64,000 bases of DNA from assembly GCF_003334305.1 (NCBI RefSeq), contig NZ_QOWS01000002.1, one strand, 5' to 3'. A program made the translations under genes and the position numbers. The notes beneath the pieces are model-generated. The model did not search any database. It was not told where the DNA came from and was given only the letters and a program-made list of their open reading frames with translations. This document shows positions 1-64,000 of the stretch, one piece after another; position 1 is the first letter of the stretch, and the number at the start of each line of letters is the position of its first letter. Source of the stretch: Escherichia coli (GTDB lineage Bacteria; Pseudomonadota; Gammaproteobacteria; Enterobacterales; Enterobacteriaceae).

Positions 1-433
1 AATGGCGACGAAGGTTACCACCCACACCCACGGCGGCACTTCCGGGAAGAGGGCGGAGAGATAGATTTTCGCCAACAAAACGTTGATCATCGGCAAAAAG
101 AGATAATCCAGCAGTGATGACCAGCCGACCATAAATCCGACGTGCGGGTTAATCGACTTTTGCGCGTAGGTATAGGCCGAACCGGCCTCCGGAAACTGGC
201 GAACCAGTTTGCCGTAGCTGATAGCGGTAAACAGCACGCCCGCCAGCGCTAGCAAATAGGACGCCGGAACGTGACCGTCGCTAATGCCTGACACAATGCC
301 AAAAGTATCGAACACAGTCATCGGCGTGAGATAGGCCAGACCCATCATTACCACCTGCCACAATTTCAGTGATTTTCGCAGACGGGTTTTGCCGGGTTGC
401 GCAGCAATATTCAGTGGTGAATTAATAGCCATA
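1..433 (-). CDS. puuP: putrescine importer PuuP, 5' portion only (gene runs off the window start)
   Basis: Reverse-strand ATG at 431-433 followed by [28 protein letters not shown]..., an amino-acid/polyamine permease N-terminus; lies directly downstream of puuA as in the puu cluster. Not in the ORF track because no stop lies in-window. Confidence 0.85.
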
Positions 434-734
434 ATTGCTGCCTCCCCTGCGTAATAAGGTTTGCGGTCGTGTCGACCTGAAATCAAACCTGTTTAGCAAG
501 GGAAGCAAAGGGGGCGGAGTCCAGTCAGTAGCAGGAGGGGCGCATACGCAGCCTCCCTCGCCATGCGGGGATTTAATCATCGGCATCATCTCATTTCCTC
601 GTCACAGTCTTAATCGTTAACGGAAGCCCGTTGCCGCCTGCGCTCCATAACGCGACATCCGGGAAATGTCTGGATTACCAGCAAATGTCAGGCCTGGCTC
701 CGCTCAGGCCGATGAAACACCCCCGCAAGGGGAA

Positions 735-2153
735 TTACGCGTTTTTCAACATCCACTCAATTTCTGTTTCTGTGATGAGGCGCTCAAACTGCAACAGCTC
801 ATCATTTTTACAGGCGTGATACACATGGCAAAACCGTTCGCCTAAATAGCGGCGCAGGTGATCATTCTCGATAAACTCACCCAGGGCATCGCTCTGGCGA
901 ATCGGGAAGGGTAAGCCTTCCTGTTCCAGCCCGTTGCCTTCGACTTCTTCCTGCAACGGCAGCTCGTTATCAAGGCCATGCAAAATACCGGCAAAAATCG
1001 CTGCCATCACCAGATATGGGTTGGCATCGGCACCCGCCACGCGATATTCCACGCGGTGATTATGACGGTCGCCGCACGGAATACGCAGGGCGACGGTGCG
1101 GTTGTTATGGCCCCACGACGCCTGCGTCGGCACATACATTCCCGGCTGGAAGCGGCGATACGAGTTCACGTTTGGTGCCAGCAACGCCATCGACGACGGC
1201 ATCAGGTCAATCATCCCGGCGAGCATCTTTTTCAGCAGCGGCGAATCTTCGCCTTCCGCGTCAGAAAGCACGTTCTCGCCACGGTTATTTTGCATACTGA
1301 TATGGATATGCATTCCGCTGCCCGCGTGCTCTTCATACGGCTTCGCCATAAAAGTGGCGTGCATCTTATGCTTTTCTGCCATCAGACGCACCAGGCGTTT
1401 TAGCGCCAGCGCATCATCGCAGGCTTCCAGCACGTTATCGGTATGGTAAAGGTTGATTTCAAACTGACCCGGCGAGGCTTCGGCGACCGCACCGTCGGCG
1501 GGAATTAACTGTAACTGCGCCAGTTCATCAATATCATTGAGCACATCGGCGAAGTGGTTGAGGTTATCAACGGAGTAAACCTGGCTTTGTGTATTGCGGT
1601 CATCGGTGCCGGGCGCGCAGGGCGGTTGCAGATACCCTTCAGCGTCGCGCTGACGATCCAGTAAATAGAACTCCAGCTCTACCGCTACAACCGGGAACAA
1701 TCCGCGCTGGCGTAGCTGCTGCCACAGGCGGTTAAGAACGTTCCGCGGCTCAACGTCAAAGGGAGCGCCATCTTCATCGACCATGGTCAGGAGCATCTGA
1801 CCGATAAACTCTGGATCGGCGGCAGAAGGGGTTAAGGAACCGAGAACAGGAACACAAGTACGATCCGGCTCGCCCATTTCCTGACCCAGACCCGCTTCTT
1901 CTACTACGTTGCCCAGAATATCCATTGCAAACACCGAGGCCGGGAAATAACACCCTTTCTCCAACTTCTTCAGGCTTGAAACAGGGATACGTTTTCCACG
2001 GAAGCAACCATTCAAATCAGTAAGTAAAACATCAACATATTGCGTATTCGGGTAGCGCTCCAGGTAGCGTTTCACTTCCTGCGTAAAGGCGCTACCCCGC
2101 CTCTCTTCTGACTGCTGAACAAAGTTCTCTACTTCAACGATATTGGTTTCCAT
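735..2153 (-). CDS. puuA: gamma-glutamylputrescine synthetase (glutamine synthetase family)
   Basis: Track ORF 735..2231; trimmed to the ATG at 2151-2153 (METNIVEVENF...) giving 472 aa, the length I recall for PuuA. Confidence 0.93.
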   Translation of the reverse strand: METNIVEVENFVQQSEERRGSAFTQEVKRYLERYPNTQYVDVLLTDLNGCFRGKRIPVSSLKKLEKGCYFPASVFAMDILGNVVEEAGLGQEMGEPDRTCVPVLGSLTPSAADPEFIGQMLLTMVDEDGAPFDVEPRNVLNRLWQQLRQRGLFPVVAVELEFYLLDRQRDAEGYLQPPCAPGTDDRNTQSQVYSVDNLNHFADVLNDIDELAQLQLIPADGAVAEASPGQFEINLYHTDNVLEACDDALALKRLVRLMAEKHKMHATFMAKPYEEHAGSGMHIHISMQNNRGENVLSDAEGEDSPLLKKMLAGMIDLMPSSMALLAPNVNSYRRFQPGMYVPTQASWGHNNRTVALRIPCGDRHNHRVEYRVAGADANPYLVMAAIFAGILHGLDNELPLQEEVEGNGLEQEGLPFPIRQSDALGEFIENDHLRRYLGERFCHVYHACKNDELLQFERLITETEIEWMLKNA

Positions 2154-2196
2154 GATTCTTCGCCTTTGGTTTGTTTTCCGCTCGTTATCAAAGCGT

Positions 2197-2307
2197 AAAA
2201 TATAATGACCACCATTCGAATCTGTATGCAAACTAAATGTTTGTCAAATGTTAAATTGAGTTTGCAAAAATGAAAACCCACTGCTAGATTGAAAAAATAT
2301 TGAACAT
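2197..2307. promoter_or_regulatory. puuA/puuD divergent control region with two candidate PuuR boxes
   Basis: AAAATATAATGACCA at 2197-2211 and AAAAATATTGAACAT at 2293-2307 in the 211-bp divergent intergenic region; they resemble the PuuR recognition motif as I recall it (AAAATATAATGAACA). Assignment is by similarity only. Confidence 0.35.
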
Positions 2308-2364
2308 AAAGGTCATTTAAACCGCAGTAATGGCGATAATTTAGTCCACTTTGTGAGATTGAGC

Positions 2365-3129
2365 ATGGAAAATATAATGAACAATCCGGTTATCGGTGTC
2401 GTAATGTGCAGGAACAGGCTTAAGGGTCATGCGACCCAGACTCTGCAAGAAAAGTACCTGAATGCCATCATCCACGCAGGCGGCTTGCCAATTGCGCTAC
2501 CACATGCGCTGGCGGAACCGTCATTACTTGAACAACTTTTGCCGAAACTCGATGGCATTTATCTTCCTGGTAGTCCCAGCAATGTGCAGCCGCACCTATA
2601 TGGTGAAAACGGCGATGAGCCTGACGCCGATCCCGGGCGTGATCTTCTGAGCATGGCGTTAATTAATGCCGCACTCGAAAGGCGCATCCCCATTTTCGCC
2701 ATCTGCCGGGGTTTACAAGAACTGGTGGTGGCAACCGGTGGTTCGTTGCATCGCAAGCTGTGCGAACAGCCTGAATTGCTGGAACATCGGGAAGATCCCG
2801 AACTGCCGGTGGAACAGCAATATGCACCGTCGCATGAAGTTCAGGTTGAAGAGGGGGGATTACTGTCTGCGTTGTTACCTGAATGTAGCAACTTTTGGGT
2901 AAACTCTCTACATGGACAAGGGGCGAAGGTCGTTAGCCCACGGTTGCGTGTTGAAGCTCGCTCGCCGGATGGCTTAGTTGAGGCGGTTAGCGTCATCAAT
3001 CATCCTTTTGCGCTGGGCGTACAGTGGCACCCGGAATGGAACAGTAGCGAGTACGCGCTTTCGCGTATATTGTTCGAGGGCTTTATCACCGCTTGTCAGC
3101 ACCATATCGCTGAAAAACAGCGACTCTGA
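2365..3129 (+). CDS. puuD: gamma-glutamyl-gamma-aminobutyrate hydrolase (class I glutamine amidotransferase-like)
   Basis: Track ORF 2353..3129; start placed at ATG 2365 (MENIMNNPVIGVV...) giving 254 aa. Confidence 0.92.
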   Translation: MENIMNNPVIGVVMCRNRLKGHATQTLQEKYLNAIIHAGGLPIALPHALAEPSLLEQLLPKLDGIYLPGSPSNVQPHLYGENGDEPDADPGRDLLSMALINAALERRIPIFAICRGLQELVVATGGSLHRKLCEQPELLEHREDPELPVEQQYAPSHEVQVEEGGLLSALLPECSNFWVNSLHGQGAKVVSPRLRVEARSPDGLVEAVSVINHPFALGVQWHPEWNSSEYALSRILFEGFITACQHHIAEKQRL

Positions 3130-3155
3130 CCACTACAGTTTAAGGAAATGCAAAT

Positions 3156-3713
3156 ATGAGTGATGAGGGACTGGCGCCAGGAAAACGCTTGTCGGAAATC
3201 CGCCAGCAGCAGGGGCTTTCACAACGTCGTGCCGCCGAACTCTCCGGGCTGACTCACAGTGCTATCAGTACGATAGAACAAGATAAAGTCAGCCCTGCCA
3301 TCAGTACGCTGCAAAAGCTGCTGAAGGTGTATGGTCTGTCACTCTCGGAATTCTTTTCCGAGCCGGAAAAACCTGATGAGCCGCAGGTCGTCATTAATCA
3401 GGACGACTTAATTGAGATGGGCAGTCAGGGTGTGTCAATGAAGCTGGTTCATAACGGTAACCCGAATCGCACGCTGGCGATGATCTTTGAAACGTACCAG
3501 CCGGGCACAACCACTGGGGAAAGAATTAAGCATCAGGGTGAGGAAATAGGCACTGTACTGGAAGGTGAAATTGTTCTGACCATTAATGGTCAGGATTACC
3601 ACCTCGTCGCGGGGCAAAGTTATGCCATTAATACCGGCATCCCGCACAGTTTCAGTAATACGTCGGCAGGTATTTGCCGAATTATCAGCGCCCATACGCC
3701 CACCACGTTTTAA
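3156..3713 (+). CDS. puuR: HTH-type repressor of the puu genes (XRE HTH plus cupin domain)
   Basis: 185-aa ORF; N-terminal HTH (LSQRRAAELSGLTHSAISTIEQ) and position between puuD and puuC. Confidence 0.92.
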   Translation: MSDEGLAPGKRLSEIRQQQGLSQRRAAELSGLTHSAISTIEQDKVSPAISTLQKLLKVYGLSLSEFFSEPEKPDEPQVVINQDDLIEMGSQGVSMKLVHNGNPNRTLAMIFETYQPGTTTGERIKHQGEEIGTVLEGEIVLTINGQDYHLVAGQSYAINTGIPHSFSNTSAGICRIISAHTPTTF

Positions 3714-3862
3714 TCTTTTTGTTCTGTAAGCCGGGTAAGCGCAATGCGCCCGGCAATCCATAAAGAATGTCGCCAGAAATAAACGGGCATACGGCCCGGG
3801 GATCTCTGCGCCCTGACGTTCACAAACTGCATATATCTGATAGACGTGAAACAGGAGTCATA

Positions 3863-5350
3863 ATGAATTTTCATCATCTGGCTTACTGGCAGGATAAAGC
3901 GTTAAGTCTCGCCATTGAAAACCGCTTATTTATTAACGGTGAATATACTGCTGCGGCGGAAAATGAAACCTTTGAAACCGTTGATCCGGTCACCCAGGCA
4001 CCGCTGGCGAAAATTGCCCGCGGCAAGAGCGTCGATATCGACCGTGCGGTGAGCGCAGCACGCGGCGTATTTGAACGCGGCGACTGGTCACTCTCTTCTC
4101 CGGCTAAACGTAAAGCGGTACTGAATAAACTCGCCGATTTAATGGAAGCCCACGCCGAAGAGCTGGCACTGCTGGAAACTCTCGACACCGGCAAACCGAT
4201 TCGTCACAGTCTGCGTGATGATATTCCCGGCGCGGCGCGCGCCATTCGCTGGTACGCCGAAGCGATCGACAAAGTGTATGGCGAAGTGGCGACCACCAGT
4301 AGCCATGAGCTGGCGATGATCGTGCGTGAACCGGTCGGCGTGATTGCCGCCATCGTGCCGTGGAACTTCCCGCTGTTGCTGACTTGCTGGAAACTCGGCC
4401 CGGCGCTGGCGGCGGGAAACAGCGTGATTCTAAAACCGTCTGAAAAATCACCGCTCAGTGCGATTCGTCTCGCGGGGCTGGCGAAAGAAGCAGGCTTGCC
4501 GGATGGTGTGTTGAACGTGGTGACGGGTTTTGGTCATGAAGCGGGGCAGGCGCTTTCGCGTCATAACGATATCGATGCCATCGCCTTTACCGGCTCCACG
4601 CGTACGGGTAAACAACTGCTGAAAGACGCGGGTGATAGCAACATGAAACGTGTCTGGCTGGAAGCGGGCGGCAAAAGCGCCAACATCGTTTTCGCCGATT
4701 GTCCGGATCTGCAAAAAGCGGCAAGCGCCACCGCCGCAGGCATCTTCTACAACCAGGGCCAGGTGTGCATCGCCGGAACGCGTTTGTTACTGGAAGAGAG
4801 CATTGCCGATGAATTCTTAGCCCTGTTAAAACAGCAGGCGCAAAACTGGCAGCCGGGTCATCCACTTGATCCCGCAACCACCATGGGCACCTTAATCGAC
4901 TGCGCCCACGCCGACTCGGTGCATAGCTTTATTCGTGAAGGCGAAAGCAAAGGGCAACTGCTGCTGGATGGCCGTAACGCCGAGCTGGCTGCCGCCATCG
5001 GCCCGACCATCTTTGTGGATGTAGACCCGAATGCGTCCTTAAGCCGCGAAGAGATTTTCGGCCCGGTGTTGGTGGTCACGCGTTTCACATCAGAAGATCA
5101 GGCGCTTCAGCTTGCTAACGACAGCCAGTACGGCCTCGGCGCGGCGGTATGGACGCGCGACCTCTCCCGCGCGCACCGCATGAGCCGTCGCCTGAAAGCC
5201 GGTTCCGTCTTCGTCAATAACTACAACGACGGCGATATGACCGTGCCGTTTGGCGGCTATAAGCAGAGCGGCAACGGTCGCGACAAATCCCTGCATGCCC
5301 TTGAAAAATTCACTGAACTGAAAACCATCTGGATAAGCCTGGAGGCCTGA
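3863..5350 (+). CDS. puuC: gamma-glutamyl-gamma-aminobutyraldehyde dehydrogenase (aldehyde dehydrogenase family)
   Basis: Track ORF 3767..5350 trimmed to ATG 3863 (MNFHHLAYWQDK...) giving 495 aa; aldehyde dehydrogenase motifs (FTGSTRTG, EAGGKS). Confidence 0.92.
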   Translation: MNFHHLAYWQDKALSLAIENRLFINGEYTAAAENETFETVDPVTQAPLAKIARGKSVDIDRAVSAARGVFERGDWSLSSPAKRKAVLNKLADLMEAHAEELALLETLDTGKPIRHSLRDDIPGAARAIRWYAEAIDKVYGEVATTSSHELAMIVREPVGVIAAIVPWNFPLLLTCWKLGPALAAGNSVILKPSEKSPLSAIRLAGLAKEAGLPDGVLNVVTGFGHEAGQALSRHNDIDAIAFTGSTRTGKQLLKDAGDSNMKRVWLEAGGKSANIVFADCPDLQKAASATAAGIFYNQGQVCIAGTRLLLEESIADEFLALLKQQAQNWQPGHPLDPATTMGTLIDCAHADSVHSFIREGESKGQLLLDGRNAELAAAIGPTIFVDVDPNASLSREEIFGPVLVVTRFTSEDQALQLANDSQYGLGAAVWTRDLSRAHRMSRRLKAGSVFVNNYNDGDMTVPFGGYKQSGNGRDKSLHALEKFTELKTIWISLEA

Positions 5351-5351
5351 A

Positions 5352-6632
5352 ATGACCGAACATACCAGCAGTTATTACGCCGCCAGTGCGAATAAATACG
5401 CGCCATTCGACACGCTGAATGAGTCAATCACCTGCGACGTTTGCGTGGTTGGCGGCGGCTATACCGGGCTCTCCTCCGCGCTGCATCTGGCGGAAGCGGG
5501 CTTTGACGTAGTGGTTCTCGAAGCCTCACGCATCGGCTTTGGCGCAAGCGGGCGCAATGGCGGGCAGCTTGTGAACTCCTACAGCCGCGACATCGACGTG
5601 ATCGAAAAAAGCTACGGCATGGACACCGCCCGTATGCTCGGCAGCATGATGTTCGAAGGTGGTGAGATCATCCGCGAACGTATCAAACGTTATCAGATTG
5701 ACTGCGACTACCGCCCCGGCGGCCTGTTTGTGGCGATGAATGATAAACAGCTCGCCACACTTGAAGAGCAGAAAGAGAACTGGGAACGCTACGGCAATAA
5801 ACAGCTGGAATTGCTGGACGCCAACGCCATTCGCCGTGAAGTAGCCAGCGATCGCTATACCGGTGCGCTGCTGGATCACAGCGGTGGGCATATTCATCCG
5901 CTAAACCTCGCCATTGGCGAAGCGGACGCCATCCGCCTCAACGGCGGGCGCGTGTATGAACTTTCTGCCGTGACGCAGATCCAGCACACCACGCCAGCCG
6001 TTGTGCGAACTGCCAAAGGTCAGGTGACGGCGAAGTATGTGATTGTCGCCGGGAATGCGTATCTGGGCGATAAAGTAGAGCCGGAACTGGCGAAACGCAG
6101 CATGCCGTGCGGCACGCAGGTGATCACCACCGAACGGCTGTCGGAAGATTTAGCCCGTTCGCTGATCCCGAAAAACTACTGTGTGGAAGACTGTAACTAT
6201 CTGCTTGATTACTACCGTCTTACCGCCGACAACCGCCTGCTGTACGGCGGCGGCGTGGTCTACGGCGCGCGCGACCCGGATGACGTTGAGCGCCTTGTGG
6301 TGCCGAAACTGCTGAAAACCTTCCCGCAGCTGAAGGGCGTGAAAATTGATTACCGCTGGACGGGCAACTTCCTGCTGACCTTGTCGCGCATGCCGCAGTT
6401 CGGTCGCCTTGATACCAACATCTATTACATGCAGGGCTACAGCGGCCACGGCGTCACCTGTACCCATCTTGCCGGGCGTCTGATTGCCGAACTGCTGCGC
6501 GGCGACGCCGAACGTTTCGATGCCTTCGCCAATCTGCCGCATTACCCGTTCCCCGGCGGGCGCACGCTGCGCGTGCCATTTACCGCGATGGGCGCGGCTT
6601 ATTACAGCCTGCGCGATCGTCTGGGCGTTTAA
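5352..6632 (+). CDS. puuB: gamma-glutamylputrescine oxidase (FAD-dependent)
   Basis: 426-aa ORF with N-terminal FAD-binding GGGYTG motif; start 1 nt after the puuC stop. Confidence 0.92.
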   Translation: MTEHTSSYYAASANKYAPFDTLNESITCDVCVVGGGYTGLSSALHLAEAGFDVVVLEASRIGFGASGRNGGQLVNSYSRDIDVIEKSYGMDTARMLGSMMFEGGEIIRERIKRYQIDCDYRPGGLFVAMNDKQLATLEEQKENWERYGNKQLELLDANAIRREVASDRYTGALLDHSGGHIHPLNLAIGEADAIRLNGGRVYELSAVTQIQHTTPAVVRTAKGQVTAKYVIVAGNAYLGDKVEPELAKRSMPCGTQVITTERLSEDLARSLIPKNYCVEDCNYLLDYYRLTADNRLLYGGGVVYGARDPDDVERLVVPKLLKTFPQLKGVKIDYRWTGNFLLTLSRMPQFGRLDTNIYYMQGYSGHGVTCTHLAGRLIAELLRGDAERFDAFANLPHYPFPGGRTLRVPFTAMGAAYYSLRDRLGV

Positions 6633-6669
6633 TTTCCGATTAACAGTGAAGAGTCAAAAGGTGTGAAAC

Positions 6670-7935
6670 ATGAGCAACAATGAATTCCATCAGCGTCGTC
6701 TTTCTGCTACCCCACGCGGGGTTGGCGTGATGTGTAACTTCTTCGCCCAGTCGGCAGAAAACGCTACGCTGAAGGACGTAGAGGGCAACGAATACATCGA
6801 TTTCGCCGCAGGCATTGCGGTGCTGAATACCGGGCATCGCCACCCTGATCTGGTCGCGGCGGTGGAGCAGCAATTGCAACAGTTTACCCACACGGCGTAT
6901 CAGATTGTGCCGTACGAAAGCTACGTCACGCTGGCGGAGAAAATTAACGCCCTTGCCCCAGTGAGCGGGCAGGCTAAAACCGCATTCTTCACTACCGGTG
7001 CGGAAGCGGTGGAAAACGCGGTGAAAATTGCTCGCGCCCATACCGGACGACCTGGCGTGATTGCGTTTAGCGGTGGCTTCCACGGTCGTACATATATGAC
7101 CATGGCGCTGACCGGAAAAGTTGCGCCGTACAAAATCGGCTTCGGCCCGTTCCCTGGTTCGGTGTATCACGTACCTTATCCGTCAGATTTACACGGCATT
7201 TCAACACAGGACTCCCTCGACGCCATCGAACGCTTGTTTAAATCAGACATCGAAGCGAAGCAGGTCGCGGCCATTATTTTCGAACCGGTGCAGGGCGAGG
7301 GCGGTTTCAACGTTGCGCCAAAAGAGCTGGTTGCCGCCATTCGCCGCCTGTGCGACGAGCACGGTATTGTGATGATTGCCGATGAAGTGCAAAGCGGCTT
7401 TGCGCGTACCGGTAAACTGTTTGCCATGGATCATTACGCCGATAAGCCGGACTTAAAGACGATGGCGAAAAGCCTCGCGGGCGGGATGCCGCTTTCGGGC
7501 GTGGTCGGTAACGCGAATATTATGGACGCGCCCGCGCCGGGCGGGTTGGGTGGCACCTACGCCGGGAACCCGCTGGCGGTGGCTGCCGCGCACGCGGTGC
7601 TCAATATTATCGACAAAGAATCACTCTGCGAACGCGCGAATCAACTGGGCCAGCGTCTCAAAAACACGTTGATTGATGCCAAAGAAAGCGTTCCGGCCAT
7701 TGCTGCGGTACGCGGCCTGGGGTCGATGATTGCGGCAGAGTTTAACGATCCGCAAACGGGCGAGCCGTCAGCGGCGATTGCACAGAAAATCCAGCAACGC
7801 GCGCTGGCGCAGGGGCTGCTCCTGCTGACCTGTGGCGCATACGGCAACGTGATTCGCTTCCTGTATCCGCTGACCATACCGGATGCGCAATTCGATGCGG
7901 CAATGAAAATTTTGCAGGATGCGCTGAGCGATTAA
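6670..7935 (+). CDS. puuE: 4-aminobutyrate aminotransferase (class III PLP aminotransferase)
   Basis: 421-aa ORF; class III aminotransferase sequence; last gene of the puu cluster. Confidence 0.92.
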   Translation: MSNNEFHQRRLSATPRGVGVMCNFFAQSAENATLKDVEGNEYIDFAAGIAVLNTGHRHPDLVAAVEQQLQQFTHTAYQIVPYESYVTLAEKINALAPVSGQAKTAFFTTGAEAVENAVKIARAHTGRPGVIAFSGGFHGRTYMTMALTGKVAPYKIGFGPFPGSVYHVPYPSDLHGISTQDSLDAIERLFKSDIEAKQVAAIIFEPVQGEGGFNVAPKELVAAIRRLCDEHGIVMIADEVQSGFARTGKLFAMDHYADKPDLKTMAKSLAGGMPLSGVVGNANIMDAPAPGGLGGTYAGNPLAVAAAHAVLNIIDKESLCERANQLGQRLKNTLIDAKESVPAIAAVRGLGSMIAAEFNDPQTGEPSAAIAQKIQQRALAQGLLLLTCGAYGNVIRFLYPLTIPDAQFDAAMKILQDALSD

Positions 7936-7953
7936 TAGCCCAACGCAATAATG

Positions 7954-8036
7954 TCTGATGCGCTGCGCTTATCAGGCCTGCAAACGACGTATTGATTATG
8001 TATGCCGAATAAAGCATTCACGCCGCATCCGGCAAG
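7954..8036. repeat. REP-type extragenic palindromes (pair) between convergent puuE and pspF
   Basis: GATGCGCTGCGCTTATCAGGCCTG and CACGCCGCATCCGGCA units characteristic of enterobacterial REP/BIME elements; track ORF 7958..8155 over this region is judged non-coding. Confidence 0.5.
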
Positions 8037-8054
8037 TTGTATTGCTCAACTTCG

Positions 8055-9032
8055 CTAAATCTGGTGCTTTTTCAACAACGCGCGGAACTGATGATAAGTT
8101 AACCCCAGTAATTCAGCCGCGCGCTTCTGGTTATATTTCCCTTGTTGCAAACTGAGTTGCAGCAACTCTTTTTCCTGCTGCATCTGAAACTCACGTAAAT
8201 CCAGCGGCAGTGTTGGAAGCGAGGTGGTTTCTGAAACGGCGATAGTGTCTTCAGGCGGACGCCGTTTAAAGGGATCAATAATGATGTCATCAAGCGGATA
8301 ATCGCTGGTGCCGTGGCGATACACTGAACGTTCCACCACGTTTTTCAATTCACGAATATTTCCCGGCCAACGATAATTCAGCAATGTTTCTCTGGCGCGC
8401 TCCGTAAACCCCGGGAACAGAGGCAGCTTGATTTCCCGACACATCTGGATGGCAAAGTGTTCTGCCATCAACATTATGTCGCTTTCGCGCTCGCGCAGTG
8501 GTGGCAGTTGTACAACATCAAAAGCCAGTCGGTCGAGCAGGTCAGCGCGAAAAGTGCCTTCATTGACCATCGCCGGGAGATCGGCATTCGTCGCGCATAC
8601 CAACCGCACATTCACCTGCAATGGCTGGCTGCCGCCAACGCGCTCCAGTTCACCGTACTCAATCACGCGCAATAATTTCTCCTGCACCATCATCGGTGCC
8701 GTAGCGAGTTCATCAAGAAATAGCGTACCGCCGTCGGCACGTTCAAATCTCCCTGGATGACGTTTTTGCGCACCGGTAAACGCCCCCGCTTCGTGACCAA
8801 ACAGTTCGGAATCCAGCAGATTTTCATTTAACGCCGCGCAGTTAAGGGAAATAAACGGCCCTTGCCAACGGGAGGAGAGATAATGCAGGCGGCTGGCAAT
8901 CAGCTCTTTACCGGTGCCGCGTTCGCCGATGATGAGCACCGGTTTGTCCAGCGGTGCGAGATGCGAAACCTGTTCCAGCACTTCGAGAAAGCTGTTCGCC
9001 TCACCAAGTAAATTATCTTTGTATTCTGCCAT
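8055..9032 (-). CDS. pspF: sigma-54-dependent transcriptional activator of the psp operon (AAA+ enhancer-binding protein)
   Basis: Track ORF 8055..9047 trimmed to ATG at 9030-9032 (MAEYKDNLLGE...) giving 325 aa; Walker A GERGTGKE and GAFTGA motif present. Confidence 0.93.
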   Translation of the reverse strand: MAEYKDNLLGEANSFLEVLEQVSHLAPLDKPVLIIGERGTGKELIASRLHYLSSRWQGPFISLNCAALNENLLDSELFGHEAGAFTGAQKRHPGRFERADGGTLFLDELATAPMMVQEKLLRVIEYGELERVGGSQPLQVNVRLVCATNADLPAMVNEGTFRADLLDRLAFDVVQLPPLRERESDIMLMAEHFAIQMCREIKLPLFPGFTERARETLLNYRWPGNIRELKNVVERSVYRHGTSDYPLDDIIIDPFKRRPPEDTIAVSETTSLPTLPLDLREFQMQQEKELLQLSLQQGKYNQKRAAELLGLTYHQFRALLKKHQI

Positions 9033-9126
9033 GATGAAATTCGCCACTTGTTAGTGTAATTCGCTAACTCATCCTGGCATGTTGCTGTTGATTCTTCAAT
9101 CAGATCTTTATAAATCAAAAAGATAA

Positions 9127-9867
<741 letters not shown>

Positions 9868-9920
9868 TAACATCCAGGCGGCGTCCGAACGCGCCGCCGC
9901 TCATCGTCTAAGGAGTACTT

Positions 9921-10145
9921 ATGAGCGCGCTATTTCTGGCTATTCCGTTAACCATTTTTGTGCTGTTTGTTTTACCGATCTGGTTATGGCTGCATTACAG
10001 CAATCGTTCTGGTCGCAGTGAATTGTCGCAAAGTGAGCAGCAGCGATTAGCGCAACTGGCTGATGAAGCAAAACGGATGCGCGAACGTATTCAGGCGCTG
10101 GAATCTATTCTTGATGCAGAACATCCGAACTGGAGGGATCGCTAA
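9921..10145 (+). CDS. pspB: phage shock protein B (small membrane protein)
   Basis: 74-aa ORF with N-terminal hydrophobic segment; stop overlaps the pspC start by 1 nt. Confidence 0.92.
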   Translation: MSALFLAIPLTIFVLFVLPIWLWLHYSNRSGRSELSQSEQQRLAQLADEAKRMRERIQALESILDAEHPNWRDR

Positions 10146-10504
10146 TGGCGGGCATTAATCTCAATAAAAAATTATGGCGTATTCCACAGCAGGGCATGGT
10201 CCGCGGCGTCTGCGCCGGGATTGCCAACTATTTTGATGTACCGGTAAAACTGGTGCGTATCCTGGTGGTGCTGTCGATTTTCTTCGGTCTGGCGCTGTTT
10301 ACCCTGGTTGCTTACATCATTTTGTCATTTGCGCTTGATCCAATGCCGGACAACATGGCCTTTGGTGAGCAGCTACCTTCCAGCAGCGAATTGCTGGATG
10401 AAGTCGACCGTGAACTGGCGGCAAGTGAAACGCGTTTACGCGAGATGGAACGTTATGTCACTTCCGATACTTTCACGTTACGTAGCCGTTTCCGTCAACT
10501 GTGA
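10145..10504 (+). CDS. pspC: phage shock protein C
   Basis: 119-aa ORF with central transmembrane segment; follows pspB. Confidence 0.92.
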
Positions 10505-10512
10505 GGAAAGTT

Positions 10513-10734
10513 ATGAATACTCGCTGGCAACAGGCCGGGCAAAAGGTAAAGCCTGGTTTCAAATTAGCAGGCAAGCTGGTACTTCTTACCGCACTGCGCT
10601 ATGGCCCGGCGGGTGTGGCGGGCTGGGCGATAAAATCAGTTGCTCGCCGACCGCTGAAAATGTTGCTGGCTGTGGCGCTGGAACCGCTGTTAAGTCGGGC
10701 TGCTAATAAACTGGCACAGCGTTATAAAAGGTGA
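10513..10734 (+). CDS. pspD: phage shock protein D
   Basis: Track ORF 10501..10734 trimmed to ATG 10513 ([11 protein letters not shown]...) giving 73 aa. Confidence 0.88.
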
Positions 10735-10808
10735 GGGGAGTTTCGCAAAAATTGTTAAATCTCAGGCGTATAATGGATGGCAATTTTCATCCATAGAAGG
10801 ACGCTTAC

Positions 10809-11123
10809 ATGTTTAAAAAAGGCTTACTTGCTCTGGCACTGGTGTTTTCACTGCCCGTTTTCGCCGCTGAACACTGGATCGATGTTCGTGTTCCAGAGCA
10901 GTATCAGCAAGAGCACGTTCAGGGGGCCATCAATATTCCCCTGAAGGAAGTGAAAGAGCGCATTGCCACCGCCGTTCCGGATAAAAACGACACCGTGAAA
11001 GTGTATTGCAATGCCGGACGCCAGTCAGGGCAAGCAAAAGAGATCCTTAGCGAGATGGGATATACCCACGTTGAGAACGCCGGTGGCCTGAAAGACATCG
11101 CAATGCCGAAGGTCAAAGGTTAA
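10809..11123 (+). CDS. pspE: thiosulfate sulfurtransferase (rhodanese), periplasmic
   Basis: 104-aa ORF with signal peptide and the rhodanese active-site region (VYCNAGRQSG). Confidence 0.92.
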   Translation: MFKKGLLALALVFSLPVFAAEHWIDVRVPEQYQQEHVQGAINIPLKEVKERIATAVPDKNDTVKVYCNAGRQSGQAKEILSEMGYTHVENAGGLKDIAMPKVKG

Positions 11124-11136
11124 AAGAATTCACCAT

Positions 11137-11166
11137 GAGCGGCGCTTATGCGCCGTTTTTTTTTCT
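11137..11166 (+). terminator. rho-independent terminator after pspE
   Basis: GC stem GGCGC-TTAT-GCGCC followed by a run of nine T. Confidence 0.7.
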
Positions 11167-11308
11167 GTCACACCTTATTTACATCCCCATAGATTATTTG
11201 CGTCAGCTCACAAATACGCTTTTTCCCTGGTAAAAAATGATTTCCTGCGTGACTAAAACCCTTGTGCTCAATTGACAGTTTATTTTCTGCGGAGTAGTCT
11301 CTCGTTTC

Positions 11309-11324
11309 ATGGGACCGCTACCAC
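11309..11324 (+). promoter_or_regulatory. candidate YcjW (LacI-family) operator, copy 1, 12 bp upstream of the ycjM ATG
   Basis: ATGGGACCGCTACCAC; an identical 16-mer recurs at 21236-21251. Imperfect dyad TGGGAC-CG-CTACCA with the central CG typical of LacI/GalR-family operators. Confidence 0.5.
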
Positions 11325-11335
11325 GGAAAGGCAAC

Positions 11336-13015
11336 ATGAAACAGAAAATTACGGATTACCTGGACGAAATCTACGGTGGAACATTTACCGCAACTCATTT
11401 ACAGAAACTTGTAACGCGTCTTGAGAGTGCGAAACGATTAATTACACAGCGACGTAAAAAACACTGGGATGAAAGTGATGTCGTGTTAATTACCTATGCC
11501 GATCAATTTCACAGCAATGATTTAAAACCATTACCCACATTTAATCAGTTTTACCATCAATGGCTGCAAAGCATTTTTTCACATGTTCATTTGTTGCCGT
11601 TTTATCCATGGTCATCTGATGATGGCTTTTCGGTAATTGATTATCATCAGGTCGCCAGTGAAGCGGGGGAGTGGCAGGATATTCAGCAACTCGGTGAATG
11701 CAGTCATTTAATGTTTGATTTTGTCTGCAACCATATGTCGGCAAAAAGTGAATGGTTTAAAAACTATTTACAACAGCATCCAGGTTTTGAAGATTTTTTT
11801 ATTGCCGTTGACCCGCAAACCGATCTCAGCGCCGTCACTCGCCCGCGTGCGTTACCGTTATTAACGCCATTCCAGATGCGCGATCATTCAACGCGCCATT
11901 TATGGACCACCTTTAGTGACGATCAAATTGACCTGAATTACCGTAGCCCTGAAGTGTTGCTGGCGATGGTGGATGTTTTACTCTGTTACCTTGCGAAAGG
12001 TGCTGAGTATGTCCGCCTGGATGCCGTTGGCTTTATGTGGAAAGAGCCGGGAACAAGCTGCATCCATCTGGAAAAAACACATCTGATTATCAAACTGTTA
12101 CGGTCGATTATTGATAACGTTGCGCCAGGTACAGTGATCATTACCGAGACCAATGTTCCGCATAAAGACAACATTGCTTACTTTGGCGCAGGCGATGACG
12201 AAGCACATATGGTGTACCAGTTCTCGCTGCCGCCACTGGTGCTGCATGCGGTGCAAAAACAGAACGTTGAGGCGCTTTGTGCGTGGGCGCAAAACCTGAC
12301 ACTACCTTCCAGCAACACCACCTGGTTTAACTTCCTCGCCTCTCACGATGGCATCGGGCTAAACCCGCTACGGGGCTTGTTGCCTGAAAGCGAAATATTA
12401 GAGCTGGTCGAGGCGTTACAGCAGGAAGGTGCATTAGTAAACTGGAAAAATAATCCCGACGGTACACGCAGTCCGTATGAAATAAATGTGACCTATATGG
12501 ATGCGTTAAGCCGCCGTGAGAGTAGCGATGAAGAACGTTGCGCCAGGTTTATTCTCGCCCATGCGATTTTGTTAAGTTTCTCCGGTGTGCCAGCGATATA
12601 TATTCAAAGTATTCTTGGCTCGCGTAATGATTACGCAGGTGTCGAAAAACTCGGATATAACCGTGCGATTAACCGTAAAAAATATCACAGTAAAGAGATA
12701 ACCCGAGAACTGAACGATGAAGCTACATTAAGGCATGCGGTATATCATGAGTTGTCGCGTTTAATTACACTTCGTCGCAGCCATAACGAGTTTCATCCGG
12801 ATAATAATTTTACCATTGATACGATTAATTCATCCGTAATGCGTATTCAAAGAAGTAACGCTGATGGTAATTGTCTGACTGGATTGTTTAATGTCAGTAA
12901 AAATATTCAGCATGTAAATATTACTAATCTGCATGGTCGGGATCTGATTAGTGAAGTTGATATATTGGGTAATGAAATAACGCTGCGCCCCTGGCAGGTT
13001 ATGTGGATTAAATAA
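11336..13015 (+). CDS. ycjM: GH13-family sucrose-phosphorylase-like enzyme (glucosylglycerate phosphorylase)
   Basis: Track ORF 11309..13015 trimmed to ATG 11336 (MKQKITDYLDEIYGG...) giving 559 aa. Confidence 0.88.
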   Translation: MKQKITDYLDEIYGGTFTATHLQKLVTRLESAKRLITQRRKKHWDESDVVLITYADQFHSNDLKPLPTFNQFYHQWLQSIFSHVHLLPFYPWSSDDGFSVIDYHQVASEAGEWQDIQQLGECSHLMFDFVCNHMSAKSEWFKNYLQQHPGFEDFFIAVDPQTDLSAVTRPRALPLLTPFQMRDHSTRHLWTTFSDDQIDLNYRSPEVLLAMVDVLLCYLAKGAEYVRLDAVGFMWKEPGTSCIHLEKTHLIIKLLRSIIDNVAPGTVIITETNVPHKDNIAYFGAGDDEAHMVYQFSLPPLVLHAVQKQNVEALCAWAQNLTLPSSNTTWFNFLASHDGIGLNPLRGLLPESEILELVEALQQEGALVNWKNNPDGTRSPYEINVTYMDALSRRESSDEERCARFILAHAILLSFSGVPAIYIQSILGSRNDYAGVEKLGYNRAINRKKYHSKEITRELNDEATLRHAVYHELSRLITLRRSHNEFHPDNNFTIDTINSSVMRIQRSNADGNCLTGLFNVSKNIQHVNITNLHGRDLISEVDILGNEITLRPWQVMWIK

Positions 13016-13028
13016 AAAGGAACATCTC

Positions 13029-14321
13029 ATGATTAAATCAAAAATCGTGCTGTTATCAGCACTGGTTTCCTGCGCCCTGATTTCAGGCTGTAAAGAAGAA
13101 AATAAAACGAATGTATCCATCGAATTTATGCATTCTTCGGTGGAGCAGGAGCGCCAGGCCGTTATCAGTAAATTGATTGCCCGTTTTGAAAAAGAAAACC
13201 CTGGCATCACCGTTAAGCAAGTGCCCGTGGAAGAAGATGCCTATAACACTAAAGTCATTACTCTTTCACGTAGCGGTTCGCTGCCGGAAGTGATCGAAAC
13301 CAGCCATGACTACGCCAAAGTGATGGACAAAGAGCAGCTTATCGATCGCAAAGCGGTTGCCACAGTCATCAGCAACGTTGGTGAAGGCGCGTTTTACGAT
13401 GGCGTACTGCGTATTGTGCGTACCGAAGATGGTAGCGCATGGACCGGTGTTCCTGTCAGCGCCTGGATTGGCGGTATCTGGTATCGCAAAGATGTGCTGG
13501 CAAAAGCGGGGCTTGAGGAGCCGAAAAACTGGCAACAGCTGCTGGACGTTGCACAGAAACTGAATGACCCGGCGAATAAAAAATACGGCATTGCGCTGCC
13601 TACAGCAGAAAGCGTGTTGACGGAACAATCCTTCTCCCAGTTTGCGTTATCCAACCAGGCTAACGTCTTTAACGCCGAAGGCAAAATCACCCTTGATACA
13701 CCAGAGATGATGCAGGCACTGACCTATTACCGCGACCTTGCTGCCAACACTATGCCGGGTTCTAACGACATCATGGAAGTGAAAGACGCCTTTATGAACG
13801 GCACCGCGCCGATGGCGATTTACTCCACCTATATCCTTCCGGCTGTGATTAAAGAAGGCGACCCGAAAAACGTCGGTTTCGTGGTGCCAACCGAGAAAAA
13901 CTCTGCGGTCTACGGCATGTTGACCTCGCTGACCATTACCGCCGGGCAAAAGACCGAAGAGACGGAAGCAGCAGAAAAATTTGTCACCTTTATGGAGCAG
14001 GCAGACAACATTGCCGACTGGGTGATGATGTCGCCAGGTGCTGCGCTGCCGGTGAATAAAGCGGTTGTCACTACCGCCACCTGGAAAGACAACGACGTTA
14101 TTAAGGCGCTGGGTGAACTACCGAATCAGCTAATCGGTGAACTGCCAAATATTCAGGTCTTTGGTGCAGTAGGGGATAAAAACTTTACCCGCATGGGTGA
14201 TGTGACGGGGTCTGGAGTGGTGAGCTCCATGGTGCATAACGTCACCGTGGGTAAAGCCGATCTCCCTGGCACGCTGCAAGCGAGCCAGAAAAAGCTGGAT
14301 GAACTGATCGAACAGCACTAA
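13029..14321 (+). CDS. ycjN: ABC transporter periplasmic sugar-binding protein
   Basis: 430-aa ORF with lipoprotein-type signal peptide (LVSCALISGC). Confidence 0.88.
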   Translation: MIKSKIVLLSALVSCALISGCKEENKTNVSIEFMHSSVEQERQAVISKLIARFEKENPGITVKQVPVEEDAYNTKVITLSRSGSLPEVIETSHDYAKVMDKEQLIDRKAVATVISNVGEGAFYDGVLRIVRTEDGSAWTGVPVSAWIGGIWYRKDVLAKAGLEEPKNWQQLLDVAQKLNDPANKKYGIALPTAESVLTEQSFSQFALSNQANVFNAEGKITLDTPEMMQALTYYRDLAANTMPGSNDIMEVKDAFMNGTAPMAIYSTYILPAVIKEGDPKNVGFVVPTEKNSAVYGMLTSLTITAGQKTEETEAAEKFVTFMEQADNIADWVMMSPGAALPVNKAVVTTATWKDNDVIKALGELPNQLIGELPNIQVFGAVGDKNFTRMGDVTGSGVVSSMVHNVTVGKADLPGTLQASQKKLDELIEQH

Positions 14322-14341
14322 ACCCAGGACAGGAATCCGCA

Positions 14342-15223
14342 ATGAACAGGCTTTTTTCAGGTCGTTCCGATATGCCCTTTGCGCTGCTGCTTCTCGCGCC
14401 CAGCTTATTACTGCTGGGTGGTCTGGTGGCCTGGCCAATGGTGTCGAATATCGAAATCAGTTTTTTACGTCTGCCGCTCAATCCCAACATCGAGTCAACC
14501 TTTGTTGGGGTGAGTAACTATGTGCGTATCCTCTCCGATCCCGGCTTCTGGCACTCGCTGTGGATGACGGTCTGGTATACCGCGCTGGTGGTGGCGGGCA
14601 GCACCGTGCTCGGGCTGGCAGTGGCGATGTTTTTCAACCGCGAGTTCCATCTGCGCAAAACCGCGCGTTCGCTGGTGATCCTCTCCTACGTAACGCCGTC
14701 CATTTCGCTGGTGTTTGCCTGGAAATACATGTTCAACAACGGCTACGGCATTGTGAACTACCTCGGCGTCGATCTTCTGCATCTCTATGAGCAGGCACCG
14801 CTGTGGTTCGATAATCCGGGCAGTAGCTTTGTGCTGGTGGTGCTGTTCGCCATCTGGCGCTACTTCCCGTATGCCTTTATCTCGTTTCTGGCGATTTTGC
14901 AGACCATCGACAAATCGCTGTACGAAGCTGCAGAGATGGATGGCGCTAATGCCTGGCAACGGTTTCGTATCGTCACGCTGCCCGCGATTATGCCGGTCCT
15001 GGCGACGGTGGTGACCCTGCGCACCATCTGGATGTTCTACATGTTCGCGGATGTTTATTTGCTGACGACCAAGGTCGATATTCTCGGTGTATATCTCTAC
15101 AAAACCGCCTTTGCCTTTAATGACTTAGGGAAAGCGGCGGCGATCTCGGTGGTGCTCTTCATCATTATTTTCGCTGTCATTCTGCTGACCAGGAAACGGG
15201 TGAACCTCAATGGCAACAAATAA
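14342..15223 (+). CDS. ycjO: ABC transporter permease (MalF-like)
   Basis: 293-aa polytopic membrane protein. Confidence 0.88.
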   Translation: MNRLFSGRSDMPFALLLLAPSLLLLGGLVAWPMVSNIEISFLRLPLNPNIESTFVGVSNYVRILSDPGFWHSLWMTVWYTALVVAGSTVLGLAVAMFFNREFHLRKTARSLVILSYVTPSISLVFAWKYMFNNGYGIVNYLGVDLLHLYEQAPLWFDNPGSSFVLVVLFAIWRYFPYAFISFLAILQTIDKSLYEAAEMDGANAWQRFRIVTLPAIMPVLATVVTLRTIWMFYMFADVYLLTTKVDILGVYLYKTAFAFNDLGKAAAISVVLFIIIFAVILLTRKRVNLNGNK

Positions 15224-16052
15224 ACGCACACTCAGTCGCATCGGTTTTTACTGCGGGCTGGCGCTGTTTCTCATCATCACGCTGTTTCCATTTTTTGTGA
15301 TGCTGATGACCTCGTTCAAGGGCGCGAAAGAGGCGATCTCACTGCATCCTACGCTGCTGCCGCAGCAGTGGACGCTGGAGCATTACGTCGACATTTTTAA
15401 CCCGATGATTTTCCCGTTTGTCGACTACTTCCGTAACAGTCTGGTGGTGTCGGTGGTTTCATCCGTGGTGGCGGTATTCCTCGGCATTCTTGGGGCTTAC
15501 GCGCTTTCCCGCCTGCGCTTTAAAGGTCGGATGACCATCAATGCCAGCTTTTACACGGTGTATATGTTCTCTGGCATTTTGCTGGTGGTGCCGCTGTTCA
15601 AAATCATCACCGCGCTGGGCATTTACGACACCGAGATGGCGCTGATCATCACCATGGTGACGCAAACTCTGCCCACCGCCGTGTTTATGCTGAAAAGCTA
15701 CTTCGACACCATCCCCGATGAGATCGAAGAAGCGGCGATGATGGATGGCCTCAACCGTCTGCAAATTATCTTCCGCATCACCGTGCCGTTGGCGATGTCC
15801 GGGCTGATATCCGTGTTCGTCTACTGCTTTATGGTGGCGTGGAACGACTATCTGTTTGCGTCGATTTTCCTCTCCAGCGCCAGCAATTTCACCTTACCGG
15901 TGGGCCTGAACGCGCTGTTCAGTACGCCAGATTACATCTGGGGACGGATGATGGCGGCCTCACTGGTGACCGCATTGCCGGTGGTGATTATGTATGCGCT
16001 TTCGGAACGTTTTATTAAGAGTGGTTTGACCGCCGGTGGCGTGAAGGGCTAA
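15210..16052 (+). CDS. ycjP: ABC transporter permease (MalG-like)
   Basis: 280-aa polytopic membrane protein; overlaps the ycjO 3' end by 14 nt. Confidence 0.88.
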   Translation: MATNKRTLSRIGFYCGLALFLIITLFPFFVMLMTSFKGAKEAISLHPTLLPQQWTLEHYVDIFNPMIFPFVDYFRNSLVVSVVSSVVAVFLGILGAYALSRLRFKGRMTINASFYTVYMFSGILLVVPLFKIITALGIYDTEMALIITMVTQTLPTAVFMLKSYFDTIPDEIEEAAMMDGLNRLQIIFRITVPLAMSGLISVFVYCFMVAWNDYLFASIFLSSASNFTLPVGLNALFSTPDYIWGRMMAASLVTALPVVIMYALSERFIKSGLTAGGVKG

Positions 16053-16082
16053 AGCGGCCAGTTTCTTTACAAGGAGTTTTAA

Positions 16083-17135
16083 ATGAAAAAGTTAGTAGCC
16101 ACAGCACCGCGTGTTGCTGCGCTGGTTGAGTATGAAGATCGGGCGATTTTAGCCAATGAAGTGAAAATCCGCGTGCGTTTCGGCGCACCGAAACACGGAA
16201 CGGAAGTGGTCGACTTCCGCGCCGCCAGCCCGTTTATCGATGAAGACTTTAACGGTGAATGGCAGATGTTCACTCCGCGTCCGGCAGATGCGCCGCGCGG
16301 CATTGAGTTTGGCAAATTCCAGCTTGGCAACATGGTGGTTGGCGACATTATCGAGTGCGGCAGCGACGTAACCGACTACGCGGTGGGCGACAGCGTATGC
16401 GGCTACGGCCCACTCTCCGAGACGGTCATCATTAACGCGGTGAATAACTACAAGCTGCGCAAAATGCCGCAAGGCAGCTCCTGGAAAAACGCCGTCTGTT
16501 ACGACCCGGCGCAGTTTGCCATGAGCGGCGTGCGCGATGCCAACGTGCGCGTGGGTGATTTTGTGGTGGTGGTAGGGCTTGGCGCGATTGGTCAAATAGC
16601 CATCCAACTGGCGAAACGCGCTGGCGCATCGGTGGTAATTGGCGTCGATCCTATCGCCCATCGCTGTGATATTGCCCGTCGCCACGGTGCGGATTTCTGC
16701 CTTAACCCCATCGGCACTGACGTAGGTAAAGAGATCAAAACGCTGACCGGCAAGCAGGGTGCCGATGTGATTATCGAAACCAGCGGTTACGCCGACGCGC
16801 TGCAATCGGCGCTCCGCGGCCTGGCTTATGGCGGCACCATCTCGTATGTTGCGTTTGCCAAACCGTTTGCCGAAGGTTTTAACCTCGGACGCGAAGCCCA
16901 TTTCAATAACGCCAAAATTGTCTTCTCCCGCGCGTGCAGCGAACCGAACCCGGATTATCCGCGCTGGAGCCGCAAGCGTATCGAAGAAACCTGTTGGGAA
17001 CTGCTGATGAACGGTTATCTCAATTGTGAAGATCTAATCGACCCGGTGGTGACCTTTGCCAATAGCCCGGAAAGCTACATGCAGTATGTCGACCAGCATC
17101 CGGAACAGAGCATCAAAATGGGCGTTACGTTTTAA
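16083..17135 (+). CDS. ycjQ: zinc-dependent alcohol dehydrogenase family sugar dehydrogenase
   Basis: 350-aa ORF with the NAD-binding GLGAIG motif of medium-chain dehydrogenases. Confidence 0.88.
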   Translation: MKKLVATAPRVAALVEYEDRAILANEVKIRVRFGAPKHGTEVVDFRAASPFIDEDFNGEWQMFTPRPADAPRGIEFGKFQLGNMVVGDIIECGSDVTDYAVGDSVCGYGPLSETVIINAVNNYKLRKMPQGSSWKNAVCYDPAQFAMSGVRDANVRVGDFVVVVGLGAIGQIAIQLAKRAGASVVIGVDPIAHRCDIARRHGADFCLNPIGTDVGKEIKTLTGKQGADVIIETSGYADALQSALRGLAYGGTISYVAFAKPFAEGFNLGREAHFNNAKIVFSRACSEPNPDYPRWSRKRIEETCWELLMNGYLNCEDLIDPVVTFANSPESYMQYVDQHPEQSIKMGVTF

Positions 17136-17152
17136 TTCAAAGGAATGAAAAA

Positions 17153-17941
17153 ATGAAAATAGGCACACAGAATCAGGCATTCTTTCCGGAAAACATTCTG
17201 GAGAAATTTCGTTATATCAAAGAGATGGGCTTCGATGGTTTTGAGATTGACGGCAAACTGCTGGTCAACAATCTCGAAGAAGTCAAAGCAGCAATCAAAG
17301 AAACCGGTTTACCGGTGACCACCGCCTGCGGTGGCTATGACGGTTGGATTGGCGACTTTATCGAAGAGCGTCGTCTTAATGGCTTAAAGCAGATCGAACG
17401 CATTCTCGAAGCGCTGGCAGAAGTGGGGGGTAAAGGTATCGTCGTTCCGGCAGCGTGGGGCATGTTTACCTTCCGCTTACCGCCGATGACCTCGCCGCGT
17501 AGCCTGGACGGCGACCGCAAAATGGTGAGTGATTCCCTGCACGTACTGGAACAGGTCGCCGCGCGTACCGGAACCGTGGTGTATCTCGAACCGTTAAACC
17601 GCTATCAGGATCATATGATCAACACCCTCGCCGATGCCCGCCGTTACATCGTCGAAAACGATCTTAAACATGTACAGATTATCGGCGATTTCTATCACAT
17701 GAATATCGAAGAAGATAACCTGGCGCAGGCGCTGCATGACAACCGCGACCTGCTCGGTCATGTGCATATTGCGGATAACCATCGCTACCAGCCGGGCAGC
17801 GGCACCCTGGATTTCCACGCGCTGTTTGAACAGCTGCGCGCGGATAACTATCAGGGCTATGTAGTGTACGAAGGGCGTATCCGGGCGGAAGATCCTGCCC
17901 AGGCGTACCGTGATTCGTTGGCCTGGTTGCGTACCTGCTAA
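17153..17941 (+). CDS. ycjR: sugar phosphate isomerase/epimerase (xylose isomerase-like TIM barrel)
   Basis: 262-aa ORF; position and sequence match ycjR. Confidence 0.85.
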   Translation: MKIGTQNQAFFPENILEKFRYIKEMGFDGFEIDGKLLVNNLEEVKAAIKETGLPVTTACGGYDGWIGDFIEERRLNGLKQIERILEALAEVGGKGIVVPAAWGMFTFRLPPMTSPRSLDGDRKMVSDSLHVLEQVAARTGTVVYLEPLNRYQDHMINTLADARRYIVENDLKHVQIIGDFYHMNIEEDNLAQALHDNRDLLGHVHIADNHRYQPGSGTLDFHALFEQLRADNYQGYVVYEGRIRAEDPAQAYRDSLAWLRTC

Positions 17942-17950
17942 GAGGTCTTT

Positions 17951-19006
17951 GTGAAAAGTGCAATGACAAGCTCTCCGCTGCGGGTCGCGATAATAGGCGC
18001 AGGCCAGGTGGCGGATAAGGTTCATGCTTCGTACTACTGCACCCGCAACGATCTGGAACTGGTGGCTGTCTGTGACAGCCGCCTTTCCCAGGCGCAGGCG
18101 CTGGCAGATAAATACGGGAATGCATCCGTGTGGGACGATCCGCAGGCCATGCTGCTGGCGGTGAAACCTGATGTGGTTAGCGTCTGCTCACCTAACCGTT
18201 TTCATTACGAACATACCCTGATGGCACTGGAAGCGGGCTGCCATGTGATGTGCGAAAAACCGCCCGCCATGACGCCAGAACAGGCGCGGGAAATGTGCGA
18301 TACCGCGCGCAAACTGGGCAAGGTGCTGGCCTACGACTTTCACCATCGTTTTGCGCTCGATACGCAACAGCTGCGTGACCAGGTGACCAACGGCGTTTTG
18401 GGAGAGATTTACGTTACCACCGCCCGCGCCCTGCGTCGCTGCGGCGTTCCTGGCTGGGGCGTCTTTACCAATAAAGAACTGCAGGGTGGTGGCCCGCTGA
18501 TCGACATCGGCATTCATATGCTGGATGCTGCGATGTATGTGCTGGGCTTTCCGGCGGTGAAAAGCGTGAATGCGCATAGCTTTCAAAAGATCGGCACGCA
18601 AAAGAGCTGTGGTCAATTTGGCGAGTGGGATCCGGCAACTTATAGCGTCGAAGATTCGCTGTTTGGCACCATTGAATTTCATAACGGCGGCATTCTGTGG
18701 CTGGAAACGTCATTTGCACTCAACATCCGCGAACAGTCGATTATGAACGTCAGCTTTTGTGGTGATAAAGCCGGTGCGACGCTGTTTCCAGCACATATCT
18801 ACACCGATAACAACGGTGAATTAATGACGCTGATGCAACGGGAACTGGCAGACGACAACCGCCATTTGCGCAGCATGGAAGCCTTTATCAATCACGTACA
18901 GGGCAAGCCCGTGATGATAGCCGACGCCGAGCAGGGGTACATCATCCAGCAACTGGTGGCGGCGTTGTATCAATCCGCAGAAACAGGGACGCGTGTGGAA
19001 TTATGA
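17951..19006 (+). CDS. ycjS: Gfo/Idh/MocA-family NAD-dependent oxidoreductase
   Basis: 351-aa ORF with N-terminal Rossmann signature (VAIIGAGQVA). Confidence 0.88.
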   Translation: MKSAMTSSPLRVAIIGAGQVADKVHASYYCTRNDLELVAVCDSRLSQAQALADKYGNASVWDDPQAMLLAVKPDVVSVCSPNRFHYEHTLMALEAGCHVMCEKPPAMTPEQAREMCDTARKLGKVLAYDFHHRFALDTQQLRDQVTNGVLGEIYVTTARALRRCGVPGWGVFTNKELQGGGPLIDIGIHMLDAAMYVLGFPAVKSVNAHSFQKIGTQKSCGQFGEWDPATYSVEDSLFGTIEFHNGGILWLETSFALNIREQSIMNVSFCGDKAGATLFPAHIYTDNNGELMTLMQRELADDNRHLRSMEAFINHVQGKPVMIADAEQGYIIQQLVAALYQSAETGTRVEL

Positions 19007-21270
19007 CCAGGCCAGTAACGTTATCAGAACCCCATTTCAGCCAGCATACCCTGAACAAGTATGCATCGCTGATGGCGCAGGGGAACGGCTATCTTGGGCT
19101 TCGCGCCAGCCATGAAGAAGATTACACGCGCCAGACGCGAGGGATGTATCTGGCGGGGCTGTATCATCGGGCGGGAAAAGGTGAAATCAACGAACTGGTG
19201 AACCTGCCTGATATCTTGGGGATGGAGATTGCCATAAATGGTGAGGTTTTCTCGTTATCCCGCGAAGCCTGGCAGCGTGAACTTGACTTTGCCAGTGGAG
19301 AATTACGCCGTAGCGTTGTCTGGCGTACCAGCAACGGCACAGGTTACACCATCGCCAGCCGTCGCTTTGTTTCGGCAGACCAACTGCCGCTCATTGTGCT
19401 GGAAATCACTATTACGCCACTGGACGCCGACGCGTCAGTGCTGATTTCAACAGGTATCGACGCCACGCAAACCAACCACGGTCGCCAACATCTCGACGAA
19501 ACCCAGGTGCGGGTGTTTGGTCAGCATCTGATGCAGGGGATCTACACCACCCAGGATGGACGCAGTGATGTGGCCATCAGCTGTTGCTGTATGGTGAGCG
19601 GTGATGTGCAGCAATGCTATACCGCCAAAGAGCGCCGTTTGCAGCAACATACCAGTGCGCAGCTTCATGCAGGCGAGACAGTGACGTTGCAAAAACTGGT
19701 GTGGATCGACTGGCGGGATGACAGGCAAGCCGTTTTAGACGAGTGGGGCAGCGCGTCGCTTCGCCAGCTTGAAATGTGCGCGCAGCAGAGTTACGACCAA
19801 CTTCTTGCAGTATCAACAGAAAACTGGCGTCAATGGTGGCAGAAACGTCGTATCACGGTAAATGGCGGCGAAGCGCACGATCAGCAAGCGTTAGATTATG
19901 CGCTTTATCATCTGCGCATCATGACGCCTGCCCACGACGAGCGCAGCAGCATTGCGGCAAAAGGCTTAACCGGCGAAGGCTACAAAGGCCACGTTTTCTG
20001 GGATACAGAAGTATTTTTGTTACCGTTTCATCTGTTTAGCGATCCGACGGTTGCCCGAAGTTTACTGCGTTATCGCTGGCACAACTTGCCAGGCGCGCAG
20101 GAGAAAGCGCGACGCAACGGCTGGCAGGGCGCGCTATTTCCGTGGGAAAGCGCGCGCAGCGGCGAAGAAGAGACGCCGGAATTTGCCGCCATTAACATTC
20201 GCACCGGGCTGCGGCAAAAAGTGGCCTCGGCGCAGGCGGAACATCATCTGGTGGCCGATATCGCCTGGGCGGTTATTCAATACTGGCAGACCACGGGGGA
20301 TGAAAGTTTCATTGCGCATGAAGGCATGGCGCTACTTCTGGAAACTGCAAAGTTCTGGATTAGCCGCGCGGTGAGGGTTAACGACCGTCTGGAAATTCAT
20401 GATGTTATTGGGCCTGACGAATATACCGAACATGTCAATAATAACGCCTTCACCAGCTATATGGCGTATTACAACGTCCAGCAGGCGCTGAGTATTGCCC
20501 GCCAGTTTGGCTGTAGCGACGACGCGTTTATTCATCGCGCCGAAATGTTCCTCAAAGAACTGTGGCTACCAGAAACTCAGCCCGACGGCGTTTTGCCGCA
20601 GGATGATTCGTTTATGGCGAAACCAGCGATTAATCTGGCGAAATACAAAGCGGCGGCGGGGAAGCAAACCATTTTGCTGGATTATTCACGCGCAGAAGTG
20701 AACGAAATGCAGATCCTCAAGCAGGCAGATGTGGTGATGCTCAATTACATGCTGCCGGAGCAGTTCTCAGCGGCATCGTGTCTCGCCAATCTGCAATTTT
20801 ATGAACCGCGTACCATTCACGACTCGTCATTAAGTAAAGCAATCCACGGCATTGTTGCCGCACGTTGTGGCCTGTTGGCGCAGGGATATCACTTCTGGCG
20901 GGAGGGGACTGAAATCGATCTTGGTGCTGATCCGCATAGTTGTGATGATGGTATCCATGCTGCCGCAACTGGCGCTATCTGGCTGGGGGCGATTCAGGGT
21001 TTTGCCGGGGTGAGCGTGCGTGACGGTGAATTGCATCTCAATCCGGCGTTACCTGAGCAGTGGCAACAGTTGTCTTTCCCTCTGTTCTGGCAGGGCTGCG
21101 AATTACAGGTCACGCTCGACGCGCAGCGTATTGCGATTCGAACTTCTGCGCCCGTTTCACTGCGTTTGAACGGTCAGCTTATATCCGTGGCTGAAGAATC
21201 TGTTTTCTGTTTGGGTGATTTTATTTTGCCCTTCAATGGGACCGCTACCACACATCAGGAGGATGAATGA
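19003..21270 (+). CDS. ycjT: GH65-family glycoside phosphorylase (kojibiose phosphorylase)
   Basis: 755-aa ORF; start overlaps the ycjS stop (ATGA). Confidence 0.88.
21236..21251 (+). promoter_or_regulatory. candidate YcjW operator, copy 2, inside the 3' end of ycjT and 15 bp upstream of the ycjU ATG
   Basis: Exact second copy of ATGGGACCGCTACCAC (see 11309-11324). Confidence 0.5.
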
Positions 21271-21926
21271 AACTGCAAGGGGTAATTTTCGATCTGGATG
21301 GTGTAATCACCGATACCGCGCATCTGCATTTCCAGGCGTGGCAGCAGATTGCCGCTGAAATTGGCATCAGCATTGATGCGCAGTTTAACGAATCCCTAAA
21401 AGGGATCAGCCGCGATGAGTCTCTGCGGCGCATTCTGCAACACGGGGGCAAAGAGGGCGACTTTAACTCGCAGGAGAGGGCGCAACTGGCGTATCGCAAA
21501 AATCTGCTCTATGTCCACTCACTGCGCGAGTTGACGGTCAACGCTGTTCTACCCGGCATTCGCTCTTTGCTGGCAGCTCTCCGTGCACAGCAGATCCCGG
21601 TTGGGCTGGCTTCTGTCTCCCTGAATGCGCCGACGATTTTAGCGGCGCTGGAGCTGCGCGAGTTTTTCACCTTCTACGCGGATGCTTCCCAACTTAAAAA
21701 CTCGAAACCGGACCCGGAAATCTTTCTCGCCGCCTGTGCAGGGCTGGGCGTGCCGCCGCAGGCATGTATCGGCATTGAAGATGCGCAGGCGGGCATTGAC
21801 GCCATTAACGCCAGCGGTATGCGCTCGGTGGGGATCGGCGCGGGCTTAACCGGGGCGCAATTACTGTTGCCTTCAACGGAATCACTCACCTGGCCGCGGT
21901 TATCGGCCTTCTGGCAAAACGTATAG
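21267..21926 (+). CDS. ycjU: beta-phosphoglucomutase (HAD superfamily)
   Basis: 219-aa ORF with the HAD motif I ([12 protein letters not shown]). Confidence 0.9.
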
Positions 21927-21939
21927 CAAAGGAATCAAC

Positions 21940-31986: not shown

Positions 31987-32052
31987 TTATCCCAGATTAT
32001 TGGCAGCAATATGCCAGGCCATATCACTATTGCGGATTTGAATATGTTTCAT
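31987..32052 (-). CDS. ymjD: 21-codon ORF between ycjY and ymjC (ymjD-like)
   Basis: Reverse-strand ATG at 32050-32052 (overlapping the ycjY stop by 1 nt) through stop at 31987-31989, encoding MKHIQIRNSDMAWHIAANNLG; I recall a tiny annotated ymjD at this position in K-12 but cannot verify. Confidence 0.4.
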   Translation of the reverse strand: MKHIQIRNSDMAWHIAANNLG

Positions 32053-32972
32053 TACAGAGTTTCCTCAAAGAACGGAGCTAATACTGAAATTGCTTCAGCC
32101 ACATAGGCTTTGCCGTCATAAAGATCCATATGGTTTGCGCCTTCAACAATGTGATAGCGTTTATCCTGGCTTGATGCCCGATCGTACAGGTCGTCACTCA
32201 TCCATTTGCTCCCTGCCTGGCTGCCCGCCACAATCTGCATCGGCTGAGTCAGGTACACTTCCGCCATATGGTAAGCATCATAGGTAATAATCTGGTTAAG
32301 GCTGCGCAAAGTAGCGTAACCCGGTGCTGTTGGATACTGCGCGCGAGGGGTGTGGTAATACTCCCAGGCCTGACGCAGTTCTTCGTTCGGCGCATCGGAC
32401 TCCTTCATTGGTGCCAGTGGCATAACGGCATATTCTCCGCTGCTAATATCGCTGGTTCGGGCGTTTGAACCCGCTTCAACGTATGGCAGGGCATCAATAG
32501 ATTTCACATTGTTTTCCCAACCATTACGGAACATCGAACCAATATTGACCGCACTAACGGTACCGATGGCCTTGATGCGGCGATCCTGAATTGCAGCATT
32601 GGCTGTATATCCTGCACCGGCACAAATTCCCATCGCACCAATTCGGGTATTGTCGACATAAGAAAGCGTTGTCAGGTAATCAATCACGGCACTGATGTCT
32701 TCAGTACGAATGTATGGGTTTTCTAACTGACGCGGCTCGCCGCCACTTTCACCTTGATAAGATGCGTCATAAGCAATAGTGACAAATCCCTTTTCCGCCA
32801 GTTTTTTGGCATAGGTTCCGGCCGTTTGTTCTTTAACGCCCCCACCTGGGTGAGATACCACAATTGCCTGATACTGACGGGTTTCATCAAATTTTGGAGG
32901 GAAATAGATCACTGCAGACAAAGAGATGGTTGGATTATTGCTGTTAGTGAAGCTGACTTTATTATTCATCAT
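32052..32972 (-). CDS. ycjY: alpha/beta-hydrolase fold protein
   Basis: Track ORF 32052..32984; start tentatively at the ATG giving MMNNKVSF... (306 aa); serine-hydrolase nucleophile elbow GICAG. Start could be 12 nt further upstream. Confidence 0.85.
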   Translation of the reverse strand: MMNNKVSFTNSNNPTISLSAVIYFPPKFDETRQYQAIVVSHPGGGVKEQTAGTYAKKLAEKGFVTIAYDASYQGESGGEPRQLENPYIRTEDISAVIDYLTTLSYVDNTRIGAMGICAGAGYTANAAIQDRRIKAIGTVSAVNIGSMFRNGWENNVKSIDALPYVEAGSNARTSDISSGEYAVMPLAPMKESDAPNEELRQAWEYYHTPRAQYPTAPGYATLRSLNQIITYDAYHMAEVYLTQPMQIVAGSQAGSKWMSDDLYDRASSQDKRYHIVEGANHMDLYDGKAYVAEAISVLAPFFEETL

Positions 32973-33042
32973 TCCGTTCCTCATGGAGTTGTCGGTTCGT
33001 TTTAACGGTTGGTGATATCACTATAGATATTGATCATTAAGT

Positions 33043-33085
33043 TGATTAGACCCAAAATCATGATTAGACCTATCATTTAAATGAT
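33043..33085. promoter_or_regulatory. candidate PgrR (LysR-type) operator in the ycjY/pgrR divergent promoter
   Basis: Direct repeat TGATTAGACC at 33043-33052 and 33061-33070, followed by the perfect 14-bp palindrome ATCATTTAAATGAT at 33072-33085, 25 bp upstream of the pgrR ATG. Confidence 0.4.
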
Positions 33086-33109
33086 TAATAGATTGCATGG
33101 AGATACTGA

Positions 33110-34009
33110 ATGAAGCGTGAAGAAATCGCTGATCTGATGGCGTTTGTCGTCGTTGCAGAGGAGCGTAGCTTCACTCGTGCAGCAGCCCGCCTGAGCATGG
33201 CGCAGTCAGCTTTAAGCCAGATAGTGCGTCGTATAGAAGAACGATTGGGATTGCGGCTTCTGACGCGAACCACGCGCAGCGTTGTTCCAACTGAAGCGGG
33301 CGAGCATCTTTTGTCTGTTCTTGGCCCTATGTTGCATGACATAGATTCAGCCCTGGCATCCCTGAGCGAGCTGCAGAACCGCCCATCCGGGACAATACGT
33401 ATTACTACTGTAGAACATGCAGCAAAAACGATATTGTTACCAGCAATGCGCACATTCCTGAAATCGCATCCTGAAATTGATATTCAGCTCACCATTGATT
33501 ATGGTTTGACCGATGTCGTTTCTGAACGTTTTGATGCAGGCGTCCGTCTGGGTGGGGAGATGGATAAAGATATGATCGCCATTCGAATCGGGCCAGATAT
33601 ACCAATGGCTATTGTTGGCTCACCGGATTATTTTTCTCGCCGAAGTGTTCCAACGTCAGTGTCACAATTAATAGATCATCAGGCAATTAATTTGTATCTT
33701 CCCACATCGGGTACAGCAAATCGCTGGAGATTAATACGCGGTGGACGTGAAGTTCGTGTTCGCATGGAAGGTCAGCTTTTACTGAATACGATAGACCTGA
33801 TCATTGATGCTGCAATTGATGGGCATGGATTGGCGTATCTACCTTATGATCAGGTTGAGCGGGCTATTAAAGAAAAAAAACTGATACGTGTTTTGGATAA
33901 ATTCACACCAGATTTACCCGGTTATCACCTGTACTATCCACACCGTCGACATGCTGGCTCGGCATTCTCATTATTTATAGATAGGCTGAAGTATAAAGGT
34001 GCTGTTTAG
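33110..34009 (+). CDS. pgrR: LysR-family transcriptional regulator
   Basis: 299-aa ORF with N-terminal LysR HTH (FTRAAARLSMAQSALSQ). Confidence 0.9.
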   Translation: MKREEIADLMAFVVVAEERSFTRAAARLSMAQSALSQIVRRIEERLGLRLLTRTTRSVVPTEAGEHLLSVLGPMLHDIDSALASLSELQNRPSGTIRITTVEHAAKTILLPAMRTFLKSHPEIDIQLTIDYGLTDVVSERFDAGVRLGGEMDKDMIAIRIGPDIPMAIVGSPDYFSRRSVPTSVSQLIDHQAINLYLPTSGTANRWRLIRGGREVRVRMEGQLLLNTIDLIIDAAIDGHGLAYLPYDQVERAIKEKKLIRVLDKFTPDLPGYHLYYPHRRHAGSAFSLFIDRLKYKGAV

Positions 34010-34345
34010 CACTACTTGCTGATACATTAATTTAATTTCTCTCTTAACGTATTCTCAGTTCCTTTCAACGTTTTGGTTATTTTTTATTCTTCGTACAATG
34101 GCGACAGATGCTGATTATGATACCGAAAACTGGTTTGAACGTGCGAAGCCTGAACGTAGTGTTCGGTGTTCTATGTGCTTTACCGCATTTTGGCGTCGAT
34201 TATTTACACTAAATCTGATTTAATATATTGATACATAAAACATTTTATGCTTCCTGTGTCACTTTTTTGATGGAAGTTGTTTGCATTTCTTTAAGGCGAA
34301 ACAAATAATTACGCATCAATTTTAATGTCGGTTAGAGGGAAACTT

Positions 34346-35959
34346 ATGAAGCACTCTGTTTCAGTCACGTGTTGTGCGCTGTTGGTCAGCAGCATTTCTC
34401 TTTCGTATGCTGCAGAAGTTCCGAGCGGCACAGTACTGGCAGAGAAGCAGGAGCTGGTGCGCCACATTAAAGATGAGCCTGCGTCGCTGGATCCCGCTAA
34501 AGCCGTGGGCCTGCCAGAGATTCAGGTCATTCGCGATCTGTTTGAAGGACTGGTGAATCAGAACGAGAAAGGGGAGATTGTCCCCGGCGTTGCGACTCAG
34601 TGGAAAAGTAATGACAACCGTATCTGGACTTTTACCCTGCGCGATAACGCAAAATGGGCGGATGGCACACCGGTAACGGCGCAAGATTTTGTCTACAGCT
34701 GGCAACGTCTGGTGGACCCGAAAACTCTATCGCCATTTGCATGGTTTGCCGCGCTGGCGGGAATCAACAACGCACAGGCGATTATTGATGGTAAAGCTAC
34801 GCCTGACCAGCTTGGCGTCACCGCAGTTGATGCCCATACTTTGAAAATTCAGCTTGATAAACCGTTGCCGTGGTTTGTGAATTTAACCGCTAACTTTGCC
34901 TTCTTCCCGGTGCAAAAAGCCAACGTAGAAAGCGGTAAAGAGTGGACGAAACCCGGAAATCTGATTGGCAATGGCGCTTATGTTCTTAAAGAGCGCGTAG
35001 TCAATGAAAAACTGGTCGTGGTACCGAATACCCATTATTGGGATAACGCCAAAACGGTACTGCAAAAAGTGACCTTCCTGCCAATTAATCAGGAATCCGC
35101 AGCCACTAAGCGTTACCTCGCGGGGGATATTGATATCACCGAATCCTTCCCGAAAAATATGTATCAGAAGCTGTTGAAGGATATTCCGGGGCAGGTTTAT
35201 ACGCCGCCGCAGCTCGGGACCTATTATTATGCGTTTAACACGCAAAAAGGGCCGACGGCAGATCAGCGCGTTCGTCTGGCATTAAGTATGACGATAGATC
35301 GCCGCCTGATGACCGAAAAAGTATTAGGGACGGGCGAAAAGCCAGCGTGGCATTTTACACCAGATGTTACCGCCGGATTTACGCCGGAACCTTCGCCGTT
35401 TGAACAAATGAGTCAGGAAGAACTGAATGCGCAGGCAAAAACTTTGTTGAGCGCAGCTGGTTATGGTCCGCAAAAACCGCTGAAGCTGACGCTTTTGTAT
35501 AACACTTCAGAAAACCATCAAAAAATTGCGATTGCTGTAGCATCGATGTGGAAAAAGAACCTTGGCGTAGATGTTAAATTGCAAAATCAGGAATGGAAAA
35601 CCTATATCGATAGCCGTAACACCGGCAATTTTGATGTTATCCGCGCCTCATGGGTGGGGGATTATAATGAACCCTCCACTTTCCTGACATTATTAACGTC
35701 AACGCATTCAGGAAATATTTCACGCTTTAACAATCCGGCATATGACAAAGTTCTGGCCCAGGCATCGACGGAAAATACCGTTAAAGCGCGTAATGCCGAT
35801 TACAACGCGGCAGAAAAAATCCTCATGGAGCAAGCACCGATTGCACCAATTTATCAATATACCAATGGACGATTAATCAAACCGTGGCTGAAAGGTTATC
35901 CCATTAATAACCCTGAAGATGTGGCGTACAGTCGGACTATGTATATTGTGAAGCATTGA
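34346..35959 (+). CDS. mppA: periplasmic murein tripeptide-binding protein (OppA paralogue)
   Basis: Track ORF 34325..35959 trimmed to ATG 34346 (MKHSVSVTCCALLVSS...) giving 537 aa. Confidence 0.92.
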   Translation: MKHSVSVTCCALLVSSISLSYAAEVPSGTVLAEKQELVRHIKDEPASLDPAKAVGLPEIQVIRDLFEGLVNQNEKGEIVPGVATQWKSNDNRIWTFTLRDNAKWADGTPVTAQDFVYSWQRLVDPKTLSPFAWFAALAGINNAQAIIDGKATPDQLGVTAVDAHTLKIQLDKPLPWFVNLTANFAFFPVQKANVESGKEWTKPGNLIGNGAYVLKERVVNEKLVVVPNTHYWDNAKTVLQKVTFLPINQESAATKRYLAGDIDITESFPKNMYQKLLKDIPGQVYTPPQLGTYYYAFNTQKGPTADQRVRLALSMTIDRRLMTEKVLGTGEKPAWHFTPDVTAGFTPEPSPFEQMSQEELNAQAKTLLSAAGYGPQKPLKLTLLYNTSENHQKIAIAVASMWKKNLGVDVKLQNQEWKTYIDSRNTGNFDVIRASWVGDYNEPSTFLTLLTSTHSGNISRFNNPAYDKVLAQASTENTVKARNADYNAAEKILMEQAPIAPIYQYTNGRLIKPWLKGYPINNPEDVAYSRTMYIVKH

Positions 35960-36009
35960 TGTGATGGGAACTGGCGTTACCCTTGTGGATAACGCCAGTG
36001 ATGTCTGAT

Positions 36010-37041
36010 TTAGCGACCCTGTTCCGGCGGTGTAATGTTATCCATATACAGCGTCTGGCTGGGGAAGGCAAAGTCCGCGCCGTGTGACTGTACAATATCG
36101 ATAATCTTCAAATAAACGTCTTGCTGTGCAGCAAGCCATTCAGCCCATACCGTGGTTTTGGTAAAGCAATAAACCATAATATTCAATGACGAGTCGGCAA
36201 ACTGGTTGAAATAAACCAGTAAGGTTTGTCGCTGGTCGATGGCCGGGTGATTTTTCAGCATCTCACGTACGGCTTCGACAATAACGCCCACTTTTGCCGC
36301 ATCCTCATAACGTAAACCAATGGTCGTGGTAATGCGGCGGTTGGTCATTCGTCCTGGGTTTTCTACGCTGATCGACGAAAACAGCGAGTTCGGTACGTAC
36401 AATGGACGATTATCAAAGGTCGTAATTTTGGTAATTCGCCAGCCAATTTCCGCTACTGTACCTTCGATATTTCTGTCCGGTGAACGGATCCAGTCGCCAA
36501 TACTGAAAGGACGGTCGAAATAGAGCATGATCCCGGAAAAGAAATTACTCAGAATATCTTTACCGGCCATACCGACAGCCAGACCACCAATACCACCAAA
36601 GGTCAACAAGCCAGAAAGGCTCATGCCGAAATGTTCGCCATAAAGCAGAACAAGCACCACAATAATGGTGATTTTGATAATGCGCGACATAATCCGCGCA
36701 CTGGTGATATCGCGACCTTTTTTAATCTGCTGTTTTTCAAACTGATTAATCAGCAAAAATAGCTTAATCGTCAGAATAACCGCAATCAGGGACGTACAGA
36801 TAAAATCGATAACGCCTGGGGTGATAAATTTGAGTTTATAGTTTTCTATAACATAATTAATAATGCTACCAACAGCACTGATAATTATGGTGTAGATTAA
36901 AAATTGCACCGCATGGAATAAAAAACCTTTTCTTTTACGATTTCCGCGGCGAAACCAAAAGCTCATCAGAATCAATGCTGCGCAGCTACCGAAAATAATG
37001 ACCAGATTAAGCGCATTATTTGTAAACAGTTCAGCGATCAT
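36010..37041 (-). CDS. ynaI: MscS-family mechanosensitive channel
   Basis: 343-aa ORF with N-terminal transmembrane helices and MscS-like C-terminal domain. Confidence 0.9.
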
Positions 37042-37284
37042 TGTTTTATCAGGCTCCTCCAGATAATTGTCGTCATGCCGGAAACCCCTGGCGGGGCTAT
37101 TTTACCGCGACAATTCATTCAGATCATCAATAGTCAGGGAAGGAAGTAGCAATATTAGCTAACTAATCAATGCGTTGATTGTAAATCCAGCTAAGAGGTG
37201 AGGTTTTCAGAGCAGACAACGGTGAAATGTCATGGTATTGTTACGTTTAGGTAACAAGAAATTTGTCTGCACAAGGATTACATC

Positions 37285-37542
37285 ATGATTATGGCGAAAC
37301 TGAAGTCAGCGAAAGGGAAGAAATTTCTCTTTGGTTTGTTGGCGGTTTTCATTATTGCGGCGTCGGTTGTGACTCGCGCGACTATCGGCGGCGTTATAGA
37401 ACAGTACAATATTCCGCTGTCTGAGTGGACGACATCAATGTATGTGATTCAGTCATCGATGATTTTTGTTTATAGCCTGGTCTTTACTGTGTTGCTGGCA
37501 ATCCCGTTGGGAATTTATTTCCTTGGCGGCGAAGAGCAGTAA
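37285..37542 (+). CDS. ynaJ: small inner-membrane protein (DUF2534)
   Basis: 85-aa ORF with two hydrophobic segments. Confidence 0.85.
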   Translation: MIMAKLKSAKGKKFLFGLLAVFIIAASVVTRATIGGVIEQYNIPLSEWTTSMYVIQSSMIFVYSLVFTVLLAIPLGIYFLGGEEQ

Positions 37543-37551
37543 GTAAAAAAT

Positions 37552-37571
37552 AGGCCCGATAACTCGGGCCT
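37552..37571. terminator. bidirectional hairpin terminator between convergent ynaJ and uspE
   Basis: AGGCCCGATAACTCGGGCCT stem-loop flanked by an A-run upstream and a T-rich tract downstream. Confidence 0.6.
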
Positions 37572-37591
37572 TGTCAGTTATTGAAGAGTCG

Positions 37592-38542
37592 TTAATCGTC
37601 TTCTTCGTCATCCAGTTCAACGGGTGTCTGATACTGGTCAGGTTTAATGACCAACAGATCGCAGCGAAGATGATCAATCACCTGTTCCGCCGTGTTGCCG
37701 AGGAATGCTGCTGAAATACCGGTGCGTCCTACCGTGCCCAGAACCACAATCCCCGCCTGTAAGTGCTCCGCCAAATCAGGAATCACCTCTTCTGGCAGAC
37801 CTTTTTCTACGTGCGTCATGTTTTCATTAATGCCGAATTTCTGCCGCAGAGCTTTCATTGCCAGCAAATGTTGCCCACGAATGGCATCGTTATAAACGCT
37901 CGGATCAAATTCCGGCAGTTCAATCGCGATATTAATTGGCGTTACCGGATAAGCGCCAACCAGATGAACTTCGGTATGGTTGACTTGTTCTGCCAGTTCG
38001 ATCGTCTCTTTGACCAGTTTTTCATTGAGCGCATTATGATACGGCTCTTCACTGGCGAGATTCACCGCCACCAGCGCCTTGCCTCCTTCCGGCCACGGCT
38101 GGTCTTTCACCATCCACACCGGGCTTGGGCATTTGCGTAACAGATGCCAGTCCGTTGGCGTAAAAATCACCGCTTCCAGACGGTCATGTTGGTGCGCCAT
38201 TTTTAGCACCAAATCGTGCCCGCCGCTGATCACTTCCTGAATGATGGCTTCGAAAGGACGGTTATGCCAGACCACTTTAATTTCAATGGGAACGCCAGCA
38301 TTGAGATAATATTTTGCCTGCTCGTGGATCCAGGCTGTACGCTGGCTGATGACGCCCTGACGCATAGCCGTACGTTCGTCCGGGGAGAGCAGGGTGGTCA
38401 TTTCGTATGAGAAGTCATAGATCGGCAAAAAGGCTTTAATTTTGCCACCAATCCGTTGATGTAAATAAACAGCTCGCCGCAATGCTGGTTGGTCGTCCTG
38501 GTTAGGATCGATAACAACGAGCATGTTCTGATACATAGCCAT
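37592..38542 (-). CDS. uspE: universal stress protein E (tandem Usp domains)
   Basis: Track ORF 37592..38569 trimmed to the ATG at 38540-38542 ([17 protein letters not shown]...) giving 316 aa. Confidence 0.92.
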
Positions 38543-38693
38543 ACAGGGTCTCCTTACAACAACTGTCAACGCAGTTTGTAATTAAAAGATTAACCCATAT
38601 CTGGTGAATGAAACAGTGATGAACCTTCTGCCAGATCAATAAATCAGAAAAATTTAATGATATGACAGAAGGATAGTGAGTTATGCGGAAAAA

Positions 38694-39446
38694 TCAGGCA
38701 ACATTACGCGTATGACCAGCAAGCTGGGCCAGCGCATCGTTATTTTCGATGGTGATGTATTTACCTTTGACTGCCAGCATACCGCTTTTCTGGAAGCGAC
38801 CTAGCAGACGGCTGATGGTTTCTACCGTCAGGCCCAGATAGTTACCGATATCGCCACGAGTCATCGTCAGGCGGAATTCACGAGGGGAGAAGCCGCGTTG
38901 GGCAAAACGACGGGACAGGTTGTAGATGAATGCAGCCAGACGTTCCTCGGCATTTTTCTTCGACAACAGCAGGATCATGTCCTGATCGCCTTTGATTTCA
39001 CCGCTCATCAGACGCATCATCTGCTGACGCAGATTCGGCATTTTACCGGACAAATCGTCCAGCGTTTCGAACGGGATTTCACATACCATCGAGGTTTCCA
39101 GCGCCTGAGCGAAGCTCGGGTGATGGCCGCTGCCGATGGCGTCAAATCCCACCAGGTCGCCTGCTAAATGGAAACCAGTGATTTGCTCGTCGCCTTGCTC
39201 AGTGATGGTATAACTTTTAATCGTACCGGAGCGGATGGCATAAAGCGATTTAAGTTCATCACCAGCCTTAAACAGCGTCTGGCCTTTCTGAATAGGCTTC
39301 TTCCGCTCAATGATATTATCAAGCTGATCAAGCTCATGTTCGTTGAGTGTGAACGGGATGCAAAGCTGGCTGATGCTGCAATCCTGGCAATGGATAGCAC
39401 AACCGCCAGACTGAATGCGCCGTATAATTCGCTTTTCCGGGATCAT
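38694..39446 (-). CDS. fnr: anaerobic global regulator FNR (CRP/FNR family, Fe-S cluster)
   Basis: Track ORF 38694..39503 trimmed to the ATG at 39444-39446 ([31 protein letters not shown]...) giving 250 aa; N-terminal Cys cluster and C-terminal HTH. Confidence 0.96.
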
Positions 39447-39465
39447 AGGTCTGCTCAAGCCGTAA

Positions 39466-39479
39466 TTGATATTTGTCAA
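39466..39479. promoter_or_regulatory. FNR box in the fnr promoter (autoregulation)
   Basis: TTGATATTTGTCAA, a near-consensus TTGAT-N4-ATCAA site 20 bp upstream of the fnr start codon. Confidence 0.6.
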
Positions 39480-39640
39480 TTTTAACATCTTTTTAGGGAG
39501 CAAGTAAGTCTAAGCAAACCTTAACAGCAGAGAATTCCGATATTAGATGTAAATATATGTCTATCTATTTGAAAACCCTTAAGTTGTTAAGGGTAACTTT
39601 ACATAAAAGTGTGAACAAGCTGGCACAAATTGTTTAATGT

Positions 39641-40156
39641 TTACAGCAAAAGATAACCTTCGTGGCGCAATAACCACTCTTTTCGCTGAACTCCGCCTGC
39701 ATATCCGGTCATGGTGCCGTTTCGGCCAATAACCCGATGGCAAGGTACGACGATGCTGATGGGATTCGATCCGTTTGCCGCACCAACGGCACGCGCCGCG
39801 CCAGGGCGGCCCAATTGTTCAGCCAGTTGGCCGTAATGCATTACCTGCCCGCAGGGGATAGTGCGTAGAGTTTTCCAGACTTCGCGCTGAAATGGCGTCC
39901 CCCCTGTGGCAGTGGGAAGCGTATCAATAATGCTAAGATTACCGGCAAAATAATCACGAAGCTTGTCGCTTAAACCGCCTGGGTTGGTGGCAGAAATGCG
40001 CTCATAGCCTTCTTTGCGATAATGGATGTCCAGCAGCTGCACCATGCGTTCGCTGTACTCTTCCCATTCAACCGCCCGCAGGCGAAATTGCTCATCGCAA
40101 ATCACCCACAGTGGACCCAGTGGCGTGGCAATTTTTTCTTCAAGTAATCTCAGCAT
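39641..40156 (-). CDS. ogt: O6-alkylguanine-DNA alkyltransferase
   Basis: 171-aa ORF containing the active-site PCHRV motif. Confidence 0.93.
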
Positions 40157-40166
40157 CCGTTCTCTC

Positions 40167-41693
40167 TTAAGACAAACGTGGGTAAATCCCCGGACCTATC
40201 GGCAGACCAACAAGATACCACGCCAGCAACATCAGCAGCCATACCACCAAAAAGATAAGCGGATAGGGCAAGACTAACGAATAGTAAGTACCCAGTTTTG
40301 CGTCTGGTTTGTAGCGTTGCAGGAATCCAAGAAACAGTGGAACAAAAGGAGATACCGGCGCTAAAGGCAATACGGATGAGTCGGCAATACGAAAGAGGAT
40401 TTGCGCAAATGCCGGGTGAAAGCCAAGTAGCATAAACATTGGTACGAAAATGGGGGCCAGAATCGACCAGATTGCGGAACCGCTGGCAATAAACATGCAT
40501 AAGAAAGAGGAAAGCAACGCCAGACCGACAAACGCCGGGATGCCGCTAAGCCCTGAACTTTCAAGTATATCGGTCAGCCCCACGGCGATGAATTTCCCCA
40601 TGTTGCTCCAGTTAAACATGGCGACAAACTGGGCGAGGGGAAAAACCATCACGATAAATCCCGCCATCTCTTTCATCGGTTCAATCATTAAATGCGGTAA
40701 ATCCGCCTGACGTCGAATTGTGCGGGTAGCGATGCCATAAGCCAGCGAAACCACAAAGAAAAAAAGAATGATTAGTGGCACGATACCTTTAATAAAGGGT
40801 GATGGCATCACGGTGTGATTAATCGGATCGCGCAATATCCCGTTTTCCGGGATCACCATCAGCGCGATCGCAGCAATAAAAAGTAGCGATACGACACCTG
40901 CTATGCGTAAACCAAAACGCTGACTTTCGGTCAATGTCTGCAGTTTCTCATCGCTGTTTCCCTGCCATTGACCTAACCGTGGCTCGATGATTTTGTCGGT
41001 TATCAGGCCGCCAACAATCGTCAGTACGACTACGGAGCTGGCCATAAAATACCAGTTATCAATTACACTGACGTGCATTTGCGGATTGAACGCAGCCGCC
41101 GCTTCCGTGCTGATCCCCGACAGCAACACGTCGGTTGTGACAATCAGTAAATTAGCCGTGAAGCCGCAACCTACGCCTGCAATGGCGGCCAGTAAACCTG
41201 CAACTGGATGCCTGCCCACCGCCAGAAAAATCAGCGCACCCATCGGTGGCATGATCACTAACGCCGCATCGGAAGAAATGTGGCTGAAAAAAGCAATAAA
41301 CAGCACCATATAACTGGCGTAGCGGGCATTAACATGCGATGCCATTTTAACCATTAGCGCTGGCAGTAAGCCGACGCGCTCCGCTAGGCCGGCACCTAAA
41401 ACCAGCGCCAGGATCGCTCCAAGTGGAGCAAAACCGCTAAAGTTTTTAATCACATTGGGTAAAAACCAGTGTAATCCTTCCACACTGAGCAGGTTTTTCA
41501 CCACCACCGGCGTACCATCGGTCGGGTTTTTCGCACTGACGCCAAAGGCTGACAAAATTGCCGTCGTCACCATGAGTACGATTATCAAATAGATAAAGAG
41601 CAAAAAAGGATGGGGAACCTTGTTACCAATTCTTTCGACCCAGCCATAGAGCTTCCCGGATTGGGAGGACGACGGTATGGATGACATACTCAT
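40167..41693 (-). CDS. abgT: p-aminobenzoyl-glutamate transporter (AbgT family)
   Basis: Track ORF 40167..41699 trimmed by 2 codons to [11 protein letters not shown]... (508 aa); polytopic membrane protein. Confidence 0.9.
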
Positions 41694-41729
41694 GGGCATT
41701 CCTCGGTTGTTGTGTTTGCGTTGTTGTTG

Positions 41730-43175
41730 TTATTTTAAAGGTGACGGTGTCACGTTTTTCGGGATAGGGCAGTGATACGGTTGCGTGTCCGTAACTTGCT
41801 GATGCTCTTGTTGGCATTCTTGCAATAGCCCTGAATCAATGAAGAGATTGACTGTGGTTGCTGCCATAGTTTTCGCCGCCAGCAGCATTCCTTTATGAGC
41901 AATCGATGTTCGCCCCTGGCTAACCAGTTGCCACGTATGTAGCGGTGTACCGACGGCAAAACAGGGGCTGAAACACTGGGCAACAGGCAGTTTCCAACTG
42001 ACGTCGCCGACATCAGTCGATGCCGCAAGCACGTTATCGGTGGCGGCATATGGAGCGACCTCATTCGCCAGTACCGTTTCACGATGACGTAGTGCAAAAA
42101 CCTTGCCGTTTTCGCCACCGGTTGCGGCGATATTATTCAGACTGTTTTGCCGATCGTTGGGGGTGAGCGTAGCCTGAATTTGTTTCGCAAAAGCCAGTTC
42201 TTCGGAGTTCCATTCCGGGGTACCAAAATGGGATAGGGCATGGTACATGGCATTTTCTAAGGTGCGATTCGGGAGATAACTGGAACAGGCTTTGTCGAAG
42301 CGGCATTCAACCGTGGTTTCGGTCATCAATGCCGCACCTTCGGCGATTTTGGCGACCCGATCATAAATATGCTGCACGTCGGTCATTTCGGGGGCGCGGA
42401 TAAGATAAAGCACTTCTGCCTGCGCCTGGACCACGTTGGGCGAGATCCCGCCGCTATTTGTGATGGCATAGTGTACGCGCGCTTTTTCAATAATATGTTC
42501 GTTGAGGAAGTTGGTGCCAGTGGTCATCAACGTTACGGCATCAAGGGCGCTGCGTCCCAAATGAGGGGAATTCGCGGCATGTGCTGCGATCCCTTTAAAG
42601 CACCATGATGCCTGAATGTTTGCCAGCGTGCGGGTATTGAACATGCCGGCAAAGGCTTCCGGGTGCCAGGTGAGTGCCGCATCCACATCATCAAATACCC
42701 CCTCGCGGACCATGAACGTTTTACCCGAGCCGCCTTCTTCGCCAGGACAACCATAAAAGCGCACTGTGCCGCCTTGCCCATATTGTTCCAGCCATTTCTT
42801 GACGGCTATTGCAGCGGCAAAGGCGGCGGTTCCCAGCAAATTGTGTCCGCAACCGTGACCATTTTCACCGGGCGTCGCGGATGTAGGTTGCGCGCAACCA
42901 GCTTGCTGACTTAAACCTGCCAGGGCGTCATATTCTCCCAGCAGGGCGATAACCGGTTTGCCTTGACCAAACGAAGCAATAAATGCATTTGGGATATTGC
43001 CTACGTTGCGGGTAACGGTGAAGCTTGCAGATTCCAGCGCCGAAGCCAGATGCTCCGCTGACCAGAACTCTTCAAAACGTGTTTCTGGATGATCCCAGAT
43101 TTGATCGGCAATATCGGTATAACGTTGGCGATCGGCTTCAATCGCATCGTCGATAAAACGATAGATTTCCTGCAT
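41730..43175 (-). CDS. abgB: p-aminobenzoyl-glutamate hydrolase subunit B (M20 peptidase family)
   Basis: 481-aa ORF with M20 metallopeptidase features. Confidence 0.9.
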   Translation of the reverse strand: MQEIYRFIDDAIEADRQRYTDIADQIWDHPETRFEEFWSAEHLASALESASFTVTRNVGNIPNAFIASFGQGKPVIALLGEYDALAGLSQQAGCAQPTSATPGENGHGCGHNLLGTAAFAAAIAVKKWLEQYGQGGTVRFYGCPGEEGGSGKTFMVREGVFDDVDAALTWHPEAFAGMFNTRTLANIQASWCFKGIAAHAANSPHLGRSALDAVTLMTTGTNFLNEHIIEKARVHYAITNSGGISPNVVQAQAEVLYLIRAPEMTDVQHIYDRVAKIAEGAALMTETTVECRFDKACSSYLPNRTLENAMYHALSHFGTPEWNSEELAFAKQIQATLTPNDRQNSLNNIAATGGENGKVFALRHRETVLANEVAPYAATDNVLAASTDVGDVSWKLPVAQCFSPCFAVGTPLHTWQLVSQGRTSIAHKGMLLAAKTMAATTVNLFIDSGLLQECQQEHQQVTDTQPYHCPIPKNVTPSPLK

Positions 43176-44485
43176 CAGATACCTCGCGTCCAGGGAAAAT
43201 TGAGCGCGGTGCGCGCCAGCGTTTCGACGGCAATAGCGAGAACCTGCTCGTCAAAATCGAATTTTTCGTTGTGATGACCTGCCGCCAGCTGTGTGCCAAA
43301 CACCACGTAGGAGGCTTGCCCTTGATGTTGCTGCACGCGGGCCATCATTAATGTGGCATCTTCGGAACCCGCAGGCGCTTCAACACGTTCAATGGCCTGA
43401 TTGACCCCCGCGACCTGAGCCGCCTGACTTTGCAACCATGCGACCCATTGCGGCGAAGGAGAACTGGCGGTAGCTGCACCCATCAGACGAGTTTCAACGC
43501 CGACACCATACATGGTTGCTGCGCCCTGAATCGCTTGTTGTGCACGGTCAAAAACATATTGATTAATGACGTCGCTGGCCCCGCGTGTTTCCACTTTCAG
43601 CAACGCCGAGGCAGGAACAACGTTACGACCGCTTCCTGCCTGCATAACGCCCACGTTTACTCTGGAAGCTCCTTCGCTGTGCGGGGCGATTGCATGCAGT
43701 GCAAGAGTGGCTTGTGCTGCCGCCAACAAGGCATTGTGACCGTCTTCTGGTTTTGCGCCTGCGTGAGCGGCGGTACCGGTGAAGTGCGCGTCAAATTTGG
43801 TGGTTGCCATAAAATTATCACTGCCGCACACCACGGTGCCCGCAGGTACGCCAGTGCCAATGTGCACGGCAGTAAAATAATCAACATCATCTACGACACC
43901 TGCATCGACCATCGCCCGCGCGCCACGCGTACCTTCCTCTGCAGGCTGAAAAATCAGTTTGATGACGCCATGTAGTCCGGACTCGAATTGTTTAAGGGTA
44001 TGCGCCAGCCCAAGCCCAATGGCGGTATGTCCATCATGACCACAGGCATGCATCATTCCGGCGTTACATGACGCAAAACCGTCGCGGTAGGGGCGATGGC
44101 TGACATCCTGCTCTTCACTGAGATCCAGCGCGTCCATATCGACACGGAAAGCCATCACCGGACCGGGGCGACCGGTATCCAGGGTGGCGACGATACCAGT
44201 GAAACCACCTTCAAAAACCGCAATCCATTGTGCTAGCGCACCCTGTTGACGAGCGCGCTCGAATTCGCGTTGTAGAGTGAGTTCATCAGGTAGTCCCATC
44301 CGGCTACTTTCATTAACTACTTCGCGGCCCAGCGCCAGTGAATAGCCGAGCTGCTGCAATTCTTCCGCAACAAGGGTGGCAGTGCGGAATTCCACCCAGC
44401 CAGACTCTGCATAGTGATGAAAATCACGTCGCCAGTGCGATAATTTTGGGGCAAGCGAATTAACAAATTGATTCAAAGACTCCAT
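43175..44485 (-). CDS. abgA: p-aminobenzoyl-glutamate hydrolase subunit A (M20 peptidase family)
   Basis: Track ORF 43175..44500 trimmed to the ATG at 44483-44485 (MESLNQFVNSLAPK...) giving 436 aa; stop overlaps the abgB start. Confidence 0.9.
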   Translation of the reverse strand: MESLNQFVNSLAPKLSHWRRDFHHYAESGWVEFRTATLVAEELQQLGYSLALGREVVNESSRMGLPDELTLQREFERARQQGALAQWIAVFEGGFTGIVATLDTGRPGPVMAFRVDMDALDLSEEQDVSHRPYRDGFASCNAGMMHACGHDGHTAIGLGLAHTLKQFESGLHGVIKLIFQPAEEGTRGARAMVDAGVVDDVDYFTAVHIGTGVPAGTVVCGSDNFMATTKFDAHFTGTAAHAGAKPEDGHNALLAAAQATLALHAIAPHSEGASRVNVGVMQAGSGRNVVPASALLKVETRGASDVINQYVFDRAQQAIQGAATMYGVGVETRLMGAATASSPSPQWVAWLQSQAAQVAGVNQAIERVEAPAGSEDATLMMARVQQHQGQASYVVFGTQLAAGHHNEKFDFDEQVLAIAVETLARTALNFPWTRGI

Positions 44486-44660
44486 AACCTTTCCCGTCAT
44501 CAGTAAAAAGTGTGACCCGGTTCACGTAGCGATAGTTTTTACTTATCACTAACTGATTTTTCACAGTTTTAACCGTTCATAAATTACCCTGACACAATCA
44601 TCTGCATTAAAGTAGATGCCAGTTTCTTTGGTCTGATAAATAACGGTTATCGGTGGCGTC

Positions 44661-45569
44661 ATGACTTTTCAGGTAAAAATTCATCAAATTCGTGCTTTTG
44701 TTGAAGTGGCTCGTCAGGGCAGCATTCGCGGAGCGAGCCGAATGTTGAATATGTCGCAACCGGCACTGAGTAAATCTATTCAGGAGCTGGAAGAAGGATT
44801 AGCGGCGCAACTCTTTTTTCGCCGTAGTAAAGGCGTGACGTTAACTGATGCCGGTGAAAGTTTTTATCAGCACGCCAGTCTTATTCTTGAAGAGCTGCGC
44901 GCAGCGCAAGAGGAAATTCGCCAACGACAAGGGCAACTGGCAGGGCAGATTAATATCGGCATGGGGGCCAGTATTTCCCGCAGTCTGATGCCAGCTGTCA
45001 TATCTCGTTTTCATCAGCAGCATCCGCAGGTAAAAGTACGCATTATGGAAGGGCAACTGGTGTCGATGATTAATGAATTGCGTCAGGGAGAATTGGATTT
45101 CACCATCAATACCTATTATCAGGGACCGTACGACCACGAATTTACTTTTGAGAAATTACTGGAAAAGCAATTCGCGATCTTTTGCCGCCCGGGACACCCC
45201 GCCATTGGTGCCCGTTCGATCAAACAGTTACTGGATTACAGCTGGACAATGCCGACGCCACACGGCAGTTACTACAAACAGTTGAGTGAATTGCTTGACG
45301 ATCAGGCGCAAACGCCACAGGTCGGTGTAGTCTGCGAGACGTTCTCAGCCTGTATCAGTCTGGTGGCAAAAAGCGATTTTCTCAGCATACTGCCTGAAGA
45401 AATGGGCTGCGATCCCTTGCACGGACAGGGGCTGGTGATGTTGCCGGTTAGCGAAATTTTACCGAAAGCGGCCTATTATTTGATTCAGCGGCGTGATAGT
45501 CGCCAGACACCACTGACCGCGTCATTAATCACGCAATTCCGGCGAGAATGCGGCTATCTGCAAAGTTAA
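44661..45569 (+). CDS. abgR: LysR-family regulator of the abg operon
   Basis: 302-aa ORF divergent from abgA with LysR-type HTH (GASRMLNMSQPALSKSIQ). Confidence 0.9.
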   Translation: MTFQVKIHQIRAFVEVARQGSIRGASRMLNMSQPALSKSIQELEEGLAAQLFFRRSKGVTLTDAGESFYQHASLILEELRAAQEEIRQRQGQLAGQINIGMGASISRSLMPAVISRFHQQHPQVKVRIMEGQLVSMINELRQGELDFTINTYYQGPYDHEFTFEKLLEKQFAIFCRPGHPAIGARSIKQLLDYSWTMPTPHGSYYKQLSELLDDQAQTPQVGVVCETFSACISLVAKSDFLSILPEEMGCDPLHGQGLVMLPVSEILPKAAYYLIQRRDSRQTPLTASLITQFRRECGYLQS

Positions 45570-45570
45570 A

Positions 45571-45671
45571 ACTGCATAAAAAAATAGAGTCTGTCGACAT
45601 CCGCCAGACTCTACAGTACACACAGCAGTGCATCCGCGTCTTAAGTCCGGCATTGTCTCCTCTGCGCCGGT
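45571..45671 (-). ncRNA. mcaS: Hfq-binding small RNA McaS (IsrA)
   Basis: Reverse strand reads ACCGGCGCAGAGGAGACAAUGCCGGACUUAAGACGCGGAUGCACUGCUGUGUGUACUGUAGAGUCUGGCGGAUGUCGACAGACUCUAUUUUUUUAUGCAGUU, matching the McaS sequence as I remember it, ending in a hairpin plus U7 terminator. Ends are approximate (a few nt). Confidence 0.8.
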
Positions 45672-45898
45672 GACTGTGTTATAACGGTTTTAACCTTTAG
45701 TTGCCAATTTTCTTCAGTGACAGATTTCACGAAAATATAAGTTACATTATTAATATCGTGAATGAATAATCATGCATAAGCATTTTGCTTAAAATATCGG
45801 CAATATTTGGAACTTATTACTGGAATTTTGGGTAATACGTTGTTGGACCGACCCGGTCTGGTTATCATATCGCGCTCTTAATTGCGGGAGGATGTAAC

Positions 45899-46462
45899 AT
45901 GAACCTTGACGACAAATCGCTGTTTCTTGACGCCATGGAAGATGTCCAGCCGCTGAAACGTGCTACCGATGTCCACTGGCATCCAACGCGTAACCAACGT
46001 GCGCCGCAGCGTATCGACACGCTGCAGCTTGATAATTTCCTCACCACCGGATTTCTCGACATCATCCCACTAAGTCAGCCGCTGGAGTTTCGGCGGGAAG
46101 GGTTGCAACATGGGGTGCTGGATAAGCTGCGCAGTGGTAAATATCCGCAACAGGCGAGCCTGAATCTTTTGCGCCAGCCGGTGGAAGAGTGCCGCAAAAT
46201 GATGTTCAGTTTCATTCAACAAGCCATGGCTGATGGTTTGCGTAACGTGCTGATTATTCATGGCAAAGGACGGGATGATAAATCGCATGCCAATATTGTC
46301 CGCAGCTATGTGGCGCGCTGGCTGACCGAATTTGATGATGTTCAGGCATATTGCACCGCGCTACCGCATCATGGCGGCAGCGGGGCGTGTTACGTCGCAC
46401 TACGTAAAACGGCGCAGGCGAAGCAAGAAAACTGGGAGCGCCACGCTAAGCGCAGTCGTTGA
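45899..46462 (+). CDS. smrA: Smr-domain DNA endonuclease
   Basis: 187-aa ORF with C-terminal Smr domain (LIIHGKGR). Confidence 0.88.
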   Translation: MNLDDKSLFLDAMEDVQPLKRATDVHWHPTRNQRAPQRIDTLQLDNFLTTGFLDIIPLSQPLEFRREGLQHGVLDKLRSGKYPQQASLNLLRQPVEECRKMMFSFIQQAMADGLRNVLIIHGKGRDDKSHANIVRSYVARWLTEFDDVQAYCTALPHHGGSGACYVALRKTAQAKQENWERHAKRSR

Positions 46463-46482
46463 TCTCGAGACGCATCCGCGGC

Positions 46483-47715
46483 TTATGCCGCCAGCACGCG
46501 GTTGCGACCATCATTTTTCGCCCGATACAAAGCATCATCAACGCGTTTAAACAGTTCATCGATGCTTTCATTTCCTTCGTGATGCGCCACACCAATGCTG
46601 ACGGTAAAGCGTGGTAAGCCCGAAATACTCACTTTTGCCACGCTTACGCGGATAGTTTCAGCCAGCGAAAGCGCGGTATCCAGTGGGGTTCTTGGTAGCA
46701 ATAAGACAAACTCTTCGCCTCCCCAACGAAACACCAAATCGCCTTTGCGAGCGCAACTTTCGAGGGTGCGGGCGAGGGCGCATAACACCTCATCACCTTT
46801 AGAATGCCCATAGAGATCGTTAATGTGTTTAAAACGATCGGTGTCGATGAGCAACAAGCTGTAATCCTGAGCGATGGCGAGATGCTGCATTTGGCCTGGT
46901 TCCGTAATGTGATAAAACTGTCGCCGATTCAGTAATCCGGTCATCGCGTCATGGTGAGCAGCATGTTCCAGCTGCTCCTCCAGCCGTTTTTGCTCAGTAA
47001 TATCATGCACAATACATAACATGAGCTTGTCGCCATAAATTTCAATCGGTCCGGCATAGGTCTGCACATGACGAGTAGATCCATCCGCCAGTTTATGAAC
47101 AAAATTCAAAGGTTTATGACCGCCGGGTAAATGCGAAATTTCATGCATGATAGGCATGACGCGACGCCCGAGCATATTTATTTCCCAGGTATGTTTCTGG
47201 CACATCGTTTCATGGTTATAACCATAGAAATTGAGCGCGGCGAGGTTAGCATCGACGATTTGTCCATCTCGTGACGGGTCAATCAACAACATTGGTGCAG
47301 AGTTAGTCAGAAAAAAGCGCGCATAAAAACCTTGTTTTTTGCGCTGATAATTTGCCGAGCGACTGGCTTTTAACCCCAGCGTTGCCGGCGCTTCGATACC
47401 TTCGAAAATAATCACCGGTTCTGTTTCTGTCAGCTCTCGCAAAACAAGCCGACAGCTTAATGCTGTTTCCTCTTCTTTACGCTGAACAGTGAGGATTTCG
47501 ATAATATCGTGTTGGTTTTGCAGATCGGAGAGGTATTTCGGCAGTTCTTTTTGTGAGGAGACGGAATAGGGACCGGTTCGTAGCTGACTAAACGTGAGGT
47601 CTTGCATCAACAGTCGCGCCGCGCTATTGGCATAAATTAACTGTTCCTCAAAGGGCGAAACGATCCAGACAGGACTGGTGAGTAAGTCCAGGGTATTGAA
47701 GTTGTGCGTAATCAT
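46483..47715 (-). CDS. dgcM: diguanylate cyclase (PAS-PAS-GGDEF)
   Basis: Track ORF 46483..47775 trimmed to the ATG at 47713-47715 (MITHNFNTLDLL...) giving 410 aa; GGEEF active-site motif present. Confidence 0.9.
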   Translation of the reverse strand: MITHNFNTLDLLTSPVWIVSPFEEQLIYANSAARLLMQDLTFSQLRTGPYSVSSQKELPKYLSDLQNQHDIIEILTVQRKEEETALSCRLVLRELTETEPVIIFEGIEAPATLGLKASRSANYQRKKQGFYARFFLTNSAPMLLIDPSRDGQIVDANLAALNFYGYNHETMCQKHTWEINMLGRRVMPIMHEISHLPGGHKPLNFVHKLADGSTRHVQTYAGPIEIYGDKLMLCIVHDITEQKRLEEQLEHAAHHDAMTGLLNRRQFYHITEPGQMQHLAIAQDYSLLLIDTDRFKHINDLYGHSKGDEVLCALARTLESCARKGDLVFRWGGEEFVLLLPRTPLDTALSLAETIRVSVAKVSISGLPRFTVSIGVAHHEGNESIDELFKRVDDALYRAKNDGRNRVLAA

Positions 47716-47948
47716 TGAGATCCCATTATTTTTATCAATTTTTGTTGCTATCCGATCGCAAAAAAGCCACGTCATATGATCAGATAATTCTGATAATGAT
47801 AGACGCTATTTAACACTTCACACGGTTTGTATACGGAAAAGCATTTTGCTTTTTGTATTCAATTTAGACAGAATTTTATTAATCATTTCAGGGTAATGGG
47901 GTGATGAGATGTTGCGTAACAGGGCCAGAAGGCTAGACTACAAAATAA

Positions 47949-48953
<1,005 letters not shown>

Positions 48954-48999
48954 CAAAAGCAATTTTTCCGGCTGTCTGTATACAAAAACGCCGCAAAGT

Positions 49000-49013
49000 T
49001 TGAGCGAAGTCAA
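49000..49013. promoter_or_regulatory. FNR box of the fnrS promoter
   Basis: TTGAGCGAAGTCAA centred about 42 bp upstream of the FnrS 5' end, the class II activation spacing. Confidence 0.7.
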
Positions 49014-49048
49014 TAAACTCTCTACCCATTCAGGGCAATATCTCCATT

Positions 49049-49170
49049 GCAGGTGAATGCAACGTCAAGCGATGGGCGTTGCGCTCCATATTGTCTTACT
49101 TCCTTTTTTGAATTACTGCATAGCATAATTGATTCGTACGACGCCGACTTTGATGAGTCGGCTTTTTTTT
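49049..49170 (+). ncRNA. fnrS: FNR-activated small RNA FnrS
   Basis: GCAGGUGAAUGCAACGUCAAGCGAUGGGCGUUGCGCUCC...GACGCCGACUUUGAUGAGUCGGCUUUUUUUU matches FnrS as I remember it, ending in a hairpin plus U8 terminator; track ORF 49047..49265 over it is judged non-coding. Confidence 0.85.
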
Positions 49171-49227
49171 GCCTGTTATTTATCAGCGTCTACCCTTTAA
49201 GAGTCCACCCAATGACCGGAGGGAAAT

Positions 49228-49401
49228 ATGACGACACTTATTTATTTGCAAATTCCTGTCCCTGAACCGATTCCTGGCGATCCTGTTCCAGTGCCCGATC
49301 CGATCCCTCGCCCGCAACCCATGCCTGACCCACCACCCGATGAAGAACCGATTAAATTGTCGCATCGTGAGCGTAGATCTGCGAGGATACGCGCCTGCTA
49401 A
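49228..49401 (+). CDS. unlisted 57-codon proline-rich small ORF immediately upstream of dbpA
   Basis: GGAGGG Shine-Dalgarno at 49218-49223, ATG 49228, stop TAA 49399-49401; encodes MTTLIYLQIPVPEPIPGDPVPVPDPIPRPQPMPDPPPDEEPIKLSHRERRSARIRAC. Below the 60-aa cutoff of the ORF track. Coding status not proven. Confidence 0.45.
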   Translation: MTTLIYLQIPVPEPIPGDPVPVPDPIPRPQPMPDPPPDEEPIKLSHRERRSARIRAC

Positions 49402-49430
49402 CTTTGCGTCGATGACCACGAGAATAGATT

Positions 49431-50804
49431 GTGACCGCTTTTTCTACCCTGAATGTTTTGCCTCCCGCCCAACTCACGAACCTTAATGAGTTGGGTTATT
49501 TAACCATGACGCCGGTGCAGGCCGCCGCGCTTCCGGCGATCCTTGCCGGAAAAGATGTTCGCGTGCAGGCGAAAACCGGCAGCGGCAAAACGGCGGCTTT
49601 TGGCCTCGGCTTGTTACAGCAAATTGATGCGTCGCTATTTCAAACCCAGGCTTTAGTGCTGTGTCCTACGCGTGAACTGGCGGATCAGGTGGCAGGTGAA
49701 TTGCGTCGGCTGGCGCGTTTTCTGCCAAATACCAAAATTTTGACGTTGTGCGGTGGTCAACCGTTCGGTATGCAGCGTGATTCGTTGCAACATGCGCCGC
49801 ATATTATCGTGGCAACGCCGGGTCGTTTGCTGGATCACTTGCAAAAAGGCACGGTATCACTGGATGCGCTGAATACTTTGGTGATGGATGAGGCCGACCG
49901 CATGCTGGATATGGGATTTAGCGATGCCATTGATGATGTCATCCGTTTTGCGCCTGCATCTCGACAGACGCTTCTGTTTTCGGCAACCTGGCCGGAAGCC
50001 ATCGCCGCAATCAGCGGACGAGTGCAACGCGATCCTTTGGCGATTGAAATTGACTCAACAGATGCTTTGCCACCCATTGAACAACAATTTTATGAGACAT
50101 CCAGCAAAGGCAAAATTCCTCTGTTGCAACGGTTATTAAGCTTGCATCAGCCATCCTCTTGCGTGGTGTTTTGCAATACCAAAAAAGATTGCCAGGCTGT
50201 CTGCGACGCGCTGAATGAAGTAGGGCAAAGTGCATTGTCGTTACACGGCGATCTGGAGCAACGCGATCGCGATCAGACTCTGGTACGTTTTGCTAACGGT
50301 AGCGCCCGTGTACTGGTTGCTACTGATGTTGCTGCGCGTGGTCTGGATATTAAATCGCTTGAGCTGGTGGTGAACTTTGAGCTGGCGTGGGACCCTGAAG
50401 TTCATGTACATCGCATCGGTCGTACAGCTCGTGCAGGAAATAGCGGTCTGGCGATCAGTTTCTGTGCTCCGGAAGAAGCACAGCGGGCCAATATCATTTC
50501 TGACATGTTGCAGATAAAACTTAACTGGCAAACGCCGCCAGCTAATAGTTCCATTTTGCCGCTGGAAGCAGAAATGGCAACGTTGTGTATCGATGGCGGG
50601 AAAAAAGCCAAAATGCGCCCGGGTGATGTATTAGGTGCGCTGACAGGAGACATCGGGCTTGATGGCGTAGATATTGGCAAAATCGCCGTGCATCCGGCGC
50701 ATGTCTATGTCGCGGTCCGTCAGGCTGTTGCTCATAAAGCATGGAAACAGTTACAGGGCGGGAAGATTAAAGGAAAAACGTGCCGGGTGCGGTTATTAAA
50801 ATAA
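49431..50804 (+). CDS. dbpA: ATP-dependent RNA helicase DbpA (DEAD-box, 23S rRNA-specific)
   Basis: 457-aa ORF with GTG start; motifs AKTGSGKT, DEAD and SAT present, plus C-terminal RNA-binding domain. Confidence 0.95.
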   Translation: MTAFSTLNVLPPAQLTNLNELGYLTMTPVQAAALPAILAGKDVRVQAKTGSGKTAAFGLGLLQQIDASLFQTQALVLCPTRELADQVAGELRRLARFLPNTKILTLCGGQPFGMQRDSLQHAPHIIVATPGRLLDHLQKGTVSLDALNTLVMDEADRMLDMGFSDAIDDVIRFAPASRQTLLFSATWPEAIAAISGRVQRDPLAIEIDSTDALPPIEQQFYETSSKGKIPLLQRLLSLHQPSSCVVFCNTKKDCQAVCDALNEVGQSALSLHGDLEQRDRDQTLVRFANGSARVLVATDVAARGLDIKSLELVVNFELAWDPEVHVHRIGRTARAGNSGLAISFCAPEEAQRANIISDMLQIKLNWQTPPANSSILPLEAEMATLCIDGGKKAKMRPGDVLGALTGDIGLDGVDIGKIAVHPAHVYVAVRQAVAHKAWKQLQGGKIKGKTCRVRLLK

Positions 50805-50840
50805 TGAAATGTTGAATTGCCGGGTGCAAGAGTAAACATC

Positions 50841-50926
50841 TTATGCGGGATTGCCGGATGCGACGCTGGCCGCGTCTTATGCGGCCTCCATAAGAGTAGC
50901 CCGATACGCTTGCGCATCGGGCGCTA
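50841..50926. repeat. REP-type extragenic palindromes between convergent dbpA and ttcA
   Basis: TTGCCGGATGCGACGCTGGCCGCGTCTTATGCGGCCTCC plus a second dyad CCCGAT...ATCGGG. Confidence 0.5.
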
Positions 50927-50932
50927 TCCTGG

Positions 50933-51868
50933 TTATTTCACTTCAACCACATTCAGCCGTAACTCATCCAACTGATTTTCATCTTCTTCTGGCTGCCAGC
51001 CCGCCGGTTGTAGTGGGATCTCTTCGCGATCAAACGCCAGATCACCCCCGTTAACCACTTCAGAACCGTGGGTAATGCCTTTGAAATCGAACAGGTTGGT
51101 ATCGCACAGATGCGACGGCACCACATTCTGCATCGCGCTGAACATCGTCTCGATACGCCCTGGATAACGTTTATCCCAGTCACGCAACATGTCAGCAATC
51201 ACCTGACGTTGCAGGTTAGGCTGTGAACCGCACAGGTTGCACGGAATAATCGGGAACGCTTTTGCATCGGCAAATCGCTGAATATCTTTCTCGCGGCAGT
51301 AGGCCAGCGGACGAATAACGATATGTTTGCCATCATCGCTCATCAGTTTCGGAGGCATACCTTTCATCTTGCCGCCGTAGAACATATTTAAGAACAACGT
51401 TTGCAGGATATCGTCACGATGGTGACCCAACGCGATCTTCGTCGCCCCCAGTTCCGTTGCGGTACGATAAAGGATACCGCGACGAAGGCGAGAACACAGT
51501 GAGCAAGTGGTTTTGCCCTCTGGAATCTTCTCTTTCACGATACCGTAAGTATTCTCTTCAACAATCTTGTACTCAACGCCCAGCTTTTCAAGATACTCGG
51601 GCAGAACGTGTTCCGGGAAGCCCGGTTGCTTTTGATCGAGGTTAACAGCCACCAGCGAAAAATTGATTGGCGCGCTTTGCTGCAAATTGCGCAGAATCTC
51701 CAGCATGGTATAGCTGTCTTTACCCCCGGAGAGGCAAACCATGATGCGATCGCCTTCTTCAATCATATTGAAGTCAGCAATGGCTTCGCCCACGTTACGA
51801 CGCAGACGTTTTTGTAATTTGTTCAGGTTGTATTGTTCTTTCTTACTAATTTCTTGATTTTGCGACAT
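50933..51868 (-). CDS. ttcA: tRNA 2-thiocytidine(32) synthetase (PP-loop ATPase)
   Basis: 311-aa ORF with PP-loop SGGKDS and Cys motifs; N-terminus here is [18 protein letters not shown]. Confidence 0.92.
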
Positions 51869-52010
51869 TTAAAAGCGACTCAATTCGTTATATGGCATCA
51901 GAAGAGTATGCGTCATGCCGGAACGCCCAGCATAAGAAATCTGATATAAAAACTGTGGCGTGTATGGTACGGATTAGAGGGGAAAATGTCAGCACATTTG
52001 CGAAATGAAT

Positions 52011-52037
52011 CAAAAAGCCCGCAGCAATGTGCGGGCG
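52011..52037 (-). terminator. rho-independent terminator after uspF
   Basis: On the reverse strand GCCCGC-loop-GCGGGC followed by UUUUU, immediately 3' of the uspF stop. Confidence 0.6.
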
Positions 52038-52043
52038 TTAGTG

Positions 52044-52559
<516 letters not shown>

Positions 52560-52585
52560 TTAGATCAAAGGAGGAAGAATAAGCA

Positions 52586-52611
52586 GAAAAAGCCCGCCAT
52601 AACAGCGGGCA
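52586..52611 (-). terminator. rho-independent terminator after ompN
   Basis: Reverse strand GCCCGCUGUUAUGGCGGGC followed by UUUUUCU, just 3' of the ompN stop. Confidence 0.6.
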
Positions 52612-52618
52612 GGAGGAT

Positions 52619-64000: not shown

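Follow-up and report, generated by a model that had tools for sequence, protein, structure and literature searches.

Does the short interval between zntB and dbpA in this Escherichia coli strain hold an intact copy of the small RNA gene fnrS behind an FNR-dependent promoter, and what is the proline-rich open reading frame (ORF) that begins just beyond its terminator? An initial annotation, made from the letters of the sequence, had proposed the small RNA, its activator site and an ORF absent from gene lists. These proposals were followed up here in the window, by which is meant the whole 64,000-nt stretch of DNA analysed (contig NZ_QOWS01000002.1 of assembly GCF_003334305.1), and in the corresponding loci of other genomes. 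With a probability of about 0.97, the region is the canonical E. coli fnrS locus with an FNR-activated class II promoter. The fnrS gene, the FNR promoter and ynaL are all already known and none of them is new. The value of the result is therefore chiefly that of a quality check, in which a sequence-only reading recognised a known small RNA and its activator site correctly, and the only loose end of research value concerns what YnaL does and the conserved placing of its gene against the FnrS terminator. The features of the locus are collected in Table 1.

Table 1. Features of the fnrS locus and of the fnr gene, with positions in the 64,000-nt window
Feature	Position	Strand	Description
fnr	38694-39446	-	CDS, 250 aa, intact; 9.6 kb upstream of fnrS
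TTGACAAATATCAA box	39479-39466	-	Perfect; just upstream of the fnr ATG
zntB	47970-48953	+	Upstream neighbour; stop 96 nt before +1
FNR binding site TTGAGCGAAGTCAA	49000-49013		-49 to -36, centre -42.5 (with +1 carried over from K-12 annotation); identical in K-12
-10 hexamer CAATAT	49036-49041	+	-13 to -8; no recognisable -35 element, FNR site there instead
Variant at -4/-3	49045-49046		Between -10 hexamer and +1; K-12 TC, window CA; in 145 of 5256 E. coli genomes
fnrS	49049-49170	+	122-nt Hfq-dependent small RNA, +1 at 49049; basis Rfam RF01796 and alignment with K-12 b4699
Stem-loop 1	49049-49094	+	nt 7-18 paired with 27-38, closed by 1-4 with 43-46; Rfam consensus structure
Linker CUUACUUCCUUUUUU	49095-49109	+	nt 47-61, single-stranded, C/U-rich; main seed for target ribosome-binding sites
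Stem-loop 2	49110-49135	+	nt 62-87; U78 (49126) in its 4-nt internal loop
Variant at nt 78	49126		FnrS nt 78, unpaired internal loop; K-12 C, window U; in 10 of 5393 E. coli genomes
Rho-independent terminator	49143-49170	+	8-bp GC-rich hairpin (49143-49162), then U8 (49163-49170); terminator scan
Candidate ynaL promoter	49169-49196	+	-35-like TTGCCT (49169-49174), 16-nt spacer, -10-like TACCCT (49191-49196), within motif CTACCCTTTAAG
Variant at 49218	49218		ynaL Shine-Dalgarno region; K-12 A, window G (AGAGGG to GGAGGG)
ynaL (b4743)	49228-49401	+	CDS of the 57-aa proline-rich small protein YnaL; Shine-Dalgarno GGAGGG at 49218-49223
dbpA	49431-50804	+	Downstream neighbour

The fnrS gene and its promoter

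The whole window was scanned with the covariance models of Rfam 15, and one of the three matches above threshold was FnrS. Model RF01796 matched positions 49049-49166 along its entire length (1-119 of 119) at 135.1 bits, where the gathering score is 60, and with E = 3.8e-24, far beyond what chance would give. The K-12 gene (b4699, 1409129-1409250) could likewise be placed on 49049-49170 by a gap-free alignment with a single substitution in the RNA. The claim that the FnrS small RNA is present is borne out by both results, and the Rfam scan, which had been named beforehand as the check on it, was passed with a score far above threshold. Three independent sources agree on 49049 as +1. The K-12 gene is annotated from this base, the Rfam model begins on it, and the numbering of the published FnrS mutants (G4/G5, C47-U49 and U57-U59; PMC8595263) fits the window sequence exactly when counted from it. 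The surrounding 501 nt (48950-49450) are found with at least 95% identity in 5391 of 5426 complete E. coli genomes, and with 100% identity in strain H15 and eight other E. coli genomes. The PGAP-annotated RefSeq records matched here carry no feature under fnrS, and this gives the coordinates, which are trustworthy for annotation, some practical use.

Upstream of +1, the sequence TTGAGCGAAGTCAA matches the FNR consensus TTGAT-N4-ATCAA at 8 of 10 positions, and both of its cores, TTGA and TCAA, are perfect. Its centre at -42.5 relies on the +1 carried over from the K-12 annotation and upholds the initial claim of a box about 42 bp upstream at class II spacing; the same value is given for K-12 in Table 1 of Myers et al. 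(2013; PMC3688515), where fnrS is listed with an FNR ChIP-seq peak and one site at -42.5. The same study found a higher sigma-70 occupancy at fnrS without oxygen, and its table places other activating FNR sites at -41.5 (narK, nrfA and caiF) or at -42.5 (ydhY). A -10 hexamer that stands without a -35 hexamer has, to judge from the letters, the look of a class II activator-dependent promoter. A generic sigma-70 promoter scan of 48800-49500 found no promoter, which is expected where the promoter depends on an activator, so that the scan is uninformative at fnrS. A terminator-like hairpin on the minus strand of the promoter spacer (49038-49022) was also considered and dismissed, the region being unconserved.

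The conservation of this arrangement was examined in loci retrieved from one genome per species with a pattern that lies wholly inside stem-loop 1 and is therefore blind to the box. The search yielded 120 loci in the Enterobacterales, ranging from Escherichia to Yersinia, Photorhabdus, Pantoea, Dickeya, Edwardsiella and Arsenophonus; 119 were usable, with the window included and K-12 and H15 left out. TTGA-N6-TCAA with at most one mismatch was present in all 119, with its centre at -42.5 in 116 loci and at -41.5 in the other three, which are of the Yersinia/Photorhabdus type. In columns anchored at +1, the TG of the left half-site and the TCAA of the right one are at least 95% conserved across the 119 loci. 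The -10 region follows the pattern CAnnnT at -13 to -8, in which A-12 and T-8 are conserved to at least 95% and C-13 to at least 80%, and the preceding G-14 is also conserved to at least 95%. The stretch from -32 to -18 is unconserved, and the RNA itself is almost invariant from +1 to +45. Among the E. coli genomes that match here, 4102 of 5256 share an identical 60-mer from upstream of the box through the -10 hexamer. A phylogenetic footprint as clean as this, with a box held at -42.5 in 116 of 119 loci beside an unconserved spacer, bears out the published promoter model without recourse to experiment. Anaerobic FNR-dependent expression would thus be the expected behaviour in this strain, given the intact box, -10 hexamer, seeds and stems, the ChIP site in K-12 and the intact fnr gene within the window.

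Part of the FnrS-containing RNA may instead derive from zntB, by read-in that ends at the FnrS terminator, in which case FnrS would double as the 3' end of zntB and only some of it would be a primary transcript dependent on FNR. A terminator scan of the plus strand from the zntB stop (48953) to the FnrS terminator revealed no terminator-like hairpin. In 116 of the 120 loci the two genes are linked, and in most of these zntB lies directly upstream in the same orientation and usually ends about 70-140 nt before the FnrS start. On these two grounds zntB transcripts may end at the FnrS terminator. Read-in as a source of FnrS is nevertheless considered unlikely: the complete promoter stands at a fixed spacing in all species, ChIP of FNR and the reported dependence on FNR both point to a primary transcript (PMC3688515, PMC11572966), and in loci of the Rahnella and Rouxiella types zntB is convergent with fnrS and not upstream of it. 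The reading preferred here is that of FnrS as a primary transcript of its own FNR-activated promoter.

The ynaL gene beyond the FnrS terminator

The ORF was said to begin 58 nt past the FnrS terminator, and position 49228 is indeed the 58th base after the last terminator T. The further statement that it is unlisted was mistaken, as the ORF is ynaL (b4743 in K-12), entered in RefSeq as 'proline-rich small protein YnaL', Pfam has a family for it and the protein was detected in 2018. The match to that family, PF23677 ('Protein YnaL-like'), has E = 2.2e-40 and aligns residues 1-57 with model positions 1-57. The 57-aa sequence encoded in the window is identical to the published K-12 protein, while the upstream Shine-Dalgarno region differs (AGAGGG in K-12, GGAGGG here). 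VanOrsdel et al. (2018; PMC6001520) report detection of the epitope-tagged protein in K-12 and propose a ynaL-dbpA operon. The NCBIfam models gave a single match, to the TonB proline-rich region and far below threshold (20.8 bits against a cut-off of 315 bits), which was rejected as homology and regarded as compositional.

Among 60 distinct sequences, one per species, entropy at the third codon position was 1.63 bits compared with 0.58 and 0.57 bits at the first and second, a contrast which indicates that the ynaL frame is under coding selection. A YnaL-like ORF on the same strand was found by tblastn in 70 of the 120 loci and by an ORF-based search in 67 of 120, some loci being too short downstream. 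It usually starts 50-67 nt past the FnrS terminator, carries the core DPVPxDPxPIPDPIPRPQPxPDPPP, and occurs in about half of the species, more commonly than dbpA. The latter follows at up to about 400 nt in roughly one species in four and gives a match of any kind in 34 of 120 loci. Pantoea, Erwinia, Mixta, Cedecea, Pluralibacter and others have ynaL beside fnrS with no adjacent dbpA. Downstream of fnrS in Yersinia, Serratia, Photorhabdus, Edwardsiella, Dickeya and others no YnaL-like ORF was found, some of the 120 loci being too short to judge. The main text of Myers et al. (2013; PMC3688515) makes no mention of uspF, dbpA or ompN.

How ynaL is transcribed bears on whether its protein would follow FNR. 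It most likely has a weak sigma-70 promoter of its own that abuts the FnrS terminator, and would then not be expressed simply by read-through. The -35-like TTGCCT overlaps the last two T of the FnrS terminator, and the spacer motif CTAC(C/G)CTTAAAG (49190-49201) is conserved in a 31-species alignment. The arrangement TTGnnn-N16-18-TAnnnT was found in 47 of the 59 loci with a YnaL ORF, where 4.9 would be expected from shuffled sequences, a comparison uncorrected for relatedness. Loci of the Pantoea and Erwinia types, in which the spacer is 10 nt longer, have their own correctly spaced TTGCCA or TTGGCT.

The alternative is that ynaL lacks a separate promoter and depends on read-through of the FnrS terminator, by which YnaL, and perhaps dbpA, would become dependent on FNR and anaerobiosis. 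The ORF starts 58 nt past the terminator on the same strand, the adjacency of FnrS and ynaL is kept in about half of the species, and the generic scan of 48800-49500 offers no sigma-70 promoter, all of which would suit read-through. It must be set against a strong terminator (8 bp with 5 GC, plus U8), the promoter-like arrangement just described together with its counterparts in Pantoea and Erwinia, and the detection of YnaL by tagging, reported by VanOrsdel et al. (PMC6001520) in passages that name no growth conditions, and it is held to be rather improbable. A separate weak promoter for ynaL is accordingly the reading retained here.

The generic promoter scan is too strict for a candidate as weak as that of ynaL.

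A direct contact between the two transcripts was also considered. By RNAduplex, the C/U-rich linker of FnrS is predicted to pair with the Shine-Dalgarno sequence and start codon of ynaL at -13.1 kcal/mol, which places it in the top 2% when 50 ORF starts of the window are ranked. This pairing is kept as a weak lead only, because a strong GGAGGG with A-rich sequence after it pairs almost automatically with a C/U-rich seed, which accounts for most of the score, and because the background consists of those 50 ORF starts. It is doubtful that FnrS and ynaL form a conserved two-gene module and are not accidental neighbours; were they such a module, YnaL synthesis could respond to oxygen by way of promoter occlusion, read-through of the terminator or direct pairing with the small RNA.

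RNA structure, strain variants and the box motif

The structure of the RNA was assessed by asking how well an Rfam-type structure fits 111 distinct aligned orthologues. Covariation was used for this purpose because the single-sequence evidence is weak: the fold of the window sequence gives three hairpins, but its thermodynamics are unremarkable (z = -1.65), with 11 of 200 shuffles folding as well. Across the 111 orthologues 92.8% of the cells are paired, compared with 30-44% when the partners are slid by 1-3 columns, and both-sided changes occur in 13 pairs, of which five belong to the eight of the terminator, three to the 12-pair helix of stem-loop 1 and five to stem-loop 2. None of 500 shuffles reached the observed pairing and covariation values. 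The helices of stem-loop 2 are 94-96% paired, with compensatory changes present, while A9/C36 is an invariant mismatch within stem 1. Covariation thus supports the predicted stems of FnrS and a three-hairpin architecture that includes the terminator, whose U tail would presumably form the Hfq-binding 3' end by analogy with other Hfq-dependent small RNAs.

Two parts of the molecule have been linked to target recognition. The 5' end (G4, G5) is one published target-pairing region, and the loss-of-function mutants fnrS-I and fnrS-II map to the linker (PMC8595263). The linker CUUACUUCCUUUUUU is unpaired both in the Rfam structure and in the single-sequence fold. It is conserved in loci of the Escherichia, Citrobacter and Enterobacter types; in Yersinia, Photorhabdus, Rosenbergiella and Tatumella it is either variable or shorter. 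At the seed positions G4/G5, C47-U49 and U57-U59 the window is identical to K-12.

The gap-free comparison of the window with K-12 over 501 nt showed four differences, all of which lie outside the box, the -10 hexamer, the seeds and the paired positions, and the description of the small RNA and its site as intact therefore stands. The variants are apparently harmless and are judged to be neutral from their positions. A functionally altered allele, in which CA at -4/-3 and U78 would change promoter output or the activity of the small RNA, could be suspected from the scarcity of both alleles among E. coli genomes (Table 1), yet it is very unlikely: the -4/-3 stretch lies between the -10 hexamer and +1 and varies freely among species, nucleotide 78 is unpaired, a U stands there in the Rfam consensus as well as in several other genera, and the seed regions and all stems are unchanged. 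The third site of difference, in the Shine-Dalgarno region of ynaL, gives the window the form GGAGGG that is found in most other species.

By its motif alone the box is statistically unremarkable, with two TTGA-N6-TCAA sites in the window against 1.6 expected in shuffled sequence, and 54 sites against 35.6 expected at the two-mismatch level to the 10-nt FNR consensus. Motif counts were therefore dropped as evidence, and what speaks for the box is where it lies, how well it is conserved and the published ChIP data. The reading of the box as a chance match with no regulatory role, with which such counts would agree, is effectively refuted by a position that is invariant across 119 species beside an unconserved spacer and by the FNR ChIP-seq peak on the identical K-12 sequence (Myers et al., 2013; PMC3688515).

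Proposed regulation and relation to known systems

Judged by its sequence, the locus has every feature looked for in FnrS (RF01796), in a class II FNR promoter and in YnaL (PF23677). Its transcription, its occupancy by FNR and the repression of its targets in this strain are what we infer from K-12. Under anaerobiosis the [4Fe-4S] FNR dimer would bind the inverted repeat TTGAG-N4-GTCAA at -42.5, as is known from K-12. At this class II position FNR would replace the -35 element, and would recruit and activate sigma-70 RNA polymerase at CAATAT. Transcription would start at 49049 and stop at the intrinsic terminator, giving a 122-nt RNA. Together with Hfq, FnrS would then pair through its 5' end and its linker (nt 47-61) with mRNAs that the cell can do without under anaerobiosis, at their ribosome-binding regions; sodB, gpmA, cydDC and iscR, the targets given in the literature, would have their translation repressed and their levels lowered. 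In this way FnrS would provide FNR with a negative, indirect regulon. The regulator itself is encoded in the same window, and the perfect TTGACAAATATCAA box upstream of its start codon is presumably the fnr autoregulatory site.

The primary FnrS papers are those of Durand & Storz (2010) and Boysen et al. (2010), which reportedly contain the mutational evidence for FNR control. Eleven operons are listed as an FnrS-dependent indirect FNR regulon by Myers et al. (2013; PMC3688515), and FNR control, Hfq dependence and repression of iscR with Hfq-assisted pairing have been documented for FnrS (PMC11572966).

The closest known counterpart is the K-12 locus, which shares the gene order zntB-fnrS-ynaL-dbpA and the RNA length of 122 nt and agrees base for base in the promoter box, the -10 hexamer, the seed regions, the stems and the terminator. 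Compared with K-12 fnrS, the window carries C78U in the internal loop of the RNA and two substitutions at -4/-3, both alleles being rare in E. coli. With the class II FNR promoters of narK, nrfA, caiF and ydhY, that of fnrS shares a TTGA/TCAA inverted repeat overlapping the -35 position and a -10 hexamer at normal spacing with no -35 element. It departs from them in the centre of its box, which is at -42.5 whereas the modal value of such promoters is -41.5, and its half-sites are TTGAG and GTCAA in place of the TTGAT and ATCAA of the FNR consensus. RyhB with Fur and OxyS with OxyR follow the same logic, in which a regulator that is chiefly an activator, or chiefly a repressor, gains control of the opposite sign by means of an Hfq-dependent small RNA, and they share targets with FnrS, for example sodB and iscR. 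RyhB and OxyS are, however, unrelated to FnrS in sequence, respond to other signals (iron and peroxide) and are expressed from promoters of other architectures.

YnaL-like reading frames and the interval preceding them

Proline-rich ORFs resembling YnaL adjoin the sRNA gene fnrS in approximately 60 to 70 of 120 Enterobacterales species (loci L003-L122, one genome per species; region +120 to +400 from the FnrS start), and dbpA was found in only 34 of the same 120. Two kinds of C-terminus were distinguished among these ORFs: those of Escherichia, Citrobacter and Enterobacter end in ...DEEPIKLSHRxRRSARIRAC, those of Pantoea, Erwinia, Cedecea and others in ...DPDPxPIIDPPPH.

Between the FnrS terminator and ynaL (window 49169-49202 region) lies a conserved motif, CTACCCTTTAAG, which from its sequence reads as a putative -10 hexamer, TACCCT; it is accompanied by a -35-like TTGCCT that overlaps the U-tract of the terminator. 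Arrangements of the TTGCCT/TACCCT type were observed in 47 of the 59 YnaL-carrying species loci, compared with 4.9 expected from shuffled sequence with relatedness ignored.

Upstream of fnrS, no terminator-like hairpin was found from the zntB stop codon to the sRNA gene (window 48954-49048), and zntB transcripts may extend as far as the FnrS terminator, ending at that point. In loci of the Rahnella and Rouxiella type, zntB is convergent, with its end about 150 nt past the FnrS start.

FNR-type sites and neighbouring sRNAs

The gene of the regulator itself, fnr, is intact and located 9.6 kb from fnrS on its upstream side. Besides the fnrS box, TTGACAAATATCAA is the sole perfect TTGA-N6-TCAA in the window; it lies 20-33 nt 5' of the fnr ATG, a position at which the autoregulatory FNR site of fnr would be expected. 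A further element, TTGATCTAAATTAA, is a possible FNR or CRP-family site approximately 77-90 nt ahead of the uspF start codon; uspF does not appear in the main text of the K-12 FNR ChIP-seq study of Myers 2013 (PMC3688515).

Coordinates of features in the window
Feature	Position	Strand	Remarks
fnr	38694-39479 (including upstream box)	-	250 aa
TTGACAAATATCAA	39479-39466	-	perfect TTGA-N6-TCAA
McaS/IsrA	45576-45671	-	known sRNA; 117.6 bits, above Rfam threshold
fnrS	49049-49170	+	sRNA gene
ynaL	49228-49401	+	proline-rich small protein
uspF	52044-52478		TTGATCTAAATTAA on its upstream side
TTGATCTAAATTAA	52555-52568	-	candidate; one mismatch to TTGAT-N4-ATCAA
MicC	53977-54097	+	known sRNA; 125 bits, above Rfam threshold

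Rare alleles, annotation and comparison with K-12

Two rare alleles occur in the window: CA at -4/-3 of the fnrS promoter (49045-49046; 145 of 5256 genomes) and U at FnrS nucleotide 78 (49126; 10 of 5393). Six of about 5400 E. coli matches to the fnrS locus are on plasmid-labelled records, and 33 complete E. coli genomes are without any match. Among the locus matches listed, the PGAP-annotated E. coli RefSeq records carry no fnrS-named feature, whereas the K-12 MG1655 record annotates the gene. The ynaL Shine-Dalgarno sequence (49218) is GGAGGG in this strain and AGAGGG in K-12. In H15, an E. coli strain 100% identical to the window over 48950-49450, ttcA and uspF are adjacent, which leaves only 4.9 kb between FnrS and MicC. 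In K-12 the Rac prophage comes after ttcA, whereas it is missing from the ttcA-uspF junction (approximately 50930-52480) in the window.

Follow-up and report, generated by a model that had tools for sequence, protein, structure and literature searches.

What does it mean that ttcA and uspF stand side by side in a stretch of Escherichia coli DNA, and which form of the ttcA 5' end is the original one? The window, as the whole 64-kb stretch analysed here is called, contains ttcA on the minus strand at 50933..51868, identified from its open reading frame and NCBIfam and encoding the tRNA 2-thiocytidine(32) synthetase of 311 amino acids with the N-terminus MSQNQEIS. The protein matches the equivalog NF007972 with 513.6 bits against a cut-off of 272, and its sequence contains the PP-loop motif SGGKDS (residue 47) and two CxxC motifs, CSLC at residue 122 and CNLC at residue 210. 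Directly upstream on the same strand lies uspF (52044..52478), encoding universal stress protein F of 144 amino acids, which is covered over residues 1-144 of 144 by the equivalog NF011581 (303.3 bits, cut-off 166) and is collinear with its K-12 counterpart, b1376. The 175 bp between the ttcA ATG and the uspF stop codon (51869..52043, minus strand) hold native intergenic sequence, presumably including the promoter and 5' UTR of ttcA, and the intrinsic terminator of uspF (hairpin GCCCGCACATTGCTGCGGGC followed by TTTTT; 52017..52036, minus strand), and nothing else. A preliminary description had measured these 175 bp to the terminator; the figure is right as the distance to the stop codon, the terminator stem being about 148 bp from the ATG. 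The surroundings are those of the K-12 locus, with the small RNAs FnrS (49049..49166, 135 bits) and MicC (53977..54097, 125 bits) at their K-12 positions in the flanking locus on both sides, and the dbpA-ttcA intergenic region (50805..50932) contains REP-like palindromic units recognised by eye, such as GCCGGATGCGACGCTGGCCGCGTCTTATGCGGCC.

The arrangement in K-12 is different. According to the annotation of MG1655, the order is dbpA, ttcA (b1344), the "cryptic prophage Rac" at 1411899..1434958, the pseudogene ttcC (b4638), uspF and ompN, so that the 23-kb Rac element separates ttcA from uspF, just as the preliminary description states. The intR gene of Rac stands on the ttcA strand, 51 bp upstream of the ATG, and beyond it come xisR, recET and further Rac genes. 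The ttcA flank of K-12 aligns to 46920..51861 of the window and the uspF flank to 51819..53859, joining directly and overlapping at 51819..51861, and together with the open reading frames these alignments establish the adjacency of the two genes. The interior of K-12 Rac (4950-27958 of the extracted K-12 locus) has no blastn match in the 64-kb window at E<=1e-3, in keeping with the earlier remark that integrase and phage genes are absent between ttcA and uspF. The broader statement that the chromosome lacks Rac holds for the ttcA site and for the 64-kb window, which was the scope of the search, since Rac-like phages can sit elsewhere.

The window follows 1358756..1447141 of MG1655 (88 kb) collinearly, the exceptions being Rac, IS5F and a repeat of 122 bp. 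The four collinear blocks are 98.4-99.1% identical, corresponding to 0.9-1.6% divergence in the flanks, and IS5F, found between ynaI and ynaJ in K-12, is missing at the junction 37159..37162. The 4 bp (CTAA) in which the two K-12 alignments overlap at this junction are compatible with a target-site duplication of IS5. The further 122 bp that K-12 carries between puuR and puuC, missing in the window at about 3760..3762, look by eye like an ERIC/IRU-type intergenic repeat. Positions 40000-64000 of the window (24 kb) are approximately 100% identical to wild strains, including A7 (from an orangutan), H15, TUM1887 and others. The source is thus a non-K-12 E. coli, a conclusion carried by flank divergence and the missing IS5F. 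The preliminary description was correct in calling the strain non-K-12, but its use of the empty junction as the marker fails, because a Rac-cured K-12 would show the same junction and the empty junction alone therefore cannot distinguish the two.

The point at which the two K-12 flanks meet in the window defines an attachment site. A block of 26 bp, TTGTTCAGGTTGTATTGTTCTTTCTT, at 51819..51844, covering ttcA codons 9-17 (KKEQYNLNK), is identical at 26 of 26 bases in the window, at K-12 attL (4900-4925) and at K-12 attR (27960-27985, both in coordinates of the extracted K-12 locus), and this three-way identity is the reason why the two flank alignments overlap. Beyond the core, the window matches the host arm at attR, represented by ttcC, and not the phage arm at attL. 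The whole flank from attR to uspF in K-12 corresponds to the window from 51819 onward, save one base in a run of A, and the 17 codons of ttcC at attR translate identically to the start of TtcA in the window. The K-12 protein instead begins with MQENQQIT, encoded by phage-side DNA just outside the 26-bp core, and the native start, together with its upstream region, is displaced by 23 kb in the K-12 lysogen, where it stands with ttcC and not with ttcA. Both N-termini are given exactly in the preliminary description, and the alignment it had proposed confirmed that MG1655 lacks the ttcA-uspF adjacency and has different ttcA 5' codons. The arrangement of attB, attL and attR fits the Campbell model. 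With the core located by comparison with attL and attR and both flanks joined directly there, as the preliminary description had surmised, the window almost certainly represents an unoccupied attB for Rac-family prophages inside the 5' end of ttcA.

It might be argued that MSQNQEIS and MQENQQIT are ordinary alleles of ttcA that diverged independently of any prophage, given that the N-termini of TtcA vary among Enterobacterales. The distribution of differences, however, is far from ordinary: the native first eight codons (51845..51868, minus strand) and the phage-derived segment agree at 17 of 24 nucleotides, so that 7 of 24 differ just outside the core against about 1% in the flanks, and the change from one sequence type to the other falls at the att core. 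Across the whole protein, the window and K-12 differ at residues 2, 3, 6, 8 and 290 only. Ordinary divergence is ultimately refuted by K-12 itself, in which ttcC holds codons of the window type, and by an excision experiment that converts one form into the other; it retains practically no probability. The exchange of coding sequence by the prophage, as the preliminary description had proposed, is instead established by the three-way alignment, the identity of ttcC and the published excision result. No K-12 attR without the native codons was seen, nor any Rac-free genome combining MQENQQIT with the native upstream region. As a separate observation, residue 290 (codon 50999..51001) is G in the window and in AGR5151 and C in K-12 MG1655, and C290 appears to be a substitution of the K-12 lineage in the C-terminal tail of TtcA.

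The empty site with its native TtcA start has been known since its publication in 2015. Liu et al. (2015, Sci Rep 5:16074, PMC4632033) placed Rac between ttcA and ttcC', reported that its excision is precise and dependent on XisR, which binds attR, and found that excision, whether natural or driven by XisR, alters four N-terminal residues of TtcA, attL and attR being imperfectly matched. In the same study (PMC4632033), 14 Rac-free E. coli and Shigella strains, among them HS, IAI1 and UMN026, were reported to carry the post-excision variant, named the ancient copy; the two TtcA variants differed in behaviour under carbenicillin, and CFT073 was listed as an exception that had no Rac-like prophage in ttcA. 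The attB/TtcA' locus of the K-12 delta-rac strain (PMC4632033) has the same site, core and native N-terminus as the window. Unlike that strain, the window has flanks 98.4-99.1% identical to K-12, lacks IS5F and encodes G290 rather than C in TtcA.

A second family member, Rac-SA53, has attL and attR of the same architecture and makes it possible to narrow the core. The same attB is used by Rac of K-12, by Rac-SA53 and by CP-933R / Sp10 of O157:H7, none of which is present in the window, and in all of them the phage-supplied ttcA start follows intR at a distance of about 51 bp. The att sites annotated in the phage record KU052037 (Rac-SA53) are also 26 bp long and occupy the same position, and the integrase genes of Rac-SA53 and K-12 are about 96% identical in DNA. 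Rac-SA53 differs in its start, MQENQKNTKKEIYNL, with residues altered inside what is the core region of K-12 Rac. Its two annotated att sites (722..747 and 1462..1487 of the extracted segments) differ within their 26 bp, and they have in common with each other and with the window only the 15 bp TTGTTCAGGTTGTAT at 51819..51833. Provided that the specificity of both integrases is the same, strand exchange is limited to these 15 bp; the comparison suggests that the strand-exchange region probably lies within 51819..51833.

Next to the core, on the side that is exchanged for phage sequence in lysogens, a candidate IHF site is found at 51847..51859 on the plus strand as a pattern match (TAATTTCTTGATT) to the consensus TAAnnnnTTGATW. 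Kasho et al. (2021, PMC8407004) described IHF consensus sequences adjoining both K-12 attL (ttcA) and ttcC, with an IHF peak at attL only. The ttcC copy, which has no published IHF peak, is the one with the sequence of the window. The phage collection searched yielded no attP from a free phage in which phage arms flank the core on either side, all six matches being prophage-derived records that include host ttcA/dbpA flanks, and attP was reconstructed from attL and attR only.

Taken together with the published work, these features point to a mechanism in which Rac-family phages integrate by means of the tyrosine integrase IntR, assisted in excision by XisR, with recombination presumably occurring in a short core within ttcA codons 9-17 (26 bp of identity for K-12 Rac, 15 bp shared by two members). 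Because the core lies inside ttcA, integration severs the gene from its native promoter region and from codons 1-8. To make up for this loss, the phage carries beside the core, directly downstream of intR, a diverged version of codons 1-8 that includes a start codon and is preceded by about 51 bp of its own upstream sequence. Lysogens accordingly produce TtcA starting with MQENQQIT, and the native start remains at attR in the form of ttcC, a pseudogene. The window represents the phage-free state, with the native promoter region, the MSQNQEIS start and uspF 175 bp upstream, and its attB can be regarded as a candidate substrate for IntR-mediated integration.

The principle is familiar from phage 21 and e14, which integrate into icd and, like Rac, keep the host gene intact by means of a diverged duplicate of the gene end beside the core. 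Phage 21 and e14 replace the 3' end of icd, whereas in the Rac family it is the 5' end of ttcA that is exchanged, and these phages must therefore also supply a start codon, a ribosome-binding site and transcription signals. Regarding these signals, a promoter scan of the native ttcA intergenic region returned one weak sigma-70-like site (51992..51964), with fewer sites than in shuffled sequences. In K-12, scanning intR and the spacer gave no site on the minus strand over the 900 bp next to ttcA, including the 3' end of intR, and a terminator scan between intR and ttcA found none. The scans thus lend no support to the transcriptional step, which, including co-transcription with intR, is proposed conditionally: in lysogens, ttcA would be transcribed from phage DNA, either by read-through from intR or from a promoter in the 3' end of intR.

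How common is the empty site? The census set comprised 5,426 complete E. coli genomes, of which 5,411 had any match, and three site states were distinguished. The empty site, defined by the 1.6-kb ttcA-uspF stretch of the window as one contiguous match, is present in 2,488 of the 5,426 genomes (46%) and is the commonest state among complete E. coli genomes. A Rac-type integrase beside ttcA, recognised by the K-12 junction of ttcA and the 3' part of intR, is present in 1,880 genomes, and a decayed remnant of 2.3 kb in 1,044. The three classes sum to 5,412 against 5,411 matched genomes, so these states cover almost all of the matched genomes.

The remnant, as seen in AGR5151 and CFT073, retains the MQENQQIT start together with the final 231 bp of the integrase. 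It also holds part of a DUF1627 gene and a metal ABC permease gene with a frameshift; attR, ttcC and some 100 bp of native upstream sequence are gone. Examples include CP097370 (3101..5345 of the extracted locus) and CFT073, NC_004431 (30601..32925 of the extracted locus). Since attR and ttcC have been lost, reversion is precluded and the phage-type start has become fixed in these genomes. The membership of CFT073 in this class is probably the reason why Liu et al. 2015 listed it as an exception. The remnant in CFT073 and AGR5151 occupies the same locus as the window, from dbpA-ttcA to uspF-ompN, and the window has none of its features. This class also bears on the suggestion that the adjacency in the window was produced by a deletion, or by an assembly collapse, that removed a prophage. 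Real deletion remnants, as seen in 1,044 genomes, keep the 231-bp integrase fragment and lack attR and ttcC. The contiguous junction of the window, by contrast, recurs in 2,488 complete genomes and equals the expected attB base for base; deletion or collapse is rejected on these grounds as vanishingly improbable.

Whether the empty site of the window was always empty is a separate matter. An ancestral Rac-like prophage at ttcA could have been excised precisely by IntR/XisR, regenerating attB and the native 5' end from ttcC, and the published precise excision in K-12 indeed yields exactly the sequence of the window (PMC4632033). The K-12 attR flank is identical to the window from 51819 on except for the 1-base indel. 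In addition, the site is taken up by an integrase or a remnant in 54% of complete E. coli genomes, which indicates that its occupancy is common and old. Precise excision, however, is scarless and leaves nothing that would speak positively for curing; all six genomes that are approximately 100% identical over the 24 kb are also empty at the site, and so are outgroup Escherichia and Citrobacter. With the outgroups empty, a never-occupied history is at least as parsimonious as curing, and we regard a cured lysogen as a possible but rather doubtful origin of the window. Either way, the present state of the site is that of an unoccupied attB with the native ttcA start.

The polarity of the exchange emerges from a scan of Enterobacterales, in which one genome per species was searched with a degenerate pattern for TtcA residues 10-27, yielding at least 120 loci. 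In at least 8 of them, found in Citrobacter species, in E. whittamii and in a cryptic lineage of Escherichia, uspF lies directly upstream of ttcA, and every one of those listed starts with MSQNQ[ED][IF]S. The intergenic region between the two genes is 97-98% identical to that of the window in other Escherichia and 86-88% identical in Citrobacter. The shared adjacency, the homologous spacer and the MSQNQ starts in Escherichia and Citrobacter mean that the arrangement of the window is ancestral for this clade.

Beyond this clade, integrases beside ttcA are frequent. Among the matches listed, 110 loci have 400 nt or more of upstream sequence, and in 56 of these an IntR homologue or fragment encoded on the ttcA strand ends no more than 400 nt before the gene; many of the sampled loci have a short upstream part, so "fragment" often reflects truncation of the locus and not of the gene. 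Of the 35 measurable loci among the matches listed, 26 have a spacer of 51-52 nt between the integrase stop codon and the ttcA start. The genera among the listed matches with an integrase beside ttcA include Enterobacter, Citrobacter, Serratia, Erwinia, Pantoea and Hafnia. Again among the matches listed, the integrase-adjacent loci have Q at residue 2 of TtcA in 44 cases and S in 5, and the remaining loci have Q in 14 cases and S in 35 (Fisher's exact p = 5e-10, without correction for phylogeny). The ttcA site thus looks like an integration hot spot across the whole order Enterobacterales. A further-reaching proposal, which we advance tentatively as one that could about as easily fail as hold, is that Rac belongs to an IntR-type family targeting ttcA codons 9-17 across Enterobacterales, whose portable starts, along with whatever sequences drive their transcription, repeatedly overwrote the native start and often became fixed after the prophage decayed.

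For the locus itself, the finding has little significance beyond annotation. The native TtcA start and the empty attB can serve strain typing, and the site offers a candidate landing place for IntR-based integration. It also exposes a reference bias, in that the TtcA N-terminus of K-12 is phage-derived, and its expression signals presumably are as well. A prophage that permanently rewrites the 5' end of a host gene is a neat example that extends known biology and opens no new question. Should the broader proposal on the IntR-type family be true, many ttcA 5' ends annotated as native would be phage fossils, and MSQNQEIS of the window would be a surviving original.
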